Shown: positions 1 through 64,000 of the stretch, one piece after another
How positions within the stretch are numbered: position 1 is the first letter of the stretch
Layout: each line of letters opens with the position of its first letter
Source: an uncultured Oscillospiraceae bacterium
GTDB lineage: Bacteria; Bacillota; Clostridia; Oscillospirales; Oscillospiraceae
Assembly: GCA_964395795.1 (NCBI GenBank)
Contig: CAYNBS010000002.1
Location: 51,293-115,292, forward strand
Reading direction: 5' to 3'
DNA length: 64,000 bases
The notes under the pieces: model-generated
What the model saw: the letters and a program-made list of their open reading frames with translations, nothing else
Told to the model about the DNA's origin: nothing
The model's database searches: none
Translations under genes and position numbers: made by a program

Positions 1-178
1 CGGTGAACTGCGTAAGCGGCCGGTCAACGCCCAGCACATAGGCATCCTGCTCCTCCCCATCCGGGGCGAGAACGCCCGGCACATAACCATAGTTTACAGG
101 GTAAATCAGATCGGGATAGCGTGGGTGCGCACTTCCAAGCGGGCGATCCATCACCACCGTGACACGATCCCCGATCAC
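1..178 (-). CDS. inorganic diphosphatase-like protein, 5' part only (gene runs off the window start)
   Basis: Not in the ORF track. The minus-strand frame from GTG 178 reads VIGDRVTVVMDRPLGSAHPRYPDLIYPVNYGYVPGVLAPDGEEQDAYVLGVDRPL. The PVNYGY.P....DGE..D.YVLG pattern matches short soluble pyrophosphatases. GGAGGAG lies 5 nt upstream, and the GTG overlaps the larC stop (GTGA). An alternative in-frame ATG is at 151. Confidence 0.5.
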   Translation of the reverse strand, partial: MIGDRVTVVMDRPLGSAHPRYPDLIYPVNYGYVPGVLAPDGEEQDAYVLGVDRPLTQFT

Positions 179-1347
179 GCCTTCTCCTCCAGCAGCGCCG
201 CGGCCTCCCGGAGCGAGATCCCCCGCGCCCGGGCGACCCGGGCCAGGTCCTCATACTCCGGCTTTTCTCGGCGGACGCCATAACCCTCGGCAATTTTCAC
301 CCGAACCGGCCCCTCCTCGGTCTCCACCGTGCGAAAGCTCCGGCGCAGGGTGTAACGGGGGCACAGAGACTCTCTCACCCCCAGGGTCGTGGTGTGGCGA
401 AACAGGTAGCGGAGGATTGCTTCCCGTTTTTCAGGTTTACATAAAACTGTTAACATAACTGCAGGTCGATTTTTCTTCATGCCGATGGGAGTGGTGAAGG
501 CGTCCAGAGCGCCGGCCTCGAAGAGCCGCTCCAGGGCAAAGCCCAGCTCTTCGCCGCTCATATCGTCCAGATTGCACTTCAGCTCCAGGACCGTCTCCTG
601 TTCCCCGGCAGTCTCCCCCAGCAGAACCCGCAGCACATTGGGCGTTTCAAAGTTCTTATGCCCGGTGCCGATGCCGCTTTTTTCCAGGGTCATGGCAGGC
701 AAGGGGCCGAATTCCCGCACAAAATGTGCCAGCAGCGCCGCGCCCGTGGGGGTGCAGAGCTCCCCTTTTTCCACTCCCGCCCAGATGGGCAGGCCCCGCA
801 GCAGCCGCTCGGTGGCCGGGGCGGGCACGGGCAGGATCCCGTGGGCGCACCTGACGGTTCCGCTGCCCACCGCGATGGGCGCGCAGACGATCTTTTCCGG
901 CGCAAGCTCCTCCAGCAGCCAGCACACGCCCAGCACATCCGCCAAGGCGTCCAAGGATCCCACCTCGTGGAGATGAATGTTCTCCACCGGTTTCCCGTGG
1001 ACGGCGCTCTCCGCCTCCGCGATGCGGCGGTAGACGGCGGCGGCATTCTCCTTCACCTGCTCCGGCCCGTTCAGCGCCCCGATCCGCTCCAGGATCTCCG
1101 CCACGGCGGTGTGGGGGTGGTGGTGACGATGCTCCTCGCCCTCTTCCTCCCCGTGGATGTCCACATGGACGTGGGTCCCGCAGATACCCCGCTTTTCATC
1201 CGGCGCCGCCGATACGGTGACGCCATCGGGCAGCGCGCCGTTCAGCCTTGCCAGAAAGTCCTCCCGATCCGGGTGCAGCTCCAGCAGGGCCGCCAGCAGC
1301 ATATCCCCCGCCGCGCCCATGGCGCAGTCGATATACAAGGTTCTCAT
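175..1347 (-). CDS. larC: nickel-pincer cofactor nickel insertase LarC (DUF111 family)
   Basis: 390-aa ORF. N-terminus is MRTLYIDCAMGAAGDMLLAALL, with a His-rich stretch HGEEEGEEHRHHHPH and a C-terminal ..VKIAEGYGVRREKPEYEDL. ATGA overlap with larE. Confidence 0.85.
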   Translation of the reverse strand: MRTLYIDCAMGAAGDMLLAALLELHPDREDFLARLNGALPDGVTVSAAPDEKRGICGTHVHVDIHGEEEGEEHRHHHPHTAVAEILERIGALNGPEQVKENAAAVYRRIAEAESAVHGKPVENIHLHEVGSLDALADVLGVCWLLEELAPEKIVCAPIAVGSGTVRCAHGILPVPAPATERLLRGLPIWAGVEKGELCTPTGAALLAHFVREFGPLPAMTLEKSGIGTGHKNFETPNVLRVLLGETAGEQETVLELKCNLDDMSGEELGFALERLFEAGALDAFTTPIGMKKNRPAVMLTVLCKPEKREAILRYLFRHTTTLGVRESLCPRYTLRRSFRTVETEEGPVRVKIAEGYGVRREKPEYEDLARVARARGISLREAAALLEEKA

Positions 1348-2102
1348 AAGCCTGTTCTCCTCCCCTTTGGGTCAAGGGTGACCGAATCAAAATGCAGCGC
1401 CAGCCGCTCCCGGATTTGGGGCAGCAGCTCCCCCGCGCGGGCAAGCTGCTCTGCCGGAACCTGCAGCAGCGCGGCTTTTCCCTCGGTACGGACCCGAAAA
1501 TCCGTAAAGCCCAGGGAGAAGAGATACTCCTCGCTCTCTTCAATGGCCTGCAGCCGCTCCTCTGTAATGGTCTCCCCGGTCTTTACCCGGGTAGCCAGGC
1601 AGGCGTAGGCGGGCTTCGACCAGGTGAACAGTCCCGCCTCCCGGGAAAGGCGGCGGATTTCAGGCTTCGTAAGCCCGCAAAGCCGCAGGGGCGAGAGGAT
1701 CTTCAGCTCCCGCAGCGCCCGCATACCGGGCCGGTCCTCCGCCTCGTCGGAAGCGTTGGTGCCGTCCAGCAGCACCGGGTATCCGTCCCGGGCGGCGGCA
1801 GCCAAAATGCTTGCCATAATATTTCTTTTGCAGTGGTAGCAGCGATCCGGGCCGTTGCGTGCCACCTCGGGACTGCACAGAGCGTCCGCCCGCAGGACAT
1901 GGGGCTCCGCTCCCAGTTCCCGGCAGAGGCGCAGGGCGTCCTCCAATTCAAACCGGGGCTGGAACTGGGTCTTGACGTAGTAGGGCCGCAGGTCGCACCC
2001 GGCGGCAAGGCCCGCGTATAGCAGATAGGCCGAATCCACACCTCCGGAGAAGGCCAGCGCGGCCTTGGGGTGCAGGGCAAAAAAGTCTTGTAACGTCATC
2101 AT
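1344..2102 (-). CDS. larE: ATP-dependent sacrificial sulfur transferase LarE (PP-loop ATPase)
   Basis: 252 aa. PP-loop motif AFSGGVDSAYLL and CYHCKR cysteine region. Sits adjacent to larC and larB. Confidence 0.85.
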   Translation of the reverse strand: MMTLQDFFALHPKAALAFSGGVDSAYLLYAGLAAGCDLRPYYVKTQFQPRFELEDALRLCRELGAEPHVLRADALCSPEVARNGPDRCYHCKRNIMASILAAAARDGYPVLLDGTNASDEAEDRPGMRALRELKILSPLRLCGLTKPEIRRLSREAGLFTWSKPAYACLATRVKTGETITEERLQAIEESEEYLFSLGFTDFRVRTEGKAALLQVPAEQLARAGELLPQIRERLALHFDSVTLDPKGRRTGL

Positions 2103-2134
2103 TCTGTCAGCTCAACTGATTCCTTGGGGAACGG

Positions 2135-2171
2135 ATTGCCACACCAGTGACTTCGGTCACTGGTTCGCAAT
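2135..2171 (-). other. long imperfect stem-loop in the larB-larE gap
   Basis: On the minus strand, ATTGCGAACCAGTGAC-cgaa-GTCACTGGTGTGGCAAT. No U-tract follows it. Confidence 0.6.
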
Positions 2172-2201
2172 GACGTCTCTCCCCTCTCCTGAAGCGCAAA
2201 C

Positions 2202-2954
2202 TCAATCCAAATGATTGATCATGCTGGCCATATAGCCCGCGCCGAAGCCGTTGTCGATATTGACCACCGAGACGCCGCTGGCGCAGGAATTGAGCATGCT
2301 CAGGAGTGCCGCGATCCCGCCCAGAGAGGCGCCGTAGCCCACGCTGGTGGGCACGGCAATCACCGGGCAATCGGCCAGGCCCCCGATGACAGAAGGCAGC
2401 GCCCCCTCCATCCCGGCCACGGCCACGATGACCCGGGCGCTCATGATCTCCTCCATATGACTCAGCAGCCTGTGAATGCCGGAGACGCCCACATCGTACA
2501 GCCGCACCACCCGGTTGCCCAGGGCCTCTGCGGTGACGGCGGCCTCCTCCGCCACGGGCATATCGCTGGTGCCGCCGGTGGCGACCACCACAGTTCCCTT
2601 CCCCGTGGGCTCCGGCAGCACGCCCACGATGCCGGTCTTGGACAGGGGGTCATAGCGCAGGGGCAGCTCTGCCCCCACCAGCGCGGCGGCCTCCGCCGTC
2701 ATCCGGGTGACCAGCACCGTCTCCTGCCCTGCCTCCCGCATGGCGCGGGCGATGCCCAGAATATGCTCCGGCGTTTTCCCGGCGCCGTAAATCACCTCCG
2801 GCACGCCCTGGCGCAAGCCCCGGTGCAGATCCACCTTGGCGTATTCTCCGATCTCCCGGATGGGAGCGGTCTTCAACTTCAGCACCGCCTCCTCCACCCT
2901 GGTGGTCCCGGCGGCAACGCCCTCTAACAGAGCGGTGATTTCCTGTTTATTCAT
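2202..2954 (-). CDS. larB: nickel-pincer cofactor biosynthesis protein LarB (PurE-like carboxylase/hydrolase)
   Basis: PurE-like half with GGTSDMPVAEEA and AVAGMEGALPSVIGG. Start placed at ATG 2954 (MNKQEITALLEG), which overlaps the moaC stop by 8 nt. The track start at 2993 lies inside moaC. Confidence 0.8.
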   Translation of the reverse strand: MNKQEITALLEGVAAGTTRVEEAVLKLKTAPIREIGEYAKVDLHRGLRQGVPEVIYGAGKTPEHILGIARAMREAGQETVLVTRMTAEAAALVGAELPLRYDPLSKTGIVGVLPEPTGKGTVVVATGGTSDMPVAEEAAVTAEALGNRVVRLYDVGVSGIHRLLSHMEEIMSARVIVAVAGMEGALPSVIGGLADCPVIAVPTSVGYGASLGGIAALLSMLNSCASGVSVVNIDNGFGAGYMASMINHLD

Positions 2955-3438
2955 GGACTTCTTCCCCTCTTTGATAGTCCCCGTGGACTCCACCGGTCTT
3001 CTCCAGCAGGCGGATGTCCTCGATGACCATATCCTTCTGCACAGCCTTGCACATATCGTATACCGTCAGCGCCGCCGTGCTCACGGCGGTGAGCGCCTCC
3101 ATCTCCACGCCGGTGCGCCCGTCGCAGGACACGGTGGCCTGGATCTCCACGCTCTGTCGCTTCTCGTCCAGCCAGAGGCGCAGGTCGATGCCGCTGACGG
3201 GCACCGGATGGCACATGGGGATCAGCTCCGGCGTGCGCTTGGCGCCCATGATCCCGGCCACCTGGGCTACGGTCAGCACGTCCCCCTTCTTCATGCCGCC
3301 GCTGCGGATCAGGGTAAAGGTCTCCCGATTCACCAGCACCCGGCCTGCGGCAATTGCCGTCCGGGTGGTGACAGGCTTCTCGCCCACGTCTACCATTTTG
3401 GCCCGGCCCTGCTCGTTAAAATGGGTAAAATCCTTCAT
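2947..3438 (-). CDS. moaC: cyclic pyranopterin monophosphate synthase MoaC
   Basis: 163 aa. Contains MVDVGEKPVTTRTA, ELIPMCHP and TGVEMEALTAVSTAALTVYDM, which are typical MoaC motifs. Confidence 0.9.
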   Translation of the reverse strand: MKDFTHFNEQGRAKMVDVGEKPVTTRTAIAAGRVLVNRETFTLIRSGGMKKGDVLTVAQVAGIMGAKRTPELIPMCHPVPVSGIDLRLWLDEKRQSVEIQATVSCDGRTGVEMEALTAVSTAALTVYDMCKAVQKDMVIEDIRLLEKTGGVHGDYQRGEEVHE

Positions 3439-3488
3439 GGCGTCAGTTCTCCTTCCCGGGAAAATGCGCTTTATTTTGTGATTGGAGC

Positions 3489-4628
3489 TTATCTCCCCGC
3501 GGTTTCACAGGCTGTTTGGTAATAGTAATTCACCAGCAGATCCACACAGGCGCCGTAGCTCTTCAGCCCCAACTCCTGATCATAGCTCTGCAAAAAGCCC
3601 TCGTACACCGTGTTGGACACCTGCTGCACCGGCGTTTCAAACTGCTGCCAGTAGGCGCGGTTCGCGGCAAAGTCCCGGCGCACCGGCTCGCTCAGGCCGC
3701 TGTAGATCTCTTCCCAGGCGGCGTAGTCCGCATTGTGGAGGGCGTTGCCCAGGTAAGTATAGGCCATCAGCGCCGCCGAATAGACAAACTGCGGGTCGCC
3801 GTACTGCAGGCAGGCCAGCACCGCCACGAAATTGGCCTCCTGCTCCTTGGCCACCCCCCGCTGGTGGGCCAGCTCATGGGCCACCGTGGCCGGGAACAGG
3901 CTGGTGGGAAAGTCCATGTTCACGTTGGCCTCCCCGGTAAAGGGGAAGAAAAAGCCGGTGAAATCAATATAACTCATGACCCGGGAGCAGAGCACGCCCT
4001 TGGCCCGAACCTCCGGTCCCTCCAGGCAGGGAAAGTCCTGCTCCAGCTCCGTGTATAGCTCCGGTGAGCGGTTCAGGATCGCCCCCCGGTCCAGATCGCA
4101 GACGCCCTCCTCGTCCCGGGCCACCTGGGGTGCGTACTCGTTTGCGAGGTCGGCAAAATAGGCCGTCACCACCCGCAGCTGCTCCACGGAAATCTTTTCA
4201 TGGGCCAGTCCGCTCTGGGCCATAAAATCGTCCCCGTAATAGAACACGCCCCACAGCAGGCAGAAGCCCCCATAAAATACCGAAGCTGCAGTCAGCAGGG
4301 ACACGAGAATTATGTAAACCTGTTTTGCCCACTCTTTGCGCCGGATCATGCGGACAATTCTGAAAATTATGTAAACCAGTCCGCCCAGGATCACCACCGC
4401 GTAGAAAAGCTCCGCCAGGGAAAAGGGCAGCACATTGGTCACCCGGGCGAGGAAGCGGTGCACCGGGCGCACGAAGCTCCGGGACAGGCTGCGGTTCAGG
4501 GCATAGTTCCCCCTTGTTGCCAGGTGCAGCGTGATGATGAGGGCGCTCAGCGCCAGCAGCACATGCCGAACCGGACACAGCCTCCCTATAGCGGCAAGGC
4601 CGCGTTTTTTCGTCGTCTTGTTCTCCAT
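3489..4628 (-). CDS. DUF3810-like membrane zincin metallopeptidase
   Basis: HELAHQRG (HEXXH) motif and N-terminal TM helices. The track ORF starts at GTG 4757, but that extension runs through the rplT terminator hairpin, so ATG 4628 (MENKTTKKRG) was chosen. Confidence 0.65.
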   Translation of the reverse strand: MENKTTKKRGLAAIGRLCPVRHVLLALSALIITLHLATRGNYALNRSLSRSFVRPVHRFLARVTNVLPFSLAELFYAVVILGGLVYIIFRIVRMIRRKEWAKQVYIILVSLLTAASVFYGGFCLLWGVFYYGDDFMAQSGLAHEKISVEQLRVVTAYFADLANEYAPQVARDEEGVCDLDRGAILNRSPELYTELEQDFPCLEGPEVRAKGVLCSRVMSYIDFTGFFFPFTGEANVNMDFPTSLFPATVAHELAHQRGVAKEQEANFVAVLACLQYGDPQFVYSAALMAYTYLGNALHNADYAAWEEIYSGLSEPVRRDFAANRAYWQQFETPVQQVSNTVYEGFLQSYDQELGLKSYGACVDLLVNYYYQTACETAGR

Positions 4629-4634
4629 GGGCGT

Positions 4635-4664
4635 ATTGTACACCCATTCTATTCCCCTGCGCAA
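4635..4664 (-). promoter_or_regulatory. candidate promoter placing the TSS on the ATG of the DUF3810 gene (leaderless)
   Basis: On the minus strand, TTGCGC, an 18-nt spacer, then TACAAT, then 6 nt and ATG 4628. There is no SD. Confidence 0.3.
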
Positions 4665-4695
4665 GAAGGAAAAAATGGAGCTGCTTTTTGAAATG

Positions 4696-4728
4696 GAAAA
4701 CCCGCCGCCCGAGAGGGCAGCGGGTTTC
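4696..4728 (-). terminator. intrinsic terminator after rplT
   Basis: GAAACCCGCTGCCC-tctc-GGGCGGCGGGTTTTC (one mismatch), followed by a U-rich tract on the minus strand. Confidence 0.7.
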
Positions 4729-4757
4729 AGCCATATTCTGTTTGCCGAAGCACACAC

Positions 4758-5114
4758 TTACTTGGCGGCGTTCTTGGCCAAGTCGCACAGAGCGGTGAAA
4801 GCGGCGGGATCGTGGATCGCAGTCTCGGAGAGCATCTTGCGGTTCATCTCGATGCCGGCCAGCTTCAGACCGTGCATGAACTTGGAGTAGTTCAGGCCGT
4901 TCATCTTGCAGCCTGCGCTGATACGGGTAATCCAGAGCTGACGGAAGTCTCTCTTCTTCTGCTTGCGGCCAACGTAAGCATAGCGGCCGGACTTCATCAT
5001 CTGCTCCTGAGCCATCTTATAGTGACGGGACTTGTTGCCCCAGTAACCCTTCGCCAGACCAAGCACCTTATTTCTGTGCTTGCGGGTCATCATTGCGCCT
5101 TTAACTCTTGCCAT
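4758..5114 (-). CDS. rplT: 50S ribosomal protein L20
   Basis: 118 aa beginning [26 protein letters not shown].., a full-length L20 signature. Confidence 0.97.
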
Positions 5115-5144
5115 TTGTCAAATCCTCCTATTTCGCGTCTGCCC

Positions 5145-5342
5145 TTATTTGTAAGGGATCATTTTCTTGATGGTGGCTGCGTTGGTCTCGTCGGCAAAAG
5201 CCTCGGAACGCAGGCGGCGGCAGCGCTTGGTGTCCTTCTTGGTGAGGATATGGCTCTTGAACGCGTGGGCGCGCTTCACTTTACCGGTCTTGGTGAGATT
5301 GAATCTCTTCTTGGCACCGCTGTGGGTCTTCAGTTTGGGCAT
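5145..5342 (-). CDS. rpmI: 50S ribosomal protein L35
   Basis: 65 aa, [36 protein letters not shown]... ATG at 5342. The track ORF is an upstream extension. Confidence 0.95.
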
Positions 5343-5364
5343 GACTATTTTCTCCTTCCGTGTG

Positions 5365-5937
5365 TTAGCCCTCGACCGTCTCGGTCTTGGGCGCTTTGGG
5401 TTTGGCCGGCTTCTTCGCCGGGGTAACGGGCTTGGGGGACAGGAACATGGACATATTCCGGCCCTCCAGCTTGGGGGCTTTGTCCATATTGGCGACCTCC
5501 GCGCACTGCGCCGCAAAGTCCTTCAGCAGCGTCGCGCCGATGTCGGTATGCGCCATCTCGCGGCCGCGAAAACGCACGGAGACCTTCACCCGGTCGCCGT
5601 CGGACAGGAACTTCTGGGCGTTTTTCAGCTTGGTGTTGAAGTCGTTGGTGTCAATGCCGGGAGACATCCGGATTTCCTTGACCTCCACGATGCGCTGATT
5701 CTTCTTGGCCTCTTTTTCCTTCTTGGTCTGCTCGAAGCGGAACTTGCCGTAATCCATGATCTTGCAGACGGGAGGATTGGAGCCCGGAGCGATCTTGACC
5801 AGGTCCAGCTCTTTCTCTTCCGCGATCCTGAGCGCTTCTGCAGCGGACATAATCCCCAGCTGCTCGCCCTGATCTCCAATCAGGCGGACTTCCTTGTCAT
5901 TGATCTCTTCGTTGATTTGATGAACCGCGTTTGCGAT
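5365..5937 (-). CDS. infC: translation initiation factor IF-3 (non-ATG start, ATC)
   Basis: Contains [49 protein letters not shown] lies 6 nt upstream of ATC 5937. The in-frame ATG at 6000 lies upstream of a terminator-like hairpin. Confidence 0.88.
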
Positions 5938-6090
5938 GGGAAACACCTCCGAAAAAAATAAGCGCGGACGCACAGCATCCGCGCATAAAAACACCGTCAT
6001 TCCCCAAACCGGGGAAGTGCTTCTATTGACCTCGGCTGGCCTGATTGCCGCCGGGTGAGGCCGGGGATGCCGTACCTGCTTTGTTTTAGC
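5938..6090 (-). promoter_or_regulatory. infC 5' leader, candidate L20-responsive attenuator
   Basis: A leader of about 150 nt runs between the promoter and the infC RBS and ends in a terminator hairpin (5952-5984). The family assignment is by position only. Confidence 0.4.
5952..5984 (-). terminator. attenuator terminator immediately upstream of the infC RBS
   Basis: On the minus strand, GCGCGGA-tgctgtgcg-TCCGCGC followed by TTATTTTTTT, then GGAGGTG and the ATC start. Confidence 0.6.
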
Positions 6091-6096
6091 TCTGAT

Positions 6097-6125
6097 AATA
6101 TATCAGGCGACAAACCCTTTGTCAA
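6097..6125 (-). promoter_or_regulatory. SigA-type promoter of the infC-rpmI-rplT operon
   Basis: On the minus strand, TTGACA, a 17-nt spacer, then TATATT. Confidence 0.65.
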
Positions 6126-6185
6126 GAGCTTTCTGCACATTTTATGCGGATTTTTTCCGGAATATGCACGCTGCTCCTGACAAGG

Positions 6186-7436
6186 TCACTTGTTCTGCTC
6201 ATTCCGGATATATTCCAGGAAATACCCGATACTTCCCGTCTTCAGCTCCACATCCGGTGCCGTTCCTTCGATGTTCATACCGCCTCCCGGACTCTCCCCG
6301 GCAACGATGCTGAAGCGAACCAGCAGACCGGAATTCGGCAGCAACAGCAGCGCAGGGTCGAAGCCCACGCCGTCTCCGGCTGTCTGTGTTCCGATCACGG
6401 TAGCCCAGCCGGTGGACTTGCAGAAGCAGACAAAGGCCTCCGCAGATGAATAAACATTCCCGTTGACAATGACCCAGCGTTTCGCGTTGCTTTGGATCTT
6501 GGGAGTACCCTTGATCTGCAACTCACCAACAATCACGCTGTCCAGGCCAAGCTCCTCCGCCCAGGCCGCCGGGGCTTCCACCTCCTCTAACGGCAGGCTC
6601 TCAGCAAAGAATGCATCGACGATCGCATCCACATAAAGCCGATTTCGCGGTGAATCCCGGTAATACATGCGCAGGCCGACCGCCTGATCCTCTCCGAAGG
6701 GCGCAACGATGTTTGCCATCCAATAGCCGGTGTCACCGCCGGAGTTATTGGAAATATCGAACACAATGTTCTCCGCGTCCGGGTATTGCGCAATGGCCTG
6801 CCAGATCACATCACGATCCCGTTCAACGGCTTCATGCGCAAAGGTCCTGACGGTGATACAGAGGGTACTGCAGTCGGCATACCAGGTGACCTTAACAGGG
6901 GGCAGATAACCCAGGCCGTTGCCATCTGGGCTGCCGGACTCTGTCGAGAGGCTGTAATATCCGGCGTGCGCCGCCGCTTCCACGGTCTCTCGCCAAGGGT
7001 CTATATATTCCATATAAGCACTGTAAAAATACGGAAAGTCTTCCCGGGAGACCACCCAGAGATGCGCGGTGTTCTGCATTGCCAGGAACATTCTTCCCAG
7101 GATCGCGGCAAATTCATCCGCATCCTGCGCCTGCCGCACCTGCTCGGCATAGCTCTCGCGGATCCGATCCACATCCACGCCCTTGCTGCGGAGATAGTCA
7201 AGATAGGGATAGTCTGTCTCCAGCGCCTCCCACAAAAGCTCATAATCGGCGGAATAGGGCCCCTGTTCCTCTGCGGGAGCGTTTGAGGGCTCAGCGGGCT
7301 CCAGCTCGGCAGCCTCCTGCCCGGTGACAGGCGCTTCGCTCTCCTTCGCATCAGAAGGCGCGGTTGCTCCGCATCCGGTCAAGAGCAGGATGGCGCAAAG
7401 AAACGCAAGGATTCTCGTCAGCTCTGCTCTTTTCAT
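6186..7436 (-). CDS. S41-family peptidase lipoprotein
   Basis: Lipobox LLLTGC at the N-terminus. ISNNSGGDTGY and NGNVYSSAEAFV..TGWATVIGTQTAGDG resemble the S41 catalytic domain. Confidence 0.7.
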   Translation of the reverse strand: MKRAELTRILAFLCAILLLTGCGATAPSDAKESEAPVTGQEAAELEPAEPSNAPAEEQGPYSADYELLWEALETDYPYLDYLRSKGVDVDRIRESYAEQVRQAQDADEFAAILGRMFLAMQNTAHLWVVSREDFPYFYSAYMEYIDPWRETVEAAAHAGYYSLSTESGSPDGNGLGYLPPVKVTWYADCSTLCITVRTFAHEAVERDRDVIWQAIAQYPDAENIVFDISNNSGGDTGYWMANIVAPFGEDQAVGLRMYYRDSPRNRLYVDAIVDAFFAESLPLEEVEAPAAWAEELGLDSVIVGELQIKGTPKIQSNAKRWVIVNGNVYSSAEAFVCFCKSTGWATVIGTQTAGDGVGFDPALLLLPNSGLLVRFSIVAGESPGGGMNIEGTAPDVELKTGSIGYFLEYIRNEQNK

Positions 7437-7452
7437 CGATACGGTTCCCCTT

Positions 7453-8136
7453 TTAATACTTCTCGTCCGGCGCGCCCTCGGCCTTCTCCAGCTCCATGGC
7501 CAGCTTCACGATCCGGCTGGTGCCCAGGCGCTCGGCGCCCAGATTGATGAAGTCCTCCGCGTCCTGCAGGGAGGAGATGCCGCCGGCGGCCTTCACCTTC
7601 ACCTGGGGGGCCACATTGGCCCGCAGCAGAGCCACGTCCTCCCGGGTGGCGCCGCCCTTGGAGAAGCCGGTGGAGGTCTTGATGTACTCGCAGCCGCAGT
7701 CGGACACGATGTGGCACAGGCGGACCTTCTCCTCATCGGTCAGCAGGCAGCACTCGATGATGACCTTCAGGAGCTTGCCGCGGGTGGCCTCGCGCACAGC
7801 GGCGATGTCCTTCTGCACACCGTCCCAGCAGCCGTCCTTCACCATGGAGAGGTTGATGACCATATCCACCTCGTCCGCGCCGTTTTCAACGGCGTCGCGG
7901 GCCTCGAAGGCCTTGGCGGCGGTGCTCATATAGCCGTTGGGGAAGCCGATGACGGTGCAGATCTTCAGCCGGTCGCCCACATAGCGCTTGGCGCCGGGGA
8001 CGTGGCAGGGCGGGATGCAAACGCTGGCGCAGTTGTATTTGATGGCCTGGTCGCAGAGCTTGCGAATCTCTTCCGAGGTGCAGTCCACCCGCAGAAGGGT
8101 GTGGTCGCATTTTTCCAGGATTTCTTTCAGTTCCAT
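7453..8136 (-). CDS. deoC: deoxyribose-phosphate aldolase
   Basis: 227 aa. Contains DHTLL, VCIPP, VIGFPNG, EVDMVIN and YIKTSTGF (Schiff-base Lys region). Confidence 0.9.
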   Translation of the reverse strand: MELKEILEKCDHTLLRVDCTSEEIRKLCDQAIKYNCASVCIPPCHVPGAKRYVGDRLKICTVIGFPNGYMSTAAKAFEARDAVENGADEVDMVINLSMVKDGCWDGVQKDIAAVREATRGKLLKVIIECCLLTDEEKVRLCHIVSDCGCEYIKTSTGFSKGGATREDVALLRANVAPQVKVKAAGGISSLQDAEDFINLGAERLGTSRIVKLAMELEKAEGAPDEKY

Positions 8137-8219
8137 AATATGACTCCTTTACACATAGGTTGGCAGTATTATACCCTCTTTTGCCCGCATATTCAAGTCC
8201 CAAGGCCGCATACAGTGGG

Positions 8220-8870
8220 ATGAATCACGAATTGGAAAGGGACAATCTGCCCATGGAACACTTTTGCGAGACCAACGACATCCGGCTTTGCGGCTCCCCC
8301 GCCGGCAGGCCGGTCTATTCCCACAGCAGCCGGGGCCAGGACTTCTACCTTCTTCCGCTCCGGGTGGAGCGCCTCTCCGGCACGGAGGATCTGCTGAACC
8401 TGACGCTCCGACAGGAGCTTTTGGAGCGTGCCGACATCTCCGCGGGCCAGCGGCTCTGGGTCGCGGGAGAGCTGCGGAGCTTCAACAATCACCGGGACAA
8501 CGGCCCCCGCCTGGTGCTGACCGTATTTGTCCGGGATCTGAGCTTCTGCGATTTGCCGGATGAAAACCGGGCGCGCCTGCGGGGCACCGTCTGCAAGCCG
8601 CCCACGCTGCGCCGGACCCCTCTGGGCCGGGAGATCTGCGACCTGATGCTGGCCGTCAACCGGCATTACGGCCGCTCGGACTACCTGCCCTGCATCTGCT
8701 GGGGCTCGCTGGCCCGCCAGGCGGCTCTCTTTCCGGTGGGCCAGCGCATCCGGCTGGAGGGGCGGCTGCAGAGCCGGGAGTACCGGAAGCTCACCGAGGA
8801 CGGCCCCCAGACCCGCACCGCCTACGAGGTCTCCGCCATGGAGCTGGAGGCAGAGGACGAGGCGGAATAA
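8220..8870 (+). CDS. SSB-like OB-fold protein (two tandem OB-like halves)
   Basis: Two repeated patterns, GELRSFNNHRDNGPRLVLTVFV and GRLQSREYRKLTEDGPQTRTAYEV, plus an acidic tail. The start is uncertain (8160, 8220 or 8253). Confidence 0.4.
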   Translation: MNHELERDNLPMEHFCETNDIRLCGSPAGRPVYSHSSRGQDFYLLPLRVERLSGTEDLLNLTLRQELLERADISAGQRLWVAGELRSFNNHRDNGPRLVLTVFVRDLSFCDLPDENRARLRGTVCKPPTLRRTPLGREICDLMLAVNRHYGRSDYLPCICWGSLARQAALFPVGQRIRLEGRLQSREYRKLTEDGPQTRTAYEVSAMELEAEDEAE

Positions 8871-8947
8871 GCAGGCTTCTCACTACTTTTGTCGAAGCCC
8901 TTGACGGCGAGGCCGCCTTGGATTATGTTAACCGCGGAGGTGGTCTT

Positions 8948-9523
8948 TTGAAGAAACGCGAGACGCCGCAGGGACAGGAAAGCCTTCGGCGCGCGCTGCT
9001 GGCGGGACTGATGCTGCTTTTGCTGGCGGCCGCCCATCTGCGCCCGGTATACCGGGTGACGGTGGCAGGCGAAACGCTGCCGGGCCGCTACAGTCTGCGG
9101 CAAACGGAGCAGTACGCCGCCCTGGCCCGGGCGACGGCGGAGGAGATTTTGGAGGGAGACGCCGCGCTGCCTGCCATGCGGCGCAGTCTGCGGCTCAGCT
9201 TCCGCGCGCCGGACGGGGATGGCGCGCTGCTGGCAGACGCGCTGCTGCGTTCTGCCCCGGGCGTGGAGATCGCCGATGAAGTGCGCATCAACGGGGTGCG
9301 TCTCGGCACGGTGGAGGACGGCTTCTCCCTCTGCGAGGGGCTGAACCGCTGCATCCGCTGGCAAATGCCCACGGCGGCCGTATCCGGTCACATCAGCGGC
9401 AAGCTGGAGATTCACCGGGTCTACACCCGGGCGGGGCAGAACACCCCGGAGGACGACATGATCCTTCTGATCACCGGCATGGCGCCCGTGATCTATGTGG
9501 ACGCCCAGGGGAAGCTGGCCTGA
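8948..9523 (+). CDS. hypothetical N-terminally membrane-anchored protein
   Basis: ORF with one TM segment (LLAGLMLLLLAAAHL). TTG 8948 follows GGAGGTGG by 4 nt (tctt). The track start ATG 8918 has no SD. Confidence 0.45.
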   Translation: MKKRETPQGQESLRRALLAGLMLLLLAAAHLRPVYRVTVAGETLPGRYSLRQTEQYAALARATAEEILEGDAALPAMRRSLRLSFRAPDGDGALLADALLRSAPGVEIADEVRINGVRLGTVEDGFSLCEGLNRCIRWQMPTAAVSGHISGKLEIHRVYTRAGQNTPEDDMILLITGMAPVIYVDAQGKLA

Positions 9524-9542
9524 GCCGATATGGAAGGGATTG

Positions 9543-9598
9543 CCCTCCCTCGATTCTTGTGCTATAGTAGTGCTGCACAAATCGAGGGAGGGGTTTTT
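9543..9598 (+). terminator. intrinsic terminator whose 3' arm contains the RBS of the next gene
   Basis: CCCTCCCTCGAT..(TTGTGC..GCACAA)..ATCGAGGGAGGG followed by GTTTTTAT, then ATG 9599. Confidence 0.6.
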
Positions 9599-10180
9599 AT
9601 GCATTGTACCCAGACGCTGCCGGAGGGCTACCGGGAGTTGCTGTCTATCGACCTGCAGAAGGACAAGAGAACGGCCCTGCTGGTAAACGGTGCCGCCGTG
9701 GGCGCTATGGCGGTTCTGGCCCTGATCGGGCATCTTGTGGTCCCTATCCAAACGCTGTTTGATTTTTCTCTGGACTTCGGCCCGTGTTTTCTCCGACTGG
9801 GCGTGCTGCTGCTTGGGATGATCGTCTATGTTGTCCTCCATGAACTGACTCACGCCGCTGTTATGAAGGCTTACGGCGCAAAGAAGCTCCGCTTCGGCTT
9901 CACCGGCATGTACGCCTACGCAGGCAGCGAGGGGGACTATTTTGCAAAGCGTCCCTACCGGCACATCGCCCTGGCGCCGCTGGTGCTGTGGGCGCTGATC
10001 TTCGGCCTGCTCAGCATCGTGGTGCCCCGGGATTGGTTCTGGGTGGTCTGGATGCTGCAGATCGCCAATGTCTCCGGCGCTGCAGGAGATGTGTATGTGA
10101 CCCTGCGGCTGCGCCGCCTGCCCCGGGATCTTCTGGTGCGGGACACCGGCGTTGCCATGACGGTCTATTCCGCGGAATAA
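9599..10180 (+). CDS. DUF3267-like putative membrane zincin peptidase
   Basis: HELTHAAVM motif within a multi-TM protein. ATG 9599 is preceded by GAGGGAGGGG. Confidence 0.65.
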   Translation: MHCTQTLPEGYRELLSIDLQKDKRTALLVNGAAVGAMAVLALIGHLVVPIQTLFDFSLDFGPCFLRLGVLLLGMIVYVVLHELTHAAVMKAYGAKKLRFGFTGMYAYAGSEGDYFAKRPYRHIALAPLVLWALIFGLLSIVVPRDWFWVVWMLQIANVSGAAGDVYVTLRLRRLPRDLLVRDTGVAMTVYSAE

Positions 10181-10185
10181 AATGG

Positions 10186-10217
10186 GAAAAAGGCATCGGT
10201 TTTCCGATGCCTTTTTC
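10186..10217. terminator. bidirectional intrinsic terminator
   Basis: GAAAAAGGCATCGG-tttt-CCGATGCCTTTTTC between convergent genes. Confidence 0.8.
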
Positions 10218-10650
10218 AAAACGCAAATTCGGTCTCGCCGAAAACGGCGAGGCCCTTTTCTTTCAGCAGCTCTGCCGTGACGCCGTTGCCGGGGATCACC
10301 GTTCCGGTGAAGCTGCCGTCATAGATCCTCCCGCTGCCGCAGGAGGGGCTGCGCTCCTTCAGGAGCGCCATGTGGCAGTGATTGACACGGGCCGTCTCCA
10401 GCGCCCGGGCAGCACCCCGGCGGAAGGCTTCGGTCACGTCCTCCCCCGCCCGGTTCACCACCTGGTCTCCCCGGCGCTCGCTGGGCGTTCGGGGTGTGGG
10501 CAGGCCGCCGTCCCGCTCCGGGCAGATGGGCACCAGGCGGTACCGCGCCTCCAGGGCCTCCAGCTGTTCATCCGGCAAGGCGTTATTCCCGCCGCTGTAC
10601 TTGCAGTTGACCCCCAGGAGACAGGCGCTGATGAGCAGCGGCTCCTTCAT
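10216..10650 (-). CDS. DUF523 family protein (TudS-like thiouracil desulfidase family)
   Basis: 144 aa. Contains ISACLLGVNCKYSGG, PICPE and SPSCGS cysteine motifs typical of DUF523. Confidence 0.75.
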   Translation of the reverse strand: MKEPLLISACLLGVNCKYSGGNNALPDEQLEALEARYRLVPICPERDGGLPTPRTPSERRGDQVVNRAGEDVTEAFRRGAARALETARVNHCHMALLKERSPSCGSGRIYDGSFTGTVIPGNGVTAELLKEKGLAVFGETEFAF

Positions 10651-11159
10651 GCAAGCGTCTCCAGCGCCCGGTCGTAGAAGGCCTTGGTGCGCTCATCGAA
10701 GCAGACCATCCGCACCCGGCGGATCTCCGGGTGGGCAGCCAGGTATTCCGCGATGGCGCCGATGGCGATGTCCGCGGCCTTCTCCAAGGGGAAGTGATAG
10801 ACGCCGGTGCTGATGGAGGGGAAATCTACCGTCTCGCAGCCGTTTTCCGAGGCCAGCGTCAGGCAGGAGAGGTAGCAGGAGCGCAGCAGCGCCGCCTCCC
10901 CGTGACCGCCGCCGTGCCAGACGGGGCCGGGGGTGTGGATGACGAACTTGGCGGGCAGGCGGTAGCCCTTGGTGATCTTGGCTTTGCCGGTCTCGCAGCC
11001 GTGGAGCGTGCGGCACTCCGCCAGCAGCTCCGGCCCTGCGGCCCGGTGGATGGCTCCGTCCACCCCGCCGCCGCCCAGCAGGGAGCAGTTGGCGGCGTTC
11101 ACAATGGCGTCCACAGACTGCTTGGTGATATCGCCCAGGATGATCTCAATGTTCGGCAT
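10647..11159 (-). CDS. macro domain protein (O-acetyl-ADP-ribose deacetylase-like)
   Basis: Contains GDITKQSVDAIVNAAN, GGGGVDGAIHRAAG and PSISTGVYHFP. ATGA overlap with the DUF523 gene. Confidence 0.85.
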   Translation of the reverse strand: MPNIEIILGDITKQSVDAIVNAANCSLLGGGGVDGAIHRAAGPELLAECRTLHGCETGKAKITKGYRLPAKFVIHTPGPVWHGGGHGEAALLRSCYLSCLTLASENGCETVDFPSISTGVYHFPLEKAADIAIGAIAEYLAAHPEIRRVRMVCFDERTKAFYDRALETLA

Positions 11160-11171
11160 GAGAAGTCCCCC

Positions 11172-13493
11172 TTACGCAGTTTCGATTTTGACGCCGGCCT
11201 CTTCGGCGCTCAGGCGGATCTCCTTTACGCCCTGGCCGCGGTTTTCGATGAGTTTGGCGGCGATGGTGTCCTCGATCTCCTTCTGGATGAGGCGGCGCAG
11301 ATTCCGGGCGCCGTAGGTCACGGAATAGCCCTTGCGCACCAGGTAATCCGTGAGGCTCTCGTCCCAGGCGAGAGAGAGGCCGCGCTCGGCCATCACGTCC
11401 CGCAGCTCTTGGAGCATCAGGCCGGCGATGCCGCGGAAGTTCTCCTCCGTGAGCTGGTTGAAGCAGATGACCTCGTCCACCCGGTTGATAAACTCGGGCC
11501 GGAGGAATTCGTTCAGGGCCTTCATGGCCCGCTCCCGGCTCATGTCCGAGAGGCTGCCGCCGAAGCCCACGCTGCCGGTCTTGGTGTTGGAGCCGGCGTT
11601 GGTGGTCATGACGATGATGGTATTCTCAAAGTTCACCGTGCGGCCCTGGGCGTCGGTGATGCGTCCATCGTCCAGGATCTGGAGGAGGATGTTCATCACG
11701 TCCGGGTGGGCCTTTTCGATCTCATCGAAAAGCACCACGGAATAGGGCTTGCGGCGGATCTTCTCGGTGAGCTGGCCTGCCTCGTCATAGCCCACATAGC
11801 CCGGGGGCGAGCCGATGATGCGGGAGACGGAGAACTTCTCCATAAACTCGGACATATCCAGGCGGATGAGGGATTCGGGGCTCGAGAACATATCGGCGGC
11901 CAGGCGCTTGACCAGCTCCGTCTTGCCCACGCCCGTGGGGCCGACGAAGATGAAGCTCACCGGCTTGCGCTTGACCTTCAGGCCCACCCGGCTGCGGCGG
12001 ATGGCGGCGCAGACCGCGTCCACCGCCTGATCCTGGCCCACGATATGGGCCTTCAGGCGCCCGTCCAGATTGGCAAGGCGCTCCAGCTCATCCTCCTTGA
12101 TGCTGGAGGCGGGGATCTTGGTCCAGAGCTCGATGATCCGGGCCAGGTTATCCACCGTGAGCTGGGGGCGGCCCTGGGCGTCCAAGTCCTTCAGCTCCTG
12201 CTCCAGCTGCATCTCCTTGCTGCGGAGCTGGGCGATGCGGGCATAGCGCTGATCCAGCTTCTCCGGATCGCTCTCGCTGCTGTCGCTGGCCAGGGCGTCC
12301 CGTTCAAAGCGGACATTCTCCAGATCCCGCTGGGCCAGCATCCGGCGCTTGATGCTCTCGTCCTTCAAATTCACGTCCGAGCAGGCCTCGTCAATGAGGT
12401 CGATGGCCTTGTCGGGCAGGAAGCGGTCGGTGATATACCGCTCGGAGAGCAGCACGGCCTGGCGGCACATTTCATCGGAAATGGTGACGCCGTGGTAGTC
12501 CTCATAATAATGGGCGATGCCCTTGAGGATCTCCACGCTGTCCTCCAGGGAGGGCTCCGCCACGGTGACGGGCTGGAAGCGCCGCTCCAGGGCGGAATCC
12601 TTTTCGATGTGCTTGCGGTATTCGGTAAAGGTGGTGGCGCCGATGACCTGGATCTCACCCCGGGAGAGGGCGGGCTTGAGGATGTTGGCGGCGTTCATGC
12701 TGCCCTCGGCGTCCCCGGCGCCGACGATGTTGTGCACCTCGTCGATGACCAGGATGATGTTGCCCTCCTTGCGGATCTCCTCGATGAGGCCCTTCATGCG
12801 GCTCTCAAACTGGCCGCGGAACTGGGTGCCCGCCACCAGGGCGGTCAGGTCCAGCAGATAGACCTTTTTGTCCTTCAGCTTGTAGGGCACGTTCCCCATG
12901 GCGATGCGCTGGGCCAGGCCCTCGGCGATGGCGGTCTTGCCCACGCCGGGCTCGCCGATCAGGCAGGGATTATTCTTCTGGCGGCGGTTCAGGATCTGGA
13001 TCACCCGCTCCAGCTCCTCCTCCCGGCCGATCATGGCGTCCAGCTTTCGCTCCTGGGCACGCCGGGTCAGGTCGATGCAGTAGTTATCCAGGAACTTGTG
13101 CTTGGCCTGCCGGGGCTGCTGGGGCTGCCCATTCTGCCTGGGCTGCTCCTCCCGGGGGGCGGGATTGTTGTTCTGGGGCGCCTGGCCGCCGAAGAGCCGG
13201 CTCAGGAAGGGGAAGGTGGCGGTCTTGCCGTCATCGTCCTCGCCGCCGTCCTGCCCGTCCATGTTCAGCAGCTCCTCCGCGCCGTTCAGGGCGGAGGTCA
13301 TCTCGCCGGAGAGACCCTCCAGCTCATCGTCGGAGATGCCCATTTTGTTGATGATATCGTCCACGGGCTTGATGTGCAGCTCCCGGGCGCACTTCAGGCA
13401 CAGGCCCTCGTTCTTGGCCTGCCCGTTTTCCAGCTTGGTAATAAAGATCACCGCCACGTTTTTGCCGCAGCGGGTGCAGAGCGTCGTTTGCAT
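11172..13493 (-). CDS. ATP-dependent Clp protease ATP-binding subunit, ClpE-type (N-terminal zinc ribbon)
   Basis: Two AAA+ modules (GEPGVGKT and GPTGVGKT), a VGF ClpP-docking tripeptide, and an N-terminal CTRCG..x22..CLKC instead of Clp_N repeats. Confidence 0.85.
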
Positions 13494-13529
13494 AAAGATT
13501 CCTCCTTTGGGGATAGGGGTAAACAGTCA

Positions 13530-13551
13530 ATTGCGAAACTCGTTTCGCAAT
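13530..13551. promoter_or_regulatory. 22-bp perfect palindrome upstream of the Clp ATPase gene (candidate operator)
   Basis: ATTGCGAAAC-tc-GTTTCGCAAT. It lies 37-58 nt upstream of ATG 13493 and abuts a TTGACT hexamer. Confidence 0.4.
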
Positions 13552-13571
13552 CGGCCAGGATTGGGTAAAGG

Positions 13572-13600
13572 AAAAGATGGCCGGCGTCCGGCCGGCCATC
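13572..13600 (-). terminator. intrinsic terminator after cvpA
   Basis: GATGGCCGGC-cggac-GCCGGCCATC followed by TTTTCCTTT on the minus strand. Confidence 0.7.
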
Positions 13601-13613
13601 CGTGTTGTCTCGA

Positions 13614-14333
13614 TTACAGCAGGCCGCTGGTCAAAAACCTGATCTGCAGGAAGAACTGGGCGAGCATGGTGCTGCCCAGGGTCTCGCTGCCGATGACCAG
13701 GCCCAGGAAGCTCAGCACCCAGCACAGCAGCACGCAATACAGGAAGCCCTTGAGGAAGCCCAGCACCGCGCCGCCGATTTCATCCAGCATTTCCAGATTG
13801 GGCAGCCGGAAGGACAGATTGCCGATGTTGCCGATGGCCACCAGCAGGATCAAAATCATCAGGAAGGCAACGGTGAGTCCGCCTACAAAGCTGATGCTGT
13901 CGCACAGCACGGTGACCACCGCGTCCGTCATATTGGCGCCGTTGCGGTCCGCGTAATCCACCGCCTTGCGGGCCAGCTCTTCCGCCCGGTCCTGATAGAT
14001 ACCGACCTTTTTCATGCACTCCACCGCGTAATCATAGCGCAGGGAGCTGTCCCTGGCCAGCACATCCTCCAGCGACAGGTCGGTGTTCCCGTACCCCATT
14101 GTATCCAGCACCTCGTCCCGGATATTCTGGGAGTCGATATAGCCGTCCACAAAAGGCTCCAGCACGGGAACCACCTCGTGGGAGTAGGCAGAGGAGAGAA
14201 GGCTGCCGCCGAAGAGGGCGACCACCACCGCCAGGATGCCGGCAATGCCGCTGATCAGGCCCTTGCGGTACCCCGTCCAGGTGCTCAGCGCCACGATTAC
14301 CAGCAGAACAATATCCAAAATCAGTCGTATCAT
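13614..14333 (-). CDS. cvpA: CvpA family membrane protein
   Basis: 239 aa, multi-TM. N-terminus is MIRLILDIVLLVIVALSTWTGYRKGLI, typical of CvpA. Confidence 0.7.
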   Translation of the reverse strand: MIRLILDIVLLVIVALSTWTGYRKGLISGIAGILAVVVALFGGSLLSSAYSHEVVPVLEPFVDGYIDSQNIRDEVLDTMGYGNTDLSLEDVLARDSSLRYDYAVECMKKVGIYQDRAEELARKAVDYADRNGANMTDAVVTVLCDSISFVGGLTVAFLMILILLVAIGNIGNLSFRLPNLEMLDEIGGAVLGFLKGFLYCVLLCWVLSFLGLVIGSETLGSTMLAQFFLQIRFLTSGLL

Positions 14334-14469
14334 AGCTACTCTTCCTTTGTATCGTTTCCGTTTCGCTTCCGATTATCCGACATCGATTATAACATGCAAA
14401 TATGAATAAATAAACCCAAGAATTCTGAAGATCGTCTGGAAGAATCCGGCGCTTGAAGGCCGCAAGGCT

Positions 14470-15234
14470 TCATTTCGCCATCATGTCTCCCACCGGTCCG
14501 TCGTACCAGATGCGATTGAGGTACAAGCCCTGGGGCGGCATGGTCGGCCCGGTGAGGCGCCGATCCCCCTTCTCCAGCAGGGCGGGGATCTCTTCGGGCA
14601 GAAGCTTCCCATAGGAGGCGTAGACCATGGTGCCCACCATGGCCCGGCACATGTTGTACAAAAACCCGTCCGCGCAGATGGAAACCGTGATCAGGTCCCC
14701 CTCCTTTTCCGCCCGGCACCAGTGCACCGTGCGGACGGTGGTCTTCGTCTCGGTACCAACGCTGCGCACCGCCCGGAAATCATGGGTGCCCTCAAAGGCC
14801 CGGGCCGCCGCCTGCATCAGCTCCAGGTCCAGCCGCTGGGGGTAAAAGCAGGCCCGCTTCTCCAGGAAGGGATCGGGAATGGGGCTGTTCCAGATCCGGT
14901 AAATGTATTCTTTTTTGATGCAGGAGCCGATGGCGTTGAAGCTCTCCTCCGCCTCCACCGCGTCCGACACGGCGATATCCCCGGGCAGCCGGGAATTCAC
15001 CGCCAGAGGAAAGCGGTCGATGGGGATGCGGCAGTCGGTGCGGAAATTGGCGCAATAGCGCAGGGCGTGCACTCCCGCGTCCGTCCGCCCGCAGCCCACG
15101 GTCTTCACCGGGTGGCCGCAGATTTTGGTGAGAGCCGTCTCCAGGGTCTCCGCCACGGTCACGTCGTTTTTCTGCACCTGCCAGCCGTGGTAGGCGCTGC
15201 CGTCATACATCAGGCGCAAGGCAATGTTTCTCAT
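14470..15234 (-). CDS. truA: tRNA pseudouridine(38-40) synthase TruA
   Basis: Contains MRNIALRLMYDGSAYHGWQVQ and GRTDAGVHA (catalytic Asp motif). Confidence 0.92.
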   Translation of the reverse strand: MRNIALRLMYDGSAYHGWQVQKNDVTVAETLETALTKICGHPVKTVGCGRTDAGVHALRYCANFRTDCRIPIDRFPLAVNSRLPGDIAVSDAVEAEESFNAIGSCIKKEYIYRIWNSPIPDPFLEKRACFYPQRLDLELMQAAARAFEGTHDFRAVRSVGTETKTTVRTVHWCRAEKEGDLITVSICADGFLYNMCRAMVGTMVYASYGKLLPEEIPALLEKGDRRLTGPTMPPQGLYLNRIWYDGPVGDMMAK

Positions 15235-16028
15235 AAGCCAAAATGCCTCAACACAATGATCCCGGCCAGCACCGCCGCGCCAAACAGCAGGGCCAGCAGG
15301 TCCCGCAGGGCGAAACGAAGCTGCTTCATGCGGGTGCGTCCCCCGCCGCCATGATAGCAGCGGCTCTCCATGGCCACCGCCAGCTCATCCGCCCGGCGGA
15401 AGGACGAGACAAACAGCGGCACCAGAATGGGGATCAGCGCCTTGGCCCGGCGGAGCAGGCTGCCCGTCTCAAAATCCGCGCCGCGCGCCTTCTGGGCGGA
15501 CATGATCTTGTCCGTCTCCTCGATCAGCGTGGGGATAAAGCGCAGCGCCATGGACATCATCATGGTCATCTCATGCACCGGCAGGCCGATCTTTTTCAGC
15601 GGGTTCAGCAGCCGCTCCATCCCGTCGGTGAGGGCCATGGGGCTGGTGGTGTAGGTCAGCAGGAAGGTGCCCGTGATGAGCAGCAGGATCCGCAGGATCA
15701 TCTTTCCCGCCCGGTCCAGGCCCTCCCAGGTAATGGGCCAGCCCTCGCGGATGGGCGTGCCGGCGGTGTAAAACAGGTTCAGCGCGGCGGTCAGCACGAT
15801 CAGGAACAGCATGGGCTTGAGGCCCTTGAAGATGTTCTTCGGCTTGATGTGGGAGACGATCATCCCCAGCACCGTGAGCACCACCATCACGCCGTTGCCG
15901 ACCCAGCCGCCCGCCTCAAACAGCGCCACGATATACAGGATCAGCAGCAGGATCTTGGTGCGGGGATCCAGCCGGTGGGCGATGGTATCGCCGGGGAAAA
16001 ACTGGCCCAGGGTGATATCCTTCAGCAT
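15231..16028 (-). CDS. ecfT: energy-coupling factor transporter transmembrane component EcfT
   Basis: 265-aa multi-TM protein immediately downstream of two EcfA ATPases. Contains an ARGADFE-type coupling motif (AQKARGADFETG). Confidence 0.88.
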   Translation of the reverse strand: MLKDITLGQFFPGDTIAHRLDPRTKILLLILYIVALFEAGGWVGNGVMVVLTVLGMIVSHIKPKNIFKGLKPMLFLIVLTAALNLFYTAGTPIREGWPITWEGLDRAGKMILRILLLITGTFLLTYTTSPMALTDGMERLLNPLKKIGLPVHEMTMMMSMALRFIPTLIEETDKIMSAQKARGADFETGSLLRRAKALIPILVPLFVSSFRRADELAVAMESRCYHGGGGRTRMKQLRFALRDLLALLFGAAVLAGIIVLRHFGL

Positions 16029-16873
16029 ACGCCCACCCCCTTCAGGGCAGCCATCAGCTGGCTGTGGGTATACACCGCGCCCTCCAGAGGCACGCCCCGC
16101 TCTCGCAGGGCCATGGCCAGGCGCGTGGCCTGGGGCACGGCAAGGCCGATCTTCACCAGCTCCTCCGGCGCGGAGAACACCTGCTCGGGCGTGCCGTCCA
16201 TGGCCACACGGCCGTGGTCGAAGACGATCAGCCGCTCGGTCAGGCGGGCGGCGTCATCCATATTGTGGCTGACGATGATCACCGTGGCGCCAGTCTCCTG
16301 CCGGTAGCGGCAGATGTTGTCCATGATCTGGCGGCAGCCGGCCGGGTCAAGCCCGGCGGTGGGCTCGTCCAGCACCAGCACCTGGGGGCGCATGGCGATG
16401 ACGCCCGCAATGGCGATGCGGCGCTTCTGCCCGCCGGAGAGCTCCAGGGGCGAGCGCTCCAGCAGCGCCTCCTCGATGCCCACGAAGCCCGCAGCCTCCC
16501 GGACGCGCTGCTGGATCTCCTCCTTCCCCAGGCCCATATTCTTGGGGCCGAAGGCGATATCGGCGGCGACCGTCTCCTCGAAAAGCTGGTACTCCGGGTA
16601 CTGGAACACCAGGCCCACCTTGCTTTTGACGGCCTTGCGGCTTTTCTTGTCCCGGTTGATATCCTCCCCGTCCAGCAGCACCTTGCCGCTTGTGGGAGTC
16701 AGCAGGGCGTTCAGATGCTGGATGAAGGTGGACTTGCCGGAGCCGGTATGCCCCAACAGGCCCACAAACTGGCCCGCCGGAATGGTCAGGCTCACGTTGT
16801 CAATGGCGGTTTTCTGAAAGGGGGTCCCTGCGCTGTAGGTATGCGTCAGGGCCTCCACACGGATTTCAGACAT
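16022..16873 (-). CDS. ecfA2: energy-coupling factor transporter ATPase EcfA2
   Basis: ABC ATPase with Walker A GHTGSGKST, signature LSGGQKRR and Walker B VLVLDEP. Confidence 0.88.
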   Translation of the reverse strand: MSEIRVEALTHTYSAGTPFQKTAIDNVSLTIPAGQFVGLLGHTGSGKSTFIQHLNALLTPTSGKVLLDGEDINRDKKSRKAVKSKVGLVFQYPEYQLFEETVAADIAFGPKNMGLGKEEIQQRVREAAGFVGIEEALLERSPLELSGGQKRRIAIAGVIAMRPQVLVLDEPTAGLDPAGCRQIMDNICRYRQETGATVIIVSHNMDDAARLTERLIVFDHGRVAMDGTPEQVFSAPEELVKIGLAVPQATRLAMALRERGVPLEGAVYTHSQLMAALKGVGVC

Positions 16874-16899
16874 ATTCTATCTCCAATGCTTCGGAAGAT

Positions 16900-17724
16900 T
16901 CAGGCTTTCAGGATGGCGGCGATACGCGCGGCGCAGGCGTCCGCCTCCAGGGCGTCAGGCTTCAGCCCCAGCTCGTGGAGCACGCGGGTGGTCTCCGGCA
17001 CGTCCAGGCCCTCCCGCTCCATCAGCTCCACCTGGGAAAAGACCTCCAGGGGGCTGCCGTCGGCAACGATGCGGCCGTTGGACATGACCACCAGCCGGTC
17101 GGCCCCGACGCACTCCTCCATGTGGTGGGTGATGAGCACCACGGTCATCCCCTGCTCCCGGCAGAGGGCCGTGACGGTGCGGATGACCTCCTGCCGGCCC
17201 TGGGGGTCCAGCATGGCGGTGGGCTCGTCCAGCACCAGCACCCGGGGGCGCATGGCGATGACGCCCGCGATGGCTACCCGCTGCTTCTGCCCGCCGGAGA
17301 GGAGATGGGGCGCGTGCAGGCGGAATTCATACATGCCCACCTGCCGCAGCGCCGCGTCCACCCGCTCTCGGATCTCCTGAGGCGGAACGCCCAGATTCTC
17401 CGGCGCGAAGGCCACGTCGTCCTCCACCACGTTGGCGACGATCTGGTTGTCCGGATTCTGGAACACCATGCCCACGGTGCGCCGCACGTCCAGCAGCTTT
17501 TCCTCGTCAGAGGTGTCCAGCCCCGCCACCCAGACCTTGCCCTCCGTGGGGGTCAGGATGGCGTTCATATGCTTGGCCAGGGTGGACTTGCCGGAGCCGT
17601 TATGCCCCAGCACCGCCACAAAGCTCCCCTCCCGAATGGCGAGATCCACGCCGCAGAGGATCTCCCGCTCTCCCTCGGGATAGGTAAAATGCACGTTTTC
17701 AAAACGGATGATCGGTTCTTCCAT
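16900..17724 (-). CDS. ecfA1: energy-coupling factor transporter ATPase EcfA1
   Basis: ABC ATPase with [17 protein letters not shown] and VLVLDEP. First gene of the ecfA1-ecfA2-ecfT module. Confidence 0.88.
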
Positions 17725-17746
17725 ATCTTAGTCCTTACAAACGGTT

Positions 17747-17811
17747 GTAGGGGCGGCTGTCAGCCGCCCGAAGATAGCGCAGCCATGCGGGCGGCTAATA
17801 GCCGCCCCTAC
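17747..17811. repeat. GTAG-headed palindromic repeat, inverted pair (copy A)
   Basis: GTAGGGGCGGCTGTCAGCCGCCCG, 16 nt, then GCGGGCGGCTAATAGCCGCCCCTAC. It lies in the gap between the methyltransferase stop and the ecfA1 start. Confidence 0.85.
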
Positions 17812-17854
17812 GCGCCCAAAAGGGCAGCGGAACAGGCTGACCGCCTTGCGGAAG

Positions 17855-18715
17855 TCAGCTTTCCCAGCGGCACGTCGCCCCGCAGGGCAGATAGAGGCCG
17901 CTGTCGGTCACGGGCAGGGCCAGCTCCCGGCTTTCGGAGCGGCCGCCGAATTTCTTGGTAAAGATGCTCTCGGTCACATAGCTGAGCACCGAAGGGGAAA
18001 GCCCCGTGGTGTAGGAATTGATGAGCACGAAGAGCGGATCGTCCGAAAGCACCCCGGCGCAGAGCGACACAAAGGGCCACAGGTTCTGCTCCAGCTTCCA
18101 CACCTCGCCCCCCGGGCCCCGGCCGTAGGAGGGCGGATCCATGATGATGGCGTCATAGCGCTTGCCCCGGCGGATCTCCCGCTCCACAAACTTGGCGCAG
18201 TCATCCACGATCCAGCGGATGGGCGCGTCAGAAAGGCCGGAGGCCACAGCATTCTCCTTGCCCCAGGCCACCATGCCCTTGGCCGCGTCCACATGGCAGA
18301 CCTCCGCCCCCGCCTTGGCGCAGGCCACGGTGGCCCCGCCGGTGTAGGCAAACAGGTTCAGCACCCGGATGGGACGGCCTGCCGAACGGATCTTGGCCAT
18401 GGCCCAGTCCCAGTTGGCGGCCTGCTCGGGGAAGAGGCCCGTGTGCTTGAAGTTCATGGGCTTGACATGAAAGCGCAGCTCCTTATACCGGATCGTCCAT
18501 TCGGTGGGGAGGCTGCCCTTGTCCCAACTGCCGCCCCCGCTTTCGCTGCGGCGGTAGCGAGCGTCCCGGTCGTTCCAATGGGGGTTTTTCCGGGGCGTGT
18601 CCCAAATCGCCTGGGGGTCCGGACGGACCAGATAGAAATCCCCCCAGCGTTCCAGCTTTTCTCCTTTTGAGCAATCCAGCAGTTCAAAGTCCTGCCAAGC
18701 ATCCGCGATCCACAT
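17855..18715 (-). CDS. class I SAM-dependent methyltransferase (RlmI/RlmK-like)
   Basis: Contains VLNLFAYTGGATVACA and AIIMDPPSYGRG motifs. Start placed at ATG 18715 (MWIADAW), preceded by GGAG. Confidence 0.75.
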   Translation of the reverse strand: MWIADAWQDFELLDCSKGEKLERWGDFYLVRPDPQAIWDTPRKNPHWNDRDARYRRSESGGGSWDKGSLPTEWTIRYKELRFHVKPMNFKHTGLFPEQAANWDWAMAKIRSAGRPIRVLNLFAYTGGATVACAKAGAEVCHVDAAKGMVAWGKENAVASGLSDAPIRWIVDDCAKFVEREIRRGKRYDAIIMDPPSYGRGPGGEVWKLEQNLWPFVSLCAGVLSDDPLFVLINSYTTGLSPSVLSYVTESIFTKKFGGRSESRELALPVTDSGLYLPCGATCRWES

Positions 18716-18815
18716 AGGCTTCTCCAGTCTACACAATAATTCATGGTATTGTACCATCAAAACGCCCGCAGGTCAACTGCTTTCCCGCACTTGTTCCGCC
18801 CGGGTCGAGAAGGGA

Positions 18816-18844
18816 TTGCCACCCTTGGGAAAAGGGTGTACAAT
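18816..18844 (+). promoter_or_regulatory. SigA-type promoter of lplA
   Basis: TTGCCA, a 17-nt spacer, then TACAAT. It lies 41 nt upstream of ATG 18886. Confidence 0.5.
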
Positions 18845-18885
18845 CAAAAGGCCTCCCGCGGCGGAGGCAGAGGGGGCGTTTTGGG

Positions 18886-19887
18886 ATGCAGCAGCTTTCG
18901 TATATCGACATGAGCACCACGGATGCGGCCTGGAATCTGGCGGCGGAGCAGTATGTGTTTGACGCGCTGCCCCGGGATCGGAGCTACTTCCTGCTCTGGC
19001 AAAACCGCAGCGCCGTGATCATCGGCAAGCATCAGGATGCCCTCGCGGAAATCAACCGCCCCTTCGTGGAGGAGCATGGCATCCAGGTGATCCGGCGGCC
19101 CTCCGGCGGCGGCGCGGTGTACCACGACCTGGGGAATCTGAATTACACCGTCATCACGGATTCAGATGGCGCCACCGCCCTGGATATGAGCCGGTTTTGC
19201 CAGCCGGTGCTCCGGGTTTTGCAGAGCCTGGGCGTTCCCGCGGAGCTGACCGGCCGCAACGACATGACCGTGGAGGGAAAGAAGTTTTCCGGCAGCGCCC
19301 AGGTCCTCCGGCAGGGGCGGGTGCAGCACCACGGCACCTTGCTGTTCGACTCCGATCTTGACGCGGTGCAGCAGGCGCTGCGGGTGGATCCGGAGAAGAT
19401 CCGCTCCAAGGGCCTGGCCTCGGTGCGCAGCCGGGTGACCAATCTGCGGCCTTATCTGCCGGAGGGCTATACCCTGCCCCTGTTCCGCCAGACTCTGCTG
19501 CGGGAATTTCTGCGGCAGAACCCCGGGGAGCCCTATTCCTTCTCCCCTGCGGATCTGACCGGGATCGAGGCGCTGGCCAATACCCGCTACCGCAGCTGGG
19601 AATGGAACTACGGCGCGTCCCCCGCCGGCTCGCGGATCCTGCGGCGGCGCTTTCCGGGCTGCGGCACGGTGGAAGCGCGCCTGCGCCTGACCCATGGGCG
19701 GATCGCGGCGCTCCAATTCGTGGGGGATTTCTTCAGCGTCAGGGAGCCGGAGGAGCTGGCGGCCCATCTTCTGGGCCAGCCCCTGGAGCGGGCAGCTCTG
19801 GCGGCGGCCCTCAAGGGGCTGGACGTCTCCCGCTATTTTCTGGGGCTGGAGACGGAGCAGCTTCTGCAGCTGCTGTGTGAGGGATAA
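18886..19887 (+). CDS. lplA: lipoate--protein ligase
   Basis: 333 aa. Contains RRPSGGGAVYHDLGNLN and KKFSGSAQ (lipoyl-AMP binding Lys region). Confidence 0.88.
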   Translation: MQQLSYIDMSTTDAAWNLAAEQYVFDALPRDRSYFLLWQNRSAVIIGKHQDALAEINRPFVEEHGIQVIRRPSGGGAVYHDLGNLNYTVITDSDGATALDMSRFCQPVLRVLQSLGVPAELTGRNDMTVEGKKFSGSAQVLRQGRVQHHGTLLFDSDLDAVQQALRVDPEKIRSKGLASVRSRVTNLRPYLPEGYTLPLFRQTLLREFLRQNPGEPYSFSPADLTGIEALANTRYRSWEWNYGASPAGSRILRRRFPGCGTVEARLRLTHGRIAALQFVGDFFSVREPEELAAHLLGQPLERAALAAALKGLDVSRYFLGLETEQLLQLLCEG

Positions 19888-19929
19888 CGAAAGGGCCGGG
19901 AGGGACTTGTTCCCTCCCGGCCCTTTCGT
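19887..19929. terminator. bidirectional terminator (19-bp perfect stem)
   Basis: ACGAAAGGGCCGGGAGGGA-cttgt-TCCCTCCCGGCCCTTTCGT between the convergent lplA and plsY. Confidence 0.8.
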
Positions 19930-19947
19930 TTGCAGGCTGCCTTTATC

Positions 19948-20598
19948 CTATTTTCTTTCTCTCTTGCCGCCGGCGGCCTTGAAATCCGGCTCCGTCCCCT
20001 GGATCAGGCGCTGGATGTTGCCCCGGTGCTGGAAGATGGCAAGGCACATGGCGCAGATGGCCAGGATCAGCTTGGGGGTGCCGACGCCGAAGACCACAGA
20101 GAACACCGTGATCCCCAGGGATGCGAAGACCGAGCCCAGGGATACCTTCCTGCTCAAAAACGCAACGATCAGGAAGGTGGCGATGATGCAGACGAAGACG
20201 CGCCAGTCGATCATCAGGCCCAGGGCCGCGCCCACGGAAATGCCCTTGCCGCCCTTGAACTCATGAAACACGGGAAAGCAGTGGCCGATCATGCAGCAGA
20301 TGCCGCCCAACGAAAGCCCGATATCGCTGTAGCTGATGCCGCCGGCGGTGAGCCCGGCATCTTTGAAGAGAAGGCTGCCCAGCAGGCAGGCCAGCACCGC
20401 CTTCAGCATATCGCAGCCAAGGGTCAGGAATCCGGCGCCCAGGCCGAAGACGCGGGCCATATTGGTGGCGCCGGCGTTGCCGCTGCCCTTCTTCCGCACG
20501 TCGCTGCCCCAGGCCGTTCTGGACAGGACGATCGACGCGCTGAACGATCCCAGCAGATAGCCTGCCACCGCAATGGCGGCGTATTTCAACACTTCCAT
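19948..20598 (-). CDS. plsY: glycerol-3-phosphate acyltransferase PlsY
   Basis: Contains GSGNAGATN and HCFPVFHEFKGGKG motifs. Start placed at ATG 20598 (MEVLKYAA) with an upstream GAGG. Confidence 0.9.
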   Translation of the reverse strand: MEVLKYAAIAVAGYLLGSFSASIVLSRTAWGSDVRKKGSGNAGATNMARVFGLGAGFLTLGCDMLKAVLACLLGSLLFKDAGLTAGGISYSDIGLSLGGICCMIGHCFPVFHEFKGGKGISVGAALGLMIDWRVFVCIIATFLIVAFLSRKVSLGSVFASLGITVFSVVFGVGTPKLILAICAMCLAIFQHRGNIQRLIQGTEPDFKAAGGKRERK

Positions 20599-20651
20599 GA
20601 AAAACCTCGCCTTAAAACGCAAAAAATTTGAAGTAAATCAAGTATGCCGTC

Positions 20652-20680
20652 ATTATACCCTTCCCTTCCGGGCTTTTCAA
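20652..20680 (-). promoter_or_regulatory. SigA-type promoter of plsY
   Basis: On the minus strand, TTGAAA, a 17-nt spacer, then TATAAT. Confidence 0.55.
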
Positions 20681-20704
20681 GGGCGAGACCTGTCTATTTT
20701 CAGA

Positions 20705-21355
20705 TTATTCAAAAACTTCTGCTCCGCCAAAAAAGCACCAGGGCTCCCCATCCGGCGGCGGCAGCCGAAAGTCCACCGTCTCTCCCGTGGAAGGGTGGCG
20801 AAAGCAGAGCCGTGCCGACCAAAGGGCAAGGGGCCAGGGGTCCTCCCGGGTGTCATACTTCCGCTCGCCGGCCAGAGGCCAGCCGTGGGAGGCAAACTGG
20901 CAGCGGATCTGATGGGTGCGCCCGGTGTGCAGCCGGATCCGCACCAGGCTCAGCCCCCGTGCCTGCCCAAGGGTCCGGTAATCCAGCAGCGCCTCCTGCA
21001 CGCCTTTGCCCGGCGTCTCGGTCACGAAGGTCATCTTCCGTGCCTTGTCCCGGTAAAGCAGATCCCGCAGGCTGCCCTGCTCCGGCGTCTCGCCATGGAC
21101 AACCGCCAGGTATTCCTTCTCAAATTCCCCGTCCCGGATCTGCCGGGACAGCTCGGACGCCGCCTCCGCTGTGCGGGCCAGCGCCATCAGGCCGCCCACC
21201 ACCCGGTCCAGCCGGTGGACGGTGCGGATCTCCGCCCGCTCATCGCCCAGCGCCCGGCGGGCAAGCTCCGGCACGCCGCCCGGCTCGTCGGTAGACAGGG
21301 CCCCGGCGGGCTTCCGGCAAAGCAAAAGCTGCGCATCCTGATACAGGATCTCCAT
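20705..21355 (-). CDS. RluA family pseudouridine synthase
   Basis: Contains HRLDRVVGGLM (catalytic Asp) and HTGRTHQIR. The 456-aa track ORF is a shadow extension over rlmD. ATG 21355 (MEILYQD) chosen. Confidence 0.85.
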   Translation of the reverse strand: MEILYQDAQLLLCRKPAGALSTDEPGGVPELARRALGDERAEIRTVHRLDRVVGGLMALARTAEAASELSRQIRDGEFEKEYLAVVHGETPEQGSLRDLLYRDKARKMTFVTETPGKGVQEALLDYRTLGQARGLSLVRIRLHTGRTHQIRCQFASHGWPLAGERKYDTREDPWPLALWSARLCFRHPSTGETVDFRLPPPDGEPWCFFGGAEVFE

Positions 21356-21460
21356 TCGATCACCTCTTGATTTCCATTTTATCACAGTCGGCATACTATG
21401 CAAACAGGAAAAATCGTGATAAGATGGAAAAAGAAAAACGATCGGTCGGAGGTGCCGTAT

Positions 21461-22660
21461 ATGGAACTTGCTTACACGCCCCCCTGCCCCTACTACAAAA
21501 AGTGCGGCGGCTGCCAGCTCCAGAAGCTGCCCTATGGCGAACAGCTCCGGAGGAAGATGGGCCGCTGCATCGCCCTGCTGGGCGAGTTTGGCCATGTGGA
21601 GCCCATCCTCGGCATGGAGCATCCGGAGCGCTACCGCAACAAGGTCCACGCCGCCTTCGCCCTGGACGGGCGGCGCCGCGTCATTTCCGGCATCTACCAG
21701 CCGGGAAGCCACGCCATCGTGCCTGTGGACGACTGCATGATCGAGGACGCCGCGGCGGACGCGGTGATCCGGGATATCCGGGAAATGCTGCCCGCGTTCA
21801 AGATCAAGGTCTTCGATGAGCGCAGCGGCACCGGCTGGCTGCGCCATGTGCTGATCCGCCGGGGCTTTGCCACGGGGGAGCTGCTGGTGGTGCTGGTGGC
21901 GGTGTCCCCCATCTTCCAGCTCCAGAAGCCCTTTGTGAAGAAGTTGACCGAGCTGCACCCGGAAATCACCAGCATCGTGCTGAATCTGAACGATCGCTTC
22001 GGCCCTGTGGTGCTGGGCATCCGGGAAAAGGTGCTCTACGGGCCGGGATATATCGAAGATGAGCTGTGCGGGCATCGCTTCCGCATCTCTCCCCGCTCCT
22101 TTTATCAGGTCAATCCCGTGCAGACCGAGATCCTCTACCGCAAGGCGGTGGAATATGCCGCCCTCACCGGGAAGGAGACCGTGCTGGACGCCTATTGCGG
22201 CATCGGCACCATCGGCATCACCGCGTCAGGCAAGGCCAAGCAGGTCATCGGTGTGGAGCTGAACCGGGACGCGGTGCACGACGCCATCACCAACGCCCGG
22301 CTGAACGGGCTGAAAAACTGCTGGTTCACCGCCGGGGACGCCGGAGAATACATGGAGCAGACCGCCCACAGCGGCCTCAGGCCGGAGGTGGTCTTTCTGG
22401 ATCCGCCCCGGGCCGGCAGCGACGAACGCTTTCTCCGCTCCCTGCTCACCTGCGCTCCCGCCCGGGTGGTCTATGTCTCCTGCGACCCGAAGACGCTGGC
22501 CAGGGATCTGAAAATCCTCACCGCCGGCGGCTATCGGGCGGAGAAGATCCAGCCGGTGGACATGTTCCCGTATACGGAGCATGTGGAGACAGTATGCTGC
22601 TTGTACCACCAAAAGAAAGAGTTTATCTCAGTGCCCTATGAGCCGAAGGGTAACGTGTAA
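21461..22660 (+). CDS. rlmD: 23S rRNA (uracil-C5)-methyltransferase RlmD/RumA family; the last 24 codons are supplied by the inserted cassette
   Basis: Fe-S cysteine cluster CPYYKKCGGCQLQ, SAM motif LDAYCGIGTIG, and DPPRAG, VSCDP, FPYTEHVETV. ATG 21461 has GGAGGTG 7 nt upstream. Confidence 0.85.
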   Translation: MELAYTPPCPYYKKCGGCQLQKLPYGEQLRRKMGRCIALLGEFGHVEPILGMEHPERYRNKVHAAFALDGRRRVISGIYQPGSHAIVPVDDCMIEDAAADAVIRDIREMLPAFKIKVFDERSGTGWLRHVLIRRGFATGELLVVLVAVSPIFQLQKPFVKKLTELHPEITSIVLNLNDRFGPVVLGIREKVLYGPGYIEDELCGHRFRISPRSFYQVNPVQTEILYRKAVEYAALTGKETVLDAYCGIGTIGITASGKAKQVIGVELNRDAVHDAITNARLNGLKNCWFTAGDAGEYMEQTAHSGLRPEVVFLDPPRAGSDERFLRSLLTCAPARVVYVSCDPKTLARDLKILTAGGYRAEKIQPVDMFPYTEHVETVCCLYHQKKEFISVPYEPKGNV

Positions 22661-22685
22661 TCGAAACATGAAATTTGACCAGTAA
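22586..22685 (+). repeat. direct repeat copy 1 (replacement rlmD tail ETVCCLYHQKKEFISVPYEPKGNV* plus the MKFDQ* stub)
   Basis: Hand alignment to 23538-23633 gives 56/63 identities in the first 63 nt. The repeat resumes at ATGA(A/G)ATTTGAC after the stop. Confidence 0.85.
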
Positions 22686-22712
22686 AGCGAAGCTTGCGAG
22701 GATTCATGCAGA

Positions 22713-23498
22713 ATGATGATAGGTAGCTCAAATGATGTTGAAGCCGTTAGAACACAATATTCTTCATCGAATGGATTAAATGTCAGGATCGCTTTCCATG
22801 ATATGTATTCCACCAACAAATACGGATATGGCAATTGGATTCTTTCTAACTATGAGATTTCTGAAGGAGCCAAGGCGTTGGAAGTGGGCTGCGGCACTGC
22901 GAGCATGTGGGTGGGACATGATGATTTGATCGCCAGATGCGGGATCCTGATGCTTACTGATATGTCAGAAGGAATGCTTTCAACAGCACGAGAAAATATT
23001 GGGGAAAGAAAAAACGTAGCATATACTTTGGCTGATATTCAAGATATCCCCTTTGAGGATGATTCATTTGATGTAGTCATTGCCAATTCGATTCTATATC
23101 ACGTTCCAAAGATAGAATGCGGAATCCGTGAAGTCAGAAGAGTTCTTAAGAATGACGGGATATTTTATTGCGCAACTTACGGAGAGCATAACTTTACTGA
23201 CGTTCTTGCAGACTGGTTTAAGCTTGATGGTGAATCATTCAGGCCTAACCATCATTTCACCATGCAAAACGGAGAGCAGATACTTAAGGCGGCATTTACG
23301 AACGTAGAAGCCAAATACTATGAGGATTCTCTGCATATAACCAACATAGACGATTTGGTCGATTATCTCCGAAGCCTTGTGTCTTTGAAAGCAATCATCG
23401 ATTTGCCTTCTGACAGAATCTATGAAATTCTATTGCGGCATTCATGTGATGGGACAATAGAGTTGCCCAAAGAATATGGTATGTTCGTATGCAGATGA
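22713..23498 (+). CDS. class I SAM-dependent methyltransferase (Methyltransf_11/25-like), cassette cargo
   Basis: 261 aa. SAM motif ALEVGCGTASMW and acidic loop LTDMSEGML, with FDVVIANSILYHV. AT-rich relative to the flanks. Confidence 0.75.
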   Translation: MMIGSSNDVEAVRTQYSSSNGLNVRIAFHDMYSTNKYGYGNWILSNYEISEGAKALEVGCGTASMWVGHDDLIARCGILMLTDMSEGMLSTARENIGERKNVAYTLADIQDIPFEDDSFDVVIANSILYHVPKIECGIREVRRVLKNDGIFYCATYGEHNFTDVLADWFKLDGESFRPNHHFTMQNGEQILKAAFTNVEAKYYEDSLHITNIDDLVDYLRSLVSLKAIIDLPSDRIYEILLRHSCDGTIELPKEYGMFVCR

Positions 23499-23537
23499 CA
23501 AATCCCTGGCGATCTGTTCCTCAATTAGCCGCTAATT

Positions 23538-23633
23538 GAAACGGTATGCTGCTTGTACCACCAAAAGAAGGACTTCATCTCAGTACCGTATGAGCCGAAG
23601 AATGTGGAGTAAGACATGAGATTTGACAACGCG
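23538..23633 (+). repeat. direct repeat copy 2 (non-translated rlmD tail ETVCCLYHQKKDFISVPYEPKNVE* plus the start of the P-loop gene)
   Basis: Same 75-nt length as copy 1. An upstream in-frame TAG at 23526 closes the frame. A 7-bp inverted repeat, CAATTAG-CCG-CTAATTG, at 23522-23538 abuts it. Confidence 0.85.
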
Positions 23634-24248
23634 TATTTTATTACTGGTACGGCCTATGCAGGCAAATCAACGATGATAAAACTGCTTGCAAAGAAATATG
23701 ATGGCATCCTGTGTGAAGAAAACTATCACGATCAGCTATTGCCAGAGTTGGACAGTGCAGAGTTCCCTTTTCTGACATACACTCGTGATCTAAGGGATTG
23801 GCATGACTTCATCAGGAGAAGTCCAGAGGAATACAAGGCGTGGATGGACGGCGTGTCTCATGAATGTGAGATATTGGAGCTCAGGATCCTTGACGGGCTC
23901 AAGGAGCAGAGAAAGCCTGTGTTTGTAGATACCAATATTTCAATAGAGACATTGAAAAGGATAACTCCCTCAAATCATGTACTGGTCATGCTGGCGGATC
24001 CTCAAATATCTGTGAGGCGCTTCTTTGAAAGACCAGATCGCGAGAAGCAGTTCTTATATCAGTTGATTATGGATGAACCCGATCCTGAGAAGGCAATGGA
24101 GAATTATCGGAAAGGGCTCATGCTGATCAATTCACAGGAAAACTATGAACACTACTTACACTCAGGGTTTCATGTGATTATCAGGGATGAGAGCCGAACC
24201 ATACTGCAAACATTGGAACTGGTTGAAAAGGCATTCGGTCTGGATTGA
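23616..24248 (+). CDS. P-loop NTPase / kinase-like protein, cassette cargo
   Basis: 210 aa with Walker A GTAYAGKST near the N-terminus, in the size range of small-molecule/nucleotide kinases. AT-rich. Confidence 0.6.
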   Translation: MRFDNAYFITGTAYAGKSTMIKLLAKKYDGILCEENYHDQLLPELDSAEFPFLTYTRDLRDWHDFIRRSPEEYKAWMDGVSHECEILELRILDGLKEQRKPVFVDTNISIETLKRITPSNHVLVMLADPQISVRRFFERPDREKQFLYQLIMDEPDPEKAMENYRKGLMLINSQENYEHYLHSGFHVIIRDESRTILQTLELVEKAFGLD

Positions 24249-24319
24249 TGTGAAGGAAAAACTTGAACATTTATCTGTCGCAAAATATTCGACAGTTGAG
24301 GTAGTACAATCAAAATCCA

Positions 24320-24358
24320 GTTGAGACCGTCGTTGCCTTGACCCGAGCCGGGTTGTGA
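24320..24358 (+). pseudogene. displaced original 3' end of rlmD (VETVVALTRAGL*)
   Basis: GTT GAG ACC GTC GTT GCC TTG ACC CGA GCC GGG TTG TGA. It is GC-rich, shares the E-T-V codons with both cassette joins, and has no upstream ORF. Confidence 0.6.
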
Positions 24359-24461
24359 CAGCGAGAGGATCGATCGATCGTGGTGAAAGGCTTCGGAATT
24401 TGCCCGGCAGGCCGGGCTGCGATGCCCCAGATCACCTGCGGCGATTCGCCGAAAACACAGC

Positions 24462-24500
24462 GGCGAGCGCCATCGGAATCAAATTCCGATGGCGCTCGCC
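24462..24500. terminator. bidirectional intrinsic terminator (18-bp stem)
   Basis: GGCGAGCGCCATCGGAAT-caa-ATTCCGATGGCGCTCGCC, followed by a T-rich run. It lies between the island and the convergent lipoprotein gene. Confidence 0.75.
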
Positions 24501-24524
24501 CTTTGCTTTCCTTTTTTTCTTCGA

Positions 24525-25520
24525 TCAATACTGGTCAAAATAGCTCTCGTCCCGCATCCAGTAGGCGTACAGCACAAGGCCTTCCTCGGTGCCCACGCTG
24601 CCGCAGGGCGTTCCGTCAGCATCGATGCATTTCTCCCCGGTGCCCTGGAAGCCCGTGTAATAGCCCATGAACCGGAAGCCCTCCAGGACGGGCGGCTGCA
24701 CCTTCTCCTGCAGCTGGCCGTTCACCGCCGTTACCGTGGTGGGCGGCAGCAGATCCGGCCCCTTTTCCACCTCGCCGCTGCCCTCGCTGTAGTACATTCT
24801 GCCTTCCGTCAGGTCATACATGCCCGCCCGACCGGTGCTGAGGCAGTAGCAGGGCATATAGTCCCGCACCACGGCGTCATCCTGCCAGATCCGGCAGCCG
24901 AAAACCCGCAGGTCATAGCTCCCGGGCGCGTCATGGGTCCCGGCGATTTCCATGTCCATGTGCTGGCGGGAGAAAATAAAGAGATGCTGGGGGCAGGGCT
25001 CGTCGAATGCGTGGAGCACCACCCCGTGGCGAACATCCGGATAGACATAGTTCCCCGGGTGCAGGTAGGCCACTGTCCGCGCGGCGGAATCCTCCGACTG
25101 GGAATACTGGATCCCGGTGACAGTATAGAAATTCGCCGGGTTCCCCTGGCTCATATGATAGCCCACTTCCATAAACATGTGCTGATCCCGGTCGAAGCAG
25201 CCGAAGAACCAGGTGTCCTTCACCTGGAAGCCGGAGGTGCACTGGAAGTCAAAAACAAAGCGGGTGGTGTTGGTAGGGCTGATGCCGGTGTCCAGATAGG
25301 TTTGCGCCTCCGTATTGGTATTGGTGCAGGCGGCATATTCCGTAAGCTGATAGTCCTCCGGCAAATTATCGTTCTTCAGGACGACTTCCGTCACCACCTC
25401 CGGCTCCGGGCCGGGATCCTGGGTCTCGGCGGGGGCAGCAGTCTCCTGCCCTGCGGCGCCGCAGGCGCACAGCGGCAGGATCCAAAGAAGAAGCAGGATG
25501 CTCGCAAGAACTTTTTTCAT
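24525..25520 (-). CDS. lipoprotein with C-terminal InlB B-repeat (Flg_new-like) module
   Basis: Lipobox LPLCAC. The C-terminal GFRFMGYYTG..GLVLYAYW resembles a Listeria-Bacteroides repeat. The central domain is unassigned. Confidence 0.6.
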   Translation of the reverse strand: MKKVLASILLLLWILPLCACGAAGQETAAPAETQDPGPEPEVVTEVVLKNDNLPEDYQLTEYAACTNTNTEAQTYLDTGISPTNTTRFVFDFQCTSGFQVKDTWFFGCFDRDQHMFMEVGYHMSQGNPANFYTVTGIQYSQSEDSAARTVAYLHPGNYVYPDVRHGVVLHAFDEPCPQHLFIFSRQHMDMEIAGTHDAPGSYDLRVFGCRIWQDDAVVRDYMPCYCLSTGRAGMYDLTEGRMYYSEGSGEVEKGPDLLPPTTVTAVNGQLQEKVQPPVLEGFRFMGYYTGFQGTGEKCIDADGTPCGSVGTEEGLVLYAYWMRDESYFDQY

Positions 25521-25689
25521 GATTACGCCCTCATTTCTTCTGTCGTTCAGCTCATCATATTCTTATTTGCCACCCTTGTCAACTTCTTTCTCCCCCGCTT
25601 TTCTTTTGCAAAGTGCTTTTCAAATTGGAAGGAATGTGTTATGATGAGCTTGCAAATGCTTACCTAAAACACAGAGAGGATGCGATAAC

Positions 25690-26697
25690 ATGGTAACTCC
25701 CCAGACCCTGTTTCCTGTTCTTGCCCCCCTTGGCTTTGAGACCGTTGGGGCGGCTTGCTGCGGCACCTGGCGCGGCTACGCGGTCACGGTACGCGGCCTC
25801 CAGTATTCCCTTTTCCAGCTCGGCTTCGCCGTGCGGGTGGACAAGAAGAACACCGTCCTGAACAAGACGCTGAAGACCGCGCTGAAGGCCCAGCTGGGCA
25901 AGGTCTTCGGCGGCGTGGTCAACCAGGGCAACAGCCTGCTCTTTAACCTCCGCTTTGACGAGAAGAGCAATCTTGCGGAGCAGTTCCGCGTCTATGCCGA
26001 GGCGATCTGCCAGGCATTGGCCCAAAACGGGGTCGGCCCGGCCTGCACCTGCGCCGTGTGCCAGGGCGCGTCGCCCGAGAGCCTGTGCCTGATCGACGTG
26101 TTCCAGCCCGTTCACGCCTCCTGCGTGCAGCAGAAGGTTGTTGACGCCAAGGACGCCGCGGCGGAAAACCAGCAGAACGGCAGCTACCTCACCGGCACCC
26201 TGGGCGCCCTGCTGGGCGCGCTGGTAGGCACGATCCCCACAATCCTGCTGCTGTTGCTGAGCGACACCATCTCCGCCTTCCTGTTCGCGCTGGTGCCCCT
26301 GGCCGCCATGTTCGGCTACCGCCTCTTCAAGGGCAAGTCCGACACGGTATCCATCGTCATCATCGTGATCATCTCCATTCTCAGCGTGGGCTTCATCGCG
26401 CTGGCCTGCATCATCTGGGAAATCATGGACATGTTCGGCTGCAACCTGTTCCAGGCCTTCTCCCTCATCGGCTATATGCTTGACTGGAACGATTTCTTCG
26501 ATATCCTGGGCAGCTTCTGGAAGGGCTTCCTGTTCATGGGCCTTGGCATCTTCATCTCCTGGAGCTACCTGTCCAAGACCAACTCCACCCAGACCCAGAA
26601 CGCCGAGGCGCAGCTGAGCACCCTGCGGCCCAATCCCGCCTTCGCCCAGCAGGCCGACTATGCGCAGAGCGGGTCTTACGATCCCTATCAGCAGTAA
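25690..26697 (+). CDS. hypothetical membrane protein (cytosolic Cys-rich N-domain, 4-5 TM, Q-rich tail)
   Basis: 335-aa ORF with the CTCAVCQG..C..HASC cysteine pattern followed by hydrophobic helices. I recognise no family. Confidence 0.55.
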   Translation: MVTPQTLFPVLAPLGFETVGAACCGTWRGYAVTVRGLQYSLFQLGFAVRVDKKNTVLNKTLKTALKAQLGKVFGGVVNQGNSLLFNLRFDEKSNLAEQFRVYAEAICQALAQNGVGPACTCAVCQGASPESLCLIDVFQPVHASCVQQKVVDAKDAAAENQQNGSYLTGTLGALLGALVGTIPTILLLLLSDTISAFLFALVPLAAMFGYRLFKGKSDTVSIVIIVIISILSVGFIALACIIWEIMDMFGCNLFQAFSLIGYMLDWNDFFDILGSFWKGFLFMGLGIFISWSYLSKTNSTQTQNAEAQLSTLRPNPAFAQQADYAQSGSYDPYQQ

Positions 26698-26780
26698 CTT
26701 TTCCTCAATCGCATTTTTACCAGGAGGGCGCTTCGCGTTCTCCTGGTTTTCGGTTTCACTTTCCTCAAAGGAGTACGCTT

Positions 26781-27506
26781 ATGCATCAAGCCGTTCTCTT
26801 TCCCCCTCGCTTCCGCATCTTCAGCGGCAGCGGACTGAAGGCCCTGGCGCTCTTGGCCATGCTGGTGGACCACAGCGCCATCCTTTTCGCGCCCCTTCTG
26901 GGCCGGGAGCTCTTTGTCCTCTTCGGGCTCCGCTTTACGCCCTACCTCCTGCTGCGGGGCTTTGGGCGCATCGCCTTCCCCATCTTCTGTTTCCTGCTGG
27001 CGGAAGGCTATCGCCATACCCGGAGCCGGAGCCGCTACGCGCTCAGTCTGCTGCTCTTTTCCCTGCTCTCGGAGCTGCCCTACAATCTCTTCAACGCCGG
27101 CACTCTGCACTATGCCCACCAGAACGTCTTTTTCACCCTGCTGCTGGGCTTTCTCGCCATCTGGGCGCTGGATCGGTTTCGGGAGCAGCCCTTTTGGGCG
27201 GCGCTGTGCGTGCTGGGGTTGCTGGCTGCCTCTTATTTCCTCCATGCCGACTACGGGTGGAAGGGCTTCTGCTTTCTTGTATTGACCTATGTGGCGGCGG
27301 AGTACCCCGCGGCGCAGGCGCTGGCAGGCCTGTCCCTGCTGCCCTGGCCTGTCGGCGTTGCGCTGAGCTATCTGCCCCTCAATCTCTACAACGGCAAACG
27401 GGGCTTTATCCGTAGCCCTTGGCTGAAATATGGCTGCTACGCCTTCTACCCCGTCCATTTGCTGCTGCTGTGGCTGCTGCGGGTGTACGTTTTCGGCCAG
27501 GGCTGA
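26781..27506 (+). CDS. TraX family protein
   Basis: Contains LKALALLAMLVDH, GRIAFPIFCFLLAEGY and YAFYPVHLLLL, which are characteristic of TraX-like membrane acyltransferases. Confidence 0.8.
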   Translation: MHQAVLFPPRFRIFSGSGLKALALLAMLVDHSAILFAPLLGRELFVLFGLRFTPYLLLRGFGRIAFPIFCFLLAEGYRHTRSRSRYALSLLLFSLLSELPYNLFNAGTLHYAHQNVFFTLLLGFLAIWALDRFREQPFWAALCVLGLLAASYFLHADYGWKGFCFLVLTYVAAEYPAAQALAGLSLLPWPVGVALSYLPLNLYNGKRGFIRSPWLKYGCYAFYPVHLLLLWLLRVYVFGQG

Positions 27507-27519
27507 GGGTTCTTCCCGC

Positions 27520-27564
27520 AAAAAAACGCGCCGCGAAGGTTTTCCCTTCGCGGCGCGGTTTTTT
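27520..27564. terminator. bidirectional intrinsic terminator
   Basis: A-run, then CGCGCCGCGAAGG-ttttc-CCTTCGCGGCGCG, then a T-run. It lies between convergent genes. Confidence 0.8.
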
Positions 27565-27571
27565 GCACTTG

Positions 27572-28126
27572 TCAAGCCTTGACGCTTCCGTCGGCGTTGA
27601 AGAGAGGCAGCTTGTTCAGGACAATGATATCGTCCCGATCAAAGGCGTCGCCCTCGGCCAGAACGGCCATCCGGCCCGCCACGATGCCGCCGGCCTGGCG
27701 CACCAGCTCCTCGGTAGCCCGCAGGCTCTCGCCGGTGGAGATCACGTCATCCAGGATCAGGATCCGCTTGCCGCGGATCATCTCGGCGTCGGACGCATCC
27801 AGCACCAGCTTCTGCACATGCATGGTGGTGATGGATCTCACGTTCACCTCGAACACCTCGGACATATAGGCCTTGACGCCCTTGCGGGCCACGAAGTATT
27901 TCTCCGCCCCGCTCTGGCGAGCCATCTCGTACAGCAGGGGGATGGCCTTGGCCTCCGGCGCCAGCAGGTAGTCATACTCCGGCGCGCGCTTGAGCAGCTC
28001 CGCCGCGCAGTGCACCGTGAGCTCCACATCCCCAAACATCACGAAAGCGCCAATGTACAGATCATCCGTCACCTTGCAGATGGGAAGCTGCCTCTTCAGG
28101 CCGCAGATATCCATTTCATAAGTCAT
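27572..28126 (-). CDS. phosphoribosyltransferase family protein (adenine/purine PRT-like)
   Basis: PRPP-binding motif ILILDDVISTGES. 184 aa. Confidence 0.8.
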   Translation of the reverse strand: MTYEMDICGLKRQLPICKVTDDLYIGAFVMFGDVELTVHCAAELLKRAPEYDYLLAPEAKAIPLLYEMARQSGAEKYFVARKGVKAYMSEVFEVNVRSITTMHVQKLVLDASDAEMIRGKRILILDDVISTGESLRATEELVRQAGGIVAGRMAVLAEGDAFDRDDIIVLNKLPLFNADGSVKA

Positions 28127-28167
28127 TGTATCGTTCCTCCTAAGAGCATTGTTCTTCAGACTTTTTT

Positions 28168-28195
28168 ATTGTACAAGAAAACCGCAAAAAATCAA
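28168..28195 (-). promoter_or_regulatory. SigA-type promoter for the PRT gene
   Basis: On the minus strand, TTGATT, a 16-nt spacer, then TACAAT. It lies about 42 nt upstream of ATG 28126, and AGGAGGAA serves as the RBS. Confidence 0.5.
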
Positions 28196-28230
28196 GAGGA
28201 AAGCGAAAGAAAGTTTCCCTCTTTTCCCGG

Positions 28231-28263
28231 GAAAACAAAGAGCCGCAGGTTTTACCCTGCGGC
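28231..28263 (-). terminator. intrinsic terminator after the PDZ-protein gene
   Basis: GCCGCAGG-gtaaaa-CCTGCGGC followed by TCTTTGTTTTCC on the minus strand. Confidence 0.65.
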
Positions 28264-28307
28264 CCTTCGTTTGGGAGAAAAGAGAGGATATTAGGAGTAG
28301 AAAAGTA

Positions 28308-29111
28308 TCAATTGGAATGGTCCCCGCCCTGCCGGCTTGCGCCGGGATCGGGGTTCTTCTCGTCAAACACCACGGCAACGGTCATCTGATCGCCGGCGCG
28401 GTAGAGGACGAGGGCGGCGCTGTCGCCGGCGTCGTACTGCCGGAGCGCCTCGCACAGATCGGCGGAGCTTTCCACCGGCCTCTCGCCGATTTGGACGATG
28501 ATATCGCCATCCAGCAGCCCGGCCCGTTCCGCAGTGGAACGGGGCTCCACCCGGTCCACATAGGCTCCCAGGGGCATGCCGTAATACTGGGCGACCGTCT
28601 GGTTATAGTCCTCGTCCAGCCACACACCCAGATAGGCGTTCCCGGCGGCCTCGCTCATGCCGGCCTGGGAAGGAAGCCTGGAAGCATCCGGAGACGCCGC
28701 CTCGGCACACTGCCGCTCCGGCGCGGAGATGCTTTTCTCGCCGGGGACGCGCTCCCCTTCGACTTCCTGCAGCGCGGCTTCCACCGCCCTGAGGCGGCGG
28801 GCCGAGACTCCGTAGATCGCCGCCGCGCCGAGCACCGCGCCCAAGAGCGCGCAGGCCAGGCAGAGGCTGATCACGGTTGCGGCGCAGAAGCGCCCTTCGC
28901 CCTTCTTCTGTTCCGGCATGCTGCGGCGCTGCCGCGTCTCCCGCACCGGGGGCGTATAGAACCGGGGCGGCACCGTGGTGGAGCCGGCGGGCTCATAATG
29001 GGCGTCGGCATACAGCTGGCGGGCGGCTTCCATTTTGTCAGCCGTGGCAGGCCCAGTTGCCCGTTCCCTGCCGGGATTCTGATTCAAAAAACCCTCGTCT
29101 TGCGCCGTCAT
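28308..29111 (-). CDS. PDZ domain-containing membrane protein
   Basis: One TM segment (FCAATVISLCLACALLGAVLGAAAIYG) and a C-terminal PDZ pattern GAYVDRVEPRSTAERAGLLDGDIIVQIG. Confidence 0.7.
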   Translation of the reverse strand: MTAQDEGFLNQNPGRERATGPATADKMEAARQLYADAHYEPAGSTTVPPRFYTPPVRETRQRRSMPEQKKGEGRFCAATVISLCLACALLGAVLGAAAIYGVSARRLRAVEAALQEVEGERVPGEKSISAPERQCAEAASPDASRLPSQAGMSEAAGNAYLGVWLDEDYNQTVAQYYGMPLGAYVDRVEPRSTAERAGLLDGDIIVQIGERPVESSADLCEALRQYDAGDSAALVLYRAGDQMTVAVVFDEKNPDPGASRQGGDHSN

Positions 29112-29268
29112 GCCGCAGAACCTCTTTTTTTCTGATCTTCTGATGGCGCTATCTTAGCGGATAATTATGACCGTGGCATGAACAAAGCCCAAAATGATTA
29201 TGAACAATCCTTCCTTTTTCGCCCAATTTGACGGAACAGGCCGCCTCCCGGAGGCTGCGTCCGTTTCC

Positions 29269-30519
29269 TTATATCTTCAGTCCGGTGAGATAGCGGCGCA
29301 TCATGTCGTAGAGATGGTTGCCCGCCATGCGGCGGATGAAGCTGCGGGTGCGGAATTGGCCCAGGTGCAGCTCGCGCACATAGGTCTCCCCCTCCACGGC
29401 CATGGAGACGAAGACGGTGCCCACCTCGTGCACGCCGTCCCCATCCGGTCCGGCGAGACCCGTGACGCCCAGGCCGATATCCGCCCCGGTGAGGGCGCGG
29501 ACCCGCTCCGCCATGAGCCGGGCCACCGGCTCGCTGACGGCGCCGTTTGCTTCGATCAGGTCCCGGTCGATGCCCAGAAGCCGGGCCTTGACCTCGTTGG
29601 TATAGGTGACGCAGCCGCCGGCAAAGACGGCGCTGGCGCCGGGGATCTCGGTGATCCGCCGGGCCACGTCCCCGCCGGTGCAGCTCTCGGCGGCGGCAAA
29701 GGTCAGTCCCCGCTCTTTCAGCAAGGGCAGCACTGCCTCTTCGATACACTCCACATCCATGCCGTAGACGGTTTCGCCCAGGCGCTCCTTCACCTGCGCG
29801 ATCACAGGAGCCATCATCTCCTCGGCCTCCGCCTCGCTCTTGGCCTTGGCGGTAATTTGCAGCAGGCAGTCGCACTCCTTGGCGTAGGGCGCCATGCTGG
29901 GATTGGACATGGCGTTCATTTCATCGGCAAAGAGATCGTCCACCGCGCTCTCCCCCAGGCCGAAAATGCGGACGGAGTGGGACACGATCTGCTCCTCCGA
30001 GAGCTTTTTCAGGTACGGGATCCCGTATTCCCGGAACATGGGTACGCACTCGTTGGGCGGCCCCGGCAGCATCAGGACGATCTTGCCCTCCGCCTCAAAG
30101 GCGCAGCCCGGGGCCGTGCCCCAGCGGTTATGGAACACGGTGCAGCCCTCCGGCAGCAGGGCCTGGGCGAAGTTGTTGGGCGTAAATTCCCGTCCCGGGT
30201 GGATGTATTCATACAGCCCCTCCCGCTCGGCGGCGTTCTCCACCAGCCGAAGGCCAAAGCTCTCCGCCAGGACCTGCTTGGTCAGATCGTCGCAGGTAGG
30301 CCCCAGGCCGCCGGTGGTGATGATCACGTCCGCCCGGTTCTTGGCAGTCTCCACGCAGGCGGCAAGCCGCCCGGGGTTATCCCCCACCACAGTGTGATAG
30401 CGCACGTTCACGCCGATTTTCGAGAGCATCTCGGAGATGTCCCGGGCGTCGGTATTGGTGATGTGGCCCAGCAGCAGCTCCGTGCCCACGGAGAGGATCT
30501 CGGTGTTATACTCCCGCAT
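29269..30519 (-). CDS. cinA: competence/damage-inducible protein CinA (MoCF-binding domain plus PncC nicotinamide-nucleotide amidase domain)
   Basis: N-terminus EILSVGTELLLGHITNTDA, then IITTGGLGPTCDDLT, then a C-terminal ESCTGG motif. Confidence 0.9.
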   Translation of the reverse strand: MREYNTEILSVGTELLLGHITNTDARDISEMLSKIGVNVRYHTVVGDNPGRLAACVETAKNRADVIITTGGLGPTCDDLTKQVLAESFGLRLVENAAEREGLYEYIHPGREFTPNNFAQALLPEGCTVFHNRWGTAPGCAFEAEGKIVLMLPGPPNECVPMFREYGIPYLKKLSEEQIVSHSVRIFGLGESAVDDLFADEMNAMSNPSMAPYAKECDCLLQITAKAKSEAEAEEMMAPVIAQVKERLGETVYGMDVECIEEAVLPLLKERGLTFAAAESCTGGDVARRITEIPGASAVFAGGCVTYTNEVKARLLGIDRDLIEANGAVSEPVARLMAERVRALTGADIGLGVTGLAGPDGDGVHEVGTVFVSMAVEGETYVRELHLGQFRTRSFIRRMAGNHLYDMMRRYLTGLKI

Positions 30520-31701
30520 TTATGCTTCCTCCACGTCCAGGCGAATCCGCTCAATTCCCTGCAGGGACTCCTCCACCAATGCCTCCACGTCCAGGGCGCT
30601 CTCGGCGGCCTCGACCTCTTGAACCGTGGGCCGGGTGCGGGGATGCCGGGGGGTGAAGACGGTGCAGCAGTCCTCATAGGGCAGGATGGAGGTGTCGAAG
30701 GTGCCGATCCTGCGGCTGAGCTGCACGATCTCCTCCTTGTCCATGCCGATGAGGGGCTGGAGCACGGGAAGAGACAGCACCGCCTGGGTGGAGGCCATGG
30801 CCTCCATGGTCTGGCTCGCCACCTGCCCCAGGTTCTCCCCGGTGACGATGGCGCGCCCGCCGTTACTCAGCGCGATCCGCTCGGCAATACGCATCATGAA
30901 GCGGCGCATGATGAGCGTGAAGTATTCCTCCGGGCACTTGTCCCGGATTTCCTCCTGAATATGGGTAAACGGCACCACTTCCAGGGTCATTTTGCCGCAC
31001 CAGGCGGTCAAAAGCCGGGCAAGCTCCACCACTTTCTCCTTGGCCTGCTGGGAGGTATAGGGGAAGGAGAAGAAGTGCACCGGGATGAGGCGCACGCCGC
31101 GCTTGGCGATCATGTAGGTGGAAACGGGGCTGTCGATGCCGCCGGAGAGCAGGGTCACGGCCACGCCGTTGGAGCCCACGGGCATGCCGCCGGCGCCGTT
31201 GATGGGCTGGGCATGGACATAGGCCGCCAGATCCCGGATCTCCAGATTCACGATCAGCTCCGGCTCATGCACGTCCACCCTGCAGTTGGGATAGGCCTCG
31301 GCCAGCTCCCCGCCCACATACTGGCTGAGCTGGATGGAGGTCATGGGAAAGCTCTTGTCGCTGCGCTTGGACTCCACCTTGAAGCTCTTGGCCCGCAGCA
31401 TGTCGTCCCGCAGGTAGTCGATGGCGAGGCGGGCAATGGCGTCCTTGTCCTTTTCGCAGGCGGCGGCCCTGCTGATCTTCACCACGCCGAAGACCTTCTG
31501 CACCGCCTCAAAGGCTGCGTCCATGTCCGCCCCGTCCTCCAGGGCCTCCACATACACCGTGGACTGCATGCACGTCACCTTGAATTTGCCGATGGGTACC
31601 AGCCTGCGGCGGATATTGCCCATGAGCTTCTGCTCGAAGCCCTTGCGGTTCAGGCCCTTCAGGACGATCTCGCCCAGCTTGAGAAGGATAATGTCATTCA
31701 T
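30520..31701 (-). CDS. thiI: tRNA uracil 4-sulfurtransferase ThiI
   Basis: Begins MNDIILLKLGEIVLKGLNR, followed by a THUMP region and the PP-loop LLSGGIDSPV. ATG 31701 chosen. No rhodanese domain. Confidence 0.9.
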   Translation of the reverse strand: MNDIILLKLGEIVLKGLNRKGFEQKLMGNIRRRLVPIGKFKVTCMQSTVYVEALEDGADMDAAFEAVQKVFGVVKISRAAACEKDKDAIARLAIDYLRDDMLRAKSFKVESKRSDKSFPMTSIQLSQYVGGELAEAYPNCRVDVHEPELIVNLEIRDLAAYVHAQPINGAGGMPVGSNGVAVTLLSGGIDSPVSTYMIAKRGVRLIPVHFFSFPYTSQQAKEKVVELARLLTAWCGKMTLEVVPFTHIQEEIRDKCPEEYFTLIMRRFMMRIAERIALSNGGRAIVTGENLGQVASQTMEAMASTQAVLSLPVLQPLIGMDKEEIVQLSRRIGTFDTSILPYEDCCTVFTPRHPRTRPTVQEVEAAESALDVEALVEESLQGIERIRLDVEEA

Positions 31702-31714
31702 CGTATGCTTCCTC

Positions 31715-33229
31715 TTATTCTGTAAATTCATAGCTGCGGTACTGGATCGCCTCGGCAATATGCTCCGGGGCGATGCGCTCGCTTCCGGCCAGATCCGCGA
31801 TGGTCCTGGCCACCCGCAAAATCCGGTCATAGCTTCGGGCCGAAAGGCCCATGGCGTCAAAGGCGTCCTTCATCATCTGATCGCTTTCCGGATCGAGCTG
31901 GCAGCAGGAACGCAGCTCCTTCACGTCCATGCGGGCGTTGGTCACCGTGCTGTCCGCGCCGAAGCGGCGGCGCTGCACCTCCCGGGCGGCGTCCACCCGC
32001 TTCTTGATCTCCGCCGAGGGCTCGGCGGGTGTGCGGCGCTTCAGCTCCTCATACTCCAGGGCCGGCACCTCCACGATCAGGTCGATCCGGTCCAGCAGCG
32101 GGCCGGAGATCCGGCTCTGATACCGCCGCACCTCCTGCACCGAGCAGCGGCAGCGGCCCGAGGGGTGCCCGTACCAGCCACACTTGCAGGGGTTCATGGC
32201 GCAGACCAGCATGAAGCGGCTGGGAAAGGTCACCGTACCCGCCGCCCGGGAGACGGTCACTTCCCCATCCTCCAGGGGCTGGCGCATGACCTCCAGCACG
32301 TTTGGTCCGAATTCCGGCAGCTCATCCAGAAACAGCACGCCCAGGTGGGCGATGCTCAGCTGGCCGGGGTGGGGGATCGTTCCCCCGCCGGCCATGCCCG
32401 CCATGGAGATGGTGTGGTGGGGCGAGCAGAAGGGCCGGGTGGCCACGATGGGCCGCTTCCGGCTGGTGAGGCCGGCGACGGAGTGGATCTCCGTGGCCTC
32501 GACCATCTCCCGGCGGCTCATGTCCGGCAGGATGCCGGGCAGGCGTTTTGCCATCATGGACTTCCCTGCTCCCGGCGGGCCGATCAGCAGGATGTTATGC
32601 CCGCCGGCGGCGGCAATTTCCATGGCCCGCTTCACGCTCTCCTGCCCCTTTACATCGGCAAAATCCGGCAGTCCCTGGCGGGAATCCTCCGGGTCGGGCG
32701 CGGGGCTGGGGGCAATCGTCTCCTCCCCCTTCAGATGGCGGAGAAGCTGGGACACATTCTCCACCGGGTATACGGAAATCTCCTCGGCGAAGGCGGCCTC
32801 CAGGGCATTCTCCGCCGGGACAAACAGGTATTTTATGCCCTCCCGCTGGGCGGCAATGGCCATGGGCAGGGCGCCGGTGACGGGTCGCAGCTCGCCGGTA
32901 AGGGAGAGCTCCCCCAGAAAGGCGCAGTCCTCCCCGGGATGCTTGATTTCCCCGGTGGCGGCAAGGATCCCCACCAGCATGGGCAGATCGTAGACCGTGC
33001 CGGCCTTCTTCTTGTCCGCCGGGGCCAGGTTCACCGTCATCCGGCTCACCGGGAAGCGGAAGCCGTTATTCTTGATGGCGGCGCGCACCCGTTCCCGGGA
33101 CTCCTTCACCGCCGCGTCCGGCAGACCCACGATGTCGAAGGCGGGCAGGCCGTTGGAGATGTCCACCTCCACCGTCACGCCGTAGCCGCCCACGCCGCTG
33201 ACGCCCAGACTCTTCACACGCGCAAACAT
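31715..33229 (-). CDS. comM: YifB/ComM family Mg-chelatase-like AAA+ ATPase
   Basis: Contains GVTVEVDISNGLPAFDIVGLPD, LLIGPPGAGKSM and GVLFLDELPEF. 504 aa. Confidence 0.9.
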   Translation of the reverse strand: MFARVKSLGVSGVGGYGVTVEVDISNGLPAFDIVGLPDAAVKESRERVRAAIKNNGFRFPVSRMTVNLAPADKKKAGTVYDLPMLVGILAATGEIKHPGEDCAFLGELSLTGELRPVTGALPMAIAAQREGIKYLFVPAENALEAAFAEEISVYPVENVSQLLRHLKGEETIAPSPAPDPEDSRQGLPDFADVKGQESVKRAMEIAAAGGHNILLIGPPGAGKSMMAKRLPGILPDMSRREMVEATEIHSVAGLTSRKRPIVATRPFCSPHHTISMAGMAGGGTIPHPGQLSIAHLGVLFLDELPEFGPNVLEVMRQPLEDGEVTVSRAAGTVTFPSRFMLVCAMNPCKCGWYGHPSGRCRCSVQEVRRYQSRISGPLLDRIDLIVEVPALEYEELKRRTPAEPSAEIKKRVDAAREVQRRRFGADSTVTNARMDVKELRSCCQLDPESDQMMKDAFDAMGLSARSYDRILRVARTIADLAGSERIAPEHIAEAIQYRSYEFTE

Positions 33230-33260
33230 CTTTGCACATCCTTTCGGATCAATCCAGCAA

Positions 33261-33320
33261 GGCGGCTACCAGCCGCCCGCTGACAGATTCTATCGGCGGG
33301 CGGCTGATAGCCGCCCCTAC
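33261..33320. repeat. GTAG-headed palindromic repeat, inverted pair with degenerate left unit (copy B)
   Basis: GGCGGCTACCAGCCGCCCGC, 14 nt, then GGCGGGCGGCTGATAGCCGCCCCTAC. It lies between the aspS stop and the comM start. Confidence 0.85.
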
Positions 33321-33329
33321 AAGTATCGA

Positions 33330-35102
33330 TTATTCTTCCGCCGTCACCCGGATGTGCAGCTCGTCCAGCTGCTTCTGGGTGACCTCGGAGGGAGCGCCCA
33401 TCATGATATCCTGGGCGTTCTTGTTCATGGGGAAGGGAATGACCTCGCGGATGGAGTCCTCCCCGGCCAGGAGCATGACCATGCGGTCCACCCCCGGGGC
33501 AATGCCCGCGTGAGGGGGCGCGCCGTAGCAGAAGGCGTTGTACATGGCGGGGAACTTGGCCTTCACATCCTCCTCGCCCAGGCGCACCAGCTCAAAGGCC
33601 TTGACCATGATCTCGGGATCGTGGTTCCGCACCGCGCCGGAGGAAAGCTCCACGCCGTTGCAGACCAGGTCGTACTGATCGGCGGTGATGGTGAGAGGAT
33701 CCAGCTCGCCCCGCTCGGCCTTCAGCAGCACCTCCAGCCCGCCGGAGGGCATGGAGAAGGGATTGTGGCAGAACTCCAGCTCGCCGCTCTCCTCCCCGAT
33801 CTCGTACATGGGGAAGTCCACGATCCAGCAGAATTCGTAGCGTTCTTTGTCCATATGGCCGGGCACCGCGGCGCCCAGCATCTTGCGCAGCACGCCCGCG
33901 GTCTTCACGGCCTGGTCGTGCTTCCCGGCGGCAAAGCCCACCAGATATCCGTCGGCAAGGCCCAGTTTCTCGATGAGGGAAGCGGCCCGGTCGTTCAGGA
34001 ACTTGGCCACGCCGCCCACGAAGGCGCCGTTTTCCACCTTGGTCCAGTAGGGCTTGGAGCCGGACTGCACCTCCACATCGGCGCAGAGCTTGTCGATCTG
34101 CTTGCGCGTGAGCTCGCAGCCGCTCACCGCGATGGCCTTCACAGTGTTGCCGGCGGCAAAGGGCGGGAACTCCGTGCCCTGCACCAGATCGGTCACGTCC
34201 TCCACGGTCAGGTCGATGCGCAGGTCGGGCTTGTCGGAGCCGTACTTCTCCATGGCCTCCCGGTAGGGGATGCGCCGGAAGGGAGCGGTGGAGGCAATAT
34301 CATAGGTGCCGTACTTGGCAAAGATGGGCGGCAGCACGTCCTCCAGGACGGCAAACACGTCCTCCTGGCTGGCAAAGGCCATCTCCATATCCAGCTGGTA
34401 AAACTCGCCGGGGCTGCGGTCGCCGCGGGCGTCCTCATCCCGGAAGCAGGGGGCGATCTGGAAATAGCGGTCAAAGCCGGAGGTCATCAGCAGCTGCTTG
34501 AACTGCTGGGGCGCCTGGGGCAGAGCGTAGAACTTGCCGGGATGCTTGCGGGCAGGCACCAGGTAATCCCGCGCGCCCTCGGGAGAGGAGGCAGTCAGGA
34601 TGGGGGTGGTGATCTCCAGGAAGCCGTGCTCCGTCATGGCCTGCCGCAGGGCGGAGACCACGTTGCAGCGCAGGATGATGTTCTGCTTCACGGCGGGGTT
34701 GCGCAGATCCAGGTAGCGGTACTTGAGGCGCTGGGTCTCGTCCGCGTCCCGGCTGCGGTTGATTTCAAAGGGCAGCTCGTTATAGCGGCAGCGGCCCAGG
34801 ATCTCCACCTTCTCGGGGACGATCTCGATCTCGCCGGTGGGCTGCTTGGGGTTCTTGCTGGCCCGCTCCCGGACGCTGCCCTCCACGGAAATGGTGGACT
34901 CCTTGGTGATGGCCCGGAAGGCGGCGACCATATCCTCCGTCTCCGCTACCACCTGGGTGGTGCCGTAGAAATCGCGGACGACCACGAAGGCCAGGTTTCC
35001 GCCCACCACGCGCACGTTCTCCATCCAGCCGACGATTTTGACTTTCTCTCCTGCGTTCCGGAGCCGCAGCTCCCCGCAGGTATGGGTACGGGACTGTGTC
35101 AT
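33330..35102 (-). CDS. aspS: aspartate--tRNA ligase
   Basis: 590 aa. Contains RTHTCGELR, FYALPQAPQQFKQLLM, CFRDEDARGDR and the class II motif 3 GGAPPHAGIAPGVDR. Confidence 0.97.
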   Translation of the reverse strand: MTQSRTHTCGELRLRNAGEKVKIVGWMENVRVVGGNLAFVVVRDFYGTTQVVAETEDMVAAFRAITKESTISVEGSVRERASKNPKQPTGEIEIVPEKVEILGRCRYNELPFEINRSRDADETQRLKYRYLDLRNPAVKQNIILRCNVVSALRQAMTEHGFLEITTPILTASSPEGARDYLVPARKHPGKFYALPQAPQQFKQLLMTSGFDRYFQIAPCFRDEDARGDRSPGEFYQLDMEMAFASQEDVFAVLEDVLPPIFAKYGTYDIASTAPFRRIPYREAMEKYGSDKPDLRIDLTVEDVTDLVQGTEFPPFAAGNTVKAIAVSGCELTRKQIDKLCADVEVQSGSKPYWTKVENGAFVGGVAKFLNDRAASLIEKLGLADGYLVGFAAGKHDQAVKTAGVLRKMLGAAVPGHMDKERYEFCWIVDFPMYEIGEESGELEFCHNPFSMPSGGLEVLLKAERGELDPLTITADQYDLVCNGVELSSGAVRNHDPEIMVKAFELVRLGEEDVKAKFPAMYNAFCYGAPPHAGIAPGVDRMVMLLAGEDSIREVIPFPMNKNAQDIMMGAPSEVTQKQLDELHIRVTAEE

Positions 35103-35120
35103 AGTTGTTGCCTCCTATAT

Positions 35121-35145
35121 GCGGGCGGCGGATTGCCGCCCCTAC
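35121..35145. repeat. GTAG-headed palindromic repeat, single variant unit (copy C)
   Basis: GCGGGCGGCGGATTGCCGCCCCTAC. It lies in the 45-nt hisS-aspS gap. Confidence 0.75.
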
Positions 35146-35147
35146 GA

Positions 35148-36503
35148 TTATTCCTTGATGATGGCGCAGTCGTTGCGCGCATCCACCGCCCGGCGGATAA
35201 GCTCTGCCGCTTCGGCAGGGCTCATGCGCTGCTGCTCGCCGGTCTGCATATCCTTCACGGAAACCTGCCCGGCGGCGATTTCGTCCTCGCCCAGCAGCAC
35301 CACGAAGGGCGCGCCGATCTTGTCGGCATAGCCGATCTTGGCCTTGAACTTGCGCTTCTCGCCGTAGAGCTGGGTGCGCACGCCGCTCTGCCGCAGCACC
35401 GTGGCGGCGGCCACGGCGGGCCCAACCTCCTCGGTCATGGGGATGACCAGAGCGTCGCAGGGGGCGGTGATGATTTCATCGGACAGCAGGCCCTGCTCGT
35501 TCAGCACATAAAAGAGCCGCGTGAGTCCAATGGAGATGCCCACACCCGGCAGCTGCTTGTCGGTATAATACTCCGCCAGGTTGTCGTAGCGCCCGCCGGA
35601 GCAGACCGAGCCGATCTCGGGATGGTCGGTCATGATGGTCTCATACACGGTGCCGGTGTAGTAATCCAGGCCCCGGGCAATGGTCAGGTCGATGGCAAAA
35701 TTCTCCTCCGGCACGCCGAAGTCCTTCAGGTACCTGGTCACGGTGATCAGCTCGTCCAGGCCCTGATCGAAGGTCTCGTCCATGCCCCGGTAATCCTCCA
35801 GGCGGGAGAGCACATAGGCATTGTCCCCCTGGATGGCCATGAAGTCCAGCACATTCTCCGACTTGTCCGGCAGCATCTTCACCTCGTCAATGAGAAGCTG
35901 CTTGACCTTGTGGGGGCCGATCTTGTCCAGCTTGTCCACGGTGCGCATGATCTCCCCGGCCTTCTCGCTCATGCCGTTCATGGCGTAGAAGCCGTTGAGG
36001 ATCTTGCGGTTGTTCACGCGGATCTTGAACTTGTGGATGCCAAGGCGGGTAAAGGTGCTGTAGATGACGGCGGGGATCTCCGCCTCGTTGAGAATGTCCA
36101 GCTTCCCGTCCCCGATCACGTCGATATCCGCCTGATAGAATTCCCGGAAGCGGCCCCGCTGGGCCCGCTCGCCCCGGTAGACCTTGCCGATCTGGTAGCG
36201 CCGGAAGGGGAAAGAAAGCTCGCTGTAGTGCCCGGCCACATACTTGGCCAGGGGCACCGTCAGGTCAAAGCGGAGGGCCAGATCACTGTCCCCCTTCTGG
36301 AAGCGGTAAATCTGCTTCTCCGTCTCGCCGCCGCCCTTGGCCAGCAGCACCTCCGCCGATTCGATCACCGGCGTATCCAGCGGGGTGAAGCCGAAGCGGG
36401 AATAGCTCTCCCGCAGGACGGACATCATCCGCTCCATTTTCATCTGATCCCGGGGGGCAAGCTCCATAAAGCCGGAGAGCGTCCGGGGTGCGACTTTTGC
36501 CAT
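35148..36503 (-). CDS. hisS: histidine--tRNA ligase
   Basis: Contains LSGFMELAP, IYRFQKGD, FRRYQIGKVYRGERAQRGRFREFYQ and GGRYDNL. Confidence 0.95.
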   Translation of the reverse strand: MAKVAPRTLSGFMELAPRDQMKMERMMSVLRESYSRFGFTPLDTPVIESAEVLLAKGGGETEKQIYRFQKGDSDLALRFDLTVPLAKYVAGHYSELSFPFRRYQIGKVYRGERAQRGRFREFYQADIDVIGDGKLDILNEAEIPAVIYSTFTRLGIHKFKIRVNNRKILNGFYAMNGMSEKAGEIMRTVDKLDKIGPHKVKQLLIDEVKMLPDKSENVLDFMAIQGDNAYVLSRLEDYRGMDETFDQGLDELITVTRYLKDFGVPEENFAIDLTIARGLDYYTGTVYETIMTDHPEIGSVCSGGRYDNLAEYYTDKQLPGVGISIGLTRLFYVLNEQGLLSDEIITAPCDALVIPMTEEVGPAVAAATVLRQSGVRTQLYGEKRKFKAKIGYADKIGAPFVVLLGEDEIAAGQVSVKDMQTGEQQRMSPAEAAELIRRAVDARNDCAIIKE

Positions 36504-36531
36504 AAGTGGAATCTCCTATCCAAAAGAATGT

Positions 36532-36584
36532 GTAGGGGCGGCTATCAGCCGCCCGCTGAATCCATGCGCGGGCGGCTGATAGCG
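36532..36584. repeat. GTAG-headed palindromic repeat, inverted pair with truncated right unit (copy D)
   Basis: GTAGGGGCGGCTATCAGCCGCCCGC, 9 nt, then GCGCGGGCGGCTGATAGC. It lies between the mgsA stop and the hisS start. Confidence 0.85.
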
Positions 36585-36625
36585 ATGCAACGTTCGTCCT
36601 AACAGGCCGTGGCTGCGGCCTCGGT

Positions 36626-37030
36626 TCAGCGTTTCTGGGGGTTTACGATGTTGCGCCAATCCAGATCGCCCCGGCGCAGGCCCTGCACCAGCACCTCCGC
36701 CGTGGCGGCGTTGGTGGCAAAGGGGATCTGATACTGGTCGCACAGCCGCTCCACCTTGTTGATATCGTCAAAGCCCTTGGGATTGGCCGGGTCGCAGAAG
36801 AACAGCACCAGGTCGATCTCGTTAAAGGAGATCCGGGCGCCGATCTGCTGGGATCCGCCCTGATCCGCGTGGAGGTACAGCGTGATGGGCAGGCCCGTGG
36901 CCTCCGACACCAGCTTCCCCGTCACATGGGTGGCACAGAGATTGTGCTCCGCCAGGATGCCGCAGTAGGCAATGCAGAACTGCACCATCAATTCTTTCTT
37001 CCTGTCGTGTGCCATCAGCGCGATATTCAA
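36626..37030 (-). CDS. mgsA: methylglyoxal synthase
   Basis: 134 aa. Contains IALMAHDRKKELM, ATHVTG, GGSQQIGA and DLVLFFCDP. Confidence 0.92.
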   Translation of the reverse strand: MNIALMAHDRKKELMVQFCIAYCGILAEHNLCATHVTGKLVSEATGLPITLYLHADQGGSQQIGARISFNEIDLVLFFCDPANPKGFDDINKVERLCDQYQIPFATNAATAEVLVQGLRRGDLDWRNIVNPQKR

Positions 37031-37137
37031 AGCTCCTCATCTCCTTCGTGAATTTCAATTGCGTTATTATATCCTTTTTTTTCCTATCATGCAAGGCCAA
37101 ATTCTCAAAGGAGAAGGTTGGCATGGATTTTTTTCCC

Positions 37138-39285
37138 TCAGCGCAGAAGCGTCATTTCCTCCTCCGAGGTGTCCTTATAGCTCTTGATGTTGATATAGGC
37201 GTCCATGATCTGCCGGGCCATGAACTGCACGCTTGCGCCGCTGCCGCCCCGCTCCACCACGATCACGATGGCGACCTCCGGGTTATCAAAGGGAGCGTAG
37301 CACATAAAGATACCGTCGTTGGTGATCTTTTCACCCTTCTGGGCGGTTCCGGTCTTGCCGGCCACCTCCCAGGCGCAGTCCGCCCAAACCTCGCAGTTGG
37401 GGGCGTTGACGGACCAGTCGTGCAGCACCAGGTACATGCCCTGGTGTACCGCCGCCCAGTTATAATCGGCGGACTCCACCGTGCTCAGCACCTCCGGCTC
37501 CCGCTCATAAAGCTTCTCGCTGTAGTCAAAGCTGCGGACCGACTTGAGGATGGAGGCGGAATGGCGGGTGCCGGAGTTTGCCACCGTGGCGCAGTACTCC
37601 GCGATCTGCAGGGGGGAGAAGATGCTGTCGGACTGGCCGATGGCCGCCTGCATGGTATCACCAATGTGCCAGTCATCATCCACAAAATAGCGGTGGGTCT
37701 CCTCGGAGGACATGTTGCCCACCGTCTCCACCAGCTCGATGCCGGTGGGCACGCCCAGGCCGAACTTATGGGCATACTCGCCCATGACGGTAACGCCCAG
37801 ATCGTGGCCCACGGAATAGAAGAAGAAGTTGCAGGAGTCCCGGATGGCCTCGGTCACATTGTCGTTGCCGTGGGTGTAGTGCTCCGGCGCCATGGCGTTC
37901 CAGATCCAGCACTCAGGGGCGTAGCCCTCGGCGGCGTACTTGGTGAACACGCCCTCGCACTTGATGCGGGTCTCGGTGTTGAAATCCATGCGGGTATCCG
38001 TCAGCGCCGCCATGGCCACGCAGGGCTTGAAGGTGGAGCCGGGAGCGTAGGCGCCCATGAGCGCCCGGTTAAACAGCGGGGCGTTGGGCGTTTCCAGCAG
38101 GGTTGCGTAGTTTTCGATGATGGTGGACACGTCATAGGTGGGCCAGCTGGCCATGGCCAGCACCTCGCCGGTGTTCACGTCCACCACCACCGCGGCGGCG
38201 CCGGTGATCTCGTCCTTCATGTCCGGATCATAGTCGCCGCGGGCGATGCCCTCGGCGCGGGTCTGGCGCCGGTCCTTGATGAGCACGTTCTCCACGCCGT
38301 TTGCCAGGATGCGCTCCACCTGCTCCTGCAGGGCAATGTCAATGGTCAGGTAGATATGGTTCCCCGGCACGGGCTCCTTCACATAGACCGTACTGAGCAC
38401 GGTGCCGGAGGGGTTGCGGGTCTCGATGACCTCCCCGTCCTGCCCGTGCAGGTATTCCTCAAAGGCGTATTCCACGCCGTCCTTGCCCACATAGGCGTTG
38501 GTGGCGTAATTGAGCAGCGAAAACCGCTCGTACTCCTCCTGGGTCATCAGGCCCGTATAGCCCAGGATGTGGGCGGCGTACTCCGTGCCGTATTCCCGGA
38601 CGTAGGCCCGCTCCACCTCGATGCCGGTGAGCTTATTCTCCATGATGGAGGAGATCAGCTCCATACTGGCGTCTTCCACGAACATATAGTCGGCGGTATT
38701 GATGGCGTAGCGGACGTTGATGGAGTAGCGCACGCCGGCGATGATCCGCATTTCCTCGGCGGAATAGCTGTTGTCGATATCATAGCGGCTGCGCATATAG
38801 CTCAGCAGCTCCACCGCCGTGGGGGAATCTGACGGGAGGCCGGAGCGATGGCGGACAAAATAGGCCTCCAGCATGGTGCGCTGAATATCCGTCATGTTCG
38901 GGTCATACTCAAAGGGCGGCGTCATGGTAATGGGCAGGTCGTCAGTATAGGTATCCCCGTAGCTCTCCACCATGTTCACCAGCTCCAGAATGACGGCGTT
39001 GGGGTCGTCATTGGAGAAGAGCTTGGTGGTGTCGATCCGCAGGTTATAGCATTCCTTGTTGCTCACCAGCACCCGTCCGTAACGGTCCAGGATATTGCCC
39101 CGGGCGGCGGTGACGGTGCGCTTGGTGTTGGTGATCTCCTTGCTCTGGTTATAGTAAATCTCTCCCTGCACGATCTGAAGGTTGTACAGGAAGGCCAGAT
39201 AGATGATCATGATGATGGCGAAGAGAACGCCCATGGCGGCCACACGGCCGGGTTTAATGGTTCTGTTCATTTCAATCCTTTCCAT
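37138..39285 (-). CDS. mrdA: penicillin-binding protein 2 (elongasome transpeptidase)
   Basis: TM anchor, RGNILDRYGRVL dimerisation domain, then transpeptidase motifs PGSTFKP, SCN and KTGTA. Sits next to mreD and mreC. An alternative ATG is at 39270. Confidence 0.88.
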   Translation of the reverse strand: MERIEMNRTIKPGRVAAMGVLFAIIMIIYLAFLYNLQIVQGEIYYNQSKEITNTKRTVTAARGNILDRYGRVLVSNKECYNLRIDTTKLFSNDDPNAVILELVNMVESYGDTYTDDLPITMTPPFEYDPNMTDIQRTMLEAYFVRHRSGLPSDSPTAVELLSYMRSRYDIDNSYSAEEMRIIAGVRYSINVRYAINTADYMFVEDASMELISSIMENKLTGIEVERAYVREYGTEYAAHILGYTGLMTQEEYERFSLLNYATNAYVGKDGVEYAFEEYLHGQDGEVIETRNPSGTVLSTVYVKEPVPGNHIYLTIDIALQEQVERILANGVENVLIKDRRQTRAEGIARGDYDPDMKDEITGAAAVVVDVNTGEVLAMASWPTYDVSTIIENYATLLETPNAPLFNRALMGAYAPGSTFKPCVAMAALTDTRMDFNTETRIKCEGVFTKYAAEGYAPECWIWNAMAPEHYTHGNDNVTEAIRDSCNFFFYSVGHDLGVTVMGEYAHKFGLGVPTGIELVETVGNMSSEETHRYFVDDDWHIGDTMQAAIGQSDSIFSPLQIAEYCATVANSGTRHSASILKSVRSFDYSEKLYEREPEVLSTVESADYNWAAVHQGMYLVLHDWSVNAPNCEVWADCAWEVAGKTGTAQKGEKITNDGIFMCYAPFDNPEVAIVIVVERGGSGASVQFMARQIMDAYINIKSYKDTSEEEMTLLR

Positions 39286-39289
39286 GCAG

Positions 39290-39324
39290 GCTCCCCTGAA
39301 CGGGGAGCTGTCCGCGAAGCGGAC
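39290..39324 (-). other. twin short hairpins in the mreD-mrdA gap
   Basis: GCTCCCC-tgaac-GGGGAGC immediately followed by GTCCGC-gaa-GCGGAC (plus-strand reading). Confidence 0.55.
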
Positions 39325-39333
39325 GGAGGGGTA

Positions 39334-39879
39334 TCAGTTCTTCTCGTTCTTGGAAAGCGGCGCGAACTGGCTCCACTTCGCCGGGAAGATATAGGCCAGC
39401 GCCGCCAGCGGGATGGACCAGAGGGTCTGCAGGATCACCGTGGGGATCATGCTCATGGAAAAGCTGTCCATAACGGAGGTATGCAGCATCTGCCCCAGGG
39501 CCGTCAGCAGCAGGCCTGCCAGGGCAGCGCCCATATAGGCGAAGAAGCGGCGGTTGATGAAAAACTGCGCCACAAAGCCGGAGGCGAAGGCCAGCATGGG
39601 GAACAGCACCGTGAAAAGCACGGTATTCTCCACAAAGGCCATGTCCGCGAAAAAGCCCAGCAGCAGGCTGTACAGAACGCCCAGCACCGGCCCCTCAAAC
39701 ATGCCCGTGGCCACCGCCACCGCCGGCAGCGCATAGGGGCAGACCCCGGCGATCCGGGTGCGGGAGAGCAGCATGGTCTGCACGATCAGGGACAGGAGGA
39801 GGTACAGCAGATAGCGCAGCACCTGCTTCCACTCCACCTTGGGCATCATGTACCGTACTAAAAATTCTCGTAAGCTCAT
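39334..39879 (-). CDS. mreD: rod shape-determining protein MreD
   Basis: 181-aa polytopic membrane protein directly downstream of, and overlapping, mreC. Confidence 0.75.
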   Translation of the reverse strand: MSLREFLVRYMMPKVEWKQVLRYLLYLLLSLIVQTMLLSRTRIAGVCPYALPAVAVATGMFEGPVLGVLYSLLLGFFADMAFVENTVLFTVLFPMLAFASGFVAQFFINRRFFAYMGAALAGLLLTALGQMLHTSVMDSFSMSMIPTVILQTLWSIPLAALAYIFPAKWSQFAPLSKNEKN

Positions 39880-40718
39880 TCTACCACTGTAAAGTCCTTA
39901 ATGATAAACACCTGCACCAGGGCGTCCAGGTCACACTGGGGCACCACGATGCCGTACTCGATCTGGCCGCCGGCCTCGGTCTGCACATTGGAGATGGTGC
40001 CGATGACCAGGCCCGCCGGAAACGCGCCGCCGGAGCCGGAGGTCAGCACCTCGTCCCCCTCAAAGATCTGGGCGCCGTCCGCCAGGAAGGTCAGCTTTGC
40101 GGTCTTGCCCTTCATCAGCGTATACTCGCCCACCACCATGCCGGAGGCGCCGGAGGCGCCCACATAAGCGCCCACGCTCATATCCACGTCGATCAGCGTG
40201 CTGACGGTGGCCCAGTTCTCGCCCAGCTCCGTCACCTGGCCCACCAGGGCGCCGTACTCCGTGATGACCGGGTCGCCCAGTTCGATGCCGCTGGAGCGGC
40301 CCTTGCTGATGGTGAAGGAGGAGGACCAGTTGGAGGAGGACCAGAGCACCACCTTGGCAGATTCCAGCACAAAGTCCGTATGCTTCTGCCGCAGCTCCAG
40401 GGCTTCCCGCAGCCGCACATTCTCCTCCGAGGCTTCGATGCCCTCGCGGGCGGACTGCTGCGCCTCGGCCAGCTGGGTGCGCAGGGACTCATTCTCCGCC
40501 AGCAGCGCATCGTAATCATACAAATAGCCGTACATGCTGTTGAACCAGTTCACCGTGGAGCTGAGCACCTTCTGGATGGGCGCGGCCAGGATGCCGGTCA
40601 CATTCTGCAGCAAGCCCACGCCGCCGCCGCGGGCAGCCGCGCCGATCAGGATCAGAAAAGCGGAGGCCGCCACAATGATCCCCATGCGGAAACCGTATTT
40701 TTTCAGATATTCTTTCAC
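39876..40718 (-). CDS. mreC: rod shape-determining protein MreC
   Basis: TM segment, coiled coil (LRTQLAEAQQSAREG..) and beta-rich C-domains. Start placed at GTG 40718, which overlaps the maf stop (GTGA) and has GGGAGTG upstream. The track start is 40763. Confidence 0.82.
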   Translation of the reverse strand: MKEYLKKYGFRMGIIVAASAFLILIGAAARGGGVGLLQNVTGILAAPIQKVLSSTVNWFNSMYGYLYDYDALLAENESLRTQLAEAQQSAREGIEASEENVRLREALELRQKHTDFVLESAKVVLWSSSNWSSSFTISKGRSSGIELGDPVITEYGALVGQVTELGENWATVSTLIDVDMSVGAYVGASGASGMVVGEYTLMKGKTAKLTFLADGAQIFEGDEVLTSGSGGAFPAGLVIGTISNVQTEAGGQIEYGIVVPQCDLDALVQVFIIKDFTVVE

Positions 40719-41287
40719 AGGATGTTCACTCCCTGCTCTTTCAGCATTTTGCCCAGCCTGCACAAGGGCAGGCCCATCACATTGAAGAAATCGCCCTCGA
40801 TGCGCTCCACAAGCAGCGCGCCCCGGCCCTGGGCGCCGTAGGCCCCGGCCTTGTCCATCGGCTCGCCGGTTCGGATATAGCGGGCGATCTCCTCTTCCTC
40901 CAGCGGGCGGAAGATCACCCGGCTCCGCTCATATTCGCTTGTCTCCCGGCCCTGACAAATCACCGTCACGCCGGTATAGACCTCATGGGCGTCCCCGGAC
41001 AGGCGGCGCAGCATGGCCGCCGCCTCCGTCTCCGAATGGGGCTTGCCGAAGGCATGCCCGTCCACCCAGACGATGGTATCCGCCCCGATGATTAGATCCT
41101 CCGCCCCGCAGCGGGCGGCGACCTCCCGGGCCTTGGCGGCGGAAAGGGCCATCACCAGCTCCCCCGGTCCCGCGTGTTCCGGCGGGATCTCCTCCCCCTT
41201 GGCGGGGAGGATCTTCAAATTTGGCACCTCCAGCATCTCCATCAGCTCTTTCCGCCGGGGAGAAGAGGAGGCCAACACGATATGCAT
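40715..41287 (-). CDS. maf: Maf family nucleoside triphosphate pyrophosphatase
   Basis: Contains IVLASSSPRRKELM, GADTIV and DKAGAYGAQG. ATG 41287 chosen. Confidence 0.9.
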   Translation of the reverse strand: MHIVLASSSPRRKELMEMLEVPNLKILPAKGEEIPPEHAGPGELVMALSAAKAREVAARCGAEDLIIGADTIVWVDGHAFGKPHSETEAAAMLRRLSGDAHEVYTGVTVICQGRETSEYERSRVIFRPLEEEEIARYIRTGEPMDKAGAYGAQGRGALLVERIEGDFFNVMGLPLCRLGKMLKEQGVNIL

Positions 41288-41304
41288 TTCAATAATCCTT
41301 CCTT

Positions 41305-41366
41305 GTAGTGCTTTGCGCAGCAAAGCGGATGCGCTGACCTGGCGGGCGGCTGATAGCCGCCCCTAC
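41305..41366. repeat. chimeric inverted pair: GTAG plus an unrelated hairpin, then a consensus repeat unit ending CTAC (copy E)
   Basis: GTAG-TGCTTTGC-gca-GCAAAGC, then GGCGGGCGGCTGATAGCCGCCCCTAC. It lies between the U32 stop and the maf start. Confidence 0.75.
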
Positions 41367-41373
41367 CGGACCC

Positions 41374-43443
41374 TCATTCCACGCCCCTGTAATACAGGCC
41401 CCGGGTCAGCACGTTGGGCCGGTAGTCCGACAGGCCCAGGTGGCCCTTGGCCACCTCCACGCACTCCCGCGCGCTCTCATTGGAAAACAGCAGCCTGAGT
41501 CCCCAGGCGCCGGTGGCGTAGAGATCTTCCTTCTTGTCCGCCAGATACAGCTTGTGGGCATTGTAGATCACCGTCCGGTCCCCGTAATCCCGGGCGACCG
41601 GGAACACCGAGCCCATCCGGTCGGCAAGCTGGGCGGTATCCTGCACGGTGGTTTTCACCAGACTCTGCTCCGAAATCATCAGCGGAAGCCTTCCGTAAAT
41701 GATGATCTCCGTGTCCAAAGGCTTTTGCAGATCGCGAATCTGGCTGAGCCGCAGCTCAAAGGACGCGGTGGCGGACAGGAAGTCCGCCTCCCGCAGCTGC
41801 TCCAAAGTCAGGGAGTTGAAGGCGTTCAGCCCAAAGTCCCCCCGGAGCTGCATGCCGGCCTTTTTCGCCAGGAACACATGGCCAAGGTTACCCACCAGCG
41901 CCTCCCGCACACCCTCGGCGTACAGGGTTTCCAGCGCGGCATAGACCTCCGGGCTCTGCTCATCGGTGATGATCCGGGGCAGCACCGCCACGGGCGTGGC
42001 CCCCTGCTCCGCGAAAGGCACCACCAGTTCCGGCTTCCGGGCCATGAGCAGGGCGGGCGCATAGAGATAGTCCGGCTTCAGCTCCGCCAGCTCCGGCGTC
42101 AGCTGATCCTCGCTGCGCACCTGGAAAATGATCTTGGGATCCGCCACCGGCGCCACATTCCGCGGCATGGCGGGCAGCCGCCCCACCCGGCGGGTGGGCG
42201 GCACCGCCCGCTGCTCGCTGAGCTCCGAAATCAGCTTGCGCCGCAGCTCATTGATCTCCGAGGCGGGCAGAAACAGGCCCGGCTCCGCCTTGGCCCGGTT
42301 CTCCACACAGGAATAGGGCGTGCCGCCGGTCTTGAACATCTGCTCGGTGAGATAGCTCTCCGTCAGGCCCTGGCGCTTGGCCCGTTCGGGCACCGGCCCC
42401 ATGGCCACGGCCCGGTTGCCGTCGTCGTCAAAGGCGATGGCCTTGGCGGGCTCGCCCTTCTGCACCACCGTGTAGAAATGCACCGGCACCCGGCGCATCT
42501 CCCCGTCGGCATAGGCCTTGCGGGCTGTGGTGAAGATGGCCTCATCGGCCTTGTCCGCATCGCTGCGGACGCCGAACATATCTTTTTTATCGCCGTTGAA
42601 GTAGCCCTGGGTGAAGCCCTGGCGGGAGAAGGCCCGCTCCAGCAGCTCCATCTCCTCCGCGGTGGGCTTGCGGTGCTCCCGCAGGGCCTTGGCGTAGATC
42701 CCGGTGACGATGGCCGTGTACTCCGGCCGCTTCATGCGTCCCTCGATCTTCAGCGAGGCCACCCCCGCCTCCTCCAACTCCTGCAGCCGATCGGCCAGGC
42801 AGCTGTCCTTCAGGCTCAGGGGATGCTCGTCCATCCGCCCGGTAAGGCTGTACTCCATGCGGCAGGGCTGGGCGCACATGCCCCGGTTGCCGCTGCGCCG
42901 CCCGATGAGGGCGGACATATAGCACTGGCCCGAATGGCAGAAGCACAGCGCCCCGTGGACGAAGACCTCTGTCTCGATGCTGGCGTGCTTGGTGATAAAG
43001 CGGATCTGCTCCAGGCTCAGCTCCCGGGCCAGCACCGCCCGGGTCAGCCCCATCTCCGCCGCCGCTTCCACCCCGGCCAGATTGTGCAGGCTCATCTGGG
43101 TGCTGGCGTGCAGCGGGATATCCGGCAGGGCGGAGCGGATGGCCCGGATCAGCCCCAGATCCTGGATGATGATGCCATCGGCCCCCAGGTCGGAGGCCAG
43201 CTTCGCCGCGGACACGGCAGGCTCGATCTCCCGGTCGTTCACCAGGGTGTTCAGGGTCACATATACCTTGCAGCCCCGGATCCGGCAGTAGCGGACCGCC
43301 TTTTCAAATTCCTCATCGCTGAAATTTTTGGCGCCGCGGCGGGCATTGAAGTTCCCCATGCCCAGGTACACAGCGTCCGCCCCGTTCTGGACGGCGGCAA
43401 TCACCGCTTCCGGCGACCCCGCCGGCGCGAGCAGCTCTATCAT
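41374..43443 (-). CDS. U32 family peptidase (long two-module form)
   Basis: Begins MIELLAPAGSPEAVIAAVQNGADAVYLG, then HGALCFCHSGQCYMS..GNRGMCAQPCR, then a second U32-like half. Confidence 0.85.
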   Translation of the reverse strand: MIELLAPAGSPEAVIAAVQNGADAVYLGMGNFNARRGAKNFSDEEFEKAVRYCRIRGCKVYVTLNTLVNDREIEPAVSAAKLASDLGADGIIIQDLGLIRAIRSALPDIPLHASTQMSLHNLAGVEAAAEMGLTRAVLARELSLEQIRFITKHASIETEVFVHGALCFCHSGQCYMSALIGRRSGNRGMCAQPCRMEYSLTGRMDEHPLSLKDSCLADRLQELEEAGVASLKIEGRMKRPEYTAIVTGIYAKALREHRKPTAEEMELLERAFSRQGFTQGYFNGDKKDMFGVRSDADKADEAIFTTARKAYADGEMRRVPVHFYTVVQKGEPAKAIAFDDDGNRAVAMGPVPERAKRQGLTESYLTEQMFKTGGTPYSCVENRAKAEPGLFLPASEINELRRKLISELSEQRAVPPTRRVGRLPAMPRNVAPVADPKIIFQVRSEDQLTPELAELKPDYLYAPALLMARKPELVVPFAEQGATPVAVLPRIITDEQSPEVYAALETLYAEGVREALVGNLGHVFLAKKAGMQLRGDFGLNAFNSLTLEQLREADFLSATASFELRLSQIRDLQKPLDTEIIIYGRLPLMISEQSLVKTTVQDTAQLADRMGSVFPVARDYGDRTVIYNAHKLYLADKKEDLYATGAWGLRLLFSNESARECVEVAKGHLGLSDYRPNVLTRGLYYRGVE

Positions 43444-43522
43444 ATCTCGTTCTCCTTGCGGATCAGCCCCGTGGGGGCATAGTTTCGCTATAATACATGC
43501 TATTATAACACAGGCTCCCCTC

Positions 43523-43551
43523 TTGCGACAAGATGATTTTGATGTTATAAT
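43523..43551 (+). promoter_or_regulatory. SigA-type promoter for dnaD-like gene
   Basis: TTGCGA, a 17-nt spacer, then TATAAT. It lies about 57 nt upstream of ATG 43608. Confidence 0.5.
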
Positions 43552-43607
43552 GTTGCTCCAAAGGAAATAATCTGTAAAATTTTTTCTGCAAGAGAACTGG
43601 AGCGGTC

Positions 43608-44534
43608 ATGAGCGAGCAGATGCCGAACAATTCCATATTGCTGCAGGCGGCGGACAAGCTGATCGCCGCCCATGATGGGGACGTGGCGCTGCTCTACCTC
43701 TTCTGGCTGAGGCACGGCACTCTGGACGAGGAACAGGCCGCTCTGGCCCTCTGCCGCACCGCGGAGCAGATCCGCGCAGCGGCGGAAAAGCTGCGCCGCC
43801 TGAATCTGACCGGGCTGCCCCAGCCTTCCCCCGCCCCGTCCCCCGTCCTGCCGGAGCCTGGGGAGGATGAAATCCCGCAATATACCTCGGCGGACATCAA
43901 CCGCCTCTCCCGGGATAACGACGAGCTGAAGGCCGTCTACGCCGAGGCAAGCCAGCTTCTGGGCCACACGCTCACCACCGTGGAGCTGCGGGTGCTCTTT
44001 GGCATGTACCATCACCTGGGCCTGCCGGCAGAGGTGATCCTGGAGCTGCTGCACTACTGCGCGGAGCTGAACCGCTGGCTCAACGGCCCCGACCGGCGCC
44101 TCACCTCCCGCTTTCTGGAGAAGGAGGCCTATGCCTGGGCCAACCGGGAGATCCTGACGCTGGACCAGGCGGAGGATTATATCCGCGCCCAGCGGCAGCG
44201 GCACGAGGCCATCGGCCAGGTGCAGGAGGCCCTGGGCCTGCCGGTCCTGTCCGGCACCCAGCAGAAGGATCTGGCAGACTGGCTGGAGCAGGGCTTCGGC
44301 GAGGAGGCCATCGCCATCGCGGCGGACCGCACCGTCACCAACACCGGGGCGCTCAAATGGGGCTATCTGCGGAAGATTCTGCAGAACTGGCATGACAAGG
44401 GACTGCACAGCCCGGCGGAGATCCAGGAAAAGGACCCCTCCCGTACCTCCCGCCCCGCGGCGGCACAGGCGGAAAGCCGCGGCCAGAAGCCTCTGGACCA
44501 GGACGCCTGGAAAAAACTGATCGGAAAGATCTGA
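43608..44534 (+). CDS. DnaD domain-containing replication protein
   Basis: Two DnaD/DnaB_2-like repeats (ELRVLFGMYHHLGLPAEVILELLHYC; WGYLRKILQNWHDKGLHSPAEI). Confidence 0.78.
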   Translation: MSEQMPNNSILLQAADKLIAAHDGDVALLYLFWLRHGTLDEEQAALALCRTAEQIRAAAEKLRRLNLTGLPQPSPAPSPVLPEPGEDEIPQYTSADINRLSRDNDELKAVYAEASQLLGHTLTTVELRVLFGMYHHLGLPAEVILELLHYCAELNRWLNGPDRRLTSRFLEKEAYAWANREILTLDQAEDYIRAQRQRHEAIGQVQEALGLPVLSGTQQKDLADWLEQGFGEEAIAIAADRTVTNTGALKWGYLRKILQNWHDKGLHSPAEIQEKDPSRTSRPAAAQAESRGQKPLDQDAWKKLIGKI

Positions 44535-44545
44535 GGTAAACAACG

Positions 44546-45541
44546 ATGCCCTATGACGGAAAACTCCTGGCCCGTGCCAGGGAACAACTGGAATTGCGCC
44601 GGGCGGCCAATCAGGCCGAGCAGCAGCGCAGGCTGAGCGCGGCCTACGCCCGCGTGCCTGAGATCCAGCATATTGACAACCAGATGCGCGTACAAATGAC
44701 GGAGCTGGTGCGCCTGACCCTGTCCCACCGCGGGGACTTGACGGAGCGGATCGAGCAGCTGAAGAAGGACAATCTGGAGCTGCAGGCCCGCCGGGCCGAG
44801 CTGCTGGTGGAGCAGGGCTGGCCCATGGAATTTCTGGACGAGATCTGCTCCTGCCCCAAATGCCGGGACACCGGCATCTACAACGGCGCCCCCTGCGAAT
44901 GCCTGCACAAGCTCTATAACCAGGAGCTGACGAAGGAGCTGGGCGTTCTTCTGCGCAGCGGAGACGAGAGCTTTGACCGCTTTGATCTCACCCTCTACAG
45001 CAGCCAGCCTGACGCGAGCGGGATCCCCCCGCGGGAGAACATGGCGCAAGTGCTGGCCGCCTGCAAAAAGTTTGCCGCCAACTTCCCCCAGGTCTCCACG
45101 AACCTGCTGCTGCAGGGGGACACGGGCCTGGGCAAGACCTTTCTCTCCGCCTGCATCGCCCGGGAGGTGGCCGAAAAGGGCTATTCCGTGTGCTACGACA
45201 GCGCCGGCGCGGCGCTGGACGCCTTTGAGAAGCAGAAATTTGCCCGGGACGGGGAGGAAGCCGAAAACGCCGCCCGCCGGGTGCGCCGGATGCTGGAATG
45301 CGACCTGATGATCCTGGACGATCTGGGCACCGAAATGGGCACCTCCTTCTCCATCAGCTCCCTCTACTCGCTGCTGAACACCCGCCTGGTCAACCAAAAG
45401 CGCACCATCATCTCCACCAATTGCACCTGGGAGGAGCTGCAGCGCCGTTATACGCCGCAGATCTGCTCCCGGCTGGAAGGAGAGTTTCTGTGTCTGCCCT
45501 TTACGGGCACGGATATCCGCCGCCTGCGGCGGGATCGCTGA
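44546..45541 (+). CDS. DnaC/DnaI-like helicase loader ATPase
   Basis: Zinc module CPKCRDTG..CEC, Walker A GDTGLGKTFL and Walker B LMILDDLG. Confidence 0.8.
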   Translation: MPYDGKLLARAREQLELRRAANQAEQQRRLSAAYARVPEIQHIDNQMRVQMTELVRLTLSHRGDLTERIEQLKKDNLELQARRAELLVEQGWPMEFLDEICSCPKCRDTGIYNGAPCECLHKLYNQELTKELGVLLRSGDESFDRFDLTLYSSQPDASGIPPRENMAQVLAACKKFAANFPQVSTNLLLQGDTGLGKTFLSACIAREVAEKGYSVCYDSAGAALDAFEKQKFARDGEEAENAARRVRRMLECDLMILDDLGTEMGTSFSISSLYSLLNTRLVNQKRTIISTNCTWEELQRRYTPQICSRLEGEFLCLPFTGTDIRRLRRDR

Positions 45542-45571
45542 GAGCCTGACGAAAAAAGGCAGTTTTTCTGC

Positions 45572-45600
45572 TTGTAATCCTTTCTGCGCTGCGCTATAAT
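45572..45600 (+). promoter_or_regulatory. SigA-type promoter
   Basis: TTGTAA, a 17-nt spacer, then TATAAT. It lies 38 nt upstream of ATG 45638. Confidence 0.45.
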
Positions 45601-45637
45601 TGATTAGAATTTTTGAAACATATTTGGAGGTTCCCCC

Positions 45638-46519
45638 ATGGCCACGACATACAGACGCCGCTACGGCGACCGGAAGGAAGGGCGGCTGCTCCGCTCCCTG
45701 CCGGCTTTCAACAAGTTTATTCCCTTTATTATGCCCCAGCGGAACGACCGCTACGTCCACTATGAGGAGTCCATGGAGATCAGCGCCGTGGACCGCCGCC
45801 TCCGCGCGCTGCGGGTAGAGGGCTACAAAGGCATTGGCATGCTGCATTTCTTCATCGCCTGCCATATCCGCGCCATTTCCATGCTGCCGGGCATCAACCG
45901 CTTCGTGGTGGGCCGCCGGATCTACGCCCGCAACAACATCGAGATCGTCATGACCGTGAAGCGGGAGCTCTCCATTGACGCCACCGAGACCACCATCAAG
46001 GTCGTCTTCGAGCCCACGGACACCATCTTTGACGTCTATCGCAAGCTCAACGAGAAGATCGAGGAGATCAAGACCTCCGATGACAACAACGGCACCGAGA
46101 ATTTTGCCGAGACCGTATCCCACCTTCCCCGCTTCGTGCTGCGGGGCGCCATCCAGGTGCTGCGCATCATGGACTACTTTGGCTGGATCCCCCAGTCTCT
46201 GCTGGACGTGAGCCCCTTCCACGGCTCCATGATCATCACGGATCTGGGCTCCCTGCGCCTGGGTCCGGTGTATCACCACATCTACAATTTCGGCACGCTG
46301 CCGGTGTTCATCGCCTTCGGCCCCAAGCGTCGGGCCTATGAGCTGGACAGGAACGCCAACGTGGTGGAGCGCAAATATGTGGACGCCAAGGCCGTGGTGG
46401 ACGAGGGCATTGTGGACGGCCACTATTACGCCCAGTTCTTCCAGGCCTACCAGTACATGTTCGCCCATCCGGAAATCGTGGAAGCGCCCCCCTCCAGAGT
46501 GGTGGAGGATATCTTCTGA
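45638..46519 (+). CDS. 2-oxoacid dehydrogenase acyltransferase catalytic-domain-like protein
   Basis: 293 aa. N-terminal RRRYGDRKEGRLL and C-terminal ..AVVDEGIVDGHYYAQF resemble the CAT-like E2 catalytic fold, with a variant of the DHR..DG motif. Confidence 0.5.
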   Translation: MATTYRRRYGDRKEGRLLRSLPAFNKFIPFIMPQRNDRYVHYEESMEISAVDRRLRALRVEGYKGIGMLHFFIACHIRAISMLPGINRFVVGRRIYARNNIEIVMTVKRELSIDATETTIKVVFEPTDTIFDVYRKLNEKIEEIKTSDDNNGTENFAETVSHLPRFVLRGAIQVLRIMDYFGWIPQSLLDVSPFHGSMIITDLGSLRLGPVYHHIYNFGTLPVFIAFGPKRRAYELDRNANVVERKYVDAKAVVDEGIVDGHYYAQFFQAYQYMFAHPEIVEAPPSRVVEDIF

Positions 46520-46546
46520 TTTTCTTCTCCTTTCCTATCGCTAACA

Positions 46547-46582
46547 CAAGAGCCCCTCTGCCTGACGGCAGAGGGGCTCTTG
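46547..46582. terminator. bidirectional intrinsic terminator
   Basis: CAAGAGCCCCTCTGCC-tgac-GGCAGAGGGGCTCTTG (16-bp stem). Confidence 0.7.
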
Positions 46583-46656
46583 CGTTATCAATGCGGGCCG
46601 CAAGTGGGCCCTATGAGGAGACGGGGTCACCGGGGATCTGGGCACGAGCAGTTTTC

Positions 46657-47163
46657 TTACTTCTTCCCCAGGCCCAGAAGGTCCATGGCGCCGTCCAGCA
46701 GACTGCTGCCGCCCAGCAGAGACGAGAGCAGGCCCGCGGCCTCCGTCTTCTCCCCCTTCAGCAGCTTCACCGCCGCCTCCTTGGTTTCCTTATCCGCCGC
46801 CCGGTACAGCTCCACCAGCTTCTTCTCCGCAGCGTTGAGCTTGATTTCTTCGTCCTTCTTCGCGGCGGGCTTCTTGGCCCCATCTTTTTTCTTGCCGCTC
46901 TCGGTCTTCTTGGCCGTATCCTTTTTCTTGGCGGTCTCGCTCTTCTTGCCGCCTTGCTTCGCTGCGTTCAGCAAAGACGCCTGGGTCACGCCCGTGGCCT
47001 TGGCGATGGCCTTCAGCTGGGTCTGGGTCAGCTCCTTCTCCCCGCGCTCCGCCTTGCTGAGATCAGAGGCGCTGAGTCCGTCGATTTTCTTGGCCAGCTG
47101 CTCCTGGGTCAGCCCCGCGCCGGTGCGGGCTTCCTTGATCAGCGCGCCGACTTGATTTGCCAT
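46657..47163 (-). CDS. XRE-family HTH protein with Lys-rich tail
   Basis: Begins MANQVGALIKEARTGAGLTQEQLAKKI (HTH_3-like), followed by KK-rich low-complexity sequence and then a Gly/Leu-rich C-terminus. AGGAGGAA lies upstream of ATG 47163. Confidence 0.7.
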   Translation of the reverse strand: MANQVGALIKEARTGAGLTQEQLAKKIDGLSASDLSKAERGEKELTQTQLKAIAKATGVTQASLLNAAKQGGKKSETAKKKDTAKKTESGKKKDGAKKPAAKKDEEIKLNAAEKKLVELYRAADKETKEAAVKLLKGEKTEAAGLLSSLLGGSSLLDGAMDLLGLGKK

Positions 47164-47374
47164 AACGCTTCCTCCTTTATCTTGTATCTGCACGTTTTTT
47201 CCTTTTCATCCGTCAAAAAGATCATAGCATCTCGCACTTCCCAATGCAAGGAAAAACGGGAAAAGGCGGGAAAAATTGCCTTCGCCGGTATTCTTTTCCT
47301 CCGGCCTGTGTTATACTGATTATAATCCTGATGATACCGTGATTCTTTTGCGAAAACCGAGGGGAGGGGCTTGC

Positions 47375-49045
47375 ATGCAAAGACTCTATACCAAGGCCGG
47401 TCAGGAGCTTGCCGGGATTCCCTGGCAGCGTTATCCCCGGCCCCAGATGGCAAGGGAGGACTGGCTCTGCCTGAATGGAGAATGGGAGCTGGGCTTTGAC
47501 GGGAAAACCCAGGCCATTCGCGTGCCCTTCTGCCCGGAGAGTCTGCTCTCCGGCGTCGAGACCCCGCCCAAGCCGGGCACGGAGCTGCGGTATCGCAGGG
47601 TGTTTGTCCTGCCCGAGGGCTGGAGCGGTCGCCGGGTCCTGCTGCATTTCGGCGCTGTCATGCGGAAAGCCCAGGTGCTGGTAAACGGCCGGGAGCTGGG
47701 CAGCCACGAAAACGGCTACATTCCCTTTAGTCTGGACATTACCGCCGCGCTGAAGCCGGGGAAAAACGAGCTCAGCGTGGTCGCGGTCAATGACCTGAGC
47801 CACAAGCACCCCTGGGGAAAGCAGCGGGAAGATCGGGGCGGCATGTGGTATACGCCCTGTTCCGGCATCTGGCAGACGGTTTGGCTGGAGCCGGTGCCGG
47901 AGCTTTTCATCCGCAAGCTGGCCATCCGCACCGGGGCAGACTGGGCGGAGATCCGGGTCGATGGCGTCAGCGAGGGCTTTGTCCGCTTCAACGGCGTGGA
48001 CTACCCGCTGGAAAAGGGCCAGGCGCACATTCCGGTGGAGGACCCCATCCTCTGGTCGCCGGAAAAGCCCCAGCTCTATTCCTTCTCCGTCATCGCCGGG
48101 GAGGACAAGGTGGATTCCTACTTTGCCCTGCGGACCCTGAGCACCGAGATCGTGGGCGGTATCCCCCGGCTCTGCCTCAACGGCAAGCCCTATTTCTTCC
48201 ACGGGCTGCTGGACCAGGGGTATTGGAGCGACGGGCTGTATACCCCCGCCACGCCCATGGCTTATGTGCGGGACATCACCGCCATGAAGCGCCTGGGCTT
48301 CAACACGCTTCGCAAGCACATCAAAATCGAGCCGGAGCAGTTTTACTACGACTGCGATCGGCTCGGGATGATCGTATTCCAGGACATGGTGAACTGCGGG
48401 GATTACCGCTTCTTCCACGACACCGGCCTGCCCACGCTGAGCACGGCAAAGCGCTCGGACCTGAAATGGCACCGGGACCCGGAGCTGCGGGAAAATTTTT
48501 ATCAGGCCATGGACGACACCGTGGCGCTGCTGGAGAACCACCCCAGCATCTGCCTGTGGACGATCTTCAACGAGGGCTGGGGCCAGTTCAGCGCGGACGC
48601 CGCCTATTACCGGCTCCGCGCCCGGGACGGCAGCCGCTTCATTGACGCCACCTCCGGCTGGTTTCACCAGCAGGCCAGCGACGTGGACAGCCTGCACATT
48701 TATTTTCGCAAGCTGAAGCTGGGCAGCGAAAAGAAGCCCCAGCTGCTGTCCGAATTCGGCGGATACAGCTGCAAGCTTCCCGCCCATAGCTTTAATCTGG
48801 ACAAGACCTACGGCTATCGGAAGTGCCCGGACCGGGAGAGCTTTGTGCGCGACCTGCGGAAGCTGTATGAGCAGCAGGTGCTGCCGCTGATTCCCCGGGG
48901 CCTCTGCGGCGCGATCTACACCCAGGTCTCCGACGTGGAGGACGAGACCAACGGCCTTCTCACCTTTGACCGGGCGGTGGAAAAGGTCCGCCCGGAGGAA
49001 TTCGCGGATCTGGCGCCGCTGCTGCAAAAAGCGATCCAGGCTTAA
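47375..49045 (+). CDS. glycoside hydrolase family 2 protein
   Basis: Sugar-binding N-domain (LHFGAVMRKAQVLVNG), acid/base motif WTIFNEGWG and nucleophile region LLSEFGG. ATG 47375 chosen. Confidence 0.85.
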   Translation: MQRLYTKAGQELAGIPWQRYPRPQMAREDWLCLNGEWELGFDGKTQAIRVPFCPESLLSGVETPPKPGTELRYRRVFVLPEGWSGRRVLLHFGAVMRKAQVLVNGRELGSHENGYIPFSLDITAALKPGKNELSVVAVNDLSHKHPWGKQREDRGGMWYTPCSGIWQTVWLEPVPELFIRKLAIRTGADWAEIRVDGVSEGFVRFNGVDYPLEKGQAHIPVEDPILWSPEKPQLYSFSVIAGEDKVDSYFALRTLSTEIVGGIPRLCLNGKPYFFHGLLDQGYWSDGLYTPATPMAYVRDITAMKRLGFNTLRKHIKIEPEQFYYDCDRLGMIVFQDMVNCGDYRFFHDTGLPTLSTAKRSDLKWHRDPELRENFYQAMDDTVALLENHPSICLWTIFNEGWGQFSADAAYYRLRARDGSRFIDATSGWFHQQASDVDSLHIYFRKLKLGSEKKPQLLSEFGGYSCKLPAHSFNLDKTYGYRKCPDRESFVRDLRKLYEQQVLPLIPRGLCGAIYTQVSDVEDETNGLLTFDRAVEKVRPEEFADLAPLLQKAIQA

Positions 49046-49066
49046 GGCTTTTTGTATACCCATTTA

Positions 49067-49097
49067 GAAAACTCCCTGCCGAAGCAGGGAGTTTTTC
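49067..49097. terminator. bidirectional intrinsic terminator
   Basis: GAAAACTCCCTGC-cgaa-GCAGGGAGTTTTTC between convergent genes. Confidence 0.8.
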
Positions 49098-49099
49098 GT

Positions 49100-49777
49100 T
49101 TATTCCTTGTCCTGGTTGTCTTTCTCTGTGTTCGTCTGCTCCAGTTTTTTCTTCCGGAAGCCCAGGATAGCCGCAGCTGCAACTGCCGCACCACCCACAA
49201 TCAGGGCGATCATCCTGAAGTCGTGGCGCTGATTCTCAGACTCCTCTTCATCCGTCGGAACAGTCTCCCCATCTGGCACTTCCCCATCGGCACAGGGCAT
49301 GGGCGATTCATCTTCGTCTGCAGCCTCCGTAGGGGTGCTCTCTCCGTTCTGCTGCGGCACGGTCTCCGTGACAGAAACGCTGTCAAACACATCCGACCCA
49401 GAATCTTCCTCCGCAGGAGCTGTATCTATCTCCTCCAGCAGTTCTTCTGCAGTATAGGGATGATCTGTATTGGCGTTGAAGACCACCGTGATTCCTCCGC
49501 TCCCCTGATAATCCGTCACGGTGTCGGGAAGATACAGCTTCGTCACCGAGGTGCCGATAAAGGCATCCGGCGCCACAGCGTTTACCGGAGTATTGGCGAT
49601 AGACGCGGGGACGGTGACCTCTGTCTCCGTACCAAAGTATCCTACAATGGTAATGGAGCCGTCCTCCACCGTATAATAAAAGAAACCATCGTCGTAGACG
49701 GTGTCCTCCGCCTGAGCAACTCCGCCCAGGCCCGCCAGCAACAGCGCTGCCAGCAGCACAGCGTATATTCTTTTCAT
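49100..49777 (-). CDS. secreted BspA-type LRR-like protein with acidic linker and C-terminal TM anchor
   Basis: Signal peptide (AVLLAALLLAGLGGVAQA). FYYTVEDGSITIVGYFG..VTVPASIANTPVNAVAPDAF matches the LRR_5 pattern. C-terminal TM segment IALIVGGAAVAAAAILGF followed by RKKK. Confidence 0.6.
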   Translation of the reverse strand: MKRIYAVLLAALLLAGLGGVAQAEDTVYDDGFFYYTVEDGSITIVGYFGTETEVTVPASIANTPVNAVAPDAFIGTSVTKLYLPDTVTDYQGSGGITVVFNANTDHPYTAEELLEEIDTAPAEEDSGSDVFDSVSVTETVPQQNGESTPTEAADEDESPMPCADGEVPDGETVPTDEEESENQRHDFRMIALIVGGAAVAAAAILGFRKKKLEQTNTEKDNQDKE

Positions 49778-49796
49778 GTTGCTTCTCCTTTAGGCA

Positions 49797-49824
49797 AAGG
49801 GCAGGCAGATATCTGCCTGCCCTT
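49797..49824. other. 28-nt perfect palindrome / stem-loop
   Basis: AAGGGCAGGCAGAT|ATCTGCCTGCCCTT. It lies between the micro-ORF stop and the RBS of the LRR gene, with no clear U-tract on either strand. Confidence 0.6.
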
Positions 49825-49841
49825 ATCCGTTGTCTCTACGA

Positions 49842-49967
49842 TCACTTGAAATCGCCAGGATCCGAGATGCTCCAGGTATCTTCGCCAGAGTCGTCGGAGG
49901 GGATAATCACATCACCTGCGGGCATCAGGATCACTTCCATGAAAGCATCCACATAATCCTTTTTCAT
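49842..49967 (-). CDS. 41-aa acidic micro-protein, translationally coupled to the S8 protease gene
   Basis: Below the ORF-track cutoff. Sequence is MKKDYVDAFMEVILMPAGDVIIPSDDSGEDTWSISDPGDFK. GAGGAGG lies 7 nt upstream and overlaps the protease stop codon. Confidence 0.4.
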   Translation of the reverse strand: MKKDYVDAFMEVILMPAGDVIIPSDDSGEDTWSISDPGDFK

Positions 49968-49979
49968 CTTGTTGCCTCC

Positions 49980-52900
49980 TCAGGGTTGGTAATCATAGTC
50001 CAGGATCTCGTCTGAATAGACATAGTACAGCTTACCGTCCAGCCGGATCGCCGCATAGGCACGCCCGTACATATGCATCGCCTTCGAGAGCGTCATAGTG
50101 GCATAGTACTCGCCGAACAGGCCAGTCTGTTTTGCAGTATAACGCTTGGATCCATACGAGTCAAGTACAAAATTCTGCTGCAGTTCCTCAAGGGTCATGG
50201 TCTGCAGAGCGGCGTTGTTGCTGATGATGATGCCGCTCTCCTCCACCGTATAGCCCTCCGGGATGCTGCGCATGGAGTAGAAGGCCAGCTTGAAGGCGCC
50301 ATCCTCCGTGATGGGCACCAGATCCGTCATGGTCATGACGGCAGTGGGCTCCACGCTCTGGCCGTACACGGCGGTCACTGTCAGCTCCTGCGTCACACGG
50401 AACATCAGAGTCGGGCTGTAGGACACGATCTTGCCCCCGATCATCCAGTAGGAGAAGCTGCCCAGAGTCTCGTCCGCCTGGAGGGTGAACCTGTCACCGT
50501 AGGTGGCGCTGATCTCCTGCTCCTCGGAATTGATGTTGTTGACCAGAGTGATGACACGCGTCTCACCGGTGAAGGCATAGGTGGGATAGACCACCACGCG
50601 GCTGGCATTGGCCATGGCGCCCTTGATCTCCGCCTCCGTCATGCTCCAGCCGGTGAACACGCGGCCCACGCGAGAGGGTGCGATGGGGAAGACGATGGTC
50701 TCATCACCGGTGTAGTAGTGGAAGGAGAGAACCTGCCCATTGCTTGCGGAGTTCAGGAACACAACCAGCGCCTCATCCGCAGAGGTGTCCGCATCAGAGG
50801 TCACAGCATGCAGTTCCGTGTTGGCGATCATAGTAAAGGAATAGGACGGGCTGGTACTGACGATTTTTCCGGAGGCATTGATCCAGTACAGGAAGGTCTC
50901 ATCGCTGGTTCCCACAAAGTTCACGGTCACATCGGAATTGCCGGTGTAGGTATCCTTGAAGTAGGTACGCTGAACGGCGCTCATGCTGCTGATGGTGAAC
51001 TTGGAGCCGGTGATGGTCAGGCTGAAGGAGCTATCGCCATTTATCACATACAGCGCCACAAAGTTGGCGTCTTCCGTGGCTCCTTCGGGAGCGGTGTAGG
51101 TGTAAGTCAACTGATCGCTGACCTTCTCATCGTCCCGATACCAGCCGTCGAAGATGTACCCGGCAACATTGACGGCCTCCAGGGTGGTGGCCTGCCCGTA
51201 GTACAGCTTTCCGCCGCCCTTGACGAAGGCCACCGTGGGGCCGTCCAGGGTGCCGCCTGCGGAGGTCGCGGTAACGGTCACGCCCATGCGCTCATGGCAG
51301 GTATCGCAGAACAGATCGCCATTGGCATCCACATGATCGTGGGCATTCTGCACTTCCCGGGTGTCGGTGTAGGTCTTGTCCTCCAGCTCGACTTTGGCCG
51401 TGTAGGTGATGGTGCCGTCCTTCTGCTCGCTGGTCGCGGTGGCGGTCAGCTCTTCGGTGTGCTCGGGGTTGTTGCGGCACACGAAGGAAGCCGTGGCGGC
51501 GCTGTAATCCTCCGCCCACTCCCAGGTGGGTTCCGCCCAATCGTGGCCCGTGCCCGGGATGATGAGGCCTTTGTCTTCTTTGATGTTAAGCTCGTCGTTG
51601 CGCTCCAGCGTGGTGATTTCACCTTCGCTGTCCTCGCAGTCGGCAGTGAAGCGGACGGTGACGATGGGCGAGGCGCTATCGATATAGTCCTCCGCCTCGG
51701 AGCCGCCGCCCTTGTTGGCGTAGGCGATGGTGATGATGCCCGTCTCCTCATCCACATGGACGGAGACCGCGCTGATCTGCGCATTGATCTCCAGGCTCTG
51801 ATAGCTCACAGACGCGGGATCATAGACCAGGGAGATCCGGCCGTTGTGGCTGTCCTCCTCGTACACGTCCAGGGAGATCTGCTTGGGCTCATCCTCAACA
51901 TGCATGTCGGCGCTGGCCGTTTCGGGATCCACAGTGGGCAGGATGGCGGCGGCGCTGTTGCCGCGGAAAGCCATCAGGCTGCCGGTGTAGGCGTCGGTTC
52001 CCTCGCCCTCCGCAGGCGCGGGCTCCTCGATGGCTTCCTCCACAGGCTCTTCCGCAGGCGCAGGCTCCTCGGTGGGCTGGGTCTCCGCGGAAGGCTCCTC
52101 TGCAGGCGGCTCTTCGGTCAGCTCCGGCTGGCGGATGACCACATAGGAGCCGAAGAGGGCAAACTCATCGGTGATGCGCTCTATGACGTCCTCGGTCATC
52201 AGCTCGGCATAATTTGCCACCGGCTCCAGATCCAGGGTCATCGCAGGTGCATCGCCGACGCTGGCAGGCGCCAGGGTCTCCCTGACATGCAGGCCGGCTA
52301 CGGGCCACACGCCCTCGCCGAAGTTGCCTGCGTGGTAGACATTTCTGGTACTGGGCGAGATGACGATCAGCTCGGTCACCGTATTGGTCTTGTGCGACCA
52401 GTAGAGATAGGTTCCGTCGTAGTAAATCGACTGATAGAGGAAGGAGGTGGAGATCCCCGTATCCACTACCAGGGTCGGGTTGCTGAAGCTTGCGTCTTTA
52501 TTCTGAAGGGTCAGCGTGGTTTCCCAAATCTTGCCGGTCTCATCCAGGAAGTAGAAGCTGGATTTGTTACCGTCGAAGGTCTTGGCGCAGACGCCGGCCA
52601 CATAGGCATCGCCCACACTGGTGTTGGCCAGCTTCAGCAGTCCGTAAGGATATCCGGTGTAGTATTCGCCGGTGCCCACATTGCTTCCGCTCTCGTCCTT
52701 CACCTCATCCTCTTCCGGATTCAGGTTGCCGAAGACCAGGTACTTGGTATAGCCATAGACAAAGTAGTTGGGGAGCGAATTGGAGGCCCGGGCCATGCCG
52801 AAGGCCGGGAGATAGTTGTTGCTATACCAGGTCAGCGCATAGTTGCTGCTATCGAAGGTATAGAGCTCGGTGGTAGCGTCGCCGGAATCCAGGGTGCCGG

Positions 52901-55900
52901 CATACAAGGTGCTGATGGCTTCCTCCTCGGTGCTCTCGTCCACCACGAAGGCAGAGGTCGGGTAGGTGCCAAGCCCTTCGTCATGCAGCTTGTTCCAGGT
53001 GGGCAAGTCGCTGGAATTGAAGTTGGAATAGAAAACCTTGCCATTTTCATCCCATACGAAAGCGTTCAGGTTCTTTTCCGTGCTGACCACGATCACCTTG
53101 CACTCGGCATACTTGCTGTTGTCGCCATTGGCGGTGGCGCGGATGGTGGTGCTGCCTCTGCCCACTGCGGTTACATGGCCGAAGGCATCCACCGTGGCCA
53201 CAGCGGGATTGTTGCTGCTCCAGGTGACGGTGCGATCCGTCACGGTCAGCGGCAGGACCTTGGCGGTCAGATCCGCGGTGTTGCCCTTGTAGAGATCCAG
53301 GGTTTCGGGCGTCACGCTCACTTCCGTGATCCCCTCCGGATCGACCTGCGAGCGGATCACGGTCTTCTGATAAAGGTAAACACTTCTGTTGGAATTCACG
53401 ATACTCCATTTACCGCTGGAGCACTGCAGGTTGTACCCATTGTTTGACAGGCGGTTATTGGCGCCGTCCCAGGTCCAGTTCCAATCATTGTTTCCGTCCG
53501 TCGAGATATACAGCTTGTCTTCCCCCTGGCGGCACAGGCGGTAGGGCTGGCCGGAACTGTCCGTGCCGTTTACGAAGGTAAAGGTACCGGAAGCGCTGCC
53601 CTCTCCTGCTGTCCAAACCGCCGTGTCGGCCACAGGCAGGCCCTCAATGTACTTCTTGTTATCGGTAAGCTCCGTACCTGCATTTACAGTGACGCTAGTA
53701 TTCCCGGCGGTAGTCGAGGTTCCGTTGCGCATCAGCGCGGAGCCTTCTCCGGCAGTTCTGCGGTTGACGATCAGATATTCCTCCCCTGCAGTCAGGGTAT
53801 CGGTGAGGACATAGACCGTCCTCTCCTCACAGGTCTTGTCATTGACCTTGAGCGCCATGGCGGCCTCGTTTCCGGCATAGTCGCCGGCGAAGACGGCCAC
53901 GTATCCGGAAGCGTTCTCGATGGCGTCGGAAGCATCCAGGGTGATGGTGCATTGGTTCTTGCCGGGGATCGCGTCGGCATACACGGTTTCGCCGTTCAGG
54001 GAGACAATCGCCACATAGGCCAGGGCCATGTTATCGGAAGCGGTGACGGTCAGCTCGCTGCCGTTCAGGTTGGCGCTTTCGATCTCGGGCTCGGTGTTAT
54101 CCACCACAAAGTCATAGCCCACGAAGGCGCCCTTGCCCAGGACGTTGCTCATCAGCAGGGTTTCAAAGCCATTCTTGTCCAGCGTGCCCGCATCCTTGCT
54201 GCTATAGTCGTTGTTCACGACCATGGCGTTGTACTCGGGAATGGCATAGAAGCCGATGCGGAAGTGATCGCCTTCCGTCAGCTCATAGGCGCTGGGGGCC
54301 TTGTTCACGTTGTAGGACCGGATGTCCATTCCCTGCCAGCCGTCTTTGATGGAATAGTAGATGCCGGTGGCGTCGTCGGGCAGGACATCGGAGCCCAGCA
54401 CCTCGGTCACCTTTCCGTCCTCATCCAGCGCGGTAACGGCGAAGCCCGTGGTACCGGCTGCACGAACCAGGTTGTAGGAAATGTTCAGGACCTTGGTGCT
54501 GCTGTTGATGGCCAGGCGGTCCGCAGGGAAGCTTTCCTCCGCCTTGTAGGGGTTGCCGCTGAACTTCACGTTGGCGCCGTTCATCTGCACCGTCATGTAG
54601 TTGGTGGGGTCGTTGCCGGTGTAGGACTCCTGCTCGCTGCCATAGAGCGCCTCCGTGTAGGAGACGGTATCGAACATGGTCGCGTCCGTCCAGGAGCCGT
54701 AGAAGCCCAGGATGGGGATGGAGTGGGCGTCCTCGTACACCGCGTCGTCCTCGGTGGTGGTGTCGCAGGTGACGAAGGTGAAGCCCTCGATGTAAGCGCC
54801 GCCGGGATATTTCTCATCCAGGTGGGTCTTCACGTCCTCGGGCAGGGTGATGCGGACCGAGCAGTAGCGGCTGCCGTGGGCGGGAACCACGCCGTTGGAG
54901 TAGCCCTCGCCCTCCGCAGACACGTAGCCCAGCAGCAGGTAGGCATCCAGGGTAGTGATTGCTTTGTCCCCGTCCAGGTCGGCAACGTCCAGATCCACCT
55001 CGTTCTCTTTCTTCTCGCCGGTCAGGTAGTCCAGGATGGCCCGGGCATCGTCAGCATCGGTGTCGCCGTCCATGTCCACATCATGGCCAGCCAGGGGAGC
55101 TTCGTTCTCTACGGGCGCCCACCAGCAGGTGGCGCTTGCGCCCAGATTGGCGGTTCCCCGGCTCATGTATTCGCCCTTGACGGCCTGGGTGAACACATCG
55201 GTGTCCACGGTGAAGTGCAGATCGTCGTCGGTCAGGTTATAGACGGTAAAGCCGAAGCTGTAGTCGCCGGTGCGGTCGGGATCGTCGCCCAGCTCGACCT
55301 TGACCTTGCCGTCCATTGCGGCGCCGGTCTTGCCGGTGAGGCCGCTGTTGGCCGGATCCATCATAATGACAGAATTTGCGGTAAGGGCCTTGGACACGTC
55401 CACAAGGCCGGCGCCCTGCTGCAGGATGGGCAGATAATTGCCCCCCGGCGCCATGGGCGTGGCGGTGGACATCATCAGGCTCTGGGCAATGGCGCGGGTG
55501 CTGAACCCTGCCAGGCCGCTGTTCAAGGCAGGCAGGTTGTTCTCCCGCTGATACTCCGCCAGCACGGCGGTAAGACCGGCGATGTGCGGCGCCGCCATGG
55601 AGGTGCCGCTCATGTTCTCATACTGGTCGCTGCCGCCGGGGTTGTTGGCTTCCCCGATATGGCTGCCGTTCACGGAGTAGATATTGCCGCCGGGGGCCGT
55701 GATCTCCGGCTTCATGATCAGGGAGCCGGGAACGCCCCAGGAGCTGAAGTCGCTGACGGTCGCCTCCGAGCGGTCGATCAGCACTTCCTTCTGGGTGTTG
55801 GTGACCTGCACGCTGCCGGTGTAGTAGGAAATGCCGTTGACGGTATTGGCGCTGCCGCCCTTCTTGATACTCTCGGCATCTCTCTGGGTGATGGTCACCA

Positions 55901-57629
55901 TGGGGAAGGTACCGGTGAAGCCCGGCAGCTTCATGTAGATGACGCCGGACTGGTTGTTGGCCACGATGACCGCCTTGGGGTCATAGCTCTTGGCGGTCTC
56001 GCCCTTTTGCGTAAAGTTGGGGCCGCCCCGGTTCACGATCACCACCTTGCCGGAGAGGCTGACGGCGCTGTTGACCGCTCTGAAGTCATCCTCCGTGCCG
56101 GTGGCGTCGATGTAAACGTAAGTATAGCTGCCCACAATGGTGGAGAGTGCGGGATTGGAGTAGGGCTCCTCTTCCTCCTCGCCGGTGGACTCGTAGTAGT
56201 ACACGTCCTGGTTGCCGTTGAAGGTCATGGGCGTGCCTTTGACGAGGGTATTATTGGCCGAAGCCACGCAGAGGCTGTTGAGGAAGGTGCCGGGGCTGCC
56301 GCCGGTGTGCATGCTGACATCCTCGATATACAGGTTCCCGGTAGGCAGCCGTCTGGCCAGGTCGTAGCTGTTGCCGGCAGAGATGGACAGCACCATCTTG
56401 CCGTTGTGCTTGCCGTTGGCCCAGCCGAGGACCAGATCCTGATACTCGTTATCAAAGGTCCAGCCCTGGACGGAAGAGCCCAGAGAGAGGTTCGCAACGT
56501 CGGCGCCCAGGACGATGGCGTCCTCAATGGCAACCATGTAGTCCGAATCATAGGCGCCGCCATTGGCGCCGAAAACCTTCATCACCAACAGCTGGGCGTC
56601 AGGCGCCATACCGACTGCGCCCACGGTGGAGGCAGCGTCGGCATGCCCGGAGCCGATGTACCGGTTGGCGGCGGCAATACCGGCCACGTGAGAGCCATGC
56701 TCGCCGTTTTTATCGCCCATGTGGTCGATCACGGTGTTCCCGTCAACGTAGTTGAAGCCGTAAGGGATCTTGGCGCTGACATAGTTGCCGCTGCCGCTGT
56801 TGAGCTGACCGGCAAGGCCCTGCACATACTCCTGCGTCATCAGCTCGCCGGTGGCGCCCGCCTGGCCCACGGAATACAGGAAGGGCTCCTCGGCAAAGGA
56901 CTGGTGCGTGGTGTCGATACCGGTGTCGATAATGGCGATGCGGCTGCCCGCGCCGGTGTAACCGGCGGCCCAGGCGTCGGCGGCGCCCACCATGTTCTCA
57001 CTGGTGTTGGCCGTATTGGGATCGGCGCTTACATCGTCCATGGGCAGATACCGGTTCTCCCGCTGGACACTGCGGACGCCGGGGATGGCCTCGATCTTCA
57101 GGATGTCGCCCACGGTCACATCGGCGGAGATGGCGTTGACCGCAAGGGTCATGTTCCAGTGCACGTGCAGCGGATGGCCGGTGACACCCTCGATCAGGGC
57201 GGTCATGGCGTTCTGCTGCGCCCGCAGCTCATTCCGGTAGGAGATGGCCCCAGCGTTGGTGCCTACCCCCGCGGTAGAATAGCCCGCAGCCAGGGTGGAG
57301 GGACGGTCCAGGAAAATGGAAACGCGGACCACCTGGTTCAGGTCGTCCTTCATGAAAACCGGCTCACCGATTTCTTTCCCGGAGGATTCTTCCAGACCAA
57401 GCTTCGGGACCTTCAGCTTGTCCGGACTGATCTCTTCCATTTCCACATTTCCGCTGTCGGGCTCCGGCTCCTCTGCGTTCTCCTCCGGCGCGAGAGCTTC
57501 GTTCTCCTCCGGCGTTTCCGCAGGCTCGCCTTCTTCTCCGACCTCGTCCGCGAAGCCTGTCACCCCAAGGGACAGGATCATCACGATCGCAAGCAGCAGA
57601 GACAGGAAGCGTTTCCAGGTGTTGCTCAT
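49980..57629 (-). CDS. giant secreted S8 (subtilisin/lactocepin-like) serine protease with PA, dockerin-like, Big_2, cohesin-like and InlB B-repeat modules
   Basis: 2549 aa with a signal peptide. Catalytic triad contexts are IAIIDTGID (D235), GEHGSHVAG (H311) and SGTSMAAPH (S677). A PA-like insert lies between His and Ser. No LPXTG was found. Confidence 0.9.
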   Translation of the reverse strand: MSNTWKRFLSLLLAIVMILSLGVTGFADEVGEEGEPAETPEENEALAPEENAEEPEPDSGNVEMEEISPDKLKVPKLGLEESSGKEIGEPVFMKDDLNQVVRVSIFLDRPSTLAAGYSTAGVGTNAGAISYRNELRAQQNAMTALIEGVTGHPLHVHWNMTLAVNAISADVTVGDILKIEAIPGVRSVQRENRYLPMDDVSADPNTANTSENMVGAADAWAAGYTGAGSRIAIIDTGIDTTHQSFAEEPFLYSVGQAGATGELMTQEYVQGLAGQLNSGSGNYVSAKIPYGFNYVDGNTVIDHMGDKNGEHGSHVAGIAAANRYIGSGHADAASTVGAVGMAPDAQLLVMKVFGANGGAYDSDYMVAIEDAIVLGADVANLSLGSSVQGWTFDNEYQDLVLGWANGKHNGKMVLSISAGNSYDLARRLPTGNLYIEDVSMHTGGSPGTFLNSLCVASANNTLVKGTPMTFNGNQDVYYYESTGEEEEEPYSNPALSTIVGSYTYVYIDATGTEDDFRAVNSAVSLSGKVVIVNRGGPNFTQKGETAKSYDPKAVIVANNQSGVIYMKLPGFTGTFPMVTITQRDAESIKKGGSANTVNGISYYTGSVQVTNTQKEVLIDRSEATVSDFSSWGVPGSLIMKPEITAPGGNIYSVNGSHIGEANNPGGSDQYENMSGTSMAAPHIAGLTAVLAEYQRENNLPALNSGLAGFSTRAIAQSLMMSTATPMAPGGNYLPILQQGAGLVDVSKALTANSVIMMDPANSGLTGKTGAAMDGKVKVELGDDPDRTGDYSFGFTVYNLTDDDLHFTVDTDVFTQAVKGEYMSRGTANLGASATCWWAPVENEAPLAGHDVDMDGDTDADDARAILDYLTGEKKENEVDLDVADLDGDKAITTLDAYLLLGYVSAEGEGYSNGVVPAHGSRYCSVRITLPEDVKTHLDEKYPGGAYIEGFTFVTCDTTTEDDAVYEDAHSIPILGFYGSWTDATMFDTVSYTEALYGSEQESYTGNDPTNYMTVQMNGANVKFSGNPYKAEESFPADRLAINSSTKVLNISYNLVRAAGTTGFAVTALDEDGKVTEVLGSDVLPDDATGIYYSIKDGWQGMDIRSYNVNKAPSAYELTEGDHFRIGFYAIPEYNAMVVNNDYSSKDAGTLDKNGFETLLMSNVLGKGAFVGYDFVVDNTEPEIESANLNGSELTVTASDNMALAYVAIVSLNGETVYADAIPGKNQCTITLDASDAIENASGYVAVFAGDYAGNEAAMALKVNDKTCEERTVYVLTDTLTAGEEYLIVNRRTAGEGSALMRNGTSTTAGNTSVTVNAGTELTDNKKYIEGLPVADTAVWTAGEGSASGTFTFVNGTDSSGQPYRLCRQGEDKLYISTDGNNDWNWTWDGANNRLSNNGYNLQCSSGKWSIVNSNRSVYLYQKTVIRSQVDPEGITEVSVTPETLDLYKGNTADLTAKVLPLTVTDRTVTWSSNNPAVATVDAFGHVTAVGRGSTTIRATANGDNSKYAECKVIVVSTEKNLNAFVWDENGKVFYSNFNSSDLPTWNKLHDEGLGTYPTSAFVVDESTEEEAISTLYAGTLDSGDATTELYTFDSSNYALTWYSNNYLPAFGMARASNSLPNYFVYGYTKYLVFGNLNPEEDEVKDESGSNVGTGEYYTGYPYGLLKLANTSVGDAYVAGVCAKTFDGNKSSFYFLDETGKIWETTLTLQNKDASFSNPTLVVDTGISTSFLYQSIYYDGTYLYWSHKTNTVTELIVISPSTRNVYHAGNFGEGVWPVAGLHVRETLAPASVGDAPAMTLDLEPVANYAELMTEDVIERITDEFALFGSYVVIRQPELTEEPPAEEPSAETQPTEEPAPAEEPVEEAIEEPAPAEGEGTDAYTGSLMAFRGNSAAAILPTVDPETASADMHVEDEPKQISLDVYEEDSHNGRISLVYDPASVSYQSLEINAQISAVSVHVDEETGIITIAYANKGGGSEAEDYIDSASPIVTVRFTADCEDSEGEITTLERNDELNIKEDKGLIIPGTGHDWAEPTWEWAEDYSAATASFVCRNNPEHTEELTATATSEQKDGTITYTAKVELEDKTYTDTREVQNAHDHVDANGDLFCDTCHERMGVTVTATSAGGTLDGPTVAFVKGGGKLYYGQATTLEAVNVAGYIFDGWYRDDEKVSDQLTYTYTAPEGATEDANFVALYVINGDSSFSLTITGSKFTISSMSAVQRTYFKDTYTGNSDVTVNFVGTSDETFLYWINASGKIVSTSPSYSFTMIANTELHAVTSDADTSADEALVVFLNSASNGQVLSFHYYTGDETIVFPIAPSRVGRVFTGWSMTEAEIKGAMANASRVVVYPTYAFTGETRVITLVNNINSEEQEISATYGDRFTLQADETLGSFSYWMIGGKIVSYSPTLMFRVTQELTVTAVYGQSVEPTAVMTMTDLVPITEDGAFKLAFYSMRSIPEGYTVEESGIIISNNAALQTMTLEELQQNFVLDSYGSKRYTAKQTGLFGEYYATMTLSKAMHMYGRAYAAIRLDGKLYYVYSDEILDYDYQP

Positions 57630-57751
57630 ACTATTCCTCCTTTACCGAAGCGGTGGATGCCCCGGTCTCCTTCAGCCCCATTGCGCGCTTCCTTTCGTTC
57701 CGATGGGAAAGCGCGCGCAGGGCATTTTTGGCAATATAACTATAATTATAA

Positions 57752-57780
57752 ATTATAAACGATGGCTTCCGGTTTCGCAA
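57752..57780 (-). promoter_or_regulatory. SigA-type promoter of the S8 protease gene
   Basis: On the minus strand, TTGCGA, a 17-nt spacer, then TATAAT. It predicts a 5' leader of about 115 nt. Confidence 0.55.
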
Positions 57781-57902
57781 GCGTTTTCGCGGATTTTTTG
57801 GTGAATACGCTCGATTTCTCCACCTCTTTTTTTGACATAAGCAACAAAAATTGGAAGAATGTCGGAGGGGCTTTCCTTCTCTCCTCTGATCTCTTTTGAT
57901 TG

Positions 57903-57951
57903 AAAAGCGCAGCCGTCCCTCCCGGCATCAGGCCGGGAGCGGTGGCTGCGC
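57903..57951 (-). terminator. intrinsic terminator after sbcC
   Basis: GCGCAGCC..CTCCCGGC-ctgat-GCCGGGAG..GGCTGCGC followed by TTTTC on the minus strand. Confidence 0.75.
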
Positions 57952-57955
57952 AGAT

Positions 57956-60900
57956 TCAGGCCGGTTCCACGGAAAGAGAGCTTCCCTTCTCGCCGGTTTT
58001 CACCCGGATCTTCTGGGGGATGCTCTCGTCCAGCCGGTCAACATGGGAGATGATGCCAACCAGGCGCCGCCCCTCGGAGAGCTCGGAGAGCACGTTCAGC
58101 GCCTTGTCCAGTACGTCCCCGCTGAGGCTTCCGAAGCCCTCATCGATGAAGAGCGCGTCCAGCGCCCGCCCGCCGGCGCGGTTTTGCACCACGTCCGCCA
58201 GGCCAAGGGCCAGGGCCAGGGAGGTGAAGAAGCCCTCGCCGCCGGACAGGCTGTCCGAGCCGCGCAGCTGCCCCGTGGTCAGATCCAGCACCTGGATCTC
58301 CAACCCGGCCTTGGCGTTGCGGCGATCGGCGCCGCTGCGGTGCTGCAGCTGATAGCGCCCGCCGCTCATCACATCCAGCCTCCGGTTCGCCATCTCCAGG
58401 ATTTCCCGGAACACGGCGCCCATCACATAGCGGTCAAAGCTCAGCTTGCCGCTGTCGCTGTTCATGCCGAGCGCCAGATTGCCAAGCCGCTCCAGCCGGG
58501 CAGCTGCCCGGTTGCTTTCCGCCAGCGCAGCCCGGGCCTGGGCCGCCTGCCGCCTCACCTGACGGTGATTTTCCAGCAGGTTTTCCTGCCGGCCCCAGGC
58601 CTCATCCAGCCGGAGCCCCTCGGCCTTTTCCACCTGCAGCTCCTGCTCCAGCAGCTTGAGATCCACCGGCTCCTTCCCCAGGAGCTGGTTTTCCAGCCGT
58701 TCCGCCTCGGCGGCGGCGTGGCTCCGCTCTGCCGCGTAGGCGTTGAGCGTTTCCCGCTCCTGCCGCAGCCAGCGGGCGGGATCCCCAGCGTCCGCCGGGG
58801 GCAGCGCCTCCCGCGCGGCGGCAATATCGGCAAAGCCGGTCCCCCCCAGTCCGTTTTCCAGCTCCGTGAGGGTCAGCCGCTGCTCCTCCGCCTGCCGGAG
58901 GGCCAGCTTCTCCTTCTCGGCAAGGCTGCCGGCCGCGGTGTCCCGCCGGGACTTGACTTCCTCCAGGGCCTTGCGGCTCTCTTCGATTTCCCGGGTCAGC
59001 CGCTGCTGCTCCCGCTGTAAGCTCTCCTGCCGGGTCTGGGCCTCCTGCCGGGTCTGGAAGCAGAGCTGCCGCTCGGTTTCCTGCAGCAGCAATTCCAGTG
59101 CCTGGGCGCGGGTGGCGCAGTCCCGGCAGACCTGATCCTGCGCCTCCCGGTTCCGCCGCGCTTCCTCCAGGGATGCCTCCAGATCGGGCTGACGCCGGCG
59201 CAGCTCCGCCCGCTGGGCGGAGAGCGCCCGGGCGGCCTGCCAGGCCGCTTCCGCTGCCCGGCACTGCTCCTTGCCTTGCTCCAGGGCATCCGCCAGCATG
59301 CTGCCATCGGCAAGCTGCTCCCAGCGTTCCAGCTCCGGCAGCAGCTTTTGCAGCGCGGCAAAGGCCGCGTTCCGCTGGCTTTCCCGGCGGGCGGCCAAGG
59401 CCTCCACCCGCTTATCCTGCTCGCTCCGGCGTCCCTCCGCCGCCTCCGCGGCCTGCCGGGCGGCGTCCACCGCAGGCTGATCGGGGATCTCCCCCTCCTC
59501 GGGCGCAAGGGAAGCCGCGTCCTTCTCTTCCAAATGGCTGCCGCAGACCGGGCAGGCGGCCTCGCCGCGCTCTGCCAGCTCCCGGCGCAGCTCCCGGGCC
59601 ATCAGGCCCGCCTGCCCCGCCAGGAAGCGCTGATACAGCCGGTGATGCTTTTCCTCCGCCATCAGCGCCTCCCGGGCCAGATCGCCCAGGGTCTCCCGCT
59701 CCCGGGCAAGGCTTTCCGCTTCCCGGGCAAGGGTCTGCACGTCCTTTTCCAGTGTCTGCAGCGCCTCCTGCCGGGCCTTGGCCTGGTCTCGTTCCCCTTC
59801 CCGCCGAAGGGTCAGAGCCTCCGCCCCCTCCAGCTCCTCCAGCCGGCGCAGCAGCGCAGCCCTGGCAGCCTCCAGCTGCTCCGTCTGGCCGCTCCACTGC
59901 TGCCGCAGGCGCTCCGCCTCCTCCGCCTCCCGGCGGACGGACGCGAGGGCGGCGCGGGTATCGTCCCGTTTCTGCAGGCGCTTGCACTCCTCTTCCAGCT
60001 GGAAAAGCTCCGTGCCCAGGGCCTGGATCCGCCGGGTCTTCTTTTCGTTTTCCCCGGCCCGGGCCAGGGCGGCGTCCAGCTCCCGGCCGCAGCGCTCCAG
60101 CGCGGCCCGGAGCTGCCGGATCTCCCGCTCCGTATCCGCCAGGGTCCGGTCCGCCCGCTCAAAGGCCTGGATCTTGGGCAGGACCTTTTGGAAGGCCGTC
60201 TCCGCCCGCTCAAGCCCTTGGGCCCGCAGGCTCATGGACGCCTCCCGGGCCGCCAGCTCCTGCAGGCGGTTCCGCGCCGCCGCAAGCAGGGCGAAGTCCC
60301 GGTTCAGCGCCTCCGCCGCGCCGCGGCGCTTGTCCAGCTCGCTGACGCGCAGGCGGGAGGCGGCGCGAAGCCCGGAAACCTGCTCCAGCGCCTGCTCCTC
60401 CCGGGCGATCAGAGCGTCCAGGTTTTCCATCAGCTCCGGATGCTCCGGCAGGTACAGCAATCGCTCCTCCTCGCTCCCCTCCGGGACGCGAAAGGCGTTC
60501 TGCATCAGTCCCTTCAGCTCCTCCCGCCGGGCGGCCCGGCGGCGCTGCAGCTCATCCCGGGCCCCGCCCAGCAGGTTCTGGTAACGCACAAACTGGCTGT
60601 TGTCGAATAGCTTGCCTAAGATCTCGTTTTTCTTGTCGCTGTCCGCCTTCAGGAATTCCCGGAACTCCCCCTGGGCCAGCATCACGATCTTGCGGAACTG
60701 CTCCGCGTTCAGGCCCAGCAGCGTCTCGATGCGGCGGGTGACCTTCTCGGCCCCCTCGGTGGGATCCCGGTCCGGCTCCAGCAGGGTTGCACCGAGGCTC
60801 TGGTCGCCATAGGCGTTCCCGGTCCCCCGCTTCTTGGGAAAATGGATCGTGCGGGTGACGCTGTATTCCTTCCCGCCCTGCTCAAAGCGCAGCGTCACCA

Positions 60901-61129
60901 CCGTGTCCACCGATTTCTCCACAAAATCGCAGTGGAGCATGTCCGCCGTCCGGTCCCGGCCGCTGGCCTTGCCGTACAGGGCAAAGACAATGGCGTCAAA
61001 GATCGTGGTCTTCCCTGCTCCGGTGTCCCCCGTCACCAGGTAGAGGCCCTGGTGCAGCGCGGCAAAGGGCAGCACGGTCTTCTCGGCATAGGAGCCGAAG
61101 GCCGTCATTTCCAAATACAGGGGTCTCAT
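57956..61129 (-). CDS. sbcC: exonuclease SbcC (Rad50-like SMC ATPase)
   Basis: Walker A GDTGAGKTT at the N-terminus, long coiled coil, zinc hook ACPVCG, then C-terminal signature LSGGE and Walker B ALFIDEGFG. Confidence 0.9.
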   Translation of the reverse strand: MRPLYLEMTAFGSYAEKTVLPFAALHQGLYLVTGDTGAGKTTIFDAIVFALYGKASGRDRTADMLHCDFVEKSVDTVVTLRFEQGGKEYSVTRTIHFPKKRGTGNAYGDQSLGATLLEPDRDPTEGAEKVTRRIETLLGLNAEQFRKIVMLAQGEFREFLKADSDKKNEILGKLFDNSQFVRYQNLLGGARDELQRRRAARREELKGLMQNAFRVPEGSEEERLLYLPEHPELMENLDALIAREEQALEQVSGLRAASRLRVSELDKRRGAAEALNRDFALLAAARNRLQELAAREASMSLRAQGLERAETAFQKVLPKIQAFERADRTLADTEREIRQLRAALERCGRELDAALARAGENEKKTRRIQALGTELFQLEEECKRLQKRDDTRAALASVRREAEEAERLRQQWSGQTEQLEAARAALLRRLEELEGAEALTLRREGERDQAKARQEALQTLEKDVQTLAREAESLARERETLGDLAREALMAEEKHHRLYQRFLAGQAGLMARELRRELAERGEAACPVCGSHLEEKDAASLAPEEGEIPDQPAVDAARQAAEAAEGRRSEQDKRVEALAARRESQRNAAFAALQKLLPELERWEQLADGSMLADALEQGKEQCRAAEAAWQAARALSAQRAELRRRQPDLEASLEEARRNREAQDQVCRDCATRAQALELLLQETERQLCFQTRQEAQTRQESLQREQQRLTREIEESRKALEEVKSRRDTAAGSLAEKEKLALRQAEEQRLTLTELENGLGGTGFADIAAAREALPPADAGDPARWLRQERETLNAYAAERSHAAAEAERLENQLLGKEPVDLKLLEQELQVEKAEGLRLDEAWGRQENLLENHRQVRRQAAQARAALAESNRAAARLERLGNLALGMNSDSGKLSFDRYVMGAVFREILEMANRRLDVMSGGRYQLQHRSGADRRNAKAGLEIQVLDLTTGQLRGSDSLSGGEGFFTSLALALGLADVVQNRAGGRALDALFIDEGFGSLSGDVLDKALNVLSELSEGRRLVGIISHVDRLDESIPQKIRVKTGEKGSSLSVEPA

Positions 61130-62367
61130 GCCCTCGCCTCCTGTTCTTCCAGAAATTGAAGCAGCGCGGCGATATCCGTCTCCTCGCTCTCCCCCGCCGC
61201 CTCCCGGTGGCGCAGGCGCTCTCCCGCGAAGGCCAGCAGCGCCAGATCCTCTTCCTCGGGATCCTCGCCGCCCAGACGCGCGGCATAGAAATCCGCAAAC
61301 AGCTCCTCCACGCTCTTTTCCCCTTTCTCCGCCGCCGTGCCCTCCGGCGCCGCGGCAAAGGGGCGGTACTCGCTCACCAGCTCCAGCACCCGGCTGTCCC
61401 GGGCGGCGGCAAGGCCCCGGAAAAAGTCCCCGATCTCCGGGGTCACGCGGCTGTCCGTCAGCACGATGCGGAGATATTCGCCCCGGCGCTCCTCCTGCAG
61501 CTCCGCCTCCCGCAGCTGGGCAAGCGTACCCCGCAGCTCCCGCATGGGATGCAGCGGCGGGATCCGCAGCTTCTCGATGAGCGGCTCCGTTCCCGGGGCG
61601 CCAAGGGTCACCAGCACCGGGCCTTTCTCCGGCTGGCGCGTCTCGTCAAAGTGATAGCACAGGGGCGAGCCCGCGTAGCGCACCGACTCCCGCCCCAGGG
61701 GGTAGGCCGCGTGAATATGCCCCAGGGCCACATAAGTAAAGCCCGCAAAGGCGGAATCCTCCACCTGGCCCAGGCCCCCCACCGTGGATTCCGACCCGCC
61801 CCGGGGCGCTTCTGCCCCGGCATGGGTCACGTTCTGATGGGCCACCAGCACGTTCCGGGCGGAAAAGTCGATATCCTGGGCGGCCAGCACCCGGCGCACG
61901 GCGGCGTCATAATCCCGGATGCTCTCGTCGGCCAGGGCGCGGGCCGCCAGGGCCGGGAACAGATAGGGCATCAGCCAGAAGGTGACCGGGCCGTATGCAT
62001 CCTGCAAGGTCACATGCTCCAGCCTGCCGCCCGGGGCCAGCACGCCGGCGATGTGCACGCCCTGCCGGGCCAGCAGGCTCTCCAGAAAGGACAGGCGCTG
62101 GCCGGAGTCGTGGTTCCCCGCAATCAGCATGACCGGGATCTCCCGCCGGGCAAGCCCCGTCAAAAGGGTGTTCAGCAGCTCCACCGCGTCCCCGGAGGGG
62201 GCGCTGCGGTCATACACGTCCCCGGCGATGACCACCGCGTCGGGCCGAACGCGGTCGCACAGCTCCAGGAATCGCTGAACCCAGGCGGCCTGATCCCCGT
62301 TTTCCAGCAGGGACAGGCCATGGATGATCTTGCCCAGATGCAGATCCGCCAGATGCAGAAATCTCAT
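61126..62367 (-). CDS. sbcD: exonuclease SbcD (Mre11-like nuclease)
   Basis: Begins MRFLHLADLHLG, with GDVYD, IAGNHD and ALGHIH phosphoesterase motifs. ATG 62367 has an upstream AGGAGG. 4-nt overlap with sbcC. Confidence 0.9.
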   Translation of the reverse strand: MRFLHLADLHLGKIIHGLSLLENGDQAAWVQRFLELCDRVRPDAVVIAGDVYDRSAPSGDAVELLNTLLTGLARREIPVMLIAGNHDSGQRLSFLESLLARQGVHIAGVLAPGGRLEHVTLQDAYGPVTFWLMPYLFPALAARALADESIRDYDAAVRRVLAAQDIDFSARNVLVAHQNVTHAGAEAPRGGSESTVGGLGQVEDSAFAGFTYVALGHIHAAYPLGRESVRYAGSPLCYHFDETRQPEKGPVLVTLGAPGTEPLIEKLRIPPLHPMRELRGTLAQLREAELQEERRGEYLRIVLTDSRVTPEIGDFFRGLAAARDSRVLELVSEYRPFAAAPEGTAAEKGEKSVEELFADFYAARLGGEDPEEEDLALLAFAGERLRHREAAGESEETDIAALLQFLEEQEARA

Positions 62368-62499
62368 ACAGGAACCTCCTGTTGCAGAAATAGTTGCCTC
62401 GATTATACCACAGCCTCCCCTCTTTGAAAACGGCAAAAAAATCTGTACTTCCAAAGGCCGGAATAGTATAATCAAGAAAAAACGAAGGAGCGATGAAAC

Positions 62500-62892
62500 A
62501 TGAAACGGGAAGCCCCATCCATAGACGTCTGGCTGCGGGAGGCCAAGGCCGCCCCGGAGGCAAAGCAGTGCGGCATGTATCTGGTGCATAACGGCACCGT
62601 GCGGCAGACGGCCCGGGCGCTGGTGCGCCAGGGCGCGGAGGGCACCGCCCCCGTAAAGGGCATGCGCTTTGACTATGACCGGGAAAAGCTGGCCCAGGCC
62701 ATCGAAGCGGCGAAGGCCCTCCCCGGCATCTACTGCGTCCGGGTCTGGCTCAACCGGGGAGAGCTGGAGCTGGGGGACGATATCATGCTGGTGCTGCTGG
62801 GCGGGGACATCCGCCCCCATGTGGTGGAGGCGCTGCAGTTTCTGGTAGGCCGGATCAAAAACGAATGCGTGCTGGAGCAGGAGATCACCTGA
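62500..62892 (+). CDS. MoaE-like molybdopterin synthase catalytic subunit family protein
   Basis: 130 aa. GMYLVHNGTVRQ.., ..VWLNRGELELGDDIMLV.. and ..HVVEALQFLVGRIK.. fit the short MoaE pattern. Confidence 0.55.
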   Translation: MKREAPSIDVWLREAKAAPEAKQCGMYLVHNGTVRQTARALVRQGAEGTAPVKGMRFDYDREKLAQAIEAAKALPGIYCVRVWLNRGELELGDDIMLVLLGGDIRPHVVEALQFLVGRIKNECVLEQEIT

Positions 62893-62920
62893 CCTAAGCG
62901 CGGCAGGACGGTGCAACGAG

Positions 62921-63757
62921 ATGAAAATTCACATTCTGCGCTGCGGGAGCATGAGCGTCTCCCCTGCGGTTCCCTATGGCAACCGCATCAGCCTTGGAAA
63001 CACCGCAAAGCAGCTGCTGAGCTCCCGGGACAAACGGGTGGAGCTGCCGGTGTTCTGCTACCTGATCGAGCATCCCCGGGGGCTTCTGCTGGTGGATACC
63101 GGCTGGTGCCGGGAGCTGAGCCCTGCCGGGGTCTATGACGGCAAGGCCGTCTCCCGGGTGCTGCCCGGGTATCTTTCGGCCTTCTACCGCCCCACGCTCC
63201 CCGCCGGCATGGCCATCCACGAGCAGCTTGCCGCCCGGGGCCTCCGCCCGGAGGATCTGGAGGCGGTGCTGCTGACCCACCTGGACCCGGACCATGTGGC
63301 AGGGCTGCGCCATCTCCGGGGTGCCAGGCGGATCGTGCTGCCGGAGGATGAATACTTCTGGGCCTGCCGCATGGTTTACAAGGCCCGGCAGCCCTGGTCG
63401 CTGTGGATGGACACGCCCATCCAGCGCCTGTTCTACCGGGGCTCCCCGGTAGGCCCCAACCGCTGGGCCATCGACCTCTTCGGAGACGAGAGCGTCCTTC
63501 TGGTGAACACCCCCGGGCATACCGACGGGCACGCCTCCGTCCTGCTGCGCAGCGGCGGCCGCTTCGCGGTGCTGGCGGGGGACGCGGCCTTCTCTCCCCG
63601 AAACTGGCAGGAGGACGTGACCCCCGGCTTCGGCTTTGACCGGGAGATGCAGCGCAAGAGCCTGCGCTGGCTGCGGGAGATGGCGGAGGACCCGGCCTGC
63701 GCGGCGATCCTGTGCAGCCACGATGGGACGGTAATCCCCGGCACGATGGAGCTGTAG
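62921..63757 (+). CDS. MBL-fold metallo-hydrolase
   Basis: Contains LLVDTGW, the metal motif THLDPDH and later TPGHTDGH. 278 aa. Confidence 0.8.
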   Translation: MKIHILRCGSMSVSPAVPYGNRISLGNTAKQLLSSRDKRVELPVFCYLIEHPRGLLLVDTGWCRELSPAGVYDGKAVSRVLPGYLSAFYRPTLPAGMAIHEQLAARGLRPEDLEAVLLTHLDPDHVAGLRHLRGARRIVLPEDEYFWACRMVYKARQPWSLWMDTPIQRLFYRGSPVGPNRWAIDLFGDESVLLVNTPGHTDGHASVLLRSGGRFAVLAGDAAFSPRNWQEDVTPGFGFDREMQRKSLRWLREMAEDPACAAILCSHDGTVIPGTMEL

Positions 63758-63837
63758 GCTTGGGCGAAAATTTTTGCGCTTGCCTTTCCGCGCGCACTCT
63801 GGTATGCTGAAACTGAACTCTCAGCAAGGAGGACAAC

Positions 63838-64000
63838 ATGAAGAAAGCGATTGTATGGAGCGTCTGTGTTCTGGCGCTGCTTCTCCTCTGCGGCTGCGGG
63901 AAAGCGGTGGAGACGCCGGCCTACCCCATTGACTACGGCAGCTCGGAGTTGTATTCCCAAGAAGAGCTGGAGGATGCCGTTCTGGCCATCCAGGTCGAAT
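63838..64000 (+). CDS. lipoprotein, N-terminal part only (runs off the window end)
   Basis: MKKAIVWSVCVLALLLLCGCGK has a lipobox. AAGGAGG lies upstream of ATG 63838. Confidence 0.55.
   Translation, partial: MKKAIVWSVCVLALLLLCGCGKAVETPAYPIDYGSSELYSQEELEDAVLAIQVE

Follow-up and report, generated by a model that had tools for sequence, protein, structure and literature searches.

The island at 22586-24322 of the window (the whole 64-kb stretch of DNA that was analysed) is likely a tandem of two non-autonomous, CIME-like mini-elements that were moved by large serine recombinases (LSRs) acting at a site in the 3' end of rlmD (rumA). Judging from the sequences, the GA of the 11th rumA codon, counted back from the stop, is the predicted attB, and the 75-nt tail carried by each unit is the P' arm of attP. 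The original prediction had proposed repeated site-specific insertion at one codon-level site, with each incoming unit restoring the gene by its own tail; our analysis supports both points, placing the site at the GA of a GAG/GAA codon and the replacement tails in frame, and shows that such units are single-gene, lack a recombinase and occur beside varied cargo in many genomes. The alternative offered there, relics of rumA-targeting elements resembling CIMEs, comes close to our conclusion. Its claim of novelty has to be divided: the hot spot and the tail replacement have already been described (PMC4120198; PMC4701971), while the sub-kb unit looks new.

The gene that carries the island in its 3' end was identified as rlmD, encoding the 23S rRNA U1939 methyltransferase, by the NCBIfam model TIGR00479 (rumA; 358.7 bits, cutoff 183.55). 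Its host part, on the + strand at 21461-22585, runs to the residues FPYTEHV with a GC content of 0.64 and a GC3 of 0.86, and its terminal 30 nt, GTGGACATGTTCCCGTATACGGAGCATGTG, constitute the B arm of the attachment site, for which 50 rumA joins gave the consensus gT.GAcATGTTcCC....AC...gCAtGTg directly before GA. At GA 22586 the composition switches from host-like to AT-rich, as had been claimed, and the hand-counted G+C values (23/60 at 22741-22800 and 42/60 at 22441-22500) were exact on recount. The 1.74-kb island beginning here has a GC content of 0.423 (42%) versus 0.619 for the whole window, with GC3 values of 0.41 for the methyltransferase gene and 0.50 for the kinase-like gene, and a composition scan revealed no other AT-rich island in the 64 kb.

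Beyond the island, join 3 (GA at 24323-24324) opens a GC-rich (0.64) segment on the + strand, 24323-24358, which reads ETVVALTRAGL followed by a stop. The orphaned reading VETVVALTRAGL with its stop at 24320-24358 was confirmed, and so was its assignment as the displaced native end of rlmD, here the B' arm: the segment from 24323 comprises exactly 11 codons and resembles the tails of relatives (ETVVKLTRAGS, ETVVLLTRA), and its length agrees with the 11-codon rule of the published rumA hot spot (PMC4120198). At 24462-24500 the repeat and terminator scan detected an 18-bp stem that pairs perfectly and has T-runs on either strand, probably a native bidirectional terminator that rlmD shares with the convergent gene. 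This terminator follows only after the native tail and is separated from the rlmD body by the island, within which no comparable terminator was found and promoter-like matches on the + strand are weak. Relatives L016 and L033 share 80% identity over the pseudouridine synthase-rumA region and carry other cassettes at the same site. The nearest RlmD relatives are just 88-89% identical and have insertions too, and a search for an empty-site allele or a circular intermediate of the same species found none.

At join 1 (crossover GA 22586-22587), the rlmD host part is fused in frame to tail unit 1 (22586-22660, + strand), ETVCCLYHQKKEFISVPYEPKGNV and a stop, a P'-type arm that now forms the RlmD C-terminus and that stops early relative to the homologous longer tails in L004 and L056 (..KDDGYLKRLK and a stop). 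Join 2 (GA 23538-23539) leads into tail unit 2 (23538-23612, + strand), ETVCCLYHQKKDFISVPYEPKNVE and a stop, which lies outside any ORF and is kept non-coding by an in-frame TAG at 23526. The description of these copies as a 75-nt repeat with a coding signature proved accurate: 56/63 positions are identical, and all seven differences fall on codon position 3 (6 silent, 1 Glu/Asp). A repeat search of the window returned the tail family as 86 nt at 79% identity, and the invariant 26-mer GTATGCTGCTTGTACCACCAAAAGAA occurs exactly twice in the window, against 0.00 occurrences expected by chance. The two copies remain alike upstream of GA (TGTTCC), since cassette 1 terminates on the right in a mimic of the site's rumA side. 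All three joins (22586, 23538 and 24323) fall at GA, with right arms of the P' or B' type. The coding-like pattern of the non-coding copy is explained by the tail being an LSR attP P' arm that would be translated, according to its position, into the C-terminal end of either RumA or the recombinase.

Cassette 1 (22586-23537, + strand; 952 nt) starts with the tail and a 52-nt spacer, which are followed by a methyltransferase gene and, on the right, by a mimic of the B arm. Its cargo gene (22713-23498, + strand) encodes a class I SAM-dependent methyltransferase of 261 aa (Methyltransf_11, E 2e-20; sub-threshold matches only in NCBIfam) with 28 members in its 90% cluster. The right end, GGCGATCTGTTCCTCAATTAGCCGCTAATT (23508-23537, + strand), is in the same register as the rumA B arm, scores -6.1 with the rumA-arm PWM (above the 99th percentile of the background) and falls in a class whose translation reads ..VDLF.....[VI] up to the join. 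Homologues of this cassette were found behind an LSR 3' end in L004 (84.5% DNA identity) and behind another rumA in L056 (72.5%), and L128 has a copy whose protein is 100% identical; directly 3' of this copy come ETVVSLTRRERNS with a stop and a GC-rich host gene.

Cassette 2 (23538-24322, + strand; 785 nt) is composed of the tail, a 3-nt spacer and a P-loop gene and closes with GGTAGTACAATCAAAATCCAGTT (24300-24322) as its right end; GGAG lies within the final tail codons. The gene (23616-24248, + strand) encodes a P-loop NTPase or kinase-like protein of 210 aa, with a weak match to AAA_18 (E 1e-3) and no match in NCBIfam or PADLOC; its 90% cluster has 426 members, Solobacterium and Oscillospiraceae among them. 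Compared with L017, an Erysipelotrichaceae MAG, identity is 96% over 793 nt and collapses at both GA joins. Further copies occur in L016, L005 and L023 (84-86%) and, fully conserved by eye, in L136, and the right neighbour is different in each genome. The GGTAGTACAATCAAAATCCAGTT side has no likeness to the rumA arm by PWM, which counts against our preferred explanation. The hairpins said to terminate each cassette were upheld for one of the two: the one at 23521-23539, where cassette 1 ends, is real, with a stem of 8 bp and a z of -2.6, while that at 24274-24294 is weak (z -1.0), is deleted in three homologous cassettes and is probably incidental, so that terminal hairpins are not a general cassette trait.

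To place the two units in context, we examined a comparative set, nearly all MAGs and 8-kb sequence chunks, that was collected through one tail type only. In this set at least 119 genome stretches, from species representatives that are mostly ruminant-gut Firmicutes, contain the tail pattern; among the matches listed, 50-53 tail copies are fused to highly diverse rumA genes (50 by one classifier, 53 by another) and ~70 lie at internal joins. Wobble positions in tail codons 3-10 are 88-97% invariant though they were left free in the search pattern, indicating a DNA site, and those in codons 11-21 are 51-79% conserved (Tyr18 88%) with positions 1 and 2 at 89% or more, indicating protein coding. 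Among the matches listed, 78/92 tails have a co-oriented ORF (52-474 aa) behind them, nine an opposite-strand ORF and five none; the co-oriented ORFs, which represent 44 families, begin within 60 nt of the tail in 70 of the 78 cases (spacer typically ~30 nt). Consecutive tails are 428-1243 nt apart in 12 of 13 pairs. A Pfam scan of 38 of the 44 cargo families identified 10 as GNAT acetyltransferases and others as kinases, methyltransferases, hydrolases and NUDIX proteins, predicted functions that are typical of small-molecule or antibiotic modifiers.

The same cargo was found in changing company. A 138-aa cargo protein is 97-100% identical in nine genomes, in which it is preceded by rumA (three kinds), LSR ends or B-mimic ends, and both window cassettes recur beside other neighbours, with identity breaking exactly at the GA joins. 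When 71 different internal right ends were scored with the rumA-arm PWM, 30 came out above the 99th percentile in the same register, where 0.7 would be expected; the right ends are heterogeneous, with at least five types, which fits poorly with a single recombinase recognising all of them. The pool spans at least four families or orders and many cargo types. Logan unitigs of ~950-980 nt break at the invariant 26-mer, and assembly graphs branch at the tails. Tail-bearing single-gene cassettes form a large, apparently undescribed pool in rumen Firmicutes that is shared in an integron-like manner. Confinement of the tail to this locus and its cargo, or the same two host-like genes in all relatives, had been named as grounds for rejecting the original interpretation; the tail was instead seen beside different cargo in many genomes, and the idea of the same host-like gene pair in all relatives is already contradicted.

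The reported absence of a recombinase was confirmed as regards LSRs: tblastn with two LSR queries matched only the tails within the 64 kb, and the same search picked up 28%-identical LSRs at other loci. The frames 5' of 24323 are stop-rich, with no LSR gene fused to the native rumA tail, and the island contains only the methyltransferase and P-loop genes, with no conjugation or mobilisation module (relaxase, coupling protein, T4SS). In other genomes the tail is linked to LSRs. L026 (546 codons) and L042 (555 codons) each encode an entire LSR, its domains being Resolvase, Recombinase and Zn_ribbon_recom, in an ORF that reads through GA into the ETVCC tail. LSR 3' remnants stand before the tail in L004, L050 and L083, where the same cassettes adjoin LSR genes or remnants, which would lend indirect support to mobilisation in cis. 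Homologues of the tail-fused LSRs end in ELPLExxxT[VL] immediately before ETV and are joined to short rumA tails or to ~90-aa left-end ORFs (vanG/ICE-r type), and the ETVCC-tail LSRs belong to the same abundant family as the LSRs of rumA-targeting elements. Moreover, the P arm of the L042/L050-type LSR holds a rumA-arm-like motif, GATATGTCAC.

[quoted passage not shown] The GA target, the 11-codon displaced tail, the in-frame replacement tail and the tandem stacking in the window match the site geometry of this hot spot. In our reading, each cassette comprises the P' arm, a short RBS spacer and one ORF co-oriented with rumA, and closes on the right with a short segment that imitates the rumA (B) arm in cassette 1 and in many other cassettes; from this layout, each internal join is attL-like and the last join, between a right end and the native tail, attB- or attR-like. 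In the unintegrated or tandem state the tail would serve as a C-terminal extension of the recombinase, and after integration as the new RumA C-terminus. We infer that cassettes may ride as passengers of an LSR-bearing element, which would enter rumA, or a B*-B' site that has been reconstituted where an array ends, by attP x attB; during excision (attL x attR), attR may pair with any upstream attL-like join, by which the element could gain or drop cassettes. At the window locus the recombinase-bearing element would have gone, leaving two deposited cassettes that are probably transcribed from the rumA promoter through to the terminator at 24462-24500. Recombination of an attL-like site with attR normally requires a directionality factor, and none was found, which counts against this passenger model, as do the lack of an LSR in the 64 kb and of a circular intermediate or empty-site allele. 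The earlier view that the proximal cassette is the newest was left without support, as the data are compatible with either order: the canonical LSR reaction implies distal addition at a reconstituted attB, and use of attL as a pseudo-attB implies proximal addition.

A more far-reaching reading, to which we give somewhat less than an even chance, is a cassette system of rumen and gut Firmicutes, based on LSRs and functionally convergent with integrons, in which sub-kb promoterless units are captured, stacked, shuffled and expressed at the rumA 3' end; it takes together a P'-type arm doubling as the C-terminus of RumA or the recombinase, an engineered copy of the rumA arm and the exchange of units between classes. 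If the cassettes are mobile as units, this would be a second, mechanistically independent path to integron-like gene capture, with a serine instead of a tyrosine recombinase, double-stranded half-sites instead of folded attC, and a housekeeping gene that provides the platform as well as the promoter, and it would account for the transfer of small accessory genes without mobility genes of their own among distant gut anaerobes.

How single units might move was considered separately. It is possible, though rather unlikely, that cassettes or blocks of them excise as mini-circles and are inserted by an LSR in trans into rumA or an existing join, the joined ends (right end next to P') forming a miniature attP comparable to attC x attI capture in integrons. 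Individual cassettes have indeed changed both neighbours independently, their compact standard layout and orientation bias (78:9) are hard to obtain from random decay, and GATATGTCAC in the LSR P arm suggests that B-like and P-like arms are not sharply distinct. However, the right ends with the best conservation follow the register of the attB arm and not that of the LSR-gene (P) arm, so that the circle would carry an attL-like site. LSRs such as the integrases of phiC31, Bxb1 and A118 do not normally recombine a site of this kind with attB or attL (PMC3783163). Circular junctions were not seen in the Logan unitigs, which merely break at the 26-mer.

The units could also be fossils, namely the left ends of two tandem full-size ICEs or IMEs whose remainder was deleted, now immobile and recurring by common descent. 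CIMEs and decayed accreted elements are common at such sites, and the short LSR 3' remnants in L004, L050 and L083, the early stop in tail unit 1 and the ameliorated tail of L125 would all be in keeping with decay. Nevertheless, random deletion is not expected to leave, repeatedly, one ORF plus a 30-40-nt rumA-arm mimic ending precisely at GA, nor would it place one cassette, 96-100% identical between copies, in several bacterial classes with other neighbours on both sides, and the tail has kept a coding-type substitution pattern. The standard one-ORF layout and the B-mimic ends would speak for a design under selection and not for decay of an ICE or IME. We regard this account as improbable. 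Shuffling by homologous recombination between the 60-90-nt tails, with a site-specific step in the first insertion only, is very improbable, since, although the tails are the sole long, highly conserved repeats of the arrays and assembly graphs branch there, the junctions at 24322/24323 and in L128 (B* next to ETVVSLTRRERNS) have just ~8 nt in common with the tails but still fall precisely at GA, and homologue identity starts and stops at GA, not within the tail, for both window cassettes.

Compared with known systems, the tandem shares several features with the LSR-driven ICEs and IMEs of rumA in Firmicutes (vanG, ICE-r, ICESp2905/Tn1806-type, IME_SpnAP200_rumA and CTn5 of C. difficile 630 delta-erm): a GA target (here GAG 22586), an 11-codon displaced tail, a native-like in-frame tail from the left end, tandem stacking, and an attP inside the recombinase gene, by which rumA and LSR tails are exchanged. 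Those elements, however, measure 10-100 kb and carry a right-end LSR and transfer or mobilisation genes, whereas the window units measure 0.8-0.95 kb, contain a single cargo gene without any recombinase and close on the right with a short stretch that looks synthetic. The concept of CIMEs (cis-mobilisable elements) and accretion-mobilisation comes from work on ICESt1/ICESt3 of Streptococcus thermophilus (Pavlovic 2004; Bellanger 2011; reviewed in PMC5704250). Like CIMEs, which accrete with a functional element that carries or leaves them, the window units are flanked by att sites (joins at GA) and lack recombination and transfer genes, with no LSR in the 64 kb; classical CIMEs differ in using tyrosine recombinases at fda or tRNA loci, spanning several kb and being seen as decay products, whereas the present system is LSR-based and miniaturised, with a single, putatively promoterless gene between a standardised P' arm and a B-mimic arm, and draws on a shared pool.

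The SCC/psi-SCC elements of staphylococci (rlmH/orfX) and the ECC elements of enterococci likewise use LSRs to insert at the 3' end of a gene for an rRNA methyltransferase and leave that gene intact, with direct-repeat att sites bounding stacked units, some of them recombinase-less (psi-SCC, ECC remnants). SCC differs in its target (rlmH) and recombinases (CcrAB/CcrC), as the window has rlmD/rumA and LSRs of the rumA type; it also ranges from kb to tens of kb, holds many genes in both orientations and lacks an in-frame 24-30-codon tail common to the recombinase. With integrons, the system shares co-oriented, mostly promoterless single-gene cassettes of 0.4-1.2 kb at one site behind a resident promoter, a pool common to several species and cargo rich in GNAT acetyltransferases and small-molecule-modifying enzymes; in the window and the comparative set a co-oriented, putatively promoterless array is indicated by the 78/92 co-oriented ORFs, the lack of a terminator in the window island and the weak promoter matches. 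Instead of the tyrosine recombinase IntI with adjacent attI and Pc, the associated recombinases are of the serine type and the platform is the housekeeping gene rumA; in place of attC single-strand hairpins there are asymmetric, double-stranded LSR-type half-sites around GA, with a modest hairpin at join 2 (z -2.6) and none at join 3. To our knowledge, integrons are essentially unknown in rumen and gut Firmicutes.

In practice, GTATGCTGCTTGTACCACCAAAAGAA can be used as a PCR or probe handle to catalogue the pool in rumen metagenomes, and the engineering of LSR landing pads can draw on the natural ends that mimic attB. Short-read assemblies are broken at rumA by the repeated unit, and RlmD C-termini are often element-derived, which calls for caution in genome annotation. 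As a further observation, the tail in L125 is ETVCC-like, GC-rich and ameliorated.

The RlmD/RumA ORF on the forward strand (21461-22660; TIGR00479 score 358.7 bits, cutoff 183.55) has host composition up to ..FPYTEHV at 22585 (GC 0.64, GC3 0.86). GC then falls to 42% at the GAG at 22586 and recovers only after 24322, and 22586-24322 is the sole AT-rich island of this kind in the 64 kb. The sequence description and the hand counts of G+C in the original prediction were correct on recomputation. The island consists of two units. Cassette 1 (22586-23537) carries a class I SAM methyltransferase (22713-23498, forward strand; Methyltransf_11, E 2e-20), and cassette 2 (23538-24322) carries a P-loop protein of 210 aa (23616-24248, forward strand), which matched only AAA_18 at E 1e-3 and had no family match in NCBIfam or PADLOC. 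A role of the cargo in a defence system was rejected, since PADLOC returned only a generic methyltransferase-domain match to mad2 for the methyltransferase and none for the P-loop protein. Each cassette begins with a 75-nt tail. The tail at 22586-22660 is repeated at 23538-23612 with 56 identities in 63 positions, all seven differences falling on codon position 3, and the window contains two copies of its 26-nt core where 0.00 would be expected, so that a chance repeat was rejected. Immediately after cassette 2, a GC-rich orphan tail (24323-24358, forward strand; GAG ACC GTC GTT GCC TTG ACC CGA GCC GGG TTG TGA, or ETVVALTRAGL and a stop) is preceded by stop-rich frames. It resembles native-type tails of RlmD relatives (ETVVKLTRAGS, ETVVLLTRA, ECVVKLSRQEGTR and others), which upholds the proposal that 24320-24358 holds the original end of rlmD. 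When the 1.8-kb island was searched against plasmid and phage databases (blastn 'distant'), no phage match and one irrelevant 96-nt Ruminococcus albus plasmid match were obtained, and IMG/VR gave a single match; the island is thus neither phage- nor plasmid-borne in the collections searched. Of two hairpins proposed to terminate the cassettes, the one at 23521-23539 outperformed shuffled sequence and the other did not, and hairpins were rejected as a defining feature on the basis of homologous cassettes and of folding against shuffled sequence.

The 3' end of rumA is a described integration hot spot (PMC4120198, PMC4701971), used in streptococci, enterococci, Roseburia, C. difficile and Dehalobacter, among others. 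In the known elements, the left end continues rumA in frame with a sequence similar to the native 11 residues, the gene of a large serine recombinase (LSR) makes up the right end and is joined to the native 11 codons, and tandem arrays such as vanG plus ICE-r occur (PMC4120198, PMC4701971, PMC11578063). The window matches this geometry exactly: the crossover lies at a GA, the orphan tail has 11 codons, and the replacement is in frame. Its reconstructed attB (B^B', where ^ marks the join at GA) is ..GGAGCATGTG GA GACCGTCGTTGCC.., and the consensus of rumA B arms is gT.GAcATGTTcCC....AC...gCAtGTg^GA. The exact RlmD of the window was found only in the source genome and in one Logan contig with the same cassette, and among the closest relatives (88-89% identity) L124 has other insertions and L125 an ameliorated ETVCC-like tail. 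The original prediction had asked whether all relatives share the same tail and cargo: loci L016 and L033, 80% identical through the pseudouridine synthase-rumA region, hold different cassettes at the same site, and a same-species empty site was not found. At L124 (RlmD 89% identity), an AT-rich two-cassette island (1309-2750) begins with a short tail, ETVVLMTRN and a stop, followed by a second tail of the ETVCC type; hence a short 'native-looking' tail can come from a cassette as well. At L125:6126-6170, and also in L126, an RlmD of 88% identity ends in ETVCLMCR and a stop, followed by out-of-frame KRDFVPV in GC-rich DNA. It has the appearance of an old ETVCC tail that became the fixed end of the gene after amelioration to host composition.

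We scanned the GTDB set, at one genome per species, for VCCLYHQKK with a pattern degenerate at the codon level; a protein search with a 42-aa tail query had given only 8 candidates, leading to L001-L004. The pattern occurs in at least 119 stretches, nearly all from ruminant-gut MAGs of Lachnospiraceae, Oscillospiraceae, Erysipelotrichaceae, Christensenellales and unclassified Clostridia, and Erysipelotrichaceae NK3D112 has a unit (L084); the comparison loci are mostly MAG contigs viewed in 8-kb chunks and ascertained via one tail type. Sufficient flanking sequence was present at 123 joins, of which 50 are fusions to a wide variety of rumA genes and the remainder are internal. Two loci, L026 and L042, have complete LSRs (546 and 555 codons, with Resolvase, Recombinase and Zn_ribbon_recom domains) whose frames stay open through the GA into the tail, and in L004, L050 and L083 LSR 3' remnants lie at the join ahead of it. 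The L026 LSR has thousands of homologues, which end in ..ELPLExxxT[VL]^ETV.., followed by a short rumA tail or a left-end ORF of about 90 aa of the vanG/ICE-r type. From these comparisons, we conclude that the tail is the P' arm of an attP lying inside the recombinase gene, translated as the recombinase end in the P^P' state or as the RumA end in the B^P' state. This explains the coding-like substitutions noted earlier in the non-coding copy. Among 112 distinct copies, the third bases of codons 3-10 show 88-97% invariance though left free by the search pattern, pointing to a DNA-level constraint over the first 30 nt, while codons 11-21 show a coding pattern (wobble 51-79%, 88% at Tyr18; positions 1 and 2 at least 89%). 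When the 64 kb were searched by tblastn with two LSRs, the two tails alone were matched.

Several further observations concern the tails and their annotation. LSR homologues P0159-P0278 fall into three length classes (554-559, 563-586 and 645-661 aa), and because the class is set only by the segment beyond the crossover (native rumA tail, short element tail or ~90-aa left-end ORF), annotated LSR length reports the integration state. At L001:10544-10870, the gene caller placed a 110-aa minus-strand ORF over a plus-strand, start-less left-end ORF of 108 codons (ETVISLSQQRPDHY...HFQMI) of the vanG/ICE-r type, and such left-end tails are likely to be widely mis-annotated. The sole match in a Patescibacteria MAG (L013:2853-2878, KRVCCFYHQKKNYKQIR and a stop) has neither a GA join nor a tail continuation and looks like a chance hit of the degenerate pattern. 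Logan unitigs L128-L135 (941-1140 nt), which carry the exact methyltransferase, have one or both of their ends in the invariant 26-mer; the tail unit fragments assemblies systematically at rumA and thereby probably hides many arrays in MAGs.

The cassettes share a standard layout. In the ORF census, restricted to the 92 tails that have 250 nt or more downstream, a co-oriented ORF of 52-474 aa comes next in 78 cases, an ORF on the opposite strand in 9 and none in 5; 70 of the 78 co-oriented ORFs begin within 60 nt of the tail, and consecutive ETVCC joins lie 428-1243 nt apart in 12 of 13 cases. The 78 cargo ORFs form 44 families. A Pfam census of 38 representatives yielded 10 GNAT acetyltransferases, together with P-loop kinases, methyltransferases, hydrolases, NUDIX, radical SAM and PNPOx-like proteins. 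In the window, a SD-like GGAG lies within the last tail codons ahead of the kinase ATG, and the island contains no terminator, the sole strong one lying at 24462-24500, where a perfect 18-bp stem closes a 3-nt loop and either strand has a T-run. The orientation bias, the short spacers with SD-like sequences and the position of this terminator suggest that the cassettes are probably expressed from the rumA promoter. The terminator is probably bidirectional, between rlmD and a convergent 331-aa lipoprotein-like gene (24525-25520) that has no Pfam match. Relative to its homologues in L004 and L056 (..KDDGYLKRLK and a stop), tail 1 has, within 22640-22690, small indels and substitutions leading to an early stop (..KGNV and a stop), and its leftover resembles the kinase ORF start (ACATGAAATTTGAC versus ACATGAGATTTGAC); this suggests that the start-codon region of the kinase evolved from the end of a tail.

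Cassettes also recur as discrete modules. One cargo is found at 97-100% aa identity in up to nine species-level genomes, behind three rumA genes, LSR ends and other cassettes. Cassette 2 is 96% identical over 793 nt to a unit in the Erysipelotrichaceae MAG locus L017 and 84-86% identical to those in L016, L005 and L023, with identity collapsing at both GA joins. After its right end, GGTAGTACAATCAAAATCCAGTT^GA, come the native tail in the window, ETVCC tails in L016, L017 and L136, and a different sequence in L005. Cassette 1 lies behind an LSR 3' end in L004 and behind a Lachnospiraceae rumA in L056, and in L128 (100% protein identity) it forms the final unit, its right end being joined to ETVVSLTRRERNS and a stop and then a GC-rich host gene. 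In the high-GC host of L001, at least five units with three tail types are packed into 2.6 kb with no recombinase.

Many cassette right ends mimic the rumA B arm. A frequent type ends in ..TTTGTTGATTTGTTTC(N17)TT^GA and reads ..VDLF.....[VI]^ in the rumA frame despite stops, in the same register as rumA GACATGTTCC..CATGTG^GA. When scored with a PWM built from 53 rumA arms against the cassette background, 30 of 71 distinct internal right ends exceeded the 99th percentile (0.7 expected) and 44 exceeded the 95th; the right end at join 2 of the window (23508-23537) is among the 30 and that of the kinase cassette is not. At least four other recurrent types exist (FIHAIVPRHV, ISSFISSCHV, ISDTDxRVPRHV and the kinase type), most having in common only the proximal CAYGT[GC]^GA. 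The ..FIHAIVPRHV^ ends were rejected as recombinase C-termini, being open upstream for only 34-51 codons. At L136:1000-1140, just upstream of the internal join ahead of the kinase cassette, the rumA-arm motif (T/G)GACATGTT(C/T)CC is repeated four times in tandem at intervals of 29-44 nt; the repeats may represent accumulated empty B-type arms or an array of binding sites.

Canonical LSR chemistry would suffice to move such cassettes. With B-type left and P'-type right arms, internal joins would be attL-like, and the terminal join of a B-mimic cassette with B' would be a reconstituted attB. An LSR element could then integrate via attP x attB into rumA, or into the reconstituted site at the array end. 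At excision its attR would pair with any upstream attL-like join, and the element would thereby take away or abandon any suffix of the array. On this view, the window would show what remained once the driver element had gone. The process would be accretion and cis-mobilisation as in cis-mobilisable elements (CIMEs), transposed to a serine recombinase and miniaturised. The original prediction held that the proximal cassette is the newest. This is unsupported, because attL serves as a pseudo-attB too, as proposed for the integration of vanG proximal to ICE-r (PMC4120198), and position does not reveal age.

The att sites of the window belong to the known rumA/LSR system, and in its mode of operation the island parallels a CIME tandem and the psi-SCC units at rlmH. 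It has no LSR or transfer genes that would make it an ICE or IME, and its target gene and recombinase differ from those of SCC. CIMEs and SCC/ECC are already described; within an incomplete coverage of the literature, in which an earlier description may have been missed, we found no account of sub-kb single-gene cassettes bounded by LSR sites or of attB-arm mimicry. The island looks like an integron array, with no IntI and no attC, and that it represents a genuine cassette-capture system convergent with integrons is a real possibility, to which we give somewhat less than even weight. Movement of independent mini-circles in trans is rather doubtful, and no circle was observed. Logan contigs of 941-1140 nt that carry the exact methyltransferase have the 26-mer at one or both ends, with a 24-26-nt terminal overlap; a repeat-bounded unitig of the window genome itself would look the same, so they are not evidence for circles. 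That the units are immobile fossils produced by simple decay is improbable given their standard design. Homologous recombination between tails, which could shuffle cargo, is unlikely as the main route, because the GA boundaries are exact at joins sharing only ~8 nt (24322^24323 and L128).

Beside the LSR in L141, L026, L083 and L042 lie KilA-N, HTH, PIN/antitoxin and IS30-like genes, and the 3-6 kb of sequence that these loci offer contain no transfer genes. In three of these loci, a KilA-N-domain protein of 257-288 aa is encoded directly upstream of and overlapping the LSR gene, near small HTH genes (L026:493-1359, L083:2196-2969 and L141:4801-5667), and is a candidate regulator or directionality factor.
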